Shown here: piece by piece, positions 1 to 64,000 of the stretch
Layout of the letters: every line of letters begins with the position of its first letter
How positions within the stretch are numbered: the first letter of the stretch is position 1
Source of the DNA: TPA_inf: Saccharomyces
Lineage: Eukaryota
Assembly: GCA_000146045.2 (NCBI GenBank)
Contig: BK006939.2
Span: 480,001 to 544,000, forward strand
Direction of reading: 5' to 3'
DNA length: 64,000 nucleotides
Notes under the pieces: generated by a model
What the model saw: the letters and a program-made list of their open reading frames with translations, nothing else
The model's database searches: none
What the model was told of the DNA's origin: nothing
Program-made: the position numbers and the translations under genes

Positions 1-2848
1 TTTTTGAGGACATAGCATCATCTGTTAATGAGCCCATAGTGTGACTGTTTGAAGCTATTGGAATTGGTTCACTGATTGAAAGTGATTTTGAGAGGCGCGC
101 GGATGATCTTGGAGGCGGCAACTTCGCATCACTGGCAGCACCCACTAATGTATTCTTAGGAAATAGTGAATAATTTGGGAATAGTTCATTGAATAAAATG
201 GGTAAATAACTTCCAGTTACTAAAGCACTCCTTTGAGAACCAATAGTAGAATACGCTTTCTGGTCGATTATTGGAGGTTCGTGTTGGACACTTAATTTCA
301 TTATTCCTTCAATGTTCAACGGAGGTTGTGATAAATGAAATTTCCAGAGCTGATAAACAACGTTATTAGGAGAATCATTATCCCTGACGTTTTCTGTCGA
401 ATTAGTTTTATGTCTCGTAGAGTCGATTGCTTGTAATCTTTGTTGCCATTTATGAAAAGCGTTTTTTGTTCTGTTAATTTTCTTTTCCAAGTACTTGAAT
501 TTCGTATCAGATGGTAAATCATCAGCATGAATTAATAAATCGCCAAAATAAGAAATCACGTTAGCTCTCGTAAAGTCGTCATCCAGATTTGGAGGAGCGA
601 GTATGAAAACACTACTTGTAGATTTAGATGTCCTTTGTCGCCTCTCTAACTGAATAATGGTAGGAACCCAATCTTTAAAAATAGTTTTCAATGACTGATC
701 AGGAACATATTTCCATGAAGATGACCTTAGTACAGGAATTGAACAAATGATAGTGGCGACAGCTAGCCATGATACCATGTCTCCTAAATGTTCAAATCTA
801 CAGCCAATTTGGACCCATTTATCTAATAACTCAGCTCTCACTTTTGGAGTCACTTTTTTACTAAACTCAGGATTTGTTGGAAATAAATGTGATATTAGTA
901 GCCTTCCAAGAAAATGGATATTTTGGTCGTTGTTGAATACCAATGGATTTAACGAGACAATTCTTCGATTAATAAACTTCGAATCATACAGCAGAGAATA
1001 GTCAAATTTCGGTGCCCATACTTTATCAAACTTTAAATTGATATGATGAACTTCATCAGCCAATGTTGTAATGTCTAAAGACAGGAAATGACTTGGATCC
1101 AATATAATCTCTAATTCATGTGTAGATGATGTTGCCATTGGAAGAGATCGAGTGAATGCGGTAAGTTTCATTAATTCGTTATGTTTATTGGCGATTTTAA
1201 TTTTCAAATTGTTGGAAATTTCATCGTTATGCAAAGATATAGTATCTAATAAGGAAATTATAGTCTTCAGCATTGGTTCATCCAGCAAAAATCCCGGAAA
1301 TACATCAAGGATTGTTTTAGCAGTTAAAGCTAATCTTTGAGTCATGGAGTCATCGACAGCAGGGGATATGTTGTAGAATTGTGTGGAATTATTTGTCAAT
1401 CTTGATTTATTCTTGGTAAAAGAAAGACCGAATTGGTTGAATACCTTTAGAAACTTAATGAAATGATCTAGTAATGGAAACATCAATAACAGATTAATAA
1501 CAGCTCTATGTGTCTTAGATAATGATTTCTCATTAGGTACGTCCGATTGCTTTGGACCGGGGTAAAATAAGACTGTGTGACATAAACTTTCTATTGTGCC
1601 TGATATAATTTTACCATCACTGTCTTGTCTTAAATCTGGGTGCGGGTAAACTTCAGATAAATACTTCAGGTCCAGTGTAATAGGTTCACCCATTTGGCCA
1701 AATGATTGCTTTTGGTGCAGAGCTTCCGCTTGTGCTTGGTTGTTTGTTTGTTGTTTTTTCTGTTGATGGTTTTCATTTGCTATACTACTATTTGAAGCTG
1801 GTAAAGTTGGATCAAAAAACTTAATGTTACTATTCAAACCACTTTTGTAAAGGTTGAGAACGCAACCTTTCAATTGAGCCCTATAAAGACGGTAATCAGG
1901 TACTAGCATTTGAGGATCTATAGCCATGCTGCTTCTTGCTGAGGCCACATCATTGCCACTGTTAGTGGCCGTAGTACTACTGCTGTCATCATTTTTTAAA
2001 GACGAACCGTCGTTCCCATAAAACCTGCTTTCCCTGTTTCTAGAATACGCATCATTACGGAGATTCTGAGAGGAGGACGAAGAGGAAGAGGAAGGGGCTG
2101 TCATTGAGCTATTATAGTTTGTAGCAACAGTCTGGCCATGGGACTTATTAACCCATCCAGTCTTAAAAACAGTTGTATCATAGTTTTCAGAGTTTAAGTG
2201 GATAACATTTCTTTGCTTTTGCTCGTTATCGTTGTTATTATTGCTATTGTTATTATTAGTGCCGCTACTGTTACTGATACCTGAAGTGTTCAACGATTTC
2301 TCTAGCGTAGTTCCAGTGCTACATCGAGACTGAGGAGGTGATAAAGACGAGGAACGTGAAGGCAACAATGAGTCTTTCGAATGGGCACTCTTCTTGTACG
2401 CAATGGGAGTCTCATCCTGGGCATTGGACTTCTGGCTAGAAGAATTGCTTATTTCATCTTCGGAGCAGACAGACGGAGAATCGTCTTTTAGCGTAGAGGC
2501 TATGCTTCTAGAAGATCTGGTGTTAGTATCCGAATGATACATCCCCAAGTTCACCTGACTGGAACTAGTGGATGTGTACTGCTTGGAGGGTGGAAATACG
2601 GAGCTTTTTCTCTTATCTCTGTTGTTGTCTTCCCCTCTGTGGTGACTGTGTCCCTGGCCATGGTGATGGTGGGAATGCATGTATGGAGAAGCACCGCTTG
2701 TCGAGTTTCGAATAGTTTGAGAGGATGATGACGGCGACGACGACGATGCTGTAGACGCAGTAGTTGTCTTATGAGACGTGGAAGTTGAGCTTGAACTAGC
2801 ACTGGCCGTTGAAGATTTCCTGTTCTTAGACCAGAGAAGACCTTTCAT
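1..2848 (-). CDS. BEM2: BEM2 Rho GTPase-activating protein, 5' portion only (about 949 N-terminal codons). The gene continues beyond the window start.
   Basis: Reverse complement of 2828-2848 reads ATG AAA GGT CTT CTC TGG TCT = MKGLLWS, the BEM2 N-terminus. The frame stays open to position 1. It is absent from the ORF track because there is no stop in the window. The encoded region is Ser/Thr/His-rich and low-complexity. Its position next to YER156C and COG3 fits chrV order. Confidence 0.85.
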   Translation of the reverse strand, partial: MKGLLWSKNRKSSTASASSSSTSTSHKTTTASTASSSSPSSSSQTIRNSTSGASPYMHSHHHHGQGHSHHRGEDNNRDKRKSSVFPPSKQYTSTSSSQVNLGMYHSDTNTRSSRSIASTLKDDSPSVCSEDEISNSSSQKSNAQDETPIAYKKSAHSKDSLLPSRSSSLSPPQSRCSTGTTLEKSLNTSGISNSSGTNNNNSNNNNDNEQKQRNVIHLNSENYDTTVFKTGWVNKSHGQTVATNYNSSMTAPSSSSSSSSQNLRNDAYSRNRESRFYGNDGSSLKNDDSSSTTATNSGNDVASARSSMAIDPQMLVPDYRLYRAQLKGCVLNLYKSGLNSNIKFFDPTLPASNSSIANENHQQKKQQTNNQAQAEALHQKQSFGQMGEPITLDLKYLSEVYPHPDLRQDSDGKIISGTIESLCHTVLFYPGPKQSDVPNEKSLSKTHRAVINLLLMFPLLDHFIKFLKVFNQFGLSFTKNKSRLTNNSTQFYNISPAVDDSMTQRLALTAKTILDVFPGFLLDEPMLKTIISLLDTISLHNDEISNNLKIKIANKHNELMKLTAFTRSLPMATSSTHELEIILDPSHFLSLDITTLADEVHHINLKFDKVWAPKFDYSLLYDSKFINRRIVSLNPLVFNNDQNIHFLGRLLISHLFPTNPEFSKKVTPKVRAELLDKWVQIGCRFEHLGDMVSWLAVATIICSIPVLRSSSWKYVPDQSLKTIFKDWVPTIIQLERRQRTSKSTSSVFILAPPNLDDDFTRANVISYFGDLLIHADDLPSDTKFKYLEKKINRTKNAFHKWQQRLQAIDSTRHKTNSTENVRDNDSPNNVVYQLWKFHLSQPPLNIEGIMKLSVQHEPPIIDQKAYSTIGSQRSALVTGSYLPILFNELFPNYSLFPKNTLVGAASDAKLPPPRSSARLSKSLSISEPIPIASNSHTMGSLTDDAMSSK

Positions 2849-3324
2849 TAGACTCCTGCTTCGTTATTTGTTTTTTTTGTGTCTATCCAGAAAAGGCACG
2901 ACGACCGTGTGTTCTTTTAAACTGAAACGTTTGCTTGTTTGTTCTGTTGGAAAAAATGGGACTGATCTGCAGTCTCCTAACCAAAGAGGGAAAAAAAAGA
3001 AAGAAAATTGCGTATAGCGGGAACGGGAGAATACGAAATCTGTATATTAAAAATGAAAAAGAATGTTTGAGTTAGCAGACAGTACCAGTGGCTGCAACGT
3101 AGCTTGCTTCTTTTGTTTTTGTTTTTTGTGCAACAAGAGCCGTCTGATATCTTGTGTTCTCAGGTCATTTTCAAGAGCGTGTTTCACCGAGGGGAATATG
3201 TTTCAGGATTCGCGGCGGGAAGATTTTTGCTTGCATTAAAGATTTACTTACTATACAGAATAAATAGTGGAATTGTTAAATATTATTAAATAGATAAGGG
3301 ACCTGACTGAGCGCTCGCTCCCGA

Positions 3325-4374
3325 CTAGGCCAAAGACATCTTAGCCAGCTCATATACAGCCTCTTTGGACTTGGCACCTCCAATGAAACCTGCTGCATGA
3401 ATGAAGATACATCCTGGCACACCGCTCTTGGTGCTCAGCTCTTCGTCTCTGAGGCCTCTTAATGGCTCCGGCAAACCTCTCCTAAACTGGAAGGAGGTGG
3501 AGTTGATTGGTACAGTAGATACCCTCCAGGCACCAGAAGAGTCTGTGAAGAGAACAAACTCGATTTGCTTTTCAATGTTCTTCTCTCTTTCCAGCTCGTA
3601 TAGATGCTCCTTCCATGGACAGAATTGGGGCAAGACAATGATTTTGCCACTCTTATCAACATCCATTCTTTCATCAATGGCTTGCGCCACAAGGGCCTTG
3701 GCTGGCAACCACGATTGACCGTAGCCTCTTACCAATGTGACAAAGACCCCACCGATAAACTCACTTGCGCGAGCAAAGCATCTGTCAAAAGACTCATCGG
3801 AAGTGTCTTCGTTCCAGTTAGGATTCATACCTGAAATAATCCCGGGAATGCTGATGGCGTTATCCCTGAAATTCGGTTCCAAGTTGGAATCCTTAGGAAT
3901 CGTGTACTTGCTAATACCGTTGTCGTTTGCATCCAGTGCCTCGACAAATTGTTTGTATACCTTGTCATAGAGCAGATCTAAATCAGAGCTGCTAACCTTG
4001 TTGTTCAAAATTGTTTTGATAATGTCACGACCGTAGTGTTTGAAGATCAGACCAGCACTTGAGAGCTTAGTCTTGTATTTCTCGTTGAAAGTTTCGAAAA
4101 ATCCACGCTGGTGGTGGTCAAAAAATTTCACGCCGTCATACTGAGCTCCTACATCCACTAGAATGTCACTAGCCTCCCAGTCCTTGGGATTTCTTGATCT
4201 AACCAACTTAGCATCTTTAAATTCGGGTAGTAGCCTTAACATGTATACCGCCAACGACTCGTCCGCGTGAAAAGATCCGGAATGCGTGCATATTTGTTTG
4301 GACATTTTTGAATTTAGCTTTACTCTTTTTACGCTATTCATGCAGACTTTTTGGGCTGGGCTCTTCAATTCCAC
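3325..4374 (-). CDS. YER156C: MYG1-family (UPF0160) metal-dependent hydrolase, YER156C. The track ORF starts at a GTG; the first ATG gives 338 aa, with start codon at 4339-4341.
   Basis: The translation contains the MYG1 signature HSGSFHADE. The length from the first ATG (MNSVKRVK...) is 338 aa. It is divergent from COG3. Confidence 0.85.
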   Translation of the reverse strand: MELKSPAQKVCMNSVKRVKLNSKMSKQICTHSGSFHADESLAVYMLRLLPEFKDAKLVRSRNPKDWEASDILVDVGAQYDGVKFFDHHQRGFFETFNEKYKTKLSSAGLIFKHYGRDIIKTILNNKVSSSDLDLLYDKVYKQFVEALDANDNGISKYTIPKDSNLEPNFRDNAISIPGIISGMNPNWNEDTSDESFDRCFARASEFIGGVFVTLVRGYGQSWLPAKALVAQAIDERMDVDKSGKIIVLPQFCPWKEHLYELEREKNIEKQIEFVLFTDSSGAWRVSTVPINSTSFQFRRGLPEPLRGLRDEELSTKSGVPGCIFIHAAGFIGGAKSKEAVYELAKMSLA

Positions 4375-4787
4375 AGCTTTTCGATAGTATTAACACATCA
4401 TTACTTTCTACGTTGACAGAAAATTTTCGTGATTTGCCGTTCCCATCGCTCGAAAAGAAAGTGAAAAACTGAAAAAAATAATAGAGATTTATCAATGAAT
4501 ACAGTAATCCAAAGACGAGAGAAGAGCAGGAAAATTCGTACTTATATTGCAACTTAATGGTGGGCTCAGATTTTTCGATGCTCTGCCTCGTAACTCTAAG
4601 TATCAGCTGCGGATGGATCATAAGTAGTATTAATATAGAATATAGAGGCGCAAATTGAGGTTACCCTGTATAACGGCAGTCGTTGCGTCCATTGTTATGT
4701 AAAGTCTTGGCTTTATAGACACACAATAAATACTCCCAGCATGAATTGTTTTACCCAATATTGCACGAATTATCGACACATCCAAAG

Positions 4788-7193
4788 ATGGCGAGAAGTA
4801 GAAAGAATTCATTGGTTCGAGATATTGCGTCTCATCCGACTATACCAGAATCTCAGACCATAGTGGGTTTACTGGACGATTCGTACCTTTTTGATAAGCT
4901 AAAAAAGCTATCTTTGGCTGTGGAAAATTCTGACAGTCTGCAAAGAACTGATGTCTCAGAAGGTTGTTCAGAGGTTAATGGTTCTGAAGCTACGACTTCT
5001 GCGGATGTAAAAAAGACAAACAAGTATTTGTATTATACTACCTATTTGGACCAGTTAAACATTAAGATAGACGAGTATAAAGTTGTTCTGGATCAAACAC
5101 GCCAGGTTAACGATCAATTGGATAGTTCCATCAAGAAATTTCGGAAAATCTCTCAGGATACTGGAGCTTTCATTGAGGAAACGAAGACGATCTATGAAAA
5201 GCAGTCTAAATTAAGCAATCTAACTGAGTCAATCCCTAAAGCTCTCCATTATTTTGAAGTTTTAGACCCTATAATGCGTCGCTTGAACCATGCCACTTCT
5301 CCCGCTATTGTTAAGAAGAGCTCCTTTACGACAATGTTGGCGACTATCGACGAGTCTTTACGTTTTTTGGATGAGAATAGTGACCTCAAGGATGCGGCAG
5401 CGTACAGAATCAAGTTCAAGCAATGCTTGATCAGAGCCTGTGAATTGATATCTCACTTTTTAACGAATCTGTTGAAACAAACAAATCAAGAAATTTTGGA
5501 TAAAACCAAAAACAAAAATTCGTTAACTGGGTTGCCGTCGACTACAAGAGACGCCTTCTTGTACAGTAAATTCTATACCATAGCTGATACTTTCAAAATT
5601 CAGGTTTCGGAAATTGTTAAGAGAAGCAACGAAAAAGCCTACAACAAGTATCACGATGAACTGAATTCCATTCTTTACGAGTGTTTCAACCACTATTTCC
5701 AAACACGTTTAAGACTGCTAACTCCGGTCATTTGGTCACACATTGATGAAATTGTTGTTAAAGATAAGGACCAGGGCTTGGTCAAATTCATTCAAGACGG
5801 TAAGGTTTATTTTCAGCAGTTATGCGCGGACGAATACAAACTTTTCGTAGAATTTTTCCCTGAAAAGGAATGTCGTTTCAAGATTAATCAGTGGTTCTTA
5901 CAGTTATGTGAACCCCTTTATGACTCCATTAGAGTCAGGGTTTTGAAAGAGACAGATATTTGTACTTTGTGTGACTCAGTGACTTTGTTTGCTCCATATT
6001 ATGAATTTGAAGAAGGTTCAGAAGAATACGTGAAGCAGTTTACCGACATTCAGTATGATAAACTATTCGAACCGATTGTCCAAAAAGTGCAGGCTAGATT
6101 AATTTTAAGAGTGCAAATATATGTCCAACAAAATATTTTGAGCTATAGGCCCACTAGGGACGTTTTCATGATTTCAAATAGAAGGAGAAAATCGAAGACC
6201 AGCTTACAAGGGGGTAACGAAGATGCTACTACTAGTGATGACAATCCAGATCCCTTGTTAGAATCTTATTTATCTTCTTTCAAGAATAGAAGCATATTGC
6301 CCATATCCCCTAATGATGCAGACGATAAAAGTATTGATTCAGAAGAATCTACTGATAAAATTTCACAGTTGCAAACATATTATCCGCCCTTGTTAAAGAC
6401 TTTGGCTTTATTGTCCAAAATTTATGAAATGATCAATTCTGTGGTATTTGATGATTTAGCTCACCATGTAGTCCACGACTGTATTGTATCCTTGAGAAAT
6501 GCCTATGATATGGTTATCAAATCTTCAGCGGGAAAATCTGATTTTAACAACTTAGATATTTCATTAGCGTACCTAAAAAATTTGTTGATGTTACGTGATT
6601 CCATACAGAACTTTAATATTCAATATACAGTTAATGAAACTTATCTGGATTTTTCTGGTGTTGAGGGGTTTTTCAAATCACTTAAAGAAAATGGTAGAAA
6701 CGTTTTGAAAAAGACAAAGTCATCTTCAATATTGACCCTGGCAAGAGAGCTGGTTCCAAAAGTTGTAAACAATATGGTGGACGCCCGTACGGAACTCATA
6801 TCTGAATTGAGAAACGTCATTAAAGATTTTACTGAAAGCACTTCTTTGGAGCTTATTGATGACACTTTAGATATCAATAGTGATGAAGATCTGTTAAGCA
6901 AAAACGTAAAATTAAGAGAGAATATAAAGGCCAGATTACCAAGAATATATGAACAGATATTGAACTATATCGATGATCAAGAGATTGTTACTAATTTATT
7001 AGACGCTGTGCAAGAGTTAATTACACAATCATATTCCAAATATTATGAAACTATAACTGAATTGGCAGAAAATGGAAAGTTTGCTAAGGATCAAGTCGCA
7101 GACGTAATGTACTTGGACGTCTTCACAGATTTTTTTGCCAAAGAGGTGGCGGATCTTTTAAGAAATGGTGATATTGATACCATAACGAAATAA
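4788..7193 (+). CDS. COG3: COG3/SEC34, conserved oligomeric Golgi complex subunit 3 (801 aa from the first ATG; the track ORF begins at an upstream TTG)
   Basis: An 815-aa track ORF whose first true ATG (MARSRKNS) gives 801 aa. The protein is large and predicted coiled-coil/alpha-helical, as for Sec34. The neighbours match YER157W. Confidence 0.85.
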   Translation: MARSRKNSLVRDIASHPTIPESQTIVGLLDDSYLFDKLKKLSLAVENSDSLQRTDVSEGCSEVNGSEATTSADVKKTNKYLYYTTYLDQLNIKIDEYKVVLDQTRQVNDQLDSSIKKFRKISQDTGAFIEETKTIYEKQSKLSNLTESIPKALHYFEVLDPIMRRLNHATSPAIVKKSSFTTMLATIDESLRFLDENSDLKDAAAYRIKFKQCLIRACELISHFLTNLLKQTNQEILDKTKNKNSLTGLPSTTRDAFLYSKFYTIADTFKIQVSEIVKRSNEKAYNKYHDELNSILYECFNHYFQTRLRLLTPVIWSHIDEIVVKDKDQGLVKFIQDGKVYFQQLCADEYKLFVEFFPEKECRFKINQWFLQLCEPLYDSIRVRVLKETDICTLCDSVTLFAPYYEFEEGSEEYVKQFTDIQYDKLFEPIVQKVQARLILRVQIYVQQNILSYRPTRDVFMISNRRRKSKTSLQGGNEDATTSDDNPDPLLESYLSSFKNRSILPISPNDADDKSIDSEESTDKISQLQTYYPPLLKTLALLSKIYEMINSVVFDDLAHHVVHDCIVSLRNAYDMVIKSSAGKSDFNNLDISLAYLKNLLMLRDSIQNFNIQYTVNETYLDFSGVEGFFKSLKENGRNVLKKTKSSSILTLARELVPKVVNNMVDARTELISELRNVIKDFTESTSLELIDDTLDINSDEDLLSKNVKLRENIKARLPRIYEQILNYIDDQEIVTNLLDAVQELITQSYSKYYETITELAENGKFAKDQVADVMYLDVFTDFFAKEVADLLRNGDIDTITK

Positions 7194-7313
7194 ACTTATG
7201 TGTAATTTCAACTTTTTCTATAATTTTCATGCATACATAAATCTGATATCGAAATAAAAATTACATTACACGGTAAAAAAAATGTTTTCAAAGCTTTTGA
7301 TCGTAAGCGATTG

Positions 7314-7319
7314 AAAAAA
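7314..7319 (-). terminator. Pol III terminator T-run (T6 on the minus strand) about 12-17 nt downstream of the tRNA-Glu 3' end
   Basis: The plus strand has AAAAAA at 7314-7319, immediately 3' of the tRNA on its coding strand. Confidence 0.7.
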
Positions 7320-7330
7320 TATAACGAATA

Positions 7331-7402
7331 CTCCGATACGGGGAGTCGAACCCCGGTCTCCACGGTGAAAGCGTGATGTGATAGCCGTTACACTATATCG
7401 GA
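7331..7402 (-). tRNA. tE(UUC): tRNA-Glu (anticodon UUC)
   Basis: The reverse complement reads TCCGATATAGTGTAACGGCTATCACATCACGCTTTCACCGTGGAGACCGGGGTTCGACTCCCCGTATCGGAG. This has a cloverleaf with anticodon loop CTTTCAC (UUC) and a GGTTCGACTCC T-arm. There is no intron. Confidence 0.93.
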
Positions 7403-7833
7403 TTAAATTCATGAATTTTTTAGGGCTCCGAATATTGTAAATTCGTTAACAATTCAAGCAACTCATTTAAACAAGTAATCAATAAAGTCAAAATATATAA
7501 ACAAATTAAGATCGCTGCCAAAGTAGTGATCAACCAAGAGACATTAAGGTTGTTATCTCGTGGACCACAACGCACCTAGATGCATGCAAACATAACAACA
7601 GTGGAATTCATTTGTTAGATTTGAATTTGCCTTAACATTGCGGTTCGTAAGTTTTCTAGGTGACAGATACCGGAGAAAGGTGAATCGAACTGTATCGTAA
7701 TGTACTACTACTTACTCATATTTTTGGTTCAGTGGGATTTATTGACGTTAAGCTCACTTTTATCATCCTAGTTCAATGTAAAGATTTATGAGATTATTTA
7801 AAGAAGTTTTCAAAGTATTTGTATGATTAATAG

Positions 7834-8165
7834 TGTTGGAATAAAAATCAACTATCATCTACTAACTAGTATTTACGTTACTAGTATATTATCATATACG
7901 GTGTTAGAAGATGACGCAAATGATGAGAAATAGTCATCTAAATTAGTGGAAGCTGAAACGCAAGGATTGATAATGTAATAGGATCAATGAATATTAACAT
8001 ATAAAACGATGATAATAATATTTATAGAATTGTGTAGAATTGCAGATTCCCTTTTATGGATTCCTAAATCCTAGAGGAGAACTTCTAGTATATCTACATA
8101 CCTAATATTATAGCCTTAATCACAATGGAATCCCAACAATTACATCAAAATCCACATTCTCTACA
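7834..8165 (+). mobile_element. Solo delta LTR (Ty1/Ty2 family), about 332 bp, flanked by a 5-bp target-site duplication AATAG (7829-7833 and 8166-8170)
   Basis: It starts TGTTGGAATAAAAATCAACTATCATCTACTAACTAGTATTTAC... and ends ...ATGGAATCCCAACAATTACATCAAAATCCACATTCTCTACA. It retains the Gag start (the MESQQL ORF at 8125). A perfect AATAG direct repeat flanks it. It lies about 430 bp upstream of tRNA-Glu, a typical Ty1 target window. Confidence 0.88.
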
Positions 8166-8856
8166 AATAGCCCTTCACCTTACATTGCACCACTGGTTGA
8201 ACAGTCCATTTTTAAATCTCTCCCATTTTGTTATTGGTATAATGGGGCATGTAAACCTGTACGAGATCCCCAGAAATTACGATGTAAATACCTACATTGG
8301 TATTACAGTTTTTTATGTGAATTAAAATTTATCATCTTAAGATTATTACCACAGCACTATATTCTGAACATTATTCGAAATGATATAATTCAAATATTCC
8401 CTATCAGTATGTCCATAGGCGATAAAAATGTGATTAAGTAATTTTCGAGCCCCCGCGTTAAGCAAGCATCCATCAATAAAAACTTCATTAACACTCTTAG
8501 ATAATCACTGTAAAAAATTCTAATTATCGGTTAAGGTTATAAAGTTAGGTAGCTGGTAAAAAAGCGATTGATCTCAGACATATCTTTTAAATGTTAAAAC
8601 TCATCGCTCTTCAGGGAAATCTTACGCGCTATTTTTACAGTCGCGCGGGTCTTAACCATAATTTTTTACCGCTGCAAATATTTGAATGCTATAAGAGCAG
8701 ATAAAAAATAGATTATAGAAATTAACCTGTTAAAACAATTATCCAAAATGTAGTAAGTATTTATCTTACGTAAAAAGTTCGATGCATATAAAATAAAATA
8801 GAATATATAAAGAGATACAACAGAGTCTCAAGAAGGAAAAAAGCTTGATGAACCCG

Positions 8857-10578
8857 TTATAAGTAGTAATGTGTATACTTAGCGCTATCCTGGTGAACGC
8901 GCATTTCCTTTCTTTTGAACTCATTCACCTCCATTTTGATTTCAATATTGGATATATTTTTTGTGGATGAGAGATTATTACCGACAAAAGTAGAAGGATT
9001 GGTAATGTCTTGGCTCTTTCCTTTAAAGAAATTATTCAAAAAGGTATTATCACACCTGCAATAGTCCGCGGCGGACCACGTATCGTTTACATAAATCTCA
9101 TCCGCAAAGCGTAAGGATTTGACGGCATTTTTAGATTTCGATGACCCTGAAGAAGGGGCAGGTGTTGGCGAAGAAGATATGGATTGCATTGGTCCACGGG
9201 AAACCAACGATGACGAGGACGAAGAAGAAGGAGCCGGCGATGATATTGAAGAGTTTATGAACGAAGAGTTCGCAGCATCAGTAGTGGTAGAGAGAGAAGA
9301 TGGCACAGAAGCAGTCAAAGGCAATTTGTTTAAATACACGGTAGACCATTCATCCTGCAAACGCTTTAAGAAAACGGTGCTCTTTTCCTCTGGAGCAATA
9401 TCTTCATTAGACGAATCTTGACTACAGTAGTATAACTTTGTAGTTCGTTTATCAGACAGTGTAGGTCTGTTTGGTGACCTAGGGGGTGGAAGAACTGGTA
9501 TCCTGTTATTATCTCCGAGTGCTGTCAATTCTTGTACTATGCCAGAGTCCTTAATTGAAGGTACAGCCGTTTCGTGATTGTTAACGGTTGAAAAACTCTG
9601 TTTTATAATTTCAACCGGTTGGTCAAGGGACGTTATCGGTTCTGGTACAACTCTCTCCGGATTTTTCCTTTTCTGCTTTGTTTTGCTATTCTCTTCTACG
9701 GAATCTGCAGAATTTGATGACTTGGACGACCAGATTTTCCTGAAGAAACGAGATATCTTTTTAGAATTTGATCTAATTGCCTTTGGAGACTCGGATTCAG
9801 ATTTCTGATTAGCATCAGCAGCTTTCGTTTGTTGAGGAGAACGATTGTTCGTGCCAGTGGCAATGGAATCGTTATCTGCGGAAGATGGGCCTCCAGTCTG
9901 GGTCAAAGGCAACGATGAACTAGAAGGAGAGTCGGGAAAAGTCGAAGATGGCGGAAGCCTTGCTATCTGGTTTCTTGGCGTGAAATTTTCACCGTTGGGG
10001 AATTGAAAAGCGCTTTTCATCTGCTTTCTTTGTAATTGGAAAGGAGTAAGTTCCTTCCTAACACGTGGATTAGAATAGGTAGGCGGGGATGATCGGAGAC
10101 TGTAGCGACTACCAGAGTACTTTTCGGGAATGGTCATTAAGGAGTGGCGTCTGGACGGGTTTGGTCTACAACGATATTGCGGGTGCGCATTGTGATCACT
10201 GGTAGTATGGTTGTTCATGTTCATGTTCATGTTCATGTTCATGTTCATATTCATATTCATATTCATATTCATGTTATCGTAGCGAGAGGGGCGATTTCTA
10301 GTTGAAGGCAGAGATGAAGTCGAGGAGGAAGCAAAGTTAGGTTTATTGTACTGGCGCATCGGTGCGCCATTACCATTATTGTCTGATCTATTAGCCACCA
10401 GAGTAGAGTGCCTCCTTGAGACGGTAGCATCCGGTATGTAGAACAGATCAATCGTAGACGCAGATCTAGCGTCCACAGCCCTAGGAATACTCAAAGAGTC
10501 TCTCCTTGAAGGAGAAGTGAGCGTGTGAAAATCATTACCATGCAAACTCCTCCTCGAGGAAGAACCCTGCTGTAACAT
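8857..10578 (-). CDS. YER158C: YER158C, Ser/Asn-rich protein of unknown function (573 aa) with an internal (Asn-Met)n tract
   Basis: A 573-aa ORF starting at a real ATG. It is low-complexity (poly-Ser stretches, an NMNMNM... tract and S/T-P sites). Its position between COG3 and BUR6 fits. Confidence 0.8.
   Translation of the reverse strand: MLQQGSSSRRSLHGNDFHTLTSPSRRDSLSIPRAVDARSASTIDLFYIPDATVSRRHSTLVANRSDNNGNGAPMRQYNKPNFASSSTSSLPSTRNRPSRYDNMNMNMNMNMNMNMNMNMNMNNHTTSDHNAHPQYRCRPNPSRRHSLMTIPEKYSGSRYSLRSSPPTYSNPRVRKELTPFQLQRKQMKSAFQFPNGENFTPRNQIARLPPSSTFPDSPSSSSLPLTQTGGPSSADNDSIATGTNNRSPQQTKAADANQKSESESPKAIRSNSKKISRFFRKIWSSKSSNSADSVEENSKTKQKRKNPERVVPEPITSLDQPVEIIKQSFSTVNNHETAVPSIKDSGIVQELTALGDNNRIPVLPPPRSPNRPTLSDKRTTKLYYCSQDSSNEDIAPEEKSTVFLKRLQDEWSTVYLNKLPLTASVPSSLSTTTDAANSSFINSSISSPAPSSSSSSSLVSRGPMQSISSSPTPAPSSGSSKSKNAVKSLRFADEIYVNDTWSAADYCRCDNTFLNNFFKGKSQDITNPSTFVGNNLSSTKNISNIEIKMEVNEFKRKEMRVHQDSAKYTHYYL
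10213..10272. repeat. Hexanucleotide microsatellite (GTTCAT)6(ATTCAT)4 on the plus strand, equal to (ATGAAY)10 on the coding strand and encoding (Asn-Met)n inside YER158C
   Basis: Ten perfect tandem 6-mers are visible in the sequence. The translation shows NMNMNMNMNMNMNMNMNMNMNMNN. Confidence 0.95.
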
Positions 10579-11529
10579 GCTGATTAAGAGTGAGTGGAAG
10601 TAGTAGCGAGCGGTGGTGGCTATGTGTTTAGCCTGGTAAAATGAATCCTATTGTGTCAGCACGGAAAAAACAACAATAGCAATAATATGACAATAAACAA
10701 GTATTTTGCCGTAGCTCTCCTTCAGTTATTTGATGATGAGTGTAAACAGATTACTGTATATAGAGCAGTAGTAAAGAAAGCTGAAGTCAAGTGCAGATGA
10801 AAGACAAATACAAAAGGAGTACGCCTGTATTATATTTCCAAGTGCGTAATTTTGAGGTATTAATATTAAGTAATTATCAGAAGCAAGAAGCCAACAACCA
10901 GACCGCTTGGGCTTAAACTAGCATATCAGCACAATCTGCAAGTATACATTTCTTTGGTGTCTCGAACGCAACGCGGTGCAAACCGCGAGAACCTTAACGA
11001 TTTTTCACACTCCTTCCTCCGTTGCTGCAAGAATCCTCGAGCTAGCCCTTCGTCCGCTTCCTTTGGCACTTGAAAGAAAAAATTAGCTTTTCTTTTTCCT
11101 CCTTTCTTTTTGTCTTTCTGGTGTAGGCACAGTTGGAAGGATGGGACACCTAAAAATCTTATTTAAGAAGTCACAGACGGTAACGCAGCGCCTCGTTTCT
11201 AAATCGTATAGCAGGCTGAGCGCCCGCACACCCACCTGCGGGAGTTACTCCGGGGATCGTATGGGGTGATGCATGCTCTTTCGTAAACCTTAAGAATAGC
11301 GTTAATTTTTTCCTAAATAGGAATACACATACTCATGCTATGTAACTGTAGAGAAAGGTACAGATTACATGAGGCGCCGGTTGTCGTTGATACATATGTG
11401 ATTACGTTTCGTCCTTGATAATAGAGTATAATATATATGTGCAGACATATATAGATATAAATACATTGGTATATGGATATATATAGATGTGGTATTCATT
11501 TTACACTAAGTTACATCGCCCCGTTCTGC

Positions 11530-11958
11530 TCAGGCACTCTCTTCCTCCGGTTGTGTTTGGCCTTCTTCTACGCATAGACCTTCCCTTAAGAAATCGAATT
11601 TTTCGTCGTTTAAAATTGTTTTTTTTAGTATTTCGGCGGTTATTCTCTTGGTTCCTTGTCCTCTTGCCATCTCCCCGCTTTTTTTCACCAATAACGCTAT
11701 AAAAAACTCTAGGGACCTGCCCGCTATTACGGGCGTGGCTTGTGAAACTTTTCCTATATCCTCGTCTGTCTGCATTATTTTCTTTACCTTGGCCGGAGGG
11801 AAGTGTGTCTTTATTCTGTCGAATACATCACCTAGCTCGTTGTTGTTATTCGAGTTGGTACCCATGTTACCTACTGGACTCCCTCCAGCATCAAGTGGTA
11901 CCTCATGTTCAGGTTTTATTGGTGGTAGTTGTGTTGTAACTGGTACTTGATCTGCCAT
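11530..11958 (-). CDS. BUR6: BUR6/NCB1, NC2-alpha histone-fold subunit of the negative cofactor 2 complex (142 aa)
   Basis: I recognise the translation MADQVPVTTQLPPIKPEHE...KTHFPPAKVKKIMQTDEDIGKVSQATPVIAGRSLEFFIALLVKKSGEMARGQGTKRITAEILKKTIL. It has an NC2-alpha/HAP5-like histone fold. Confidence 0.9.
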   Translation of the reverse strand: MADQVPVTTQLPPIKPEHEVPLDAGGSPVGNMGTNSNNNNELGDVFDRIKTHFPPAKVKKIMQTDEDIGKVSQATPVIAGRSLEFFIALLVKKSGEMARGQGTKRITAEILKKTILNDEKFDFLREGLCVEEGQTQPEEESA

Positions 11959-12351
11959 TAAGAATGTAGTGATGAGTACTGTAACTGGTTTTATTTTTTT
12001 TTTTGAATTTTTATTTTCGTGACGTGCTTTTTTTTCCGTTTTTGGTTTTAATGCCCCAAAATAAAATAATCCCCTTTTGTATACGTTTTTCTTTGCCTGC
12101 CTTTTTATTTCTCAGTGCATTGCCCTTTCTTTCGCAAATTCATGTGTTTTAAGGGTAATAGGAAATATCACGCTACCTGACAAAAAAAAAAAAAATTAAT
12201 TTTGGCCTGGAAAATTCTTCTCCTTAAATACAAAAAGATTCTTTTTTATAGAATGTCATAATTCACGAACAGTTAAAAAAATATAAACACACAACGTAAC
12301 ACAGATGCCGGGTTACGATATCCGAAAAAGTTGATTAAAAGAAAAATAATC

Positions 12352-12424
12352 CTTCCCCGCCAGGACTTGAACCTGGAATCTTCTGGTTCGTAGCCAGACG
12401 CCGTGACCATTGGGCCACGAGGAA
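12352..12424 (-). tRNA. tR(ACG): tRNA-Arg (anticodon ACG)
   Basis: The reverse complement reads TTCCTCGTGGCCCAATGGTCACGGCGTCTGGCTACGAACCAGAAGATTCCAGGTTCAAGTCCTGGCGGGGAAG. The anticodon loop is CTACGAA and the T-arm is GGTTCAAGTCC. A T5 run (plus-strand AAAAA at 12343-12347) lies just downstream as a Pol III terminator. Confidence 0.92.
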
Positions 12425-12438
12425 TAGGATGTTCAGTG

Positions 12439-12695
12439 TGTTGTATTACGGGCTCGAGTAATACCGGAGTGTCTTGACAATCCTAATATAAACAGTCTTA
12501 GGGAAGTAACCAGTTGTCAAAACAGTTTATCAGATTAATTCACGGAATGTTACTTATCTTATATATTATATAAAATATGAATCATACTAAGTGGTGGAAG
12601 CGCGGAATCTCGGATCTAAACTAATTGTTCAGGCATTTATACTTTTGGGTAGTTCAGCTAGGGAAGGACGGGTTTTGTCTCATGTTGTTCGTTTT
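12439..12695 (-). mobile_element. Ty3 sigma LTR, 3' portion (about sigma nt 85-340), beginning 15 bp upstream of the tRNA-Arg mature 5' end and interrupted by the Ty1 insertion
   Basis: The plus strand TGTTGTATTACGGGCTCGAGTAATACCGGAGTGTCTTGACAATCCTAATATAAACAGTCTTAGGGAAGTAACC...GGACGGGTTTTGTCTCATGTTGTTCGTTTT is the reverse complement of the sigma consensus. The position is the classic Ty3 site next to a Pol III start. Confidence 0.85.
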
Positions 12696-12833
12696 TCAAT
12701 CCTTGCGTTTCAGCTTCCTCTAACATCGATGACAGCTTCTCATAACTTATGTCATCATCTTAACACCGTATATGATAATATATTGATAATATAACTATTA
12801 GTTGATAGACGATAGTGGATTTTTATTCCAACA
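12696..12833 (-). repeat. Ty1 3' LTR, truncated. Only the first 138 nt of U3 are present. They are 100% identical to the matching part of the 5' LTR.
   Basis: The plus strand TCAATCCTTGCGTTTCAGCTTCC...TTTTATTCCAACA (12696-12833) is identical to 18284-18421. The rest of the LTR is absent: there is no TGAGATATATG or GGATTCCATTGTTGAT motif to the left. The sequence passes directly into the GTTTT duplication and sigma. Confidence 0.85.
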
Positions 12834-12842
12834 TACCACCCA
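12834..12842 (-). promoter_or_regulatory. Ty1 polypurine tract (TGGGTGGTA) immediately internal to the 3' LTR
   Basis: The plus strand reads TACCACCCA, adjacent to the CCAACA LTR end at 12833. Confidence 0.8.
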
Positions 12843-12855
12843 TAATGTAATAGAT

Positions 12856-15800
12856 CTAATGAATCCATTTGTTTGTTAATAGTTTGAATGTTTTTATCGG
12901 AAGAGGTTTGGTCATTACGTCTGCAATATTCTTTTTGGTTTCGATATAGCATACGTGCAGATGATTTCCTGATACTTCATCTCTTAGTCTCATTGCTTTA
13001 GTACCAAAAAATCTGTTTCTAAATTTCTCTTCATTATTGGATATAATTATACTGATTGTAGATTTACTGTCGGTTAGTAATCCTTTAGTAATTGGTTTCT
13101 TGTTAAGTTCTTGCACAAGGTGACTGAGGTTATTTAATAATGGGACAGATTCACTTATCGCGTGTATTTCTGCTTCCGTAGTTGAAGTACATGTTAATGA
13201 AGCCTTGGTGGACTTTCCTCCAATTACTTTTCCATTAAGTAAATATATGTTGCCAATTTGTGATTTATAATACGGTTGGTTACCATACGATGCATCGCTT
13301 ATAACAACTAATTTATTTGTTGGCTTAACAGGTTTGCTTTTGTGCCATATTAATTGCTTATCTCTCGTATTCCATATGAACTGTATCAATTCATATGTCA
13401 TATCTAACACTTGCTTGGACGGAAATAGTATATGTTGTGCAAGTGTGTTGATGTAGTATAATAGGTCAAATCTAAATTTATATCCAACATATGATGCTAG
13501 ACCTATCAGCTTTTGCATTTCATGTACCTTCATTTTGTAATCATCTTCTTCTAGCTCTAGTTCTTGCTGGTCTATATATAGACCTGGTTGACCTGGAGCG
13601 CTAAGTTTCCTTCCTTTTGGGTTCAAAGGTACGTTTAGTTTGGGTATTTTTTCAGTTAATGAGTTTTCCATACCTAATTTCATGTATTTACCTCTTTGAT
13701 ATTTGATTTCTAAGCCAAGTATGTCGTACTGAATTTCGTTATCACTTTCACCCAGATTTATTATCTTTGTATCGTATTGTTTCTTGAGTGTTGTTATGAT
13801 TTTCTTATTTGCATTTAAGTCTTTGCTGAACAATATCATATCATCAACGAATAAGCAAATTGTTACTTGACTATTCTTAAATACGCATGACCATCCACGA
13901 ACTTCTTCCATACCACACTGTTTTATCAGGTATGATTTGATAGTTTCGTACCAGTTCGCTCCACTTTGTTTCAATCCATAAAGTGATTTCTTCAAACGTA
14001 TTAACTTATCATTCATTCCTAAATGTGGTGGAGGTCTTATGTATAGTTCTTCTTTGATGTCTGCATACAAATATGCCGAAGATATGTCTAATTGTGTAAT
14101 ATAGTAGTTATTGTCTAATGCAAGTGACAGGGATGTCATTAATGCATAGTGATGTACGGTATTGGATTGCATGCCTGGGTCGTAAGTGTCAGGATGTTGA
14201 ATATCACCTCTTGCAACAAATCTAGCTTTATGAGTACCGTCACGTTTCCTGTTAAAGATAAACATTGAATTTATTACTCTTTTGGGGTCTATTTCTTTTC
14301 TGTCATAATATCTGTCAGTGTCCCAAGTTTTCATCTTCAACAGTTGATTGACTTCTTTGTGGTATGCCTGGATATATTTTTCTTTTTCTTTAATATCTTT
14401 ATTATAGGTGATTGCCTCATCGTATCGTAAGGTTGTTCGTATTGGTTTGATTGATTTTACTGCTTTTACAGCTGCAATCAGGTGAATTCGTTTCTTCGAT
14501 CTCGGAGGTTCTAAACTACGCATATTCTTAGTATTCCATGTGTCTCGTGATACCTTAATTTCAGTTTCATTATCTTCTAATGATCTTTTCTTACTGTTGA
14601 TAGTAGTATAGGCATTAGAGTCACCAATACCACCCAAACTGGAATTAGTTTGATGAGAATTTATCGGTGGGAGTTCTTTAAAGGAGTCTGATAATTCGGT
14701 AGGAGGTTCTGGAGGCAGATCGGGGAGTGGAAGATCAGCGATAATAGATTCCTCTGTATTCTCCTTAGGACAGGTATCTGACGTTTTGATAGGAACGACG
14801 TGGTGTAGTGAATTACTTTCTGATGAGGAAGTATCGATCGAAGGTGAACGGTGTATGATCCTTTTCTCAGTCTCCTGTTCGCTTGTCTGCGGAACAGTTT
14901 TATTATTGGTACCACCCGTACTGGATATTGGTACGTTTGTATGATTAGTCTCATTGTCACTGTACGAGTCTGAGTGTCTGAAATCTTTAGATTTACTGGC
15001 GTGCGACGACTCATGTGTGTTAGATTGGGACATGGGAGCAAGTAAAGGAACATCTAATCTATGCATACCACCCGAACCGGTACTCTCGATATCGGAAATT
15101 TGGGGGGTGCTAGATCTCTTCTTAGATGGAAGAATATTAGATTCAGATATGTTGGGGTCAACTTCTCTGGGTGCGCGAATATTGGTTTTGGAAACACGTT
15201 TCGAATCTTCAGTATGAGTTGACGGAGGTGTGGAATCGGTTGGACTCACAGCTTTTGAAAGGACATTTCTCAGTTGCTCAGGATGTAGTTCAATGTCAGA
15301 TTGGAAGTCATGGTCAGATTCTATGTTAAGATCATTGGATTGTTGGATCTCATTTGACGCAATGAACGAATGATATGAAGCAGTTAAACGGTTTAAGTCT
15401 TCATCGAAAGTGAGTGCGTCGTAATTGAATTGATCTAATCTGGATTCCTTGCCCTGAAGAATAACATAGTTAGTTGTATCTACTGTCTTCTTTAAGGACG
15501 GAAGATAGATGATATATCCATAAGAGTTTCGAGACGGATGTAGAGCGTAGCCTGGGATGCCACGAGGATGTATTTTGGAGTTAGGGTTGTGATCATTGAC
15601 GATAACAGGTTGACCGAAAGGTAACAAAGTACTGATATCAAGTCCTGCCAAGCCAGCATGTTGTCTTGCAGATTTTTTGCTTTTAGGTGAAGCTAGTGAA
15701 TTTCTCACAATAGTAGAAAATTCGATTGCAGAGAACCATAAATGGTTCGGTAAACCACTACATTGCAGTTGAGTACGGCAGTCATCTAATAAGGTACGGT

Positions 15801-16822
15801 TGAGCCGTTCAGCGACTCCATGTGCTCGGGAATCCGCTGTGGTTGTATAGCATGGAGTTATACCATTTTTTTCAAGGAATTTATGGAGAGTTCTGTTAGT
15901 ATACTCAGAACCACGGTCCATTTGTATAACCAAGACACTGGCCTGAAACTGGTTTTTAATAAAAGCTAGTATCGTAGTAAAAACATCGAGGATAGAGTCC
16001 TCGCGACGGTCGTGTAATGGATAAACCCAACGGAATTTTGTTGTCTCATCAGTAAATGAGATGAAATAGGATGGTGCACTTTTTGGTAGGTTGTGAACTG
16101 GACCAAATATGTCAGTATGTAGGTATTGAAAGGGTTCGTATGAATTTTGGTATTTTAGTCGTGAACCTTTGATATGTCTGTGTTTGGTGCTTTTGCCGAT
16201 TAAACAATCAGGACATTGATAGTCAATAGCACTAGACCAGTCGACATCTGATTCGTTAAAATACGTGATGGTGTTATTTTTAAGTGAGTATCGAATTGTC
16301 TGTGCATTGGCATGTGCAAGCATTCGATGAATGAAAGGATAAGGATATTTGCGTGTACTTTCACTTGTATGGACATTATTGATGGTGGGTACGGAGATAT
16401 TTGATGGAAGCAAGTACTTTTTAGATACCCAGTAAAAGTCTCCATATTTTACGATAGGTGCAAGTACAGTGCCGTCAGACCGTTCTAAGACGTTTTTGGT
16501 AAAGCATGCTGTGATATCTACTGCAGCCAATTCATTCAAACTGAGTAAGTCATAGGCTATGTTAGGAGTGTGCAATACCTTTATTGATGTTTTGGTGTTG
16601 TCCTGGAAGTGAAATTGTAGGTCACCAATAGCGTTAATTGGTATATTTCTTTTTTGAGCATCAACTACGTTTATGTCAGGATTAGATGATGCTGAGTGTA
16701 TGTGATGAGCAGATCTTATAAGGGTTCGTGATGCTCCTGAATCGAGAAGGAGGTGTCCAGGGAGTTCATCATCAGAATGATTAGTATGATTTACTGTAGA
16801 TTCAGTAAGTTTCTGGCCTAAG
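12856..16822 (-). CDS. TYB1: Ty1 TYB (Pol: protease-integrase-reverse transcriptase-RNase H), expressed as a Gag-Pol fusion by a +1 ribosomal frameshift at the CUU-AGG-C heptamer. The TYB frame is open from 16818 down to the stop at 12856-12858.
   Basis: The track shows 1239 aa from an internal Met. The frame is continuous upstream to the heptamer. The integrase zinc-binding and DDE region and the RT motif [10 protein letters not shown] are present. Confidence 0.9.
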
Positions 16823-18124
16823 ATGAAGGTCGTGCTTATTGTTCAATTGAATCGGTTCAGTAGTTGATTTACTGATGGAATCGTTGTCCGTGCTGGGAGA
16901 GTTATTAGATGTGGATACATTGTGAGCCCTGGCTGTTTTCGATTTCGAATTATTTGTTTTTTGAGGATTCCGAGCTATAACTTTGGGTTTGGTTGTATTC
17001 GTATAGCTGCGAGAATCATTCTTCTCATCACTCGGATTTCTCCTGTAATTAGGTTTGCTGTTTCTCGATCCCTGTTGTTCTTCATAAATAGCATGGATAT
17101 CTAAGAACAGTTCAGCGACTGTCATATTTAGATGTCGATGACGTGTGTAGCGTAAAAATTTATATTCGCCAGATAGACCTCTCATAATTAATTGGCATGC
17201 GACCTTGTTATTGATATGAATGCCATTATTGTTCAGTCTGTCGATAATGTTTGTGACTTTTGTTTCAAATGCATCTGCAGGTGTACTGCCATTATATTGC
17301 AAATTTGCCAGGGTCACAATGTCGTTTGCCTCTTGGGTATCAGATTGCATTTTTTCAATACTTTTGGAAAGAATTTTCATGATATCCGTATAATCAACGG
17401 ATAGGATGTCTTTGACCCAGGTAGGTAGGAATTGAGAGGGAGCAAATATTTGAAAAGTGTTATACAAGAAGGTGAGTTCATCATCAGTGATCTGACGTAC
17501 GGGTTTTCCGTTTACTGTCGGAATAATACCACCGAGATTCGAGTTTTGTAAAAATTTGATGTATGTTTTAACCCAATTTGGAAAATCATTAGGTGAGGTT
17601 AACATTGGTGGTGGTCTGACATATTTTTTAGTGGATGTCATATCAGAGTCCGCTGAGGATGAATCAGTAAATGTATTACCTGACTCAGGTGATGGAGTGC
17701 TCAGAGGCGTTCCAACTGATGATGGATACTGCGGAAACTGTGATTGTGGCCCAGGTGGAAAGTACATAGGCGACATTTGATAAGGTGTATACGGAATCAT
17801 AGATGGGTGTCCGTAAAATGACCAACCAGATGGATTGGCTTGGTTTTGGGTCATCATGCACTGCTGTGGGTACGGCCCATTCTGTGGAGGTGGTACTGAA
17901 GCAGGTTGAGGAGAGGCATGATGGGGGTTCTCTGGAACAGCTGATGAAGCAGGTGTTGTTGTCTGTTGAGAGTTAGCCTTAGTGGAAGCCTTATCATATT
18001 CTTGAATTTTGGAAGCTGAAACGTCTAACGGATCTTGATTTGTGTGGACTTCCTTAGAAGTAACCGAAGCACAGGCGCTACCATGAGATATATGTGGGTA
18101 ATTAGATAATTGTTGGGATTCCAT
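16802..18124 (-). CDS. TYA1: Ty1 TYA (Gag), 440 aa
   Basis: The ORF track gives 440 aa. The protein is the canonical Ty1 Gag and starts inside the 5' LTR. Confidence 0.93.
16816..16822 (-). promoter_or_regulatory. Ty1 +1 programmed frameshift heptamer CUUAGGC (plus strand GCCTAAG) in the TYA/TYB overlap
   Basis: GGCCTAAG is visible at 16815-16822. It is in the TYA frame 434 codons after the ATG, and the TYB frame is open downstream of it. Confidence 0.85.
18074..18083 (-). promoter_or_regulatory. Ty1 minus-strand primer binding site (TGGTAGCGCC, complementary to the 3' end of initiator tRNA-Met), immediately internal to the 5' LTR
   Basis: The plus strand reads GGCGCTACCA, abutting the LTR end TGAGATA. 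Confidence 0.85.
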
Positions 18125-18421
18125 TGTTGATAAAGGCTATAATATTAGGTATACAGAATATACTAGAAGTTCTCCTCGAGGATATAGGAATCCTCAAAAT
18201 GGGATCTATATTTCTACATACTAATATTACGATTATTCCTCATTCCGTTTTATATGTTTATATTCATTGATCCTATTACATTATCAATCCTTGCGTTTCA
18301 GCTTCCTCTAACATCGATGACAGCTTCTCATAACTTATGTCATCATCTTAACACCGTATATGATAATATATTGATAATATAACTATTAGTTGATAGACGA
18401 TAGTGGATTTTTATTCCAACA
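18084..18421 (-). repeat. Ty1 5' LTR (delta), 338 bp. It contains the TYA start codon (complement of 18122-18124).
   Basis: On the plus strand the LTR starts at TGAGATATATG (18084) and ends in ...TTATTCCAACA at 18421. The element-strand termini are TGTTGG...TCTCA. Confidence 0.9.
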
Positions 18422-18510
18422 GTTTTGTTATAAGGTTGTTTCATATGTGTTTTATGAACGTTTAGGATGACGTATTGTCATACTGACGTATCTCATTTTG
18501 AGATACAACA
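18422..18510 (-). mobile_element. Ty3 sigma LTR, remaining 5' portion (about nt 1-89), on the far side of the Ty1 insertion
   Basis: GTTTTGTTATAAGGTTGTTTCATATGTGTTTTATGAACGTTTAGGATGACGTATTGTCATACTGACGTATCTCATTTTGAGATACAACA is the reverse complement of the sigma start TGTTGTATCTCAAAATGAGATA.... It continues exactly where the left sigma piece stops. The shared GTTTT is the Ty1 target-site duplication. Confidence 0.85.
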
Positions 18511-18891
18511 CAGTGGGCTAAGAATATACAACCGTTTTAGTCAATGTGTTGAAATATCATATTTTAATGCATTGCTCGAATCTCTTCCTTCGACTTACTT
18601 ATATTGATTAAGGGTATGTATTTGATCCTTCCACCTGGAAAAACTGAGGACCTTACAGTGTTATTAAGTGTATGATGTATCACTGTCGTTGTAGTATTTC
18701 TCGGGAAGTTTTTCACTGGCAATTGGAGGTTGCTAGAGTTTCTTTTAACGCATACCCTAAACGCTTGTTTCTATTTTAATGACTACTTGAATCCTATCTA
18801 ACTGGTGACACAATTTGTTTCATTTTTTAATATCTCACCTAATATATCCTAATAATATGAACATACCATAGCTCTTGTAAAGCTGGTCCAT

Positions 18892-18902
18892 ATTTATGTT
18901 TA
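18892..18902 (+). other. Candidate ARS consensus sequence match ATTTATGTTTA (11/11 to WTTTAYRTTTW) in the sigma-SPT2 intergenic region
   Basis: The exact ACS match was seen by eye. It lies in AT-rich intergenic DNA next to Ty and tRNA elements. Such matches are frequent by chance. Confidence 0.2.
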
Positions 18903-19346
18903 GTTTCCGAATGCTTTTGTAAGGAAACGGGTTGTGGAAAAAAAAAAATACAACTACGTTGCCGCGAATCTTGTTGAAAAAGGTCTCAAATTAAGGCAAA
19001 AATGATACTGGAATTGTTAGTCTTGTATAATCGATCAACTGCAACAACCAAGTCTTTAAATTTTCAGTCCGTCTTGAAAGAATAGTGAAGGTTCATTTTT
19101 ATTTTTACATAGTAAAGTTTATAGAATTATGGGCGATACACAATATAAATGTTCTAACCCAACTGATGCATATCATCACTGTACGTTTGAAAATCGGACA
19201 GGCAAACTGGATAAATGGAAAACGCAATTACAAAGGGTATGAAAATGAATGTAAGAAGTGAAACAGTGCCTCGAAACAGTTCCCAAACTCTCTACGACTT
19301 CATTAGTCATTTCACGTCCATATATCAAAACATATATCAATATTCC

Positions 19347-20348
19347 TTAGCGTATGCCCTTCTTACGGCGTCTCTTCTCCTCTTCATGCTTTTTTAACCA
19401 AGCTTCCTCACGTTTATCCTCTAACCTTGCCATTTTTCTTGCCATTTCCTCCTCTTCCAAGATTTCCATCTCATTTGCTTCCATATCATCATCCTCAAGC
19501 TCATCGTAATCGTATTCTGACCGCTTCTTGCCTCTATTGAACATAGCCCAAATTTCGTCACGATCATATCCGGGACCATTGCTGTGTTTCGATTTGCTGT
19601 GGTAACCTTCATCTTCATCGTCTTCTATAAAATCATCCATATCGTTATCTTCTTCATCATAGTCATCCTGGTATCTTGATTTCTGTTTTCTAGATTCTAA
19701 CTTTTCTTTTAATCTCCTATTAGGTTGAGCAAATCCATTTGTGGGCAAGTTGAGCTTGACGGGCTTGGGTGAGTCTGATGATTTTATGCTATTGCCTCCA
19801 GAAGATACTCCACGCAATGTTGCGCCAGGGGATGCTTTCTTTTGTGGTCTTTTTGAACTTTTGAAACCTGGCTTGTTAAAATGTGGGCGTTCCTTAGTTA
19901 CGGGTTCCGATGACTTAACTTTTGGGGGCTGTTTCTCATTATTTTCCGCTTGTTTCATTAGCTCTTCAAATGACATCTTTTTGATAGGTTCAGGTTTCTT
20001 CCTTACAACTGGCTTGAGTGGCGCATGACTTGCTCCAATAGACCTCTTAAACCTAATTCCAAGGCCACCTTCATCATCGTCATTCCTTTCTATTTTCTTT
20101 TTCTCAGATCCAGATGAGGTGCCACGTTTCCGTTTTACACCACTTTTTTTAGCCAAAGCACCATTCTTTAACAGTTCCTGCCGCCTCAGCTCCTTCAATC
20201 TTTTTACTGCAGGATCTTCGTCTCTTATGTAATTTTTGGGTAACAAGGAATACTCTTCGTCATTCTTCTTGGGTAATGGATCTTGCACTTGGGCTTTTGA
20301 TGCAGTCGTTGATTTTCGTATTTGGGAAAGTTTGGAAAGAAAACTCAT
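19347..20348 (-). CDS. SPT2: SPT2, HMG-like chromatin protein (333 aa)
   Basis: A 333-aa ORF. It is highly charged (K/R-rich and D/E-rich tracts with an acidic C-terminal region), as in Spt2. Its position between the Ty1 and RAD4 fits YER161C. Confidence 0.82.
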   Translation of the reverse strand: MSFLSKLSQIRKSTTASKAQVQDPLPKKNDEEYSLLPKNYIRDEDPAVKRLKELRRQELLKNGALAKKSGVKRKRGTSSGSEKKKIERNDDDEGGLGIRFKRSIGASHAPLKPVVRKKPEPIKKMSFEELMKQAENNEKQPPKVKSSEPVTKERPHFNKPGFKSSKRPQKKASPGATLRGVSSGGNSIKSSDSPKPVKLNLPTNGFAQPNRRLKEKLESRKQKSRYQDDYDEEDNDMDDFIEDDEDEGYHSKSKHSNGPGYDRDEIWAMFNRGKKRSEYDYDELEDDDMEANEMEILEEEEMARKMARLEDKREEAWLKKHEEEKRRRKKGIR

Positions 20349-20629
20349 AACTAAAATATTTCACTTTGAATAGGACTCAAGTCCCTGTCCCTCTCATCAA
20401 CTTTTATTTTCAAATTACACTAGTTATTTTATTGTATTCATATATTAATCTGTGGCACTTGTCCATGTGGGAATATCTTAGTCGAACAAGAAAAATAATC
20501 ATGTTAAACGAAAAAGTTTGAAGCCAACTAAGTTCTCATTCATTACAAAGTATATACAAAATTCCTGAACATAGAATTTCTTTATTAAAAACATACTTTC
20601 CTAATTATTCAAACCGTTTCAGCCTCATT

Positions 20630-22894
20630 TCAGTCTGATTCCTCTGACATCTCTAGTTCTTTCATAAAATCCGAATAATCCTCCCCGACATCGTCGTCTG
20701 TAGCACTTTCCTCCGCTTTGTCAACAGAAACATAATCTAAACTATCTTCTGGCTCTGAAGGTTCACTATACGGCCTTGCTTCGTGGTTTGCTATACCTGG
20801 TAGGAACCCACCTCCCATAAAAGTCTCCGTATTATCGTGATTGTCCGCAATATTCTGTTCCTTCGTAACGTTAGGTTCTTCCTCGGCAATTTTACCATAT
20901 GTGGAGTTCAGCTTGCTACGAATACGCAGTTTTAGCAGTAAAGTATTCCAACTCTCCAAAGCACCAAGCAAATGTTCCTTCCTATTATCATCCTCTTGAA
21001 TAAACTCTATTCCATCAATAGCGGTTTCAATAGCTTCTCTGAGCCACTTTGCAACAACAATGCCACTTAAAACTGGCTTAACTGTACTGCCGCGTTCAAA
21101 CTTAAAAGAAGTTACAGCAGGTGCAAATTCCACCCCCAAAAACCTAGCAGCTTTAATTGCCACAGGATTCTCAACCAAACAACAGTTACCAGGTATCATC
21201 GTTGGTGCAAAAACTTCGATGTTTCCAAATGTATTCTTGGTTATTTCACCGCTCGCACTGGCTAATGGAGGGATGTATAATTCTGTGTCTTCAAAGCTAT
21301 ATAATCTTTCATCTTCTTCTTCTGCTTCGCCCTTAGGCCTTCCAACTGTCCTCTTTATCACCTTTTTACACCTGCTACCAGTTTTTAAAATTCGGCCGTT
21401 CATGTACCATTGTCTAGCACTTTTCAAATCCGCAATATCTCTTTTTGCATAAACTTTCAAAACCTTCCCAACTTTTCCATGTACTTTTAAATATCCACAC
21501 TCTTTACATCCTGGCTTTACAATTTGAGTCTGTTTGATATCTTGTTCTAAAACATAATATGGGTGGTTTTTCAAATCCTGCACCGAATCTGGTATGCCTT
21601 CACTTTCATCTCTCTGAAAAAAATATTGATCTTCGTAATCATCAATTTTGGTTCTCTTTCTATGGTGAAGTGCTGTTATCACTTTTCTGAACCATTTCTC
21701 ACCAAAGTCATCTTTAGTAATTCTTCTTTTTCTTACTTTAGAGTTCATCCATTGGGCATATCTTCGAGTTACATCTCTACAGCCATACTTCCGATCGTAA
21801 GCAATCACGTACCTCAACATATTTCTTTCGCAGCACGCCACGCCTTTCGGTGCCAACTTGGAATGAAGTCTGACCTGTTCAATGGTTTTGAGATTTACTG
21901 GGTCAACAGTTATCCATTTCTTAGAGAATTTGTCCCACACTTCACACCAAAAAATCGGATACTTGACCATATCTTTGTACGCATTGTTTCCATTCAAAGA
22001 AGTGTCAATCTTCATATTGGTAAAATCTGGCGGTTGACATGACATGATAAGTCGTGCGTTAACATTACAAGCCCTGAGCATCGCAACGAAACCTTGCACT
22101 GAAATATCAGGATCTCCGTGACCTTTACTGACGGCCCTTAAAAAGTCAGATCTTTTCAACGTCTTGAATTTTCTTTTGTTATTGGCGCTCATTTCAATTT
22201 CTTTCCAGGTTCTCATATAAAGTCCCACATTATCATATTTTTTAGTGATCTTCCAGTGTTTTTGCCATAACTCCATGCATTTCTTCAACCCATCTAATAA
22301 TTTCCTAGTACTCCTAAGTGGGAGTTCCTCATCTTTCTGAGGATGCAGTAGCTCAAACACTTTCTCAGGAACTAAGTTGCTCAGTTTTCTAGACAAGCGC
22401 TTGCTGTTAATCCATTCATTTCGTATAAATCCATGAACCATCAAGCAAACTAGATACAACATGTGGAAATATTTTCTCCTTTTCCGTTCTTCATTAGAAC
22501 AAACGTTGCGGCTTGTCCTTCTAGCATCACTATTCCTTTTACTAGAGGGCTTAATTTCAACAGATATATCTTCTACACCGGCCACCTCATTTCCATCTGT
22601 CACGTCTTCAAATTCCTCCGAATCATAATCTTCTTCAGATGACTGGATTTCCTCTACACTATCATCCGTCGGTACCGTAACGACGCCATCATCTGAAGAA
22701 TCTAAGTTTACAGTAACAACGCTTTCTCGTGGCAATTCATTCAACCCTGTTTTAAACTTCTTCTTGGCATCTGGTAGGGGCTGGTTCTTCCTTCTGACTC
22801 TTCTTCTTCTACTCAGGGGCGCTTTTTCTGCCTCTTTCTCGTTAAGAGCCTTCCTTATTAGTTCAAAATATTCCTTGGGCAGGTCTTCATTCAT
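20630..22894 (-). CDS. RAD4: RAD4, nucleotide excision repair damage-recognition protein (XPC homolog), 754 aa
   Basis: A 754-aa ORF with an acidic N-terminal region and a transglutaminase-like/BHD-type core. Size and position match YER162C. Confidence 0.85.
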   Translation of the reverse strand: MNEDLPKEYFELIRKALNEKEAEKAPLSRRRRVRRKNQPLPDAKKKFKTGLNELPRESVVTVNLDSSDDGVVTVPTDDSVEEIQSSEEDYDSEEFEDVTDGNEVAGVEDISVEIKPSSKRNSDARRTSRNVCSNEERKRRKYFHMLYLVCLMVHGFIRNEWINSKRLSRKLSNLVPEKVFELLHPQKDEELPLRSTRKLLDGLKKCMELWQKHWKITKKYDNVGLYMRTWKEIEMSANNKRKFKTLKRSDFLRAVSKGHGDPDISVQGFVAMLRACNVNARLIMSCQPPDFTNMKIDTSLNGNNAYKDMVKYPIFWCEVWDKFSKKWITVDPVNLKTIEQVRLHSKLAPKGVACCERNMLRYVIAYDRKYGCRDVTRRYAQWMNSKVRKRRITKDDFGEKWFRKVITALHHRKRTKIDDYEDQYFFQRDESEGIPDSVQDLKNHPYYVLEQDIKQTQIVKPGCKECGYLKVHGKVGKVLKVYAKRDIADLKSARQWYMNGRILKTGSRCKKVIKRTVGRPKGEAEEEDERLYSFEDTELYIPPLASASGEITKNTFGNIEVFAPTMIPGNCCLVENPVAIKAARFLGVEFAPAVTSFKFERGSTVKPVLSGIVVAKWLREAIETAIDGIEFIQEDDNRKEHLLGALESWNTLLLKLRIRSKLNSTYGKIAEEEPNVTKEQNIADNHDNTETFMGGGFLPGIANHEARPYSEPSEPEDSLDYVSVDKAEESATDDDVGEDYSDFMKELEMSEESD

Positions 22895-23083
22895 TTTAGC
22901 GGAAAAATAGTGTCGTTATGTCTCTGCTTGTCGTCCTGTTTGAACTGCATAAAATTTGCATATATTGTGCATGCATTAAAGGTACTTAACCGCATTTTTC
23001 CATTTTCCGCCGCACTATATAGATGGTAGAAAAGCAAGAGGAGAACCTTACATAGTTAATCAAGATATGTATACATATTTCAT

Positions 23084-23836
23084 TCACCTGTATTTATTTA
23101 CAGTCTCCAATAGAGCAGTCAGATAATGATCGGTAATACGCCCTCGCTCTTTCATGATGGGCATTTGCGCTAGCGCTTGCTCCAGTTTTGCAAGGTATTC
23201 ATAGTTAGATCCACTAGGTCCATGCGACACGGCAATTACTTTCGCAGTTTCATCCACGGTCTCTGGTCCGACGAAGGCCTCATTATCTATTGTACCAATG
23301 TACACCGAAGTAAGTAGTACCCGTTTACCCGATTTGTTGTGCCGAGGCAACTGTTCTAATGCTTCACCCAATTCTGCCTCGTGCTCCCGATTAGTTTCTA
23401 GATGCACCTCAACCTCATGTAGAGTGTACCCGTTTTGTTCTCTTACGTTCAAATACTCTCTAACCTCTTGAGCATGTTCTGGTGGTATATAATACACTAC
23501 CCCTATGGTGACTAAGTCGTCGGGATCCTGGATAGGTGCACTTTCACTATACAAATTCACATTCTTCAAGAAGGCAGTTTGCCTTATAATATCCTCATAC
23601 GGGATTAGTGTGGCCACTCTTCCTGGGTTTGCAGGTGTACCCCTATGATCAGTGGAACTTTGCCAGAACCGACGAGCAAAACCGTGAATTATTGCCGGTA
23701 TTCTATGCGTGTAATGAGACGGAGGCTTGTAAATCAGAGATCCGTAGCCTAGGACCCAGATACCACTGTTGTCATTAGTCATTTGGCCATACAACTTTTT
23801 ATAAGCCCAAACCAACGTCGTGATTGCTTCTTCCAA
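23084..23836 (-). CDS. GCG1: GCG1, ChaC-like glutathione-specific gamma-glutamylcyclotransferase. The first ATG is at 23780-23782, giving 232 aa. The track ORF starts at an upstream TTG.
   Basis: It contains the YGSL cyclotransferase motif (VLGYGSLIYKPP) and a ChaC-like fold. Its position fits YER163C. Confidence 0.8.
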   Translation of the reverse strand: MEEAITTLVWAYKKLYGQMTNDNSGIWVLGYGSLIYKPPSHYTHRIPAIIHGFARRFWQSSTDHRGTPANPGRVATLIPYEDIIRQTAFLKNVNLYSESAPIQDPDDLVTIGVVYYIPPEHAQEVREYLNVREQNGYTLHEVEVHLETNREHEAELGEALEQLPRHNKSGKRVLLTSVYIGTIDNEAFVGPETVDETAKVIAVSHGPSGSNYEYLAKLEQALAQMPIMKERGRITDHYLTALLETVNKYR

Positions 23837-25379
23837 GGTTAAATCACCTCGAGACTAAACTCATAGCTAATATTGACCTTACCTTTTAGCGTTACCCAGA
23901 ATACCAATTATCCCGCTCCTTGGCGAATCCAAAAAAAAAAAAAAGGAAAAATTACTGGAGTGGCAAATTTTCTCATTCTCTTCATATAAACCACTAGGGA
24001 GGACGTCGAAGAAAAGTCTGCTAGGTGTTGGTGACAACTTCCAAGCTTCCCTTAACACAAGGGAACTATTGATAACCGCTGGTTGACATACGCCTTTAAA
24101 AGAGGTCATACGTTGCGACACTCTCTCCCTCCCCTCTCACTGATGTTTTCTGTCTTCAATTTCTGGCAATAATCTTAAGACGAAGCAGTCAAGTCCTAAG
24201 GAAGAAAACGATTTTTGATTGTTTTAAGTTGCCACTACGTAGTGGTCAATATGGAAGCCTCTGCGCAATGGAGAAACACGGGTGGCATAGGTCAGCGAAC
24301 CATACAAGCGAGAACACTCTCATTACTTTATGGATCATCTCAGTATTTCACCGTTCGAGGAAAATCTTCTTTCGCAGGCCGAAGTCACCGTGATATATTT
24401 GATACTTTTGAGATATCCTTGAAAGGTAAGCTTCTATGTTGTACGTTTATTTTTTTTAACTTTCTTTGTTTTAGCTTTTACTTCGATGATATGTTACTGC
24501 CCCATATACGGTAAAAGATCATACGTTGCCAAAATCAAAAGACATGATTGCCTGTATGTTTTCCTCAGCCCATCAATGCGTAATACGGTCAGCTAAACGC
24601 TGCTCACAAGCCAAGGGCTTGCGTGTTGCTCGCGCATCGGTTGGATATCACTGGTAGGCCACTTCTTCAATATTTTGAAAATGAAACACGCTAAAGTTGA
24701 AAACTTAATTATCAACCGTCCAGAAGGTGTAGGCAATTTCATCTAAGAGAATAAATTTAACATCCCACGATCCTTATCACATCCCATCCCTACACTAGGA
24801 CATATGTTCCCAAACATTACAAAGTTCTTTCCTGATATCATTACTGATATAAGATTATGTCAATTATTGATACCATTAAAGACATGTAATATGCAACACT
24901 TGTCGAACAGATCATAGTTCAGTAGTCGATTATCATACTGTTACCCTCTCGTTATATAATTTTACTTTTTTTCCTTTCCTTCTTTTCAATTTCGAAACTG
25001 TACCACGAGAAACATTGTGTAGAAGAATCTTGTCCTCATTATATCTGGTTAGTACTATCGTATTCTTGTCCGGACATCTAAGTCAAGTTGATAAAAGTTT
25101 GGGGTTATCAAGTCAAGATAAGCAAGCTTGCAGAAGTCACCTTCTCTTTTCCGTTACTTCTTTTGTGAATATACACATACTTGTTTCTTCCAAAGGAGAA
25201 AATTGAATAAGCCTAAACATCGACCATCATTTTCTTTAATTCGTACTTGAGTTCCACTAGCTTACCTATTCACTAACGACAAAGTTTCTCAAAGGTTTTT
25301 ATTTTTCATTTGCTTCAAGACTTTTCCGTTATTTCTTTAAACCTATACCCAATTCAAAGCAGAACCTTTTCTAATTTAA

Positions 25380-29798
<4,419 letters not shown>

Positions 29799-30320
29799 AA
29801 CAATTTTTCTTCACCACATTTTCCATTGTTCCTTCCCCCCATAACTATAAACGTATTTATGTATATATATTTGCGTGTAAGTGTGTGTACTATAGGGCAC
29901 CGTAAAGTAATAATGCTTAATTAGTTACTACTATGACCATATAAGAGGTCATACTGTATGAAGCCACAAAGCAGATAGATCAATCATGTTTAACGAAAAC
30001 TGTTAATCGAAGATTATTTCTTTTTTTTTTTCTCTTTCCTTTTTACAAAGAAAATTTTTTTTGCGCTTTTTGCCATCACCATCGCAAGTTCTGGGACAAT
30101 TGTTCTCTTTCGCTCCAGTTCCAAGGAAAGAGGTTTCTGTTTTACTTAATAGAAAGTGTCATCTTGTATTTTATATCTCTTCTTTCTTGTGTAAAATTCT
30201 TTAGTTTTGATTTTGTATTTTTAGGACAGTGAGCTACGAAGTAACATTTTTACTTAATAACCGTTTGAAGCATAGAGCAGGCCCTGGTACCACCACCTAA
30301 TATCTGGCTTTTTATTCAAT

Positions 30321-32106
<1,786 letters not shown>

Positions 32107-32743
32107 TGCTCTATGTAATCACCTACTTCCCTACTCAACAAACTTATCATCTTTTTTTTCTCCCTTCCCTTTTTTTTTTGTCTTAAATACTAGTTATTAT
32201 CCTTTGTAACCTAAATACTCGCTCTTATTGACAAAATGCAAACGTTTTTTGTTTTTAACTGTCAAGAGAAGTATCATTTTACTATTATTAGACTTCATTA
32301 CTGAGTTTATTAGTTGCGTTTTTTTGAGGTCTCATTATTAACGGCAGAATGTTAGTTTTCGCGGAAAATAAACAAAATAGCACGGAAAAAAGACCAACAG
32401 GTTCCAGGAAAATACTAATTTACAAAAAATTGACAAATCAAGTGAGGGTACCTTGCTATTCATCACCGCATTCAACTAACTGGAGGTACAAAGCTGATAA
32501 AATTTCACAGAGCAAAGTCTCACTTAGCTTTTACTTTATGAAATTTGACCTTTAATAACCGAAGGTCATCGTAATACGCAACTCAGACAGTTTTAAGTGG
32601 ATTTTTAGGGTCGCAATTAAAAACACTCAAAAATTAACCGGAGGTTGAGCAAGGGAAAGCAACCGTAACAGAAATCCTTTATTTCCTCCTGGAAGTGAAA
32701 TAAAAACGCAGTTAACTTTAAAAAGGAAAGTTAGTTGATAATT

Positions 32744-35700
32744 ATGTCTGGAACTTTTCATGGCGATGGGCATGCTCCCATGTCGCCCTTTGAAGATACA
32801 TTTCAATTTGAAGATAATAGCAGTAATGAAGATACACATATTGCACCTACCCATTTTGATGATGGTGCAACAAGCAACAAATACAGCCGGCCACAGGTCA
32901 GCTTCAATGATGAAACACCCAAAAATAAACGTGAAGATGCAGAAGAATTCACATTTAACGATGACACAGAATATGACAATCATTCCTTTCAGCCAACACC
33001 GAAACTTAATAATGGATCTGGGACGTTTGATGATGTGGAATTAGACAATGATAGTGGTGAACCGCACACTAACTACGATGGTATGAAAAGATTCCGGATG
33101 GGTACAAAAAGGAATAAAAAAGGAAACCCAATAATGGGAAGATCTAAGACCTTGAAATGGGCTAGGAAGAACATTCCAAACCCATTTGAAGACTTTACGA
33201 AGGATGATATTGACCCTGGTGCCATAAATCGTGCGCAAGAACTAAGGACTGTGTATTACAATATGCCCTTACCAAAAGATATGATAGATGAAGAAGGCAA
33301 CCCCATTATGCAGTATCCTCGTAATAAAATCAGAACTACCAAATATACCCCGTTAACATTCTTACCAAAAAACATTCTATTTCAGTTTCATAATTTCGCC
33401 AACGTTTATTTCTTAGTTTTAATAATTTTAGGTGCATTTCAAATTTTTGGTGTCACGAACCCTGGTTTAAGTGCGGTTCCGTTAGTTGTCATTGTTATAA
33501 TCACTGCGATCAAGGATGCTATTGAAGACTCAAGAAGAACCGTCCTAGATTTAGAGGTGAATAATACCAAGACACATATTTTAGAAGGTGTTGAGAACGA
33601 AAATGTCTCAACCGATAATATTTCATTGTGGAGAAGGTTTAAGAAAGCAAACTCTAGACTCCTTTTCAAGTTTATACAATATTGTAAAGAACATTTAACT
33701 GAAGAGGGCAAAAAGAAGAGAATGCAGAGAAAGCGTCATGAACTAAGAGTACAAAAAACTGTTGGAACGAGTGGACCCAGATCCTCTCTAGACTCCATTG
33801 ACAGTTACAGAGTATCTGCAGATTATGGCCGTCCTTCATTGGATTATGATAATTTGGAACAAGGGGCCGGTGAAGCCAATATAGTTGATAGATCCCTACC
33901 ACCCAGAACTGATTGTAAATTTGCCAAGAATTATTGGAAAGGTGTCAAGGTTGGTGATATTGTTCGTATCCATAACAATGATGAAATCCCTGCTGACATT
34001 ATCTTACTTTCAACGTCGGATACAGATGGTGCCTGCTACGTAGAAACTAAAAATTTGGATGGTGAAACAAACTTAAAGGTACGCCAATCCTTGAAGTGTA
34101 CCAATACTATAAGAACGTCAAAAGATATTGCTAGAACAAAATTCTGGATCGAAAGTGAAGGGCCCCACTCAAATTTGTACACTTATCAAGGTAATATGAA
34201 ATGGAGAAATCTTGCAGATGGCGAGATACGAAATGAGCCAATTACTATTAATAACGTTCTGCTTCGTGGTTGCACTCTTAGAAATACTAAGTGGGCAATG
34301 GGTGTTGTAATGTTTACCGGTGGTGACACAAAAATCATGTTAAACTCTGGCATTACACCCACCAAGAAGTCCAGGATTTCAAGAGAACTAAACTTCTCTG
34401 TGGTGATAAATTTCGTGCTACTTTTCATCTTATGTTTTGTTTCTGGTATTGCAAATGGTGTATATTACGACAAAAAAGGCAGATCACGGTTTTCCTATGA
34501 ATTTGGAACAATTGCTGGGTCAGCGGCGACAAACGGTTTCGTCTCATTTTGGGTTGCTGTTATTCTTTACCAATCTTTAGTCCCAATCTCTTTGTACATT
34601 TCTGTGGAGATCATCAAAACTGCACAAGCGGCCTTCATTTACGGAGACGTTTTACTCTACAATGCCAAATTGGATTATCCTTGTACACCAAAATCCTGGA
34701 ATATTTCTGACGATTTAGGTCAAGTGGAATATATATTTTCTGATAAAACAGGTACATTAACTCAAAATGTAATGGAGTTTAAAAAATGTACTATCAATGG
34801 TGTTTCATATGGAAGAGCTTACACCGAAGCGTTAGCGGGATTAAGAAAAAGACAAGGTATCGACGTCGAAACCGAAGGTAGGCGTGAGAAGGCCGAAATT
34901 GCCAAGGATAGGGATACAATGATCGATGAACTGAGAGCTTTATCAGGAAATTCACAATTTTATCCCGAAGAAGTTACCTTTGTATCAAAGGAGTTCGTTC
35001 GCGATTTGAAAGGGGCTAGTGGTGAAGTACAACAAAGATGCTGTGAGCACTTTATGTTAGCATTAGCTTTATGTCACTCCGTCCTTGTAGAAGCAAACCC
35101 GGACAATCCAAAAAAACTGGATTTAAAAGCTCAATCTCCAGACGAAGCAGCGTTAGTAGCCACAGCTAGAGATGTAGGATTCAGTTTTGTTGGAAAAACC
35201 AAAAAAGGGTTGATAATTGAAATGCAAGGTATTCAAAAAGAATTTGAGATTCTAAATATTTTGGAGTTTAATTCATCGAGAAAAAGAATGTCCTGTATTG
35301 TCAAAATTCCGGGTCTGAACCCAGGGGACGAGCCTAGAGCACTTTTAATTTGTAAAGGTGCAGATTCCATTATATACTCAAGATTAAGTCGCCAGAGTGG
35401 TAGCAATAGTGAAGCTATTTTGGAAAAAACTGCTTTGCATTTAGAGCAGTACGCTACTGAAGGTTTAAGAACGTTATGCATAGCTCAAAGGGAGTTAAGT
35501 TGGTCTGAATACGAAAAATGGAACGAAAAGTACGATATTGCTGCTGCATCATTAGCAAACAGAGAGGATGAATTAGAAGTTGTTGCAGATTCCATTGAAC
35601 GCGAATTGATATTATTGGGCGGTACAGCTATCGAAGATCGTTTACAAGATGGTGTTCCGGATTGTATAGAGTTGCTTGCAGAGGCAGGAATTAAATTATG

Positions 35701-37459
35701 GGTTCTTACGGGTGATAAAGTTGAAACAGCTATAAACATTGGATTTTCTTGCAACCTTTTGAATAATGAAATGGAATTGTTAGTTATTAAAACAACTGGT
35801 GATGACGTGAAAGAATTCGGATCAGAACCAAGTGAAATTGTGGATGCTTTACTCTCCAAATACTTGAAGGAGTATTTCAACTTAACCGGTTCAGAAGAAG
35901 AGATTTTTGAAGCTAAAAAGGATCACGAATTTCCGAAGGGTAATTACGCCATCGTTATCGATGGTGATGCTTTGAAATTGGCGCTATATGGTGAAGATAT
36001 AAGAAGAAAGTTTCTTTTACTCTGCAAGAATTGTAGAGCTGTCTTATGCTGTAGAGTATCTCCATCTCAAAAAGCAGCCGTTGTTAAGTTAGTCAAGGAT
36101 TCTCTAGATGTCATGACACTAGCCATCGGCGATGGTTCCAACGACGTCGCCATGATTCAATCTGCGGATGTTGGTATTGGTATTGCCGGTGAAGAAGGTC
36201 GACAAGCTGTTATGTGCTCAGACTACGCCATTGGACAATTCAGATATTTGGCTAGATTGGTCCTCGTTCACGGTAGGTGGTCTTATAAGAGACTGGCAGA
36301 AATGATTCCTGAGTTTTTTTACAAAAACATGATTTTTGCTTTGGCATTGTTCTGGTATGGTATCTATAATGATTTTGATGGGTCTTACCTGTATGAATAC
36401 ACATACATGATGTTCTATAATTTGGCATTTACATCCCTACCAGTCATCTTCTTAGGTATTCTGGACCAGGACGTGAATGACACAATATCATTAGTGGTCC
36501 CTCAGTTATACCGTGTTGGAATTTTAAGGAAAGAATGGAACCAAAGAAAGTTCTTATGGTATATGTTGGACGGATTATATCAGTCTATTATCTGTTTTTT
36601 TTTCCCTTACTTGGTTTATCACAAAAATATGATAGTTACGAGCAATGGGTTAGGATTGGATCATCGTTATTTTGTCGGTGTTTATGTGACCACTATTGCT
36701 GTAATTTCGTGTAACACATATGTTTTATTACACCAATATAGATGGGATTGGTTTAGTGGATTATTCATTGCACTGTCTTGCCTCGTAGTTTTTGCATGGA
36801 CGGGAATATGGTCTTCTGCGATAGCTAGTAGAGAATTTTTCAAAGCTGCAGCGCGTATCTATGGAGCACCTTCATTTTGGGCTGTTTTCTTTGTTGCCGT
36901 GCTGTTCTGCTTACTGCCCCGTTTCACATATGACAGTTTTCAAAAATTTTTCTACCCAACTGATGTGGAAATAGTAAGAGAGATGTGGCAACATGGCCAT
37001 TTCGATCATTATCCTCCTGGTTACGATCCAACAGATCCCAACAGACCCAAGGTCACAAAAGCTGGGCAACACGGAGAGAAGATTATAGAAGGCATAGCAC
37101 TTTCCGACAACTTAGGAGGATCGAACTATTCAAGGGATAGTGTTGTCACAGAGGAGATTCCAATGACTTTCATGCACGGTGAAGATGGAAGTCCTAGCGG
37201 ATATCAGAAGCAAGAAACCTGGATGACTTCACCCAAGGAAACACAAGATCTTCTTCAATCGCCCCAATTTCAGCAGGCCCAAACGTTCGGAAGAGGCCCA
37301 TCAACCAACGTCAGGTCATCCTTGGACCGCACAAGAGAACAGATGATCGCCACTAACCAACTAGATAACCGCTACTCTGTGGAAAGAGCGAGAACATCTC
37401 TAGATCTACCAGGCGTAACTAACGCAGCCTCCTTAATCGGAACACAACAGAACAATTAA
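32744..37459 (+). CDS. DNF1: DNF1, P4-type ATPase aminophospholipid flippase (1571 aa from the first ATG)
   Basis: It carries the P-type ATPase motifs DKTGTLT and GDGSNDV(AM) and ten predicted transmembrane segments. Its size and position between PAB1 and BCK2 fit YER166W. Confidence 0.9.
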   Translation: MSGTFHGDGHAPMSPFEDTFQFEDNSSNEDTHIAPTHFDDGATSNKYSRPQVSFNDETPKNKREDAEEFTFNDDTEYDNHSFQPTPKLNNGSGTFDDVELDNDSGEPHTNYDGMKRFRMGTKRNKKGNPIMGRSKTLKWARKNIPNPFEDFTKDDIDPGAINRAQELRTVYYNMPLPKDMIDEEGNPIMQYPRNKIRTTKYTPLTFLPKNILFQFHNFANVYFLVLIILGAFQIFGVTNPGLSAVPLVVIVIITAIKDAIEDSRRTVLDLEVNNTKTHILEGVENENVSTDNISLWRRFKKANSRLLFKFIQYCKEHLTEEGKKKRMQRKRHELRVQKTVGTSGPRSSLDSIDSYRVSADYGRPSLDYDNLEQGAGEANIVDRSLPPRTDCKFAKNYWKGVKVGDIVRIHNNDEIPADIILLSTSDTDGACYVETKNLDGETNLKVRQSLKCTNTIRTSKDIARTKFWIESEGPHSNLYTYQGNMKWRNLADGEIRNEPITINNVLLRGCTLRNTKWAMGVVMFTGGDTKIMLNSGITPTKKSRISRELNFSVVINFVLLFILCFVSGIANGVYYDKKGRSRFSYEFGTIAGSAATNGFVSFWVAVILYQSLVPISLYISVEIIKTAQAAFIYGDVLLYNAKLDYPCTPKSWNISDDLGQVEYIFSDKTGTLTQNVMEFKKCTINGVSYGRAYTEALAGLRKRQGIDVETEGRREKAEIAKDRDTMIDELRALSGNSQFYPEEVTFVSKEFVRDLKGASGEVQQRCCEHFMLALALCHSVLVEANPDNPKKLDLKAQSPDEAALVATARDVGFSFVGKTKKGLIIEMQGIQKEFEILNILEFNSSRKRMSCIVKIPGLNPGDEPRALLICKGADSIIYSRLSRQSGSNSEAILEKTALHLEQYATEGLRTLCIAQRELSWSEYEKWNEKYDIAAASLANREDELEVVADSIERELILLGGTAIEDRLQDGVPDCIELLAEAGIKLWVLTGDKVETAINIGFSCNLLNNEMELLVIKTTGDDVKEFGSEPSEIVDALLSKYLKEYFNLTGSEEEIFEAKKDHEFPKGNYAIVIDGDALKLALYGEDIRRKFLLLCKNCRAVLCCRVSPSQKAAVVKLVKDSLDVMTLAIGDGSNDVAMIQSADVGIGIAGEEGRQAVMCSDYAIGQFRYLARLVLVHGRWSYKRLAEMIPEFFYKNMIFALALFWYGIYNDFDGSYLYEYTYMMFYNLAFTSLPVIFLGILDQDVNDTISLVVPQLYRVGILRKEWNQRKFLWYMLDGLYQSIICFFFPYLVYHKNMIVTSNGLGLDHRYFVGVYVTTIAVISCNTYVLLHQYRWDWFSGLFIALSCLVVFAWTGIWSSAIASREFFKAAARIYGAPSFWAVFFVAVLFCLLPRFTYDSFQKFFYPTDVEIVREMWQHGHFDHYPPGYDPTDPNRPKVTKAGQHGEKIIEGIALSDNLGGSNYSRDSVVTEEIPMTFMHGEDGSPSGYQKQETWMTSPKETQDLLQSPQFQQAQTFGRGPSTNVRSSLDRTREQMIATNQLDNRYSVERARTSLDLPGVTNAASLIGTQQNN

Positions 37460-37532
37460 TAATGATATCCGAACCATAGCTGATGGAACTCCGCTTTTCA
37501 CTGTATATATAATATTACATAATATTACTGGA

Positions 37533-37568
37533 TAAGCCTTAGAAGCCTTAGAAGCCTTAGAAGCCTTG
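37533..37568. repeat. Short tandem repeat, 9-mer AGAAGCCTT in about 4 copies, in the DNF1 3' flank
   Basis: The sequence reads GATAAGCCTTAGAAGCCTTAGAAGCCTTAGAAGCCTTGG. Confidence 0.9.
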
Positions 37569-38215
37569 GAATTCATGCATACTACAGCGTTAACTCTTTC
37601 TTTTAGCAAGTTTTAGTAGCGGACGTGTGGGTTTCTTTGTTCTATAATTAACACTCCCGGTTAACCCGGATCGCTATTATTCAAGGACGCACAATGGTGG
37701 GCTAATTTTTTCTTCCGATGGAAAACTGACGCCAGCACTTTCCAGCGCTGGGAACTCTCCACTAACTGGCAAAAAAATTGATTAAGGTCATGATCAAAGG
37801 AATTTTTGAAATGTTGTAAAGTAGAGTTAAGAATTAATCAAGCCGTGATACGTATGTTTTTGACTAGGTGAGAGACTATATTTATCAAAAATAGTTTTTT
37901 ATACTAACAGAAAGTTTATTATATCATAGAAATCCTAGGCCTATTGTTATTATTTGCGTGAAAAAAGGTTCATGCCTAGTTATTCAGGATATTAATCAGG
38001 CATAGTCATAGTTTTGTAATACACGTCTTTCACTCCTATTTCCGGTTAACATTCGCTAATATCCATCAAATTATTGACTTTTTTTTCAGTGGATTTGTTG
38101 TTAATAAAGGAAACAATCAGATCAGCCATTTAGGGAAGTCTTTTAAGAAAGCTCAGAAGGAGATCTAAGACAAGAAGCAAGGCAGTCTTGATTTATCGCT
38201 CAAAACCAATAGCAC

Positions 38216-40771
38216 ATGCCGAAGAATAGTCACCACCATCGTTCCAGTTCGGTTAATTCCACAAAGAGTCGTTCTACGGAATCTACGAATAAATGGAAAA
38301 TTCCGCACTATTATCGCAGATCCGCTAGCGGCAGCACACAAGCTTCGCCGGACAGGAACTCCTCAACAGGCTCATGTAGCACTCCAGTATTACCTACTAT
38401 GAATGTTATGTCTAGCCCGAAAAAAGTTTTGCTAGAGGATCCCAGAGACAACCATACTAAGGCGAAGAAGAGTAGTAGAAAGAAATCAGGTGAAATGGTC
38501 TTCGTCAATTATACTGTACAGGACACGGCTAACGAAAATGATACTGACTTGCAAACCCAGCCGGTTTCTGTGCCAGCACCAAAGGCGAAATTAAAGAAGA
38601 AATCCTCCAAAAGGAGAATGCTGAAGATATTTGGATCGTCAAAGAACGAACACATAGAGGACATCGTTGAAGAGCAACCAATGGTGCTTCAAATGGATTC
38701 AGAATCTAAACCCCTTTCGGGAACCCCTATCTCAGAAAGCGGAATCGACGCCTCGTCACTAACAACCAAAAGATCTTATAACTCGTTCTTAAAACACAAT
38801 AGGCTAAACGGTAAAACTCCGTTCTCTGGAAACTTGTCCTTTCCATCATTAAACATGATGGGTAACACTACTGATCTGCCTATTGACAATAACGATTTTT
38901 GTTCCGAGAAAGAAGTCGTTCCGAAATCAACTCATGATCCTTCACTAGCAAAACCGCCATCAAGGTTCACTGAAAGCGAAACAAATTCTACTCCCAACTT
39001 ATCAAGTATACCTCTCATGAACACAAAAAATACAAGATTGAAGTACAATAAAGTGGCGCCTCAGAGTTCAGACCGACAAAAGTCACAGGAAAGTGGGCTA
39101 TATCATTCTACCGAATCATTCAACTTCAAAGATCAAAACTACAGTAACAATAAATCCTCTTTAAGTCTGAACTCCGATTTAAGTACACCCCACTTTGCAA
39201 AGCATTCACCTGATTCACCAAGAACTTCAAGATCTTTCAACTGCGGAGACTCACAAAGTAAAGTTAAATTACCGGAAGAAAATGACGCTTCTATTGCATT
39301 TAGTAAGATGTTTACTAGAAAACGAGCCAACACTGGCGGGTCCACGTGTTCGCTAGCCTCACCCACTATTGCACAAACTATTCAGCAATCAAATATAAAA
39401 GTTAATAAATTGCCAACTCAGCGAACCACTTCAGTTGGCTCATTATCATCCATGTCAAATCGTTATTCACCAATAAGAGTTGCATCGCCAGGAAGAGCAA
39501 GATCCGCAACTCGTGGGTCTTCCCTTTATAGATTATCCAGAGACCTTAATTCTTTACCAAGCGTCACTGATCTACCAGAAATGGATAGTACAACCCCAGT
39601 TAACGAAATATTCTTGGATGGCCAACCACAGCATAAAAGTGGCAGTGTCAAAGGAGGGCATAGGAAGAAACAAGAATCTATCTCTGATGCTCAAAGAATT
39701 CAACATTCTAATTCGTACATTACAACACCTTCATCTTCTCTGGTGACTCCTCCTTACTACATGACAGGTTACACATTACCAAGTTCTGCATCTGCTTCTT
39801 CAACTCCAAATGTGCTTGAAACACACAATATGAACTTTGTTCCAAGTACCAGTACTGTTACAAGTTATCGCCCATCTAGCAATTTTTCCTCATTTGACAA
39901 AGAATACAGTAACGAAAACGACGCTAGTGGGGAATTCTCTGCTTTCAATACTCCAATGGAGAATATACCGGCACTAAAAGGTATACCTAGATCCACGTTA
40001 GAAGAAAATGAAGAAGAGGATGTCCTAGTACAAGATATTCCGAATACGGCACACTTCCAAAGAAGGGATATTATGGGGATGGATACTCACAGAAAGGATG
40101 ACAGTTTAGATTTTAACTCTTTGATGCCACACGGTAGTACAACTAGTAGCAGCATCGTAGATTCTGTTATGACGAACTCAATATCCACTACAACAAGCAA
40201 CGCGACCGGAAACTACTTTCAAGATCAAGATAAGTATACATTGGTAAATACGGGATTGGGATTGAGTGATGCAAACCTCGATCATTTTATTAGATCTCAA
40301 TGGAAACACGCTTCTCGATCAGAATCCAATAATAATACCGGAAATCGCGTTTCTTACAGTGGCTCAACACCAAACAATGTTGATACAACAAAGACTAATT
40401 TGCAAGTGTATACCGAGTTCGATTTTGAAAACCCAGAGTCGTTTTTCCATGAGCAATCGAAGCTACTAGGTGAGATGGGCCACAGCAATAACAACAGCAA
40501 CAGCGCCATCAACATGAATGAACCCAAGTCTGCGGATACATACATTGGAAATATATCTCCGGATACTTCAGCAACTGTTTCATTAGGCGACCTGATGGGC
40601 TCAAACGTTTCAAACAACAGTGAAAGAAATTTTTACGATGGTCATACTTTCGTTCCACAGTATCAGGCGAACTCATCTGTGGAAAACTCAAATAATCAAA
40701 ATGCAGCACCAATTGCAAATAACGACATTGATAATAATTTACAGTCTTTTTATTTTGATAATAGCAACTAA
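38216..40771 (+). CDS. BCK2: BCK2, Ser/Thr-rich protein promoting G1/S transcription (851 aa)
   Basis: An 851-aa low-complexity S/T/N-rich ORF. The length is exact and the position fits YER167W. Confidence 0.85.
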   Translation: MPKNSHHHRSSSVNSTKSRSTESTNKWKIPHYYRRSASGSTQASPDRNSSTGSCSTPVLPTMNVMSSPKKVLLEDPRDNHTKAKKSSRKKSGEMVFVNYTVQDTANENDTDLQTQPVSVPAPKAKLKKKSSKRRMLKIFGSSKNEHIEDIVEEQPMVLQMDSESKPLSGTPISESGIDASSLTTKRSYNSFLKHNRLNGKTPFSGNLSFPSLNMMGNTTDLPIDNNDFCSEKEVVPKSTHDPSLAKPPSRFTESETNSTPNLSSIPLMNTKNTRLKYNKVAPQSSDRQKSQESGLYHSTESFNFKDQNYSNNKSSLSLNSDLSTPHFAKHSPDSPRTSRSFNCGDSQSKVKLPEENDASIAFSKMFTRKRANTGGSTCSLASPTIAQTIQQSNIKVNKLPTQRTTSVGSLSSMSNRYSPIRVASPGRARSATRGSSLYRLSRDLNSLPSVTDLPEMDSTTPVNEIFLDGQPQHKSGSVKGGHRKKQESISDAQRIQHSNSYITTPSSSLVTPPYYMTGYTLPSSASASSTPNVLETHNMNFVPSTSTVTSYRPSSNFSSFDKEYSNENDASGEFSAFNTPMENIPALKGIPRSTLEENEEEDVLVQDIPNTAHFQRRDIMGMDTHRKDDSLDFNSLMPHGSTTSSSIVDSVMTNSISTTTSNATGNYFQDQDKYTLVNTGLGLSDANLDHFIRSQWKHASRSESNNNTGNRVSYSGSTPNNVDTTKTNLQVYTEFDFENPESFFHEQSKLLGEMGHSNNNSNSAINMNEPKSADTYIGNISPDTSATVSLGDLMGSNVSNNSERNFYDGHTFVPQYQANSSVENSNNQNAAPIANNDIDNNLQSFYFDNSN

Positions 40772-41028
40772 AAAAGGAATGAAAAAAAAAAAAAAAAGTT
40801 CAAAAATAGTAACAGATATCTTTCGAAAAAGTTAAAAACTGGTAAAAAATTTTGAATAGAGTATATAAAAACTAATAAATATGTTTAGTTATCATACACC
40901 ATAGAATAACTACTAGAGATATTATTTCATTTTCGTTTTCATTTTTTTTATTTTTTTCTTTTCAATAAGGTAACAGAAAGTTATTTATGCATTCTTGTTC
41001 TACATGTCTTATGTATACTAATAAGCTA

Positions 41029-42669
41029 CTACAGGTATTTTGGTAGTATGGCTTTTAAATGAGTTATTAATTCTTGATCAGTCCCTGTAGGATTATCAAA
41101 CTGCCACCTAATCGCTTCGTTATTAATTTTACCCAGCCATGGACCTGGCTTCATTTGAAGTAGTTTTGCCATTTGTTTTCCGTCCACTATTGGTTTTAGT
41201 TCATGACAATTATTCAAATTATTGTCAAATATGTAAGAATAAAATTCATTGTAATTTTGGAAAAGTAATTCAATTTTTTTAGTTTCAAGCTTGGGAATCT
41301 TTAAAAATGCATCTGATAGAGATGCAAAATGTGCTGTTTCCCATTCGCCATTAAAGTTCCGTAGAAATATACCGATTTCGGATTTTTTTAGCTGGGAACG
41401 ATCTGCAAACTTAGCAAGTATTTCCTCATATGAACATATTGAATCTACGGTCTTGGCAATAACTGCTGCATCATTTTTACTCAGCTTCAATCCTTCCTTC
41501 ACAATGCTTTCTGTCACCGAAACCAGGTTGTTAATTTTCTTCTTTGGGTTCCCGATTATTTGTAAATTAGCCATGGGGGACAGGATCGCACTCAATATAA
41601 AATTTTGCTGAAATCCTGGCGAACGACCAATTTTTTCCCTTAAGATAGGAAGCTTCTCTAAAAACATTGGATATAATTCAATAAAACTTTTCAAGTGTGA
41701 GTTTAGTATGTTATCATTGTATACATGATTAATTTTGTCCATATCTTGACAATTCTCTTCGTTGAATTTTACGACGGAGCTATCATTATGCCAAAAAAAG
41801 ATAACATTTTCAAGATGAGCCCTTTGAATCAGCTGCAAAGCCAATAAAGGGGTTGGTCCTACTAATATTTTCTCCATCTCCACACCAACTCGCTCTCTAG
41901 AAATTTTTGAATTGAATGCAACATTAATCTGAGGATCGCCCATTTCAGCCATCACTTCCGGATCTATGGTAAAGTTGAATCTAGAAGCAAAACGGATCAA
42001 CCTCAAAACCCTCAAGGGATCATCCAAAAATGTTTGTTTTGCAGGAAGCGGAGTACGGAGAACGCCATCTTTTAGATCTTGCAGACCTCTCTTGGTGAAA
42101 TCTTCCACTTCACCTTTATGAATGTTATAGAAAAGAGCGTTCAATGTAGCATCCCTTCTTAAAGCGTCTTCCTCGGGTGTGCCAAAGCACACTTTAGGTA
42201 TCCTGGAAAGTTCAGTATACTTTTCAGATCTTAAATTGACAAAATCCACTTCAACGCCAAAGAGCTTAGTAGTGGCAGTTTCCAGATGCTTGGATTTCTC
42301 GGGATTCTTGTCAATCTTGTGGATATTATGAGGCTTGGCTCCATATTTGGCGTAATGTTGTTGCAAATACTCGTTCAAACCAGTAGCAAATTGCTCACCT
42401 GACATCACATTGATGGCAATATCCAAGTCGTGAGAACCTTGTCCCAGAAGCTTGTCACGCACCCATCCGCCCGTGATCCGAAGAGTCAATGGCTCAGGCT
42501 TATTGTGGTACTTTTGATTGTACAAGTCTGTATAATCGTTCAGCAAGTTACAGATGTTCTGTTCCACTTTGGTTAAGGTGATTTTGGGTGCATTTAGAAC
42601 AAAATTAGAATTCGTCATCGTTTTCTGAGCAGCACTATTCATCAGTAGAGATATAGTAGACCGTAGCAT
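41029..42669 (-). CDS. CCA1: CCA1, tRNA nucleotidyltransferase (CCA-adding enzyme), 546 aa from the first ATG. There are in-frame ATGs at codons 1, 10 and 18.
   Basis: It has the class II nucleotidyltransferase head motifs GGWVRD and DLDIA. The N-terminus reads MLRSTISLLMNSAAQKTMTNSN, with three Met. The track ORF begins 2 codons further upstream at a TTG. Confidence 0.92.
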   Translation of the reverse strand: MLRSTISLLMNSAAQKTMTNSNFVLNAPKITLTKVEQNICNLLNDYTDLYNQKYHNKPEPLTLRITGGWVRDKLLGQGSHDLDIAINVMSGEQFATGLNEYLQQHYAKYGAKPHNIHKIDKNPEKSKHLETATTKLFGVEVDFVNLRSEKYTELSRIPKVCFGTPEEDALRRDATLNALFYNIHKGEVEDFTKRGLQDLKDGVLRTPLPAKQTFLDDPLRVLRLIRFASRFNFTIDPEVMAEMGDPQINVAFNSKISRERVGVEMEKILVGPTPLLALQLIQRAHLENVIFFWHNDSSVVKFNEENCQDMDKINHVYNDNILNSHLKSFIELYPMFLEKLPILREKIGRSPGFQQNFILSAILSPMANLQIIGNPKKKINNLVSVTESIVKEGLKLSKNDAAVIAKTVDSICSYEEILAKFADRSQLKKSEIGIFLRNFNGEWETAHFASLSDAFLKIPKLETKKIELLFQNYNEFYSYIFDNNLNNCHELKPIVDGKQMAKLLQMKPGPWLGKINNEAIRWQFDNPTGTDQELITHLKAILPKYL

Positions 42670-42970
42670 ACACAAAAAAAGCCCTTATAACCCACGGATA
42701 CGAATTAATCTCGAGGGAAGCGTTGCGATGTATTATGTAGTTTCCTTTAGTACATTGTTAATATGGTAGATTTTTGCGATTCATTTTTCAACTTTTCAAC
42801 CCTAACGAATGTTTTTTAGGGCTGAGTAACGACAAGAACACAACCCTAAAAATCAGATGACCTAAGGGTTTGGTGAATCGAGAAAGTATGCCCTATTTCC
42901 CCCGCCCATACACCCCATAAGCCTTAACCGCAGCCCTCCTCTCCCCTAAACGTTTCTTTTTCTTTTTCCA

Positions 42971-42986
42971 TTTTTTTTTTTTTTTT
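42971..42986. promoter_or_regulatory. Poly(dT) tract (T16) in the divergent CCA1/RPH1 promoter, a likely nucleosome-depleting element
   Basis: The homopolymer run is visible. There are similar tracts at 12182-12195 (A14), 23931-23944 (A14), 40782-40797 (A16, BCK2/CCA1 3' region) and 61506-61518 (T13). Confidence 0.6.
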
Positions 42987-43332
42987 AGTTTTACTTTCTT
43001 TTTATTCGGAAAAATCTTTTCTATATTTTTCAAGGGTAACCTCATCGCCATGCAATTAATCACATAGACTCCTTAAGTAACAATGGCAAGGCGATAATTT
43101 TAAGAGAATTGCAGACGCTGTACATAGATCGTTATCAGCAAAACATATATTCGCATCGAAGGCGTTGCTTGTCCCTGAAGTAGCTACTTGCGGTTTTCAT
43201 CAAGCGGCCAATTTAATCATTCTATCAGCATTATTTTAAAATAGGGGGACTTAACCTTTCTATTAGTACCACTTATTTTATAGATCTGCTGGAGAAAAAT
43301 AAACAGATAAAAAAAAGGGAAAAAAAGAATAA

Positions 43333-45759
<2,427 letters not shown>

Positions 45760-45973
45760 CTCACGATTGCCAGTTGTTTACCGAGATCTCTCATTTTGAA
45801 GGCTCTTAAAATGTGCTCGGTCGGCCGGGAATTCGCGAAAACCCACATTCACTAATAAATACCATTACAATAACCATCATTATATAGATACACATGTGTA
45901 GAAAAGGATAATATACGTATATATATTTGTTTGTAAATCTTTAAATTTTCAGGAACAGGGTTAGCAAGCATCA

Positions 45974-46651
45974 ATGAAAGCAGACGCGAAACAAATAACA
46001 CATCTACTCAAACCTCTTCGACTTTTATTATTGGGGGCTCCAGGGTCAGGTAAAGGGACACAGACTTCGAGATTACTAAAGCAAATTCCACAATTATCTT
46101 CAATTTCGTCAGGCGACATTTTACGTCAGGAAATAAAATCTGAATCTACCCTAGGCCGAGAGGCTACTACCTACATTGCTCAAGGCAAGTTATTACCGGA
46201 TGATCTCATAACGCGTCTGATAACTTTTCGTCTTTCGGCATTGGGTTGGTTAAAACCATCTGCCATGTGGTTGCTCGATGGATTTCCTCGAACTACTGCG
46301 CAAGCTTCTGCCTTAGACGAGCTGCTGAAACAGCATGACGCCAGCTTGAATCTAGTGGTAGAGCTAGATGTACCCGAATCCACCATATTAGAAAGGATCG
46401 AGAACAGATATGTTCACGTTCCTAGTGGGAGAGTGTATAACTTACAATATAATCCTCCCAAAGTGCCAGGATTAGACGATATCACCGGAGAACCATTGAC
46501 CAAGAGGCTTGATGACACAGCGGAAGTGTTTAAAAAAAGGCTAGAAGAGTACAAGAAAACAAATGAGCCTTTAAAAGATTATTACAAAAAAAGTGGGATT
46601 TTTGGTACCGTCTCTGGGGAAACATCAGATATTATCTTCCGAAATTATTGA
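45974..46651 (+). CDS. ADK2: ADK2, mitochondrial adenylate kinase / GTP:AMP phosphotransferase (225 aa)
   Basis: It has the adenylate-kinase P-loop LLLLGAPGSGKGTQ. The 225-aa length is exact and the position fits YER170W. Confidence 0.88.
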   Translation: MKADAKQITHLLKPLRLLLLGAPGSGKGTQTSRLLKQIPQLSSISSGDILRQEIKSESTLGREATTYIAQGKLLPDDLITRLITFRLSALGWLKPSAMWLLDGFPRTTAQASALDELLKQHDASLNLVVELDVPESTILERIENRYVHVPSGRVYNLQYNPPKVPGLDDITGEPLTKRLDDTAEVFKKRLEEYKKTNEPLKDYYKKSGIFGTVSGETSDIIFRNY

Positions 46652-47081
46652 ACCTTATAACCAGCAAATTCGGCTAATAGGGTGATTTAACGCTACACTA
46701 ACTGCAAGTATATGTTAACCTTCCCCGAGACTTTGAAAAACCGTGACTCTAGTTGGAAGTCAGCATCTCGTCAACCAAATGATTACAGTTCACTTTGAAT
46801 ATTCTGAATAGCCTTTATGATATGAGTTAATCCTATATTAATCATGGCCGACGGCATTTAAGCGATGTATATGAAATTTATGAAAAATTAAAGTAGCGTA
46901 CTTTATGCTACATAGCTTTTGAAAAGAAATCTCTGGTCTGTAAATAATAAATAAATATATATATATGTATATCTTAAAGTTGACAAAGTACTGTTAGCCA
47001 TTCATAGAAATACTATATTTCATCTTGGGTTGAAGGTGATAATCGGCCCGATTTGACTACACTTTAAGAAGATTGGAAACA

Positions 47082-49418
47082 ATGAAGTTTTATATAGATG
47101 ATTTACCAGTGCTTTTTCCATACCCCAAGATATATCCAGAGCAGTATAATTATATGTGCGATATTAAAAAGACTCTGGATGTAGGTGGAAATAGTATCTT
47201 GGAGATGCCTTCAGGAACAGGTAAAACGGTCTCATTACTATCCCTCACAATTGCCTACCAGATGCACTACCCAGAACATAGAAAGATCATATATTGTTCT
47301 CGTACTATGTCTGAAATTGAAAAAGCTTTAGTAGAGTTAGAGAACCTTATGGATTACAGAACTAAAGAACTAGGCTATCAAGAGGATTTTCGAGGTCTTG
47401 GCTTGACATCAAGAAAAAATTTGTGTTTGCATCCCGAAGTGAGTAAGGAACGAAAAGGTACAGTAGTCGATGAAAAGTGCCGTAGAATGACAAATGGGCA
47501 GGCGAAGAGAAAATTAGAAGAGGATCCAGAGGCAAATGTAGAATTGTGTGAATACCATGAGAATTTGTACAATATTGAAGTAGAGGATTATCTTCCAAAA
47601 GGCGTATTTTCTTTTGAAAAACTTTTGAAATACTGCGAAGAAAAAACACTTTGTCCATATTTTATTGTTCGTCGTATGATTTCTCTTTGTAACATTATTA
47701 TTTATTCTTACCATTATCTATTAGATCCTAAAATTGCTGAAAGAGTTTCCAACGAGGTTTCTAAAGATAGCATTGTCATTTTTGATGAAGCGCACAATAT
47801 TGATAATGTGTGTATCGAATCGCTGTCATTAGACTTGACAACGGATGCATTGAGAAGAGCCACACGAGGTGCTAATGCGTTAGATGAACGTATTTCTGAG
47901 GTCAGAAAGGTTGACTCACAGAAATTACAGGATGAATACGAAAAACTAGTTCAAGGTCTCCATTCTGCAGATATTCTTACCGACCAGGAAGAGCCATTTG
48001 TGGAAACACCTGTATTGCCCCAAGATCTTCTAACAGAAGCAATCCCGGGAAATATACGAAGAGCCGAGCATTTTGTTTCATTTTTGAAAAGATTGATAGA
48101 ATATCTGAAGACCAGAATGAAAGTTCTTCACGTTATTTCAGAAACGCCAAAATCATTTCTACAGCATTTAAAACAGTTAACTTTCATAGAAAGGAAACCT
48201 CTTCGGTTTTGCTCAGAAAGGCTATCATTACTTGTAAGAACTTTAGAAGTTACAGAGGTAGAAGATTTTACTGCATTGAAAGACATAGCAACTTTTGCTA
48301 CTCTTATATCAACATATGAGGAAGGGTTTTTACTAATTATTGAACCGTATGAAATCGAAAATGCTGCAGTTCCGAATCCGATTATGAGATTTACTTGCTT
48401 AGATGCATCGATTGCCATCAAACCAGTCTTTGAGAGATTTTCTTCCGTTATTATCACTTCAGGGACCATATCACCATTAGACATGTATCCAAGAATGTTA
48501 AACTTTAAAACTGTTTTACAAAAATCATATGCCATGACCTTAGCCAAAAAATCATTTCTACCAATGATTATTACCAAGGGTTCTGATCAAGTTGCAATTT
48601 CTTCAAGATTTGAAATCAGAAACGATCCTAGTATTGTTCGTAATTACGGTTCTATGCTAGTAGAGTTTGCCAAGATCACACCTGATGGAATGGTTGTTTT
48701 TTTCCCCTCATATCTATATATGGAAAGTATTGTTTCAATGTGGCAAACAATGGGTATTCTTGACGAAGTTTGGAAACATAAATTAATTTTAGTTGAGACT
48801 CCTGATGCTCAAGAAACTTCTTTAGCCTTAGAAACCTATAGAAAGGCTTGCTCAAATGGGCGTGGGGCAATTTTGCTTTCTGTTGCTAGAGGAAAGGTAT
48901 CTGAAGGTATCGATTTTGATCATCAATATGGCAGAACTGTGCTGATGATAGGTATCCCGTTTCAATACACAGAATCGCGTATTTTGAAAGCTCGCCTAGA
49001 ATTCATGAGGGAGAACTATCGCATCAGAGAAAACGACTTCTTATCTTTCGATGCGATGAGACATGCAGCTCAATGTCTGGGGAGAGTACTGAGAGGGAAG
49101 GACGACTATGGTGTAATGGTACTAGCAGACCGTAGGTTTTCAAGAAAAAGAAGCCAGTTACCAAAATGGATTGCTCAAGGTTTGTCTGACGCCGATTTGA
49201 ACCTTTCGACTGACATGGCCATATCCAATACCAAACAATTCTTGAGAACAATGGCACAACCCACAGACCCTAAAGACCAAGAGGGTGTATCTGTTTGGAG
49301 TTATGAAGATTTAATAAAGCACCAGAATAGCAGAAAAGATCAAGGTGGATTTATTGAAAACGAAAACAAAGAAGGAGAACAGGATGAAGATGAAGATGAA
49401 GATATAGAAATGCAGTGA
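47082..49418 (+). CDS. RAD3: RAD3, TFIIH 5'-3' DNA helicase (XPD homolog), 778 aa from the first ATG
   Basis: It has Walker A GTGKT (MPSGTGKTVSLL), DEAH (VIFDEAHNIDN), Fe-S-domain cysteines and an acidic C-terminus. The length fits. Confidence 0.93.
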   Translation: MKFYIDDLPVLFPYPKIYPEQYNYMCDIKKTLDVGGNSILEMPSGTGKTVSLLSLTIAYQMHYPEHRKIIYCSRTMSEIEKALVELENLMDYRTKELGYQEDFRGLGLTSRKNLCLHPEVSKERKGTVVDEKCRRMTNGQAKRKLEEDPEANVELCEYHENLYNIEVEDYLPKGVFSFEKLLKYCEEKTLCPYFIVRRMISLCNIIIYSYHYLLDPKIAERVSNEVSKDSIVIFDEAHNIDNVCIESLSLDLTTDALRRATRGANALDERISEVRKVDSQKLQDEYEKLVQGLHSADILTDQEEPFVETPVLPQDLLTEAIPGNIRRAEHFVSFLKRLIEYLKTRMKVLHVISETPKSFLQHLKQLTFIERKPLRFCSERLSLLVRTLEVTEVEDFTALKDIATFATLISTYEEGFLLIIEPYEIENAAVPNPIMRFTCLDASIAIKPVFERFSSVIITSGTISPLDMYPRMLNFKTVLQKSYAMTLAKKSFLPMIITKGSDQVAISSRFEIRNDPSIVRNYGSMLVEFAKITPDGMVVFFPSYLYMESIVSMWQTMGILDEVWKHKLILVETPDAQETSLALETYRKACSNGRGAILLSVARGKVSEGIDFDHQYGRTVLMIGIPFQYTESRILKARLEFMRENYRIRENDFLSFDAMRHAAQCLGRVLRGKDDYGVMVLADRRFSRKRSQLPKWIAQGLSDADLNLSTDMAISNTKQFLRTMAQPTDPKDQEGVSVWSYEDLIKHQNSRKDQGGFIENENKEGEQDEDEDEDIEMQ

Positions 49419-49529
49419 TGCAATGATACGCTTTTGCTATAAACTGTATATATCACAATTAGATTAAATAGCCGCAAGAGAATGTTATATATTGAAATCC
49501 ATTCGATTATCCAGGACTAAACAATGATT

Positions 49530-52500
49530 TTATTTCACATTTATTTCAAAGGACAACTCTTTATCTGCGTCAAGATATGAATCACAGACACACCAAATTG
49601 TTAAGTTATGTTTACCAGATGTCGGAGTGTCAAATTCCAATTCATATTGCTGAGTCTCTTTATTTAAAGTAACTTTCTTGATCGCATAAAGCTCTTTTTT
49701 AGATACTTCACCTAAAACCAACCACCAACTTTCTAGCTTATCAAACGGATACTTTTCAGATGTTACTTGTAAGTTCTCAGGTTCAACATCTCTTGTCAAT
49801 TGAATGGTAATTTTCTGTTTTACACCTGAAATTAACGAATCAGAATTATTCAACGAATAAGTAAGTTCAACGTTGGGGTAATTGTTAACAAACGCGGCGA
49901 CCTGCGCAAGCTGTGAATCAGTAAGCGTTAAAATTTCATCCCTCTCTTCATCCTCAAGGGCCATTATATCATAGACCGTCTCGACGTTAATTTCTTTACA
50001 TTTTTCCAAAATTTTGTTGTTGAAGTGTGGAATCTGTCTCAACGGATTATCAACGTCCCATACACCCTGAATCAACATCTGCGCCAAATCCATGGCGGTA
50101 GTAGCATTCAAATACCCGTTTGCTGAAAGGATATCAACCACTACGTTAATTAGTGGAACAACCTTTTCTAGAATGTCTTTTAAATCATTTTGAAAGTCGA
50201 CAGGTAATTCAAGACGTGAAAAATATGCTTGTAACAATAAGAAAACTTTAAAGCTCACCGAACCAGAAGAGGTGTGTTCAGGGAATCTCAATGGTAGTCT
50301 TTTACTTAATTTGACAAGTAATGCTCTGTCTCCTTTTCTGAGTGGAACACTTTCGAATTCTACTGCTGTTGAAAGAACATACAGCATGTTTTTGAGCGTT
50401 GACGTATTCGATAAAGAAGAAACGAATGACTGAATAGTAAAAAATGATACGCCATAGTGAGAAGCAATTAGCCCGTTGCTCAAGGTAGAAATGATTTCAG
50501 TTGCTTCATCATCTCCTCCATTAACTTCTGCGGTTACTTCAGCTTCTGTATCGTCAATTTCAATGAAGGATGATTCAACTAAGTCATTCAAACAAGTTTC
50601 AACTAAATTACTCAAAAAAACTGAAATTCCATGTGGAGACGTATCCCTTACGCCATAATAGCTTGGATTCACATGGATACGACGATAGAAATACGAATAT
50701 GTAAACCAGTCAACACAATCTTGTTTGCTTTGTATAATAGAATTTGCTATCTCGTTGTTCAGAGTATCATGAATAATATACTGTAGGTAACTCTCAGTAG
50801 GCAAAGGCTCAATTAAGAATTTTTTGTAGTAGGCCTTCATGTTGTGACTTGTCAAAATTAAAACCTTGCCTGCCATTGAATCGTTACCACTAGCTAGTCC
50901 CACCATTTCTAGAAGTTCATTTATGGTATATGGCATATATTTATGCTCTGCACCATCATAAAGGTTGGTTCCTAAAATAATCACTTCATCAGTTTTACAA
51001 GCGAATGCAGAACAATCCTTAGAAATGAGTAAAACCGATACCGCACCATATTCGTATAACCTTTTCACAATTCTTTCATCATTTGATGCCATCCCCTTAT
51101 ACAAAATACCAACACCGTGTTTTAAAGGTGCTCTTAGATGACCATCTGTTAACTTTTCAATGTATGGTACAATTTGCTCTTCTTCAACGTTCAACATATC
51201 CCATTCAATTGCTTTTGAAAACTTCATAAATGCAGACGCAACTTCCATACAATCCTTTCTAGATGGTAAGAACACCGAACTGGAATTACGATTTCCCGCT
51301 GCAGCAGCAGATGCTTCAAATGCCATTTGAAGCATCGAAAAATTGAATGATATGTGCTCAACATCTTTAAATGACTGAATATTAATTTCAAGAGGCTCAA
51401 TTCTTTCGCTTGGAGAAAAGTTGTAGATGTTTGACTTCGTCATACCAGCCCATTCACCAAAATCACGAGCATTTGCCAAACAGTTCGAAAGGCAAACAAA
51501 TCGAATTTTCTTTTCAAGTTGGGTTGCTATAAATATCATTCTAGAAATTAGCGTTTCATACACAGCACCGTAAACACCTTGGCTAATCTCATGAGCGTCA
51601 TCATATATCATTAATTCTAAACTTTGGATGTTCTTCCTTTGTCTCCAACGACGTGACAAAAGCTCAAATTGCACGGGGGTAGCCAAGAGAACATGGCTTT
51701 TTGCTAATAATTTTAAATTTAGTGAAGGATCATTTCCTAGCTTATTTATTATCTTACCACCAGCAAGATGAGAGAACCTTTTATTCCAATCAGATAGCAA
51801 AAAATCAATTTTTTCCCCAGACGGATTGATATAAACCGCTCTTCCTTTATTCTGTCTCCAATGATTTAACAGTGCTAATTCAGCCATAGCTGTTTTACCT
51901 GTGCCCTTTCCTGAACCTACAAAGACCGAGTCATTCGAATTGTAGAGAGACTCGAAGACCTGGCTCTGAATCTTGTTGAAAGTTTTAAATTCAAATACTT
52001 CGGAAAAATCATCATTGCCAAGCTCTGATGTTGAAATACTAATATTCTCCAGAAGGGGAGTAGGAGGAGGAAATTTTTTCGGAAGTTTAAATCCATTGAA
52101 GGAAACTGGAATCTCGAATTCACTGTGCCACCAATTTTCTGATATCAAAGTAAGGAAGAAATTAGGTGGTAAGTTATTTTGATTGTGCTGCTTTAACTCA
52201 TAAGTAAAGGATAAGGTAAATTCATGACCAACTATATCTGGAGTGATGAATAGTACGTCATAATAAAGTATTGAATCACCATCAGTGTCTTCTAGCATGA
52301 GCAAAAAAGGTTCAAGGGAACCGTGTACATTCATATCCCATATCCAGTCGGCTATTATTTCAATGTTGAACCTCATAACGCTACGGGTAATTGGCTGAGC
52401 GTTGCATGTTACGGACATTTTGGGAAATCTTTTCAATAAATCGTAAACCTGTTTTCCATATTTTTCAGATCTGATTGCACGACCAACTTCGGCAGGTGTT

Positions 52501-55500
52501 TCTAGCTGTAGATAATCTCCCCACGGTACTGTAGAGGCTTCCAGCCTTTTAATCACTTCGACAGGGCATGTTTTAAACTGTCTTAAAGGACAGTTTGTTG
52601 GCCACATTTTAGTTGTGGCAGATTTGCAAAGATTTAACAACATCCGTGTGGGATGTCCCCATCCTCTCTTCAAGCATATTTCAAACATAGCACGCAATAA
52701 CCTACCAGCATTTTGGTGAATAAACACTATATCAGAATTAAGTGCAAAACCTTCGAACTTTAGCTGGGAAAAATAAGACTGCAGTAGTACATTCACTTTT
52801 GCTAAAGGATCATCAATATCTTCTCTGATAGGAATGGGTGCTTTCTCTAGAAGTTGTTTTAGTTCTCTTTTCTCTTCATATCTCACCGATACGTACTTAA
52901 ACTCTTCCGACATTGAGAATATTCTAAAAAGATCAATCTGAGTTGTATGTTCATCTAACTCTCTATTGTAAACATCCATGGAAGCATGATTTATGTAAAA
53001 TGACGACGCTATATTTCCTAGATCGGTCGCCTCAATTACATCATTTTCAGCATCATATAACACCAACTCTTGTTCTTTTAAAATGCATAGGGCCGAATGG
53101 ACTAAGCTTTCTCTAAACTTTTTCAATTGCCCATCACTTGAAATATCAGGTACTTTGTAAAGCATAGGGGAAGCTAACATTCTGACATATAGGTAAGTAT
53201 ACGCCAACCAATTCACAGCATCATTCCTGCACTTAATGTTACCCGCGACAACTTCTGCATTTAAGTTGTCAACTAATTTTGAAACAAATTGCGATTCTAT
53301 TGGTAATTGTTGATTTAAAACCGAGAGATAATATTGAACATTCGATTGGTCTGTTATTATAATACCCTCGCCAAATGTGTCATATCTCGGTCTGCCTGCT
53401 CTACCTAACATTTGAAGTACATCTTGTGGAGAAAGTTGTTCCCAGGACCCCTTTTCAGGTGAATAGACATCTGTTCCTTTTATAATCACTGTATGAGCAG
53501 GTAGATTAACACCCCATGCTAACGTCGCAGTGCATACCAATACTTGCAACAACCCGTCTGCAAATAAATCTTCAGATAAGGATCTGTCACTTCTGGTCAG
53601 CCCTGCGTGATGCGTCCCTATACCGCTTTCAATCAACTTTCGTAGACTTGGATCGAGTACGTTGGCTGCTTCTGTCTTTAAAATCTGCTTCGATCCTGCA
53701 TCATTTTTGGTTAATTTATGAGTAATGTTCTCTTCAGCAAATTTATTTTTCAACCATGTTGCTGTTCGTGATGTTTCTTTTCGAGAATGAACAAACACGA
53801 TTATTTGATTACCTTCATTGATGGATTCCAATACCTTTTCATAACAAGCATCATTCATAGCCTTCAGCTTTTTCAAGGAGTTCCGTTCCTTAATGCCACA
53901 AAACTGTTGAGATAGAGGACACGGTCTAAATGAGGAGTCAAAATAAAACAATCCTTCCTTCGGAACTCTTAAAAACCTACCGACATCCTCATAATTTGGT
54001 AAGGTGGCAGAAAGGCCTATTATTCTGGGGTATTCCTGGCCATATTTGGAAGCCCAAAATGTCCTAGCCACGATGCTTTCCAATACTGGTCCCCTGTCAT
54101 CATGTAACAAATGTATTTCATCTATAATCAACAAACGAACAAGTTCTACGATGGCCAAATTATTTGAATTTCTAGTAGTTATGTCCCATTTCTCTGGCGT
54201 AGACACCAAAACCTGCGTCTCGTCAATTTGCTTTCTACTAAGCCTAGAATCACCAGTCAATTCAGCGACTTTTATACCTAGAAAAGCCAACCTCCTTTGA
54301 AATTCTCGGACTTGTTCCTGTACTAAGGCTTTCAAGGGTGCTATATAAACAATTTTAAATGCAGAAAGGTTTAATTTCTTAGTTTTCGGGTTATAATGAT
54401 GGGATAAGGCTTTCAATACCGTCAATAACGCGATATTCGTCTTACCTGAACCAGTGGGTGCACATATTAGCATGTTTGAATCACCTTCAAATGCTGCGTG
54501 AAAAACCTTTGATTGTATAGGGTTTAAGGACGTTGTTTCCGATGAAGGAAACGCCTCCTGACACCAATCTGGTAGAGAAGTAATTTCTTTCAACTCATAA
54601 TCAATAACAGGTTTGCTAGGAGCTGGAATATGTATTTCGTCATATTGTGGTTTCACCCTTTTGAATGATCCTTCCGGTAGGGATACTTTTGTCACGGTCA
54701 TTAATTTAGAACTTTCGTCGAATTTAATCTTTTCCAAATCTATGACGGGCGGTATTGCTGGATTACTGAATTTTGTTCTTTTTGCTTCCGAAGACTGTGG
54801 CTGGTCGTCACCGGAATCGAGTTCACGCTTTGAGTGTGTAGTTTCTCTAAATTTATACTGTTCCACAAGATCATTCAAACCTTTTGCAACCATTTTCTCT
54901 ATTAAGTTCGGTATTTCATTCTCTGTGCTCTTCGCCAGTCGTATGCCCCAAAAAATTGTAGATCTATTCTTGAGAATAAATTCAGCCAGTGATATATTCT
55001 CGAATTTAAGCAGATCAACCAACTTCTGCTCCAACGCTACTGGATTATGCTCAAGTGTTTCAATATCATTCAAAATTTTTTCTGACAGGTCTTGTATTAC
55101 AGAGGTATCCTTGTAACCAAGCTCTGACCGAAGTTTTCTCTGCAAAAAAAATTCATCGATTGAGTATATCGGAACGCTCTCGATATTACTTGTTTTACTA
55201 TCGGAGAGTTTAATTATATCGTTTTCAATGTTTGGCAATGCCCTCTTGTTTTTTTTTTTAGAATTGACTTCAACGTCATTGTAATCATATTCCTCATCAT
55301 CATCTTCATTATCATTGATTTCTCCCCCAAGAACATTAGCATTGTTGGACATTTCTGTTACTTCTTCTTCATCTGATTTTTCATCATCGGCAAGAATTGC
55401 TACTGCTTGTTTATTGCTATTGTCAGGATGTGTTTCATAATCGGTAATGTTTTTCATAAGTTTAACTAATTCGTTAAACTTCAGGGAGTCTATATTGATG

Positions 55501-56021
55501 CCTAGCTCATGCTGGATCTTTTCCTTTCGCTCTTCAATATTACCATCCTCATTTTCCTCATTTTCTTTCAATTGTCTGATGAATATATCAGCAGTTCCAA
55601 TAATAAGATCATGGGGTATATCATTGCCTAAAACTTCTGTAACCCACTGCAAAATCTGCTCGTAAGTTTCGACATTTGAGGGATCCTTTGGATAATAATG
55701 TAACCTGAAATCGGAGGAAGAATTCAAAATGGTGTTATGCTGCTGAATTTTTTTCAATGATGCGCTCTTTCCAGTTTTTTCAACGGCTACATCATTTTCT
55801 TTTAGTCCTTTATTAATGTTATTGCACAGGCCCTGTCCCATATCCTTAGCACTAATTCTACCACTCATGGATTTTGGTTGTGATATTTCCGCATCCCTTT
55901 GAGGATTTTGGCTGGTATTCATAAAGCGTTTATCAACTTTCAACACCTTATTGGACATCTCATCATAACGATAAATTTCTCTAATTTTTTTGGCCTTATC
56001 CTTCGTTTCATGCTCAGTCAT
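49530..56021 (-). CDS. BRR2: BRR2, U5 snRNP spliceosomal RNA helicase with two Ski2-like helicase-Sec63 cassettes (2163 aa from the first ATG, complement of 56019-56021)
   Basis: The track ORF is 2176 aa. The first ATG gives [12 protein letters not shown].... It has two DExH cassettes (e.g. [10 protein letters not shown]...DEIH), each with Sec63-like units. Confidence 0.93.
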
Positions 56022-56299
56022 TTTTAATAACGAAGGCTCACGGTAAATCTTCCAAAGCAATTACTTATATTTACCTTCACCTTATTTTACTCAAGATTAT
56101 CTCTATTAGTGTATTATTCCTTTATAGTAGACATAGCTTTAGTAGCATAAATTTTTAATATTCTCGTAAAGAGCGACAATATTCAATATTAGATCGTCAA
56201 AGAAGCAAACACGCATTGATATCTGAGAGATCATCACAATGCGTTAATAGTACTTGATTCAACACCACTAATTATCAAGTTTGTTCCTGTCTGAATGAT

Positions 56300-58279
56300 A
56301 TGGATAGTACGAATTTGAACAAACGGCCCTTATTACAATATAGTCTCAGTTCATTGGGCTCGCAAATAACAAAATGGAGCTCATCTAGACCGACTTCGCC
56401 AGTTCGTAAGGCGAGAAGCACTGAAAATGACTTTCTTTCCAAGCAAGATACGTCTAGTATCCTCCCAAGTATCAACGACGACGGCGGTGAACAGTGGTAC
56501 GAAAAGTTCAAGCCCAATTGTTTGGAGCAAGTGGCCATACATAAAAGAAAACTTAAAGATGTACAAGAAGCTTTAGATGCCATGTTTTTACCTAACGCCA
56601 AGCATAGGATCCTACTACTGTCTGGCCCCAGTGGATGCTCTAAAAGTACGGTCATAAAAGAACTCTCAAAAATCTTAGTTCCTAAATACAGACAAAACAG
56701 CAACGGAACGTCCTTTCGAAGCACCCCGAACGAGCATAAAGTGACCGAGTTTAGAGGTGATTGTATAGTCAACGATCTTCCTCAGATGGAAAGCTTTAGT
56801 GAGTTCTTAAAAGGCGCACGGTATCTTGTGATGTCCAACCTGTCATTAATACTTATCGAGGACCTTCCCAACGTCTTCCATATAGATACCAGACGTCGAT
56901 TTCAACAACTTATATTACAGTGGCTATATAGTTCGGAGCCTCTATTACCTCCCCTTGTTATATGTATAACTGAATGTGAAATTCCAGAGAACGATAATAA
57001 TTATCGCAAATTTGGTATTGATTATACATTTAGTGCAGAAACCATAATGAACAAAGAAATATTGATGCATCCAAGGTTGAAAAGAATTAAGTTTAATCCA
57101 ATTAACAGCACTTTATTAAAAAAGCACTTGAAATTTATTTGTGTACAGAATATGAAAATGTTGAAGGAGAAAAATAAATGGAATAAAAGACAGGAAGTCA
57201 TAGATTATATTGCGCAAGAGACTGGTGATATTAGGTCGGCCATTACGACCCTTCAATTTTGGGCGACATCAAGTGGAAGTTTGCCGATTTCAACCCGAGA
57301 ATCCACCATATCATACTTTCATGCCATTGGGAAGGTGATACATGGTTCCCATAGCACGAATAACGATAACGAAATGATTAATAACCTCTTCGAAAATTCG
57401 AACAATTTGTTATCGAAAGAGGATTTCAAATTAGGAATATTAGAGAACTATAACACATTTAATAAAGGCGAATTCAGCATTTCTGATGCATCATCAATTG
57501 TGGATTGCCTGAGCGAGTGTGATAATATGAATGGTCTACCAGAATCCAATGAGTATGGTTTACGAGAAGTGCGCAAAACCTTTCGTAACATCAGTAAACA
57601 AGGCCATAATCATGGAACGGTTTATTTTCCAAGAGAATGGAAAGTAAGAAAATTACAAAATTCATTTAAAGTTCAAGCTGAAGATTGGTTAAATGTTAGT
57701 CTTTATAAGTACAACGCGGTACATTCTTTCAGGAATATAACTCTAGAATTTGGCTACTACGCACCTCTAATTAGAAAGTGTCAGAGTTATAAAAAAAAAT
57801 ACATTCTCTATTATTTGAAGAATCTTCCGAGTGGCTCCTCGGGGCCCAAACAAACCATGGACAAATTTAGTGATATAATGAAAGTTGAGAACGGAATCGA
57901 CGTTGTGGATCGGATAGGCGGGCCTATCGAAGCACTATCTGTGGAGGATGGACTAGCACCATTGATGGATAATGATAGCAATAATTGTGACCATTTAGAG
58001 GATCAAAAAAAGGAAAGGGACAGAAGGCTTCGCATGTTGATTGACCAATATGAAAGAAATGTGATGATGGCTAACGACGATCTTGAAGACGAAGAAACTT
58101 CTTTTAATGATGACCCTATTGTCGATAGCGATAGCGATAACAGCAATAATATTGGCAATGAAACATTTGGTAGAAGCGACGAAGACGAGTCTCTATGTGA
58201 AATTCTGTCCCAGAGACAGCCGCGTAAAGCGCCAGTTATCAGTGAGTCCCTTTCAGATTCAGATCTGGAAATACTCTAA
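56300..58279 (+). CDS. RAD24: RAD24, DNA damage checkpoint alternative RFC-like clamp loader subunit (659 aa)
   Basis: It has the AAA+ Walker A LSGPSGCSKST and an RFC-box-like core. The length is exact and the position fits YER173W. Confidence 0.88.
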   Translation: MDSTNLNKRPLLQYSLSSLGSQITKWSSSRPTSPVRKARSTENDFLSKQDTSSILPSINDDGGEQWYEKFKPNCLEQVAIHKRKLKDVQEALDAMFLPNAKHRILLLSGPSGCSKSTVIKELSKILVPKYRQNSNGTSFRSTPNEHKVTEFRGDCIVNDLPQMESFSEFLKGARYLVMSNLSLILIEDLPNVFHIDTRRRFQQLILQWLYSSEPLLPPLVICITECEIPENDNNYRKFGIDYTFSAETIMNKEILMHPRLKRIKFNPINSTLLKKHLKFICVQNMKMLKEKNKWNKRQEVIDYIAQETGDIRSAITTLQFWATSSGSLPISTRESTISYFHAIGKVIHGSHSTNNDNEMINNLFENSNNLLSKEDFKLGILENYNTFNKGEFSISDASSIVDCLSECDNMNGLPESNEYGLREVRKTFRNISKQGHNHGTVYFPREWKVRKLQNSFKVQAEDWLNVSLYKYNAVHSFRNITLEFGYYAPLIRKCQSYKKKYILYYLKNLPSGSSGPKQTMDKFSDIMKVENGIDVVDRIGGPIEALSVEDGLAPLMDNDSNNCDHLEDQKKERDRRLRMLIDQYERNVMMANDDLEDEETSFNDDPIVDSDSDNSNNIGNETFGRSDEDESLCEILSQRQPRKAPVISESLSDSDLEIL

Positions 58280-58433
58280 CTTTTTACTCTTTAAATTTGA
58301 CGAGAAAACCCCAGGAAATATTCCACACAAATCTATGCACATTACATTCTAGAATAAATTAATAAATAAAAATATATACATATATATTAATATGTATATA
58401 TGTATGAATATAGTTTTCATTACAAAATAAGGC

Positions 58434-59168
58434 TTACTGTAGAGCATGTTGGAAATATTCAGGATCTTCTTCTATAGATTCCTTGATAATATCCAAACCT
58501 CCCTGGAACTCCCCATTGATATATAACTGAGGAAAAGTAGGCCAATCAGAAAACTTCTTCAAGCTTTGTCTAACGTTTTCGTCTCTTAATATATCAAAAA
58601 ATCCGAACCTTATTTGGTGTTCTCTGAGGATACCAACTAACTGTCTAGAAAATCCGCATTTAGGTTCTGATGGGCTTCCTTTCATGAATAGCATCACAGG
58701 TGCAGCTTGTACTAGCTTCACCAGCCTAGCATTTATTTCTTCTTCAGTTTCGTCCTCTTCATCATCGGAAGACCCGCTGCTTTCCTCATCAGACGTAGAT
58801 TTAGGACCCTTGGCATTGTTCGCTAGTGAGGCAGAAGCATTCGAAAGAATTTCTAAGCTTTTCACAAACTCCTTAGGATCTGCGGCTGATATTTCTTTTA
58901 CAATAGTACCATTTTGAATGAAGACGAAGTATGGTACGGCTGCAATCTCAAAAAGGTCTGATATTTCTGGATGTTCGTCTGCATCTATTGATAAAAACCG
59001 GACATCCTCTTGCCTAACTTTTTCACTAACAGCTTCTAGCACCTGGCTCATAGTTTTGCAAGGATCAGCCCATTGAGCTTTAAAATATAAGACAATGAGT
59101 TTATTAGCAGCGTTTGTAGTGGTTAGTTGCGTAAATTGGTCCTGGCTTTTTATTTCAACCACAGTCAT
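58434..59168 (-). CDS. GRX4: GRX4, monothiol glutaredoxin with an N-terminal thioredoxin-like domain (244 aa)
   Basis: It has the C-terminal monothiol active site CGFS (KCGFSRQ) and an N-terminal Trx-like domain. The length is exact. Confidence 0.88.
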
Positions 59169-59463
59169 ATTTATTGGAGGAAGAGCACAGAAATTTAGTT
59201 ATATGTAAGTGGAAAAATGAAATATGCTCAGTACCCAAAGACAACAATGTTACCGGGAAAACGAATCAACGTTCCTGGCAGTAACAGATTAAAAAATGGT
59301 TCAACTGGTACAGTATTAATATGCTATTTAAGCTAAATATCAACCAGTCTTCAGATATGGTAACTTTTTCTAGGACATCTGTGAATACGTCGCGAGGCTT
59401 CACCAATTAAAACGCGCGCTCTTACTAAAATTTCACGAATATAATGCTTATTGGCTGAAATTT

Positions 59464-60372
<909 letters not shown>

Positions 60373-61688
60373 TTATTTTGTTATCTTGTTAGGAGATAAT
60401 TCTCATAACAACTAATAAAGACTGCTACAACGAAAACATACTAAATTAGTTACATTCCTTTTCCTTTAAAAATGAAAATAAGGAAGATAAACTTTCGGAA
60501 AACCAGAAAAAAAAAGGATATTACTGTGAGTCATGAACATCAACACATAAGGTGTGATTCATTTATAGTAAACAACGGCAGAATTGCACCTAATTTTTCT
60601 GATTAGATAGGTTGATGGAACACCCTTTTTATTGGTCATTTAACAATGCATGAGACTACATAAAACATTTATCTGTTTTAGTCAAAACAAACGTGGTTGT
60701 AGAAATATTCTGCAAGAAAATTCGCGGATGATATTTGAGAATAAAATACTCATAATGATATTGAGGCAGGGTATATTTTTTAATATTAGCGTGAGCACCA
60801 AGATCAGTTTCTAAACATTAGCAAATTATTCTAGGTGGTATAAGACAGGCTAAAAATCTATAATTGAAATGTCAGCATCTTAAAATAAAACAGGAATTAA
60901 TTTCTAAATACGCAATTGATCCAAGTGTTATGTCAATATGACTTACTGAGAACATACTCTGGCGGGCTTTACTTCCCGATCTCACATGTTGCCTTCAAGA
61001 AGCACAAAAAATTTGCAGCCCAAACACTGTCAGACACGGGAATCGATCTAACATCGTAAAATTTCAGCTGCTTCGATAAATTGGTACCCAAATATTGGAG
61101 AGACCTTTCACCACACCGACTTGAAATAGTAAACTCAAGCGCAATGATGAAAATTGGGTTGCAATGTATATTTGATATCACAAATACCAAAATTAGCCGC
61201 TTTTTTGGTACGCACTTATAATCGAAGAAATTGATTCTTTTTTAGATTTTTAACAAATGAGGTTATATGAGAATGAAGCAGGTCATAACAAGCGGAACCA
61301 AAGCTTACTCAAACAAGTTATCATTTCCAACTAAATCCTACTTGAACTGCACCTCTTAAAAGAAAGATAGAAATTCTATACAAGCGCTCTCACTCAATAA
61401 GAATTGTAAAATGAACATGACAGTGATGTGTCACACCTCGATCGGCAACGTGAATTGGTTACCGTCTATTTAGTAATCAGTACAGAGATATTGAAGATGC
61501 CGCTATTTTTTTTTTTTTATATTTCCGCCGTATTTTATTCCTGTGTAGTCGGGTAATGGATGCTATTTGTATGCGATTTTAGAGTCTTAAAATGCTCAAG
61601 AGTGATGTATAATGTAAGTTCATCATTTGAAGAATTCGAACAAAGTTGTGACAATATAAGGAGTTCCGCAGACTAAGAAGTACTACAC

Positions 61689-64000
61689 GATGGATTTTCA
61701 GTGCAGAACGTGTAGCCAGGCTTATGATGCTGAGCAGATGATGAAGCATCTCTCAAGTACGAGGCATAAAACTGTATTCGACACTTCAAATGATGAAGAT
61801 ATTTGCTGTGAGGAATGTCAAGATAAAAATATACACCAACTTCAAATCATCAGGTTTGGGGGTGAAGACATGGTTTTACTTTGTAATTCGTGTTTTCGGA
61901 AAGAATATTCAGAAACGGAGCGTCCATCAACTAGCTACTCATTACAAAACGGCTCTATATTGAAATTTTGGGAAAAGTACGTGAAAGTCAGGGAATGTTG
62001 TTGTGATGAGTGTGGGGAAGAGTCTAACTTGAATGCAAATAGAAATGGAGAAGTATTATGTGACAAGTGCTTGCCCAAATCGAATAGAGCTAAAGACTTT
62101 GTTTCTGAAAAAAGTGGAAGATTCCTATACATCTACTTGGGACTGAATGAAACACAGAATAGCACTAGAAAGCCTAGAAAAAAGGGCGGCAGAAGAGTTG
62201 GTAGAGGAAAGAAGGGCAGGAAGGGTGCTAAGATTAAGAAGGAGAAAAAGGAAACTTTCGAGGCCAAAATAAGTAGAATCGCTTATGAAGTCAAGAAAGA
62301 AAATAGTACCATTCAAAGCTCTAGTAGTTCCAATCTAAGAAACTTCAAAGGTTTCAAAGCGGTGGAAAGCGATCCAGTAGTTGCAGCAAAAGTAAGCAAA
62401 TCAGAGACTAGTAGAAGTAATCCTGGCCCATCAAATCGAAACAAAGGGAAAGGAAATAAGGCAAACCACAAAAAGAATAGTGGAAATGGGATAGGAAAAG
62501 AGAAAGAGAGGAAAACAAACATTAGAAATAATGTCCGTAACAGCCAACCTATACCAGAGGACAGAAAAAATACCAATAGCCACGTTACAACAAACTCTGG
62601 AGGGAAAGGCAAGAACGAATCAGTGGATAAGCACCAATTACCGCAACCAAAAGCTTTGAATGGAAACGGGTCGGGCAGTACTAATACTACTGGTTTGAAA
62701 AAAGGGAAAAAAGACCATGCTGGCCAGAAGACTAAGGGCAATGATAAAACGGGTAATAAGAATCCGCGAGAGGCCAAACTAAATTCAGCTGGCAGAAAGA
62801 ATGCACTTGGCAAAAAATCAAATAACCAGCCAAATAAGGGAACTAGCAGGTGGACAATTGGATCTGATACTGAATCTTCTAGAGAACCTAGTATTAGCCC
62901 AAACGAGAACACAACTTCAATTACTAAATCGCGAAACCGCAATAAGAAGGCTAGCAAGCCGACGCTGAATGAAAAATCAAAAACAACAACGATGCCAAAA
63001 AAGTTGGAGACAAAAAATCAAGAGAAAAATAATGGAAAAACTAAGGACGGGAAACTTATTTACGAAGAAGGTGAACCACTCACAAGGTATAATACCTTTA
63101 AGTCAACCTTATCATACCCCGATTTGAACACATACCTAAATGATTACTCATTTGCCCTTTTTTTGGAACAGAAATTAGAGAACGAATTTGTTCAAAACTT
63201 CAACATACTATGGCCTCGCAATGAAAAAGATACAGCTTTTATAATCAACGTTGAGAAGAATAATAATTCAGAACTTGAGAAATTACTACCTGCAAATTTG
63301 CTTGCACTCGGTAGACCGGCATTTAATGAAAGGCAACCATTTTTCTTTTGTACTCAGGATGAACAAAAAGTTTGGTATATTTTTATCAAAGAACTTTCTA
63401 TTCAAAGGGGTAAATACGTGTTGTTAGTGGAGCTTTTTTCGTGGAATAATTTGAGTTTGCCAACGAAAAATGGTTCATCTCAATTTAAGCTATTGCCAAC
63501 TTCTGCGCAGACAAGTAGAATTCTATTTGCCATGACGCGTATTACAAACCCAAAATTTATTGACCTATTACTAGGCCAAAAGCCTATTAAAGAGATTTAT
63601 TTTGATAACAGGCTAAAATTTTCCAGTGACAAGTTGAACCGATCTCAGAAGACTGCAGTGGAACATGTTCTAAACAACAGTATCACAATTCTACAAGGCC
63701 CACCTGGTACAGGTAAAACATCAACAATAGAGGAGATAATCATCCAAGTAATTGAAAGATTTCACGCATTCCCAATATTGTGTGTTGCCGCGTCAAATAT
63801 TGCTATTGATAACATTGCCGAGAAGATTATGGAGAATAGACCGCAGATAAAGATCTTAAGAATTTTGTCAAAGAAGAAAGAACAACAGTATAGTGATGAC
63901 CACCCATTGGGCGAAATTTGTCTCCACAATATTGTATACAAAAATCTTTCCCCAGACATGCAAGTCGTGGCAAACAAAACCCGCAGGGGCGAAATGATCT
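61689..64000 (+). CDS. ECM32: ECM32/MTT1, Upf1-like superfamily I DNA/RNA helicase, 5' portion only. The gene continues beyond the window end.
   Basis: ATG GAT TTT CAG TGC AGA ACG TGT = MDFQCRTC, followed by a Cys/His-rich Upf1-type zinc knuckle region, a K/G/N-rich basic low-complexity region, and the helicase Walker A GPPGTGKT near 63700. The frame is open to position 64000. It is absent from the ORF track because there is no stop in the window. Confidence 0.85.

Follow-up and report, generated by a model that had tools for sequence, protein, structure and literature searches.

The integrase of Ty3 is guided to its targets by TFIIIB, and that of Ty1 owes its preference for a window near Pol III genes to contacts with Pol III subunits. 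Ty3 sigmas insert 1–4 bp from the Pol III start, at about −10 from the mature tRNA, and Ty1 has a targeting window of ~1 kb upstream of Pol III genes (PMC5911963). A described example of a Ty1 within an older solo LTR near Pol III genes is YERCTy1-1 on S288C chromosome V, placed at 443393–449316 between host LTR pieces at 443366–443392 and 449317–449626 (Carr et al. File S3, PMC3511429). The locus analysed here, which lies ~49 kb away within a 64,000-nucleotide stretch of DNA (the window), is likewise such an insertion. The host LTR of YERCTy1-1 is a Ty2-type solo delta, whereas here it is a sigma; YERCTy1-1, which was scored '1-nested' by the pipeline that also handled YERCTy1-2, has two complete 337-bp LTRs, unlike YERCTy1-2 (PMC3511429).

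The locus, which belongs to the reference yeast genome, is the Saccharomyces cerevisiae S288C chromosome V nest of a tRNA-Arg gene, a Ty3 solo sigma and the Ty1 element YERCTy1-2 (Table 1). It is real, and it has been known, fragment for fragment, since Carr, Bensasson & Bergman 2012 (PMC3511429), whose Files S2/S3 give the identical locus as YERCTy1-2 (Ty1-ER2, YER160C/YER159C-A) inside the solo sigma chrV_s141-_TY3, upstream of tRNA-Arg(ACG). With 479,995 subtracted from the sacCer2 coordinates, their fragments have the same boundaries as those in the window: a 257-bp sigma fragment (492434–492690), a 138-bp LTR fragment (492691–492828, the truncated '_3' LTR of their alignment), a 5250-bp internal region, a 338-bp LTR (498079–498416) and an 89-bp sigma fragment (498417–498505) that comprises the distal sigma part plus a copy of the target-site duplication (TSD). 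The locus as given in these files shows no sequence difference from ours, and the comparison with S288C chromosome V features that had been proposed in the initial annotation bore out its sigma and Ty1 boundaries. In the six papers found to name YERCTy1-2, it serves as a recombination landmark or substrate only. The sole oddity of the locus is the shortened downstream (3') LTR of the Ty1.

Table 1 Features of the nested Ty3–Ty1 locus, in window coordinates.
Feature	Position	Strand	Remarks
T-run, putative Pol III terminator	about 12337–12346		just downstream of tRNA-Arg; read from sequence
tRNA-Arg(ACG), Pol III target	12352–12424	−	ARAGORN; Rfam RF00005, 60.8 bits
Ty3 TSD CAGTG, tRNA-proximal copy	12434–12438		−10 to −14 from mature tRNA 5' end; single CAGTG in sigma-less strains
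Sigma, tRNA-proximal part	12439–12695	−	sense nt 85–341, ends ATACAACA; includes GTTTT 12691–12695
Ty1 TSD GTTTT, tRNA-proximal copy	12691–12695		sigma nt 85–89, AAAAC in sense
Ty1 3' LTR, truncated	12696–12833	−	first 138 nt of U3
PPT GGGTGGTA	12834–12841	−	adjoins 3' LTR
TYB (pol)	12856–16842	−	1328 codons; copia order
TYA (gag)	16802–18124	−	440 aa; ATG within 5' LTR
+1 frameshift heptamer CTTAGGC	16816–16822	−	in TYA/TYB overlap
PBS TGGTAGCGCC	18074–18083	−	adjoins 5' LTR
Ty1 5' LTR (delta), complete	18084–18421	−	338 bp, TGTTGG...TCTCA
Ty1 TSD GTTTT, tRNA-distal copy	18422–18426		
Sigma, tRNA-distal part	18427–18510	−	sense nt 1–84, starts TGTTGTAT
Ty3 TSD CAGTG, tRNA-distal copy	18511–18515		single copy in sigma-less strains

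ARAGORN and Rfam agreed with the initial annotation on the minus-strand tRNA-Arg(ACG) gene. The sigma starts 15 bp upstream of this gene, the spacing that had been read as a Ty3 signature, and its target, which spans −10 to −14 relative to the mature tRNA 5' terminus, coincides with the predicted Pol III start, as would be expected of Ty3 targeting. We recovered the two sigma pieces with the boundaries first assigned to them (12439–12695 and 18422–18510). Rejoined with a single GTTTT (12439–12695 plus 18427–18510), they give a solo LTR of 341 bp, the length that had been estimated, with the ends TGTTGTAT...ATACAACA. Against chrVII_s196+_TY3, an independent chromosome VII sigma of Carr et al., the rejoined sequence aligned as one ungapped sigma across the Ty1 insertion point, with 340/341 identity, which was the outcome anticipated when an alignment to the sigma consensus was suggested. 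Other sigmas carry AAAAC once at the Ty1 insertion point, and GTTTTGTTTT was not seen as a pre-existing part of the sigma consensus. Generic Ty3 sigmas share the length of ~340 bp, the terminal sequences and the 5-bp duplication with the one described here, the sole difference being the Ty1 interruption. The CAGTG duplication that flanks the sigma itself was absent from the initial annotation.

Both insertion steps were visible as alleles in other S. cerevisiae strains. Nine haplotypes are Ty1-empty with an intact 341-bp sigma and one GTTTT; seven of them (L002, L005–L010) carry the exact uninterrupted sigma at the same site, and the other two (L013, L014) share the structure. A further eight (L001, L011, L012, L015, L016, L018–L020) are Ty3-empty, with no sigma and one CAGTG. 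The search for empty sites that had been recommended therefore yielded sigma without Ty1 as well as sites without sigma, and each step of the proposed succession of Pol III-targeted integrations, Ty3 then Ty1, is shown by strain alleles. The Ty1 carriers among the matches listed in the BUR6 and SPT2 look-ups (L004, L017) are identical to the window, with 0 mismatches over 20 kb, while every non-carrier differs from it by 5.7–8.9 per kb. The population frequencies given by Carr et al., who scored the sigma in 13/16 strains and the Ty1 in 3/11, agree with the same order (PMC3511429).

These alleles also bear on two other ways of reading the locus. One takes the two flanks for partial sigmas with no relation to each other, or GTTTT for a repeat that arose by chance, and so denies any insertion into a pre-existing sigma; this idea, which can point to nothing beyond a T-rich repeat, is practically out of the question, as it is refuted by the exact uninterrupted sigma in seven strains, by the ungapped 340/341 alignment and by a probability of ~0.0013 for a chance match of the 5-bp flanks. 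A chance match of GTTTT is in any case irrelevant because empty-site alleles exist, and separate sigma pieces lacking Ty1 were not seen in the sampled strains. The second alternative dispenses with de novo integration and has Ty1 cDNA, or an ectopic Ty1, recombine at GTTTT with an older solo delta, from which the duplication would then derive. Recombination of Ty1 cDNA with resident LTRs does occur as a minor pathway, but no solo delta occupies this position in the 20 sampled haplotypes, the sigma strains show a clean single GTTTT, and the truncated LTR would still be left unexplained, making this route very improbable.

We consider it close to certain that two retrotransposons integrated upstream of one tRNA-Arg(ACG) gene, first Ty3 and then Ty1 into the sigma, and our analysis gave no evidence against a nested insertion. 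In the history that we propose, Ty3 integrated at the Pol III start, duplicating CAGTG, and was presumably then reduced by LTR–LTR recombination to the 341-bp solo sigma. Much later, and in the S288C haplotype only, Ty1 integrase inserted Ty1 cDNA at sigma nt 85–89, so that AAAAC (GTTTT on the plus strand) became duplicated and YERCTy1-2 resulted. The measured distance of 272 bp between insertion and tRNA fits the earlier figure of about 270 bp, and both the 5-bp duplication and a position inside the ~1-kb upstream window are what is expected of a Ty1. The Ty1 insertion appears to be recent, given the complete identity of its two LTR segments and of the listed carriers over 20 kb.

The Ty1 insert measures 5726 bp and splits the sigma at 12695/18422, with GTTTT on both sides at the positions where this 5-bp duplication had first been marked. 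Its TYA product is identical to S288C Ty1 Gag (Pfam TYA, E = 9.6e-235), and in TYB the Pfam families Pol_BBD, rve, SH3_retrovirus and RVT_2 mark a beta-barrel/protease region, an integrase and a reverse transcriptase, with rve at residues 236–336 and RVT_2 at residues 854–1060, i.e. integrase before reverse transcriptase. The TYA–TYB fusion made at CTTAGGC exactly matches UniProt Q03619 (Transposon Ty1-ER2, S288C); this match and the 440-aa TYA rule out a Ty2 identity. The PBS is one that we take to be complementary to initiator tRNA-Met (tRNAiMet). The coding part of the element (TYA and TYB, with frameshift site, PBS and PPT) is complete, but its structure is not full-length. In this respect the initial annotation, which had described a full-length Ty1, was right about the intact coding sequence only: in place of two complete LTRs of ~334–338 bp with TG...CA ends, there is a 338-bp 5' LTR and a 138-bp 3' LTR ending in ...GGATTGA, with 200 bp missing. 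The remnant matches positions 18284–18421 of the 5' LTR at 138/138 nucleotides; what is missing is the remaining U3, R and U5, and the remnant abuts the duplication flush. Because the 3' LTR ends after 138 nt of U3, YERCTy1-2 has no 3' R or U5, nor the region in which transcript 3' ends are normally formed. Judging from its sequence, it could supply proteins and serve as a recombination substrate, and it is predicted to be a cis-defective template that does not support new rounds of retrotransposition. Carr et al. class the element as 'Full', a category that needs merely both LTRs to be present and for which YERCTy1-2 qualifies; the parts of their paper that were searched contain no remark on a 3' LTR truncation flush with the duplication (PMC3511429). 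A full-text literature search returned nothing relevant on the shortened LTR of YERCTy1-2 or on any Ty1 insertion in which LTR truncation is combined with a duplication.

Two candidate origins were considered for the truncation: either the cDNA was already incomplete at its downstream end when it integrated, or 200 bp were deleted later. We lean towards a truncation that arose at integration itself. The downstream plus strand would have ended inside U3, with its 3'-OH there used by integrase for joining, and the unpaired tail of the minus strand would then have been removed by the host as it repaired the gap, leaving a perfect 5-bp duplication flush with the truncated LTR; joining of an incomplete end would explain exactly this configuration. 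Several points count against it: Ty1 integration in vivo reportedly needs LTR termini, a view attributed to Sharon et al. 1994; the truncated end reads ...GGATTGA and not ...CA; and the same sequence would result from simple end joining that removed 200 bp at a single nucleotide (T) of microhomology.

Such a later loss of LTR nt 139–338, by end joining or slippage from an element normally integrated with two complete LTRs, is a serious contender to which we give a little under an even chance. It calls for canonical integration with no special assumption about integrase, the junction CGTTTT/TCAATCC permits the 1-nt T microhomology typical of end joining, and Carr et al. list five deletion-truncated Ty elements in S288C (PMC3511429). 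On the other hand, the outer endpoint of the deletion must then sit ~1 nt from the border between LTR and duplication and spare the 5-bp duplication, a coincidence of roughly 1 in hundreds, and it must have occurred in a very young element (LTR segments 138/138 identical). Nor was an allele with a complete 3' LTR found: in the SGRP alignments, the complete-LTR junction CGTTTT/TGAGATATATG had 0 occurrences against 3 truncated junctions, and no such carrier was present among the matches listed in the BUR6 and SPT2 look-ups. All three carrier sequences of the SGRP alignment, the reference included, share the truncated junction, and since the listed carriers belong to one haplotype, this provides no dating of the truncation. 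Two more specific routes were rejected. Had a deletion occurred between CGTTTT in the sigma and CGTTTT in the LTR (18249–18254), the repeat would be followed by ATATGTTT instead of TCAATCC, and no scenario involving a second Ty1 insertion followed by LTR–LTR recombination gives LTR nt 1–138 abutting the original duplication.

As a whole, the locus offers a clean teaching case of how two families of retrotransposons are directed to a Pol III gene, and the species still has all three alleles: the empty site, the sigma alone, and the sigma with the Ty1 in it. The 3' LTR truncation is relevant wherever YERCTy1-2 is counted as an 'intact' Ty1 or used as a recombination substrate, and its flush junction poses a small question on the fidelity of Ty1 integration. 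If the truncation did arise at integration, YERCTy1-2 might be a naturally occurring case in which a non-LTR end was joined by integrase in vivo (at U3 nt 138, a ~200-nt tail being trimmed), a specific reading that we put forward tentatively and regard as rather doubtful. Were it true, one class of Ty1 insertions would be missed by junction sequencing anchored on LTR tips.

The parallel that suggests itself is with retroviral integration intermediates, which have recessed 3' ends; integrase joins the 3'-OH, and the host trims the unpaired 5' tail in gap repair. The proposed Ty1 truncation may be likened to them in its combination of 3'-OH joining and tail trimming. The retroviral tail is 2 nt long and lies beside the conserved CA, whereas in YERCTy1-2 the tail would have been ~200 nt long and the joined end would have lain inside U3.

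At position 12439, fourteen bases upstream of the 5' end of tRNA-Arg(ACG), the plus strand reads TGTTGTATTACGGGC, which in reverse complement is how a Ty3 LTR (sigma) ends at its 3' side. This sigma, the tRNA gene and a Ty1 that interrupts the sigma share the minus strand. The initial annotation had placed two pieces of sigma beside the tRNA, separated by a Ty1 within a GTTTT target-site duplication; both pieces and both GTTTT copies were recovered, together with a second duplication at the locus (CAGTG) that it had not mentioned. When joined, the pieces form a sigma identical at 340 of 341 positions, without gaps, to an unrelated chromosome VII sigma taken from published alignments; in those alignments, the joined chromosome V sigma differs by exactly one additional 5-bp unit, at the Ty1 site. 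The original Ty3 was presumably reduced to this solo LTR by LTR–LTR recombination.

Coordinates of the nested elements and their component features in the window
Feature	Position	Strand	Details
tRNA-Arg(ACG)	12352-12424	minus	ARAGORN; Rfam 60.8 bits
CAGTG duplication	12434-12438 and 18511-18515		directly outside each sigma end
Sigma, two pieces	12439-12695 and 18422-18510	minus	far end ...GAGATACAACA
GTTTT duplication	12691-12695 and 18422-18426		around Ty1 insert
Ty1 insert	12696-18421	minus	5726 bp
Ty1 5' LTR	18084-18421	minus	338 bp, TGTTGG...TCTCA
Primer-binding site			TGGTAGCGCC, directly after Ty1 5' LTR
TYA	18124-16802	minus	440 aa; Pfam TYA E = 9.6e-235
+1 frameshift site	16822-16816	minus	CTTAGGC
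TYB	16842-12856	minus	open frame, 1328 codons
Polypurine tract			GGGTGGTA, adjoins Ty1 3' LTR

Among other S. cerevisiae assemblies, exact BUR6 and SPT2 protein look-ups listed 20 loci on chromosome V (L001–L020). The exact 341-bp join (12439-12695 plus 18427-18510) was uninterrupted in seven of them (L002, L005–L010), with its spacing from the tRNA unchanged relative to the window. L013 and L014 have the same structure, and their Ty1 site reads ...GTTGTTC GTTTT GTTATAAGG..., with a single GTTTT. Sigma was absent from eight loci (L001, L011, L012, L015, L016, L018–L020), which read ...GGATGTT CAGTG GGCTAAG..., with a single CAGTG; L015 and L020 carry no other insertion at this site. Precise excision is not a property of LTR retrotransposons, and the sigma-only and sigma-less alleles therefore represent pre-integration states. 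These alleles establish that Ty3 (now a solo sigma) inserted first, next to the tRNA, and that Ty1 later entered the sigma, bearing out the two successive integrations proposed initially.

Other insertions were seen upstream of the same tRNA. L003 (GCA_905220315.1) carries an inverted solo delta (a Ty1/Ty2-type LTR) inside sigma (equivalent to window 12579-12583); it is flanked by its own 5-bp duplication, and the tRNA is about 155 bp away. Six of the sigma-less loci (L001, L011, L012, L016, L018, L019) hold several older or compound deltas 140–250 bp past the sigma site, equivalent to window positions of about 18650-18760. These insertions are independent of the Ty1 in the window, and the region upstream of tRNA-Arg is a recurrent target. 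Contacts between its integrase and subunits of Pol III direct Ty1 to a zone reaching about 1 kb upstream of Pol III genes (PMC5911963). The locus geometry fits the Ty3 and Ty1 targeting rules alike: the Ty3 target spans -10 to -14, and Ty1 inserted 272 bp upstream.

The TYB frame encodes Pol_BBD, rve, SH3_retrovirus and RVT_2 domains (Pfam) in copia order, and a +1 shift at CTTAGGC gives a 1755-aa product identical to UniProt Q03619 / NP_011087.3, 'Transposon Ty1-ER2 Gag-Pol polyprotein' of S. cerevisiae S288C. Given this exact match and the flanking genes BUR6 and SPT2, the insert is YERCTy1-2, and the window belongs to S288C chromosome V. The exact Gag (16802-18124) also appears in one source as 'hypothetical protein [Streptococcus uberis]', which suggests yeast DNA contaminating a bacterial genome submission.

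The one description needing change is 'full-length': the 3' LTR has only 138 bp against the 338 bp of the 5' LTR. Otherwise, the initial observation was accurate, far beyond chance, and correctly interpreted. Segments 12696-12833 and 18284-18421 match at 138/138 positions, the whole overlap of the two LTR copies, and the match ends exactly at 12696; the 3' LTR thus lacks 200 bp equivalent to 18084-18283, comprising the remaining U3 and the whole of R and U5. It directly abuts the GTTTT duplication (...CGTTTT|TCAATCC...), with the junction ambiguous by one base (T), so that the terminal nucleotide of the LTR may be either kept or lost. Because L004 and L017, the latter an independent assembly with homopolymer-type differences from the window, carry the identical junction, the truncation is no artefact of the reference assembly. 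Over 21 kb, L017 differs from the window solely by three single gaps; the one located, A5 versus A6 in a homopolymer run at 16957 inside TYA, is most likely a long-read assembly error rather than a genuine frameshift.

The complete 5' LTR implies that a full downstream minus-strand LTR existed during reverse transcription, which is compatible with integration of a Ty1 cDNA in which the downstream plus strand extended only as far as U3 nt 138. Integrase would have joined the 3'-OH of that strand, and the host would have trimmed the unpaired minus-strand tail. Alternatively, a later 200-bp end-joining deletion may have had its outer end at the LTR tip by chance. The flush endpoint is predicted by the integration model and coincidental under deletion, which, by rough reasoning, slightly favours integration with an incomplete plus strand. 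A search of the SGRP strain alignments for an allele with a complete 3' LTR returned 0 full and 3 truncated junctions, and all carriers share one haplotype. Among the matches listed, only L004 and L017 carry the Ty1, and across about 20 kb they match the window with 0 mismatches, whereas each non-carrier differs by 5.7–8.9 substitutions per kb; the insertion is therefore observed solely on the S288C haplotype among these matches. Carr et al. 2012 (PMC3511429) scored sigma in 13/16 scorable strains and the Ty1 in 3/11.

Besides R and U5, the 3' LTR lacks the usual 3' end-formation region, and YERCTy1-2 RNA would accordingly be predicted to fail in normal first-strand transfer, leaving the element probably defective in cis though its encoded proteins are intact. 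The 257-bp sigma remnant between the truncated LTR and the tRNA (12439-12695), oriented as the Ty1, keeps a TATAAA region and the downstream sigma end; conceivably, Ty1 read-through transcripts might terminate there.

Elsewhere in the window, a plus-strand solo delta (7834-8165, 332 bp, 84% identical to the Ty1 LTR) lies 432 bp upstream of tRNA-Glu(UUC) (7331-7402) with an intact AATAG duplication (7829-7833 and 8166-8170); it corresponds to YERCdelta22, Ty2-type, present in 7/22 strains (Carr et al. 2012, PMC3511429). Within a minus-strand ORF at 8857-10578 (573 aa), Asn-Met dipeptides are repeated in series (NMNMNM...); the length of this ORF varies among strains, with 565–581 aa given in the gene tables for the listed loci, possibly through repeat expansion or contraction.

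The Ty1-in-sigma nest was already known, as the identical arrangement was annotated in sacCer2 by Carr, Bensasson and Bergman 2012 (PMC3511429). They list sigma chrV_s141-_TY3 at 492434-492690 and 498417-498505 and, flagged '1-nested' within it, chrV_i6-_TY1 (YERCTy1-2), comprising a 138-bp LTR (492691-492828), a 5250-bp internal region and a 338-bp LTR (498079-498416); these coordinates equal those of the window plus 479,995. YERCTy1-2 is listed there as 'Full' because their 'full-length' means that both LTRs are present, and their LTR alignment displays the truncated 3' copy (PMC3511429). In published work, YERCTy1-2 has also served as an ectopic recombination substrate. The neighbouring YERCTy1-1 is, like YERCTy1-2, nested in a solo LTR (PMC3511429), and such nesting of Ty elements at tRNA genes is common across the S288C genome.

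Follow-up and report, generated by a model that had tools for sequence, protein, structure and literature searches.

How does a Ty1 retrotransposon come to have one complete LTR and one that stops partway through U3, flush with a target-site duplication, and what can such a copy still do? This question is raised by an element within a 64,000-nucleotide stretch of Saccharomyces DNA (GenBank assembly GCA_000146045.2, contig BK006939.2, forward-strand positions 480,001 to 544,000), here called the window and numbered from its first letter. Matching loci from other assemblies are designated by L numbers.

Identity and annotation of the element

[quoted passage not shown] The element itself is the annotated S. 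cerevisiae S288C retrotransposon YERCTy1-2 (YER159C-A and YER160C; Ty1-ER2), which occupies 12696-18421 of the minus strand. The Gag-Pol that it encodes matches NP_011087.3/Q03619, the Transposon Ty1-ER2 Gag-Pol polyprotein, exactly, and its Gag sequence is also found under S288C gag accessions. The computed length of 5726 bp is that of a canonical Ty1 (5926 bp) minus 200 bp, in agreement with an earlier sequence-only reading of the window, which had estimated the element to be shorter than the canonical 5.9-kb Ty1.

YERCTy1-2, its 5726-bp length, and its nesting are already in the published annotation; the sequence-only reading had not identified it as a known element. File S2 of Carr, Bensasson, and Bergman 2012 (PMC3511429) lists YERCTy1-2 at chrV:492691-498416 (5726 bp), classes it as “Full,” “Active,” and polymorphic, and nests it in a Ty3 LTR annotated at 492434-498505; the chromosomal coordinates of the element span the same length as those in the window, at an offset of +479,995. 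An excerpt of PMC9879454 places the element near 498 kb. Nguyen et al. 2021 (PMC8487063) state that, among 32 SGD Ty1 copies, “two harbor an uncomplete LTR,” with the elements not named there. In the article portions covered by literature text searches, no discussion of the origin or effect of this LTR truncation was found, and the statement in PMC8487063 was the only relevant one. The mildly new point is only the argument, developed below, that the flush junction records aberrant integration.

Among nine exact-sequence protein look-ups, the sole nonmatch was a 573-aa open reading frame at the position of YER158C (8857-10578, minus strand). At this position in other strains, a 573-aa product is called, and the neighboring S288C proteins matched.

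Insertion into a sigma element upstream of a tRNA gene

YERCTy1-2 is nested in a Ty3 solo LTR (sigma) next to a tRNA gene, with the following features.

12352-12424, minus strand: tRNA-Arg(ACG) gene (ARAGORN), a Pol III target that draws both Ty3 and Ty1
12434-12438, no strand: left sigma target duplication, CAGTG, the same pentamer as at 18511-18515
12439-12695, minus strand: sigma part B, nt 85-341, including the promoter-distal copy of the Ty1 duplication
12691-12695, no strand: Ty1 target-site duplication on the side of the truncated 3' LTR, GTTTT on the plus strand and AAAAC in element orientation
18422-18426, no strand: Ty1 target-site duplication on the side of the 5' LTR, GTTTT on the plus strand
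18422-18510, minus strand: sigma part A, nt 1-89, on the same strand as the Ty1
18511-18515, no strand: right sigma target duplication, CAGTG, directly outside the other sigma end

Removal of the Ty1 together with one AAAAC restores a sigma of 341 bp with the ends TGTTGTAT...ATACAACA. As in other Ty3 sigma solo LTRs at tRNA genes (∼340 bp, 8-bp inverted termini, a 5-bp duplication, and a position within ∼20 bp of the tRNA 5' end), the restored element is bounded by a duplicated pentamer, CAGTG, and ends 15 bp upstream of the 5' end of tRNA-Arg(ACG); unlike those, it is interrupted, with nt 1-89 on one side of the Ty1 and nt 85-341 on the other. The Ty1 insertion point lies 272 bp upstream of the tRNA gene. 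Sigma part B is 100% identical to the unbroken sigma in L004, L012, and L013, and the rebuilt empty-site 45-mer was found exactly, with a single AAAAC each, in the Ty1-free alleles L003, L004/L012, and L013. Because Ty1-free strains carry the rebuilt empty site exactly, AAAAC/GTTTT is the true Ty1 target-site duplication.

The sigma that hosts YERCTy1-2 is itself polymorphic between strains. Its distal part keeps a TATAAA box (12643-12648, minus strand) and downstream sequence, aimed at the tRNA gene, and a transcript initiated in sigma could overlap the predicted end region of the Ty1 read-through RNA considered below.

Structure of the LTRs and of the junction

The two LTRs of YERCTy1-2 are of unequal length.

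12696-12833, minus strand: truncated 3' LTR, U3 nt 1-138 only, identical at 138/138 positions to 18284-18421, ending in ...GGATTGA
18084-18421, minus strand: complete 5' LTR (delta), 338 bp, TG...CA, reading TGTTGG...TCTCA in element orientation

When the LTR pair is anchored with 12833 on 18421, identity extends to 12696/18284, and divergence is full from 12695/18283 onward; alignment and repeat search agree on this limit. The central observations of the sequence-only reading thus stand: the 5' LTR is a full 338 bp, the 3' LTR consists of its first 138 nt at 100% identity, and the ∼200 bp beyond them are gone, so that the truncated LTR touches the GTTTT at 12691-12695. The clipped end meets the duplication (AAAAC in element orientation) flush, with no base extra and none missing. 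Among the findings that the reading had named as speaking against it was the missing segment (LTR nt 139-338) turning up between 12439 and 12700; a 14-mer search of the window detected none of these 200 bp in that interval. The other 14-mer matches to the missing segment in the window were to a diverged solo delta at 7834-8165 and a single 14-mer at 11751.

A Ty1 is expected to carry two complete direct LTRs of ∼334-338 bp that begin with TG and end with CA, whereas the 3' LTR here is 138 bp long and ends in GA. By contrast, the six other Ty1 copies with the same Gag all possess full 3' LTRs and 5-bp duplications. A small hairpin, ATTGAT/ATCAAT, formed by LTR nt 134-139 and 151-156, overlaps the breakpoint and is too weak to serve as evidence.

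Coding capacity and cis-acting signals

Apart from the 3' LTR, the hallmarks of a Ty1 are in place.

12706-12718, minus strand: 13-nt U3 segment GGAAGCTGAAACG (3' LTR U3 nt 116-128), a perfect complement to Ty1 RNA nt 155-167
12834-12841, minus strand: polypurine tract PPT1, GGGTGGTA, adjoining the 3' LTR
12856-18124, minus strand: TYA-TYB (Gag-Pol, 1755 aa), translated via a +1 frameshift
16802-18124, minus strand: TYA (Gag, 440 aa), from translation
16816-16822, minus strand: +1 frameshift site CTTAGGC, from translation
18074-18083, minus strand: primer-binding site TGGTAGCGCC, adjoining the 5' LTR

The coding capacity is intact, as the sequence-only reading had it, with a Gag of 440 aa and a Gag-Pol that matches Ty1-ER2 exactly. 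The frameshifted Gag/Gag-Pol, the primer-binding site complementary to initiator tRNA-Met, the polypurine tract, and the 5-bp duplication are those of Ty1 (Pseudoviridae/copia type), and YERCTy1-2 is a structurally defective member of this family, not a nonmember. Compared with canonical Ty1 (Ty1-H3 and the S288C copies in L024-L029), it shares the 338-bp delta 5' LTR, the primer-binding site, the polypurine tract, the 440-aa Gag, the 1755-aa Gag-Pol, CTTAGGC, the 5-bp duplication, and insertion upstream of a Pol III gene. It differs in that its 3' LTR stops at U3 nt 138, for a length of 5726 versus 5926 bp, whereas the six comparison copies are complete.

The signals affected by the loss were located by a motif scan of the 338-bp LTR, which placed TATA motifs at nt 160/168, a TS1-like motif, TAGTATGTAG, at nt 199, a start-site motif, GAGGAGAAC, at nt 245, and the gag ATG at nt 298. 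Because all of these lie past nt 138, the 3' LTR is without R, U5, and the Ty1 3'-end signals; it also lacks TATA, the start site, and the terminal CA. An autonomous copy carries R and signals for 3'-end formation at its 3' end; here, the start site at nt 245 and the TS1-like motif at nt 199, with everything beyond, are absent from the 3' LTR. The 13-nt U3 segment is retained, 10 nt from the breakpoint. Its computed 5' partner is CGTTTCAGCTTCC (Ty1 RNA nt 155-167, window 18011-18023), and, judging from this complementarity, the two probably constitute the CYC3/CYC5 cyclization pair, a naming that we take to be that of Cristofari et al. in 2002.

The junction in other assemblies

Alleles of the locus were sought by look-ups with S288C SPT2, S288C RAD4, sake-type SPT2, and Ty1 Gag, and the statements on alleles here apply to the matches listed. 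The identical truncated junction was found in at least three other assemblies, L007 (GCA_947370305.1), L011 (GCA_010356935.1), and L031 (GCA_002571405.2), the last of which we take to be CEN.PK113-7D. Their chromosomes V measure 570,894 bp, 582,809 bp, and 577,587 bp, respectively, and each has its own indels or length. These data bear on whether the junction is an assembly or sequencing artifact of the reference chromosome V, a concern raised in the sequence-only reading along with the suggestion to compare other assemblies. Ty elements are well known to collapse in Sanger and short-read assemblies, and N gaps occur at this very locus in several of them (L009). However, the junction is the same in three assemblies with different chromosome lengths and indels of their own, and the design of the synthetic chromosome V also treats the Ty1 boundary at this position; the chance of an artifact is therefore negligible.

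Among the matches listed, the Ty1-bearing alleles are all truncated and all of S288C lineage; the remaining alleles show an empty sigma, no sigma, or other LTRs. Among these matches, neither an intact 3' LTR nor a full solo delta occurs at this site in 23 SPT2/RAD4-anchored loci. Metagenome scans yielded no match to the hypothetical intact junction, and the truncated-junction control also had no match, so that these scans do not bear on the question.

The insertion is polymorphic: of the 11 SGRP strains that could be scored, 3 carry it according to Carr et al. 2012 (PMC3511429). In the table of that study, YERCTy1-2 is also scored as “present” in K11, a score that K7-type assemblies do not support. 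In L013 the site is empty, and across 14.4 kb on the SPT2 side this haplotype has 1 mismatch to the window. The identical LTR overlap, the polymorphism, and this near-identical empty-site haplotype together indicate that the insertion is young, as the sequence-only reading had supposed from the LTR overlap.

Strain-specific content is common between SPT2 and tRNA-Arg, a region that represents an LTR hotspot (L001, L002, L006, L008, L009, and L016-L021). Examples include an older inverted delta (∼83% identity), an inverted sigma (L016 and L019), tandem or nested delta fragments, and N-gapped Ty insertions (L009). The locus L014 (GCA_033956085.1) is that of the synthetic (Sc2.0) chromosome V, in which a 34-bp loxPsym, ATAACTTCGTATAATGTACATTATACGAAGTTAT (L014 14508-14541), replaces the Ty1, sigma nt 90-341, and tRNA-Arg, with sigma nt 1-89 kept.

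Origin of the truncation

Two explanations carry most of the weight, integration of an already clipped end and later deletion from a complete element, and the evidence at the junction bears on both. The sequence-only reading had proposed a deletion mediated by T-rich microhomology. This proposal does not fit the junction: the overlap between the borders amounts to a single nucleotide (T on the plus strand, A in element orientation), where a microhomology or slippage deletion would have several, and the exact end at the border between LTR and duplication is left unexplained. No direct repeats or extended microhomology were found at the borders. A 1-nt overlap is still compatible with classical nonhomologous end joining (NHEJ), so that a deletion after integration would take the form of a complete Ty1 that lost LTR nt 139-338 (200 bp) by end joining, with an endpoint that fell by chance within 1 nt of the LTR/duplication border.

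Such a deletion is possible but, on balance, rather unlikely. It would fit the 1-nt borders of yeast NHEJ junctions and require no unusual integrase activity, in keeping with the CA-3' requirement of the enzyme (PMC8487063), and Carr et al. 2012 (PMC3511429) report five Ty elements truncated by deletion rather than by LTR-LTR recombination. However, it demands a coincidence, with some 2 acceptable endpoints among hundreds, and there is nothing in the way of direct repeats or extended microhomology to drive slippage. Furthermore, the insertion is very young, leaving little time for a rare nonhomologous event, and the intact-LTR allele or full solo delta that could document a complete precursor is missing from the 23 anchored loci among the matches listed.

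We lean toward the view that the truncation arose at integration and not by later deletion. A normal-length duplication directly abutting the truncated end, which is a necessary but not sufficient sign of truncation before integration, is what the junction displays. The border homology of 1 nt rules out slippage and extended microhomology, later end joining would need a coincidence, and the recent insertion leaves little time for later deletion. The complete 5' LTR implies that, at the time of plus-strand strong-stop synthesis, the right LTR on the cDNA minus strand was complete; in that case, the defect would lie in the final plus-strand synthesis or in breakage of that end. In the proposed sequence of events, reverse transcription would fail at its final stage: as the plus strand was extended across the right LTR, synthesis would stop at U3 nt 138, or the end would break there, to leave ...GGATTGA-3'OH. 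The Ty1 integrase would then insert the element at target sites 5 bp apart, using this clipped 3' end on one side and the normal U3 end on the other, and host gap repair would trim the unpaired 200-nt minus-strand flap. The outcome would be a clipped LTR flush with a normal duplication.

A precedent comes from the type 2 defective proviruses of HTLV-1 (Miyazaki et al. 2007, cited in an excerpt of PMC6950816), in which a 6-bp duplication made by integrase abuts internal sequence at the truncated end. In that excerpt, the arrangement is taken as proof of truncation before integration and read as integrase using an internal end. The parallel has limits: HTLV-1 is a retrovirus in human T cells, and its type 2 proviruses have lost the 5' LTR and internal sequence, whereas YERCTy1-2 has lost only the distal 200 bp of its 3' LTR, with pre-integration truncation inferred.

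Whether Ty1 integrase would accept such an end is the main point of contention. In vitro, the enzyme is relaxed with respect to its ends in that a terminal A:T suffices (Moore et al. 1995, as cited in part of PMC8487063) and AA ends work at millimolar Mn2+ (PMC8487063). The clipped end terminates in A (GA-3'). Conversely, recombinant Ty1 integrase at physiological metal needs CA-3' for strand transfer and concerted integration (PMC8487063). The present junction is a single case. To our knowledge, no de novo Ty1 insertion of this kind has been reported, and mutated LTR termini reportedly block integration in vivo, as Sharon, Burkett, and Garfinkel are said to have found in 1994. The chances appear even that the clipped LTR preserves, as a natural fossil, a concerted integration in vivo that used a noncanonical right end, ...GGATTGA-3', from an unfinished or broken plus strand, the long 5' flap having been removed by host repair.

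Two further routes were considered. In the first, a chromosomal double-strand break would have taken up a piece of Ty1 cDNA without the help of integrase. Captured fragments are known in yeast and typically have truncated ends; such events were reportedly described by Teng et al. in 1996 and by Moore and Haber in 1996. They are usually short, though, and without a duplication, whereas the perfect 5-bp duplication and a 5' LTR that starts precisely at TG are typical of concerted integrase action, making capture highly improbable here. The second, improbable but somewhat less so, is nested Ty insertion with recombination or gene conversion; a second Ty1, for instance, might have inserted near nt 138 and later been lost, or cDNA might have recombined with a preexisting LTR fragment. 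The region upstream of tRNA-Arg is an LTR hotspot in which other strains have deltas interrupted by newer Ty1s, and deltas at other Ty1 loci are interrupted at nt ∼140 (L030) and nt 159 (L028). However, every scheme that was built either restores the full LTR or leaves a distal LTR fragment, which is absent, as is the second duplication expected at nt 134-138.

YERCTy1-2 can also be set beside the “Truncated” Ty elements of Carr et al. 2012 (PMC3511429). These likewise lost Ty sequence otherwise than by LTR-LTR recombination. They lost a whole LTR and/or internal DNA, however, whereas the internal DNA of YERCTy1-2 is complete and a piece of its 3' LTR survives, and its loss, unlike theirs, ends exactly at the duplication; the element is scored there as “Full, Active.”

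If the truncation did arise at integration, the locus would be an uncommon instance, preserved in nature, of the Ty1 integrase using an aberrant end, parallel to the HTLV-1 defective proviruses. It would mean that near-complete reverse-transcription intermediates can integrate and thereby create coding-competent, cis-dead “helper” copies. The current understanding of Ty1 biology is unchanged by these findings.

Predicted behavior of the copy

The sequence-only reading had predicted that, for want of R and poly(A) signals in the 3' LTR, transcripts would read through into sigma and the tRNA gene. The second part of this prediction is unlikely to hold, as a co-oriented sigma remnant with strong yeast 3'-end motifs precedes the tRNA gene. 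A motif scan of this remnant detected TAGTATGA...TTT and two TATATA motifs 110 to 140 nt downstream, with the following candidate among them.

12560-12590, minus strand: candidate surrogate 3'-end/poly(A) signal TAGTATGATTCATATTTTATATAATATATAAG in sigma, from the motif scan

Given these motifs, polyadenylation in sigma is likelier than entry into the tRNA gene, and the sigma remnant is the more probable endpoint of YERCTy1-2 read-through RNA, with poly(A) sites predicted at about 12500-12560. In addition, the tRNA gene would act as a Pol III roadblock to read-through.

Such an RNA would keep the 5' packaging and priming domain, PPT1, and the 13-nt U3 segment and would be without a 3' R. The minimal mini-Ty1 sufficient for retrotransposition, as described in an excerpt of PMC5454406, included the 3' 357 nt with the 3' LTR. 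From the loss of R, U5, and the 3'-end signals, it is plausible that reverse transcription of YERCTy1-2 cannot be completed with its own RNA as the only template. Because its promoter, coding frames, and cis sites are intact, the copy can probably supply proteins, including p22: the 5' LTR promoter, Gag, Gag-Pol, the primer-binding site, PPT1, and a probable CYC3 are all retained. The role suggested in the sequence-only reading, a protein donor that is defective in cis, is thus a reasonable prediction.

An inability to replicate in cis does not equal genetic death. Ty1 packages two RNAs, so that YERCTy1-2 sequences could be rescued by intermolecular strand transfer or recombination; the copy could serve as a nonautonomous template, with rescue only via a co-packaged Ty1 RNA. 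It also stays a 5.7-kb homology block for ectopic recombination. Documented events include recombination of YERCTy1-2 with YERCTy1-1 and with a chromosome XIII Ty1, according to sources that include PMC9879454.

For users of the reference genome, YERCTy1-2 is usually counted as full length and active, yet its sequence shows that the 3' R, the U5, and the termination signals are gone. The copy is better regarded as a protein/p22 donor and recombination substrate than as an autonomous element. The junction between U3 nt 138 and sigma provides a unique tag by which locus-specific transcription and 3'-end choice could be followed among ∼30 near-identical Ty1 copies.

Other features of the window

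The solo delta at 7834-8165 (plus strand; 332 bp, TGTTGG...TCTACA) has a Ty2-like end, is flanked by an AATAG duplication at 7829-7833 and 8166-8170, and is 80 to 87% similar to the Ty1 LTR. It lies ∼430 bp upstream of a tRNA-Glu(UUC) gene at 7331-7402 and is polymorphic, being cleanly absent from L003, L004, and L012 and present in L013 and the S288C-lineage assemblies. In L031, ∼131 bp of RAD4 are absent relative to the window (L031 3253-3254 versus 22872-23004), giving a product of 610 aa versus 754 aa; this gap reflects either a true difference between strains or a fault in the assembly.
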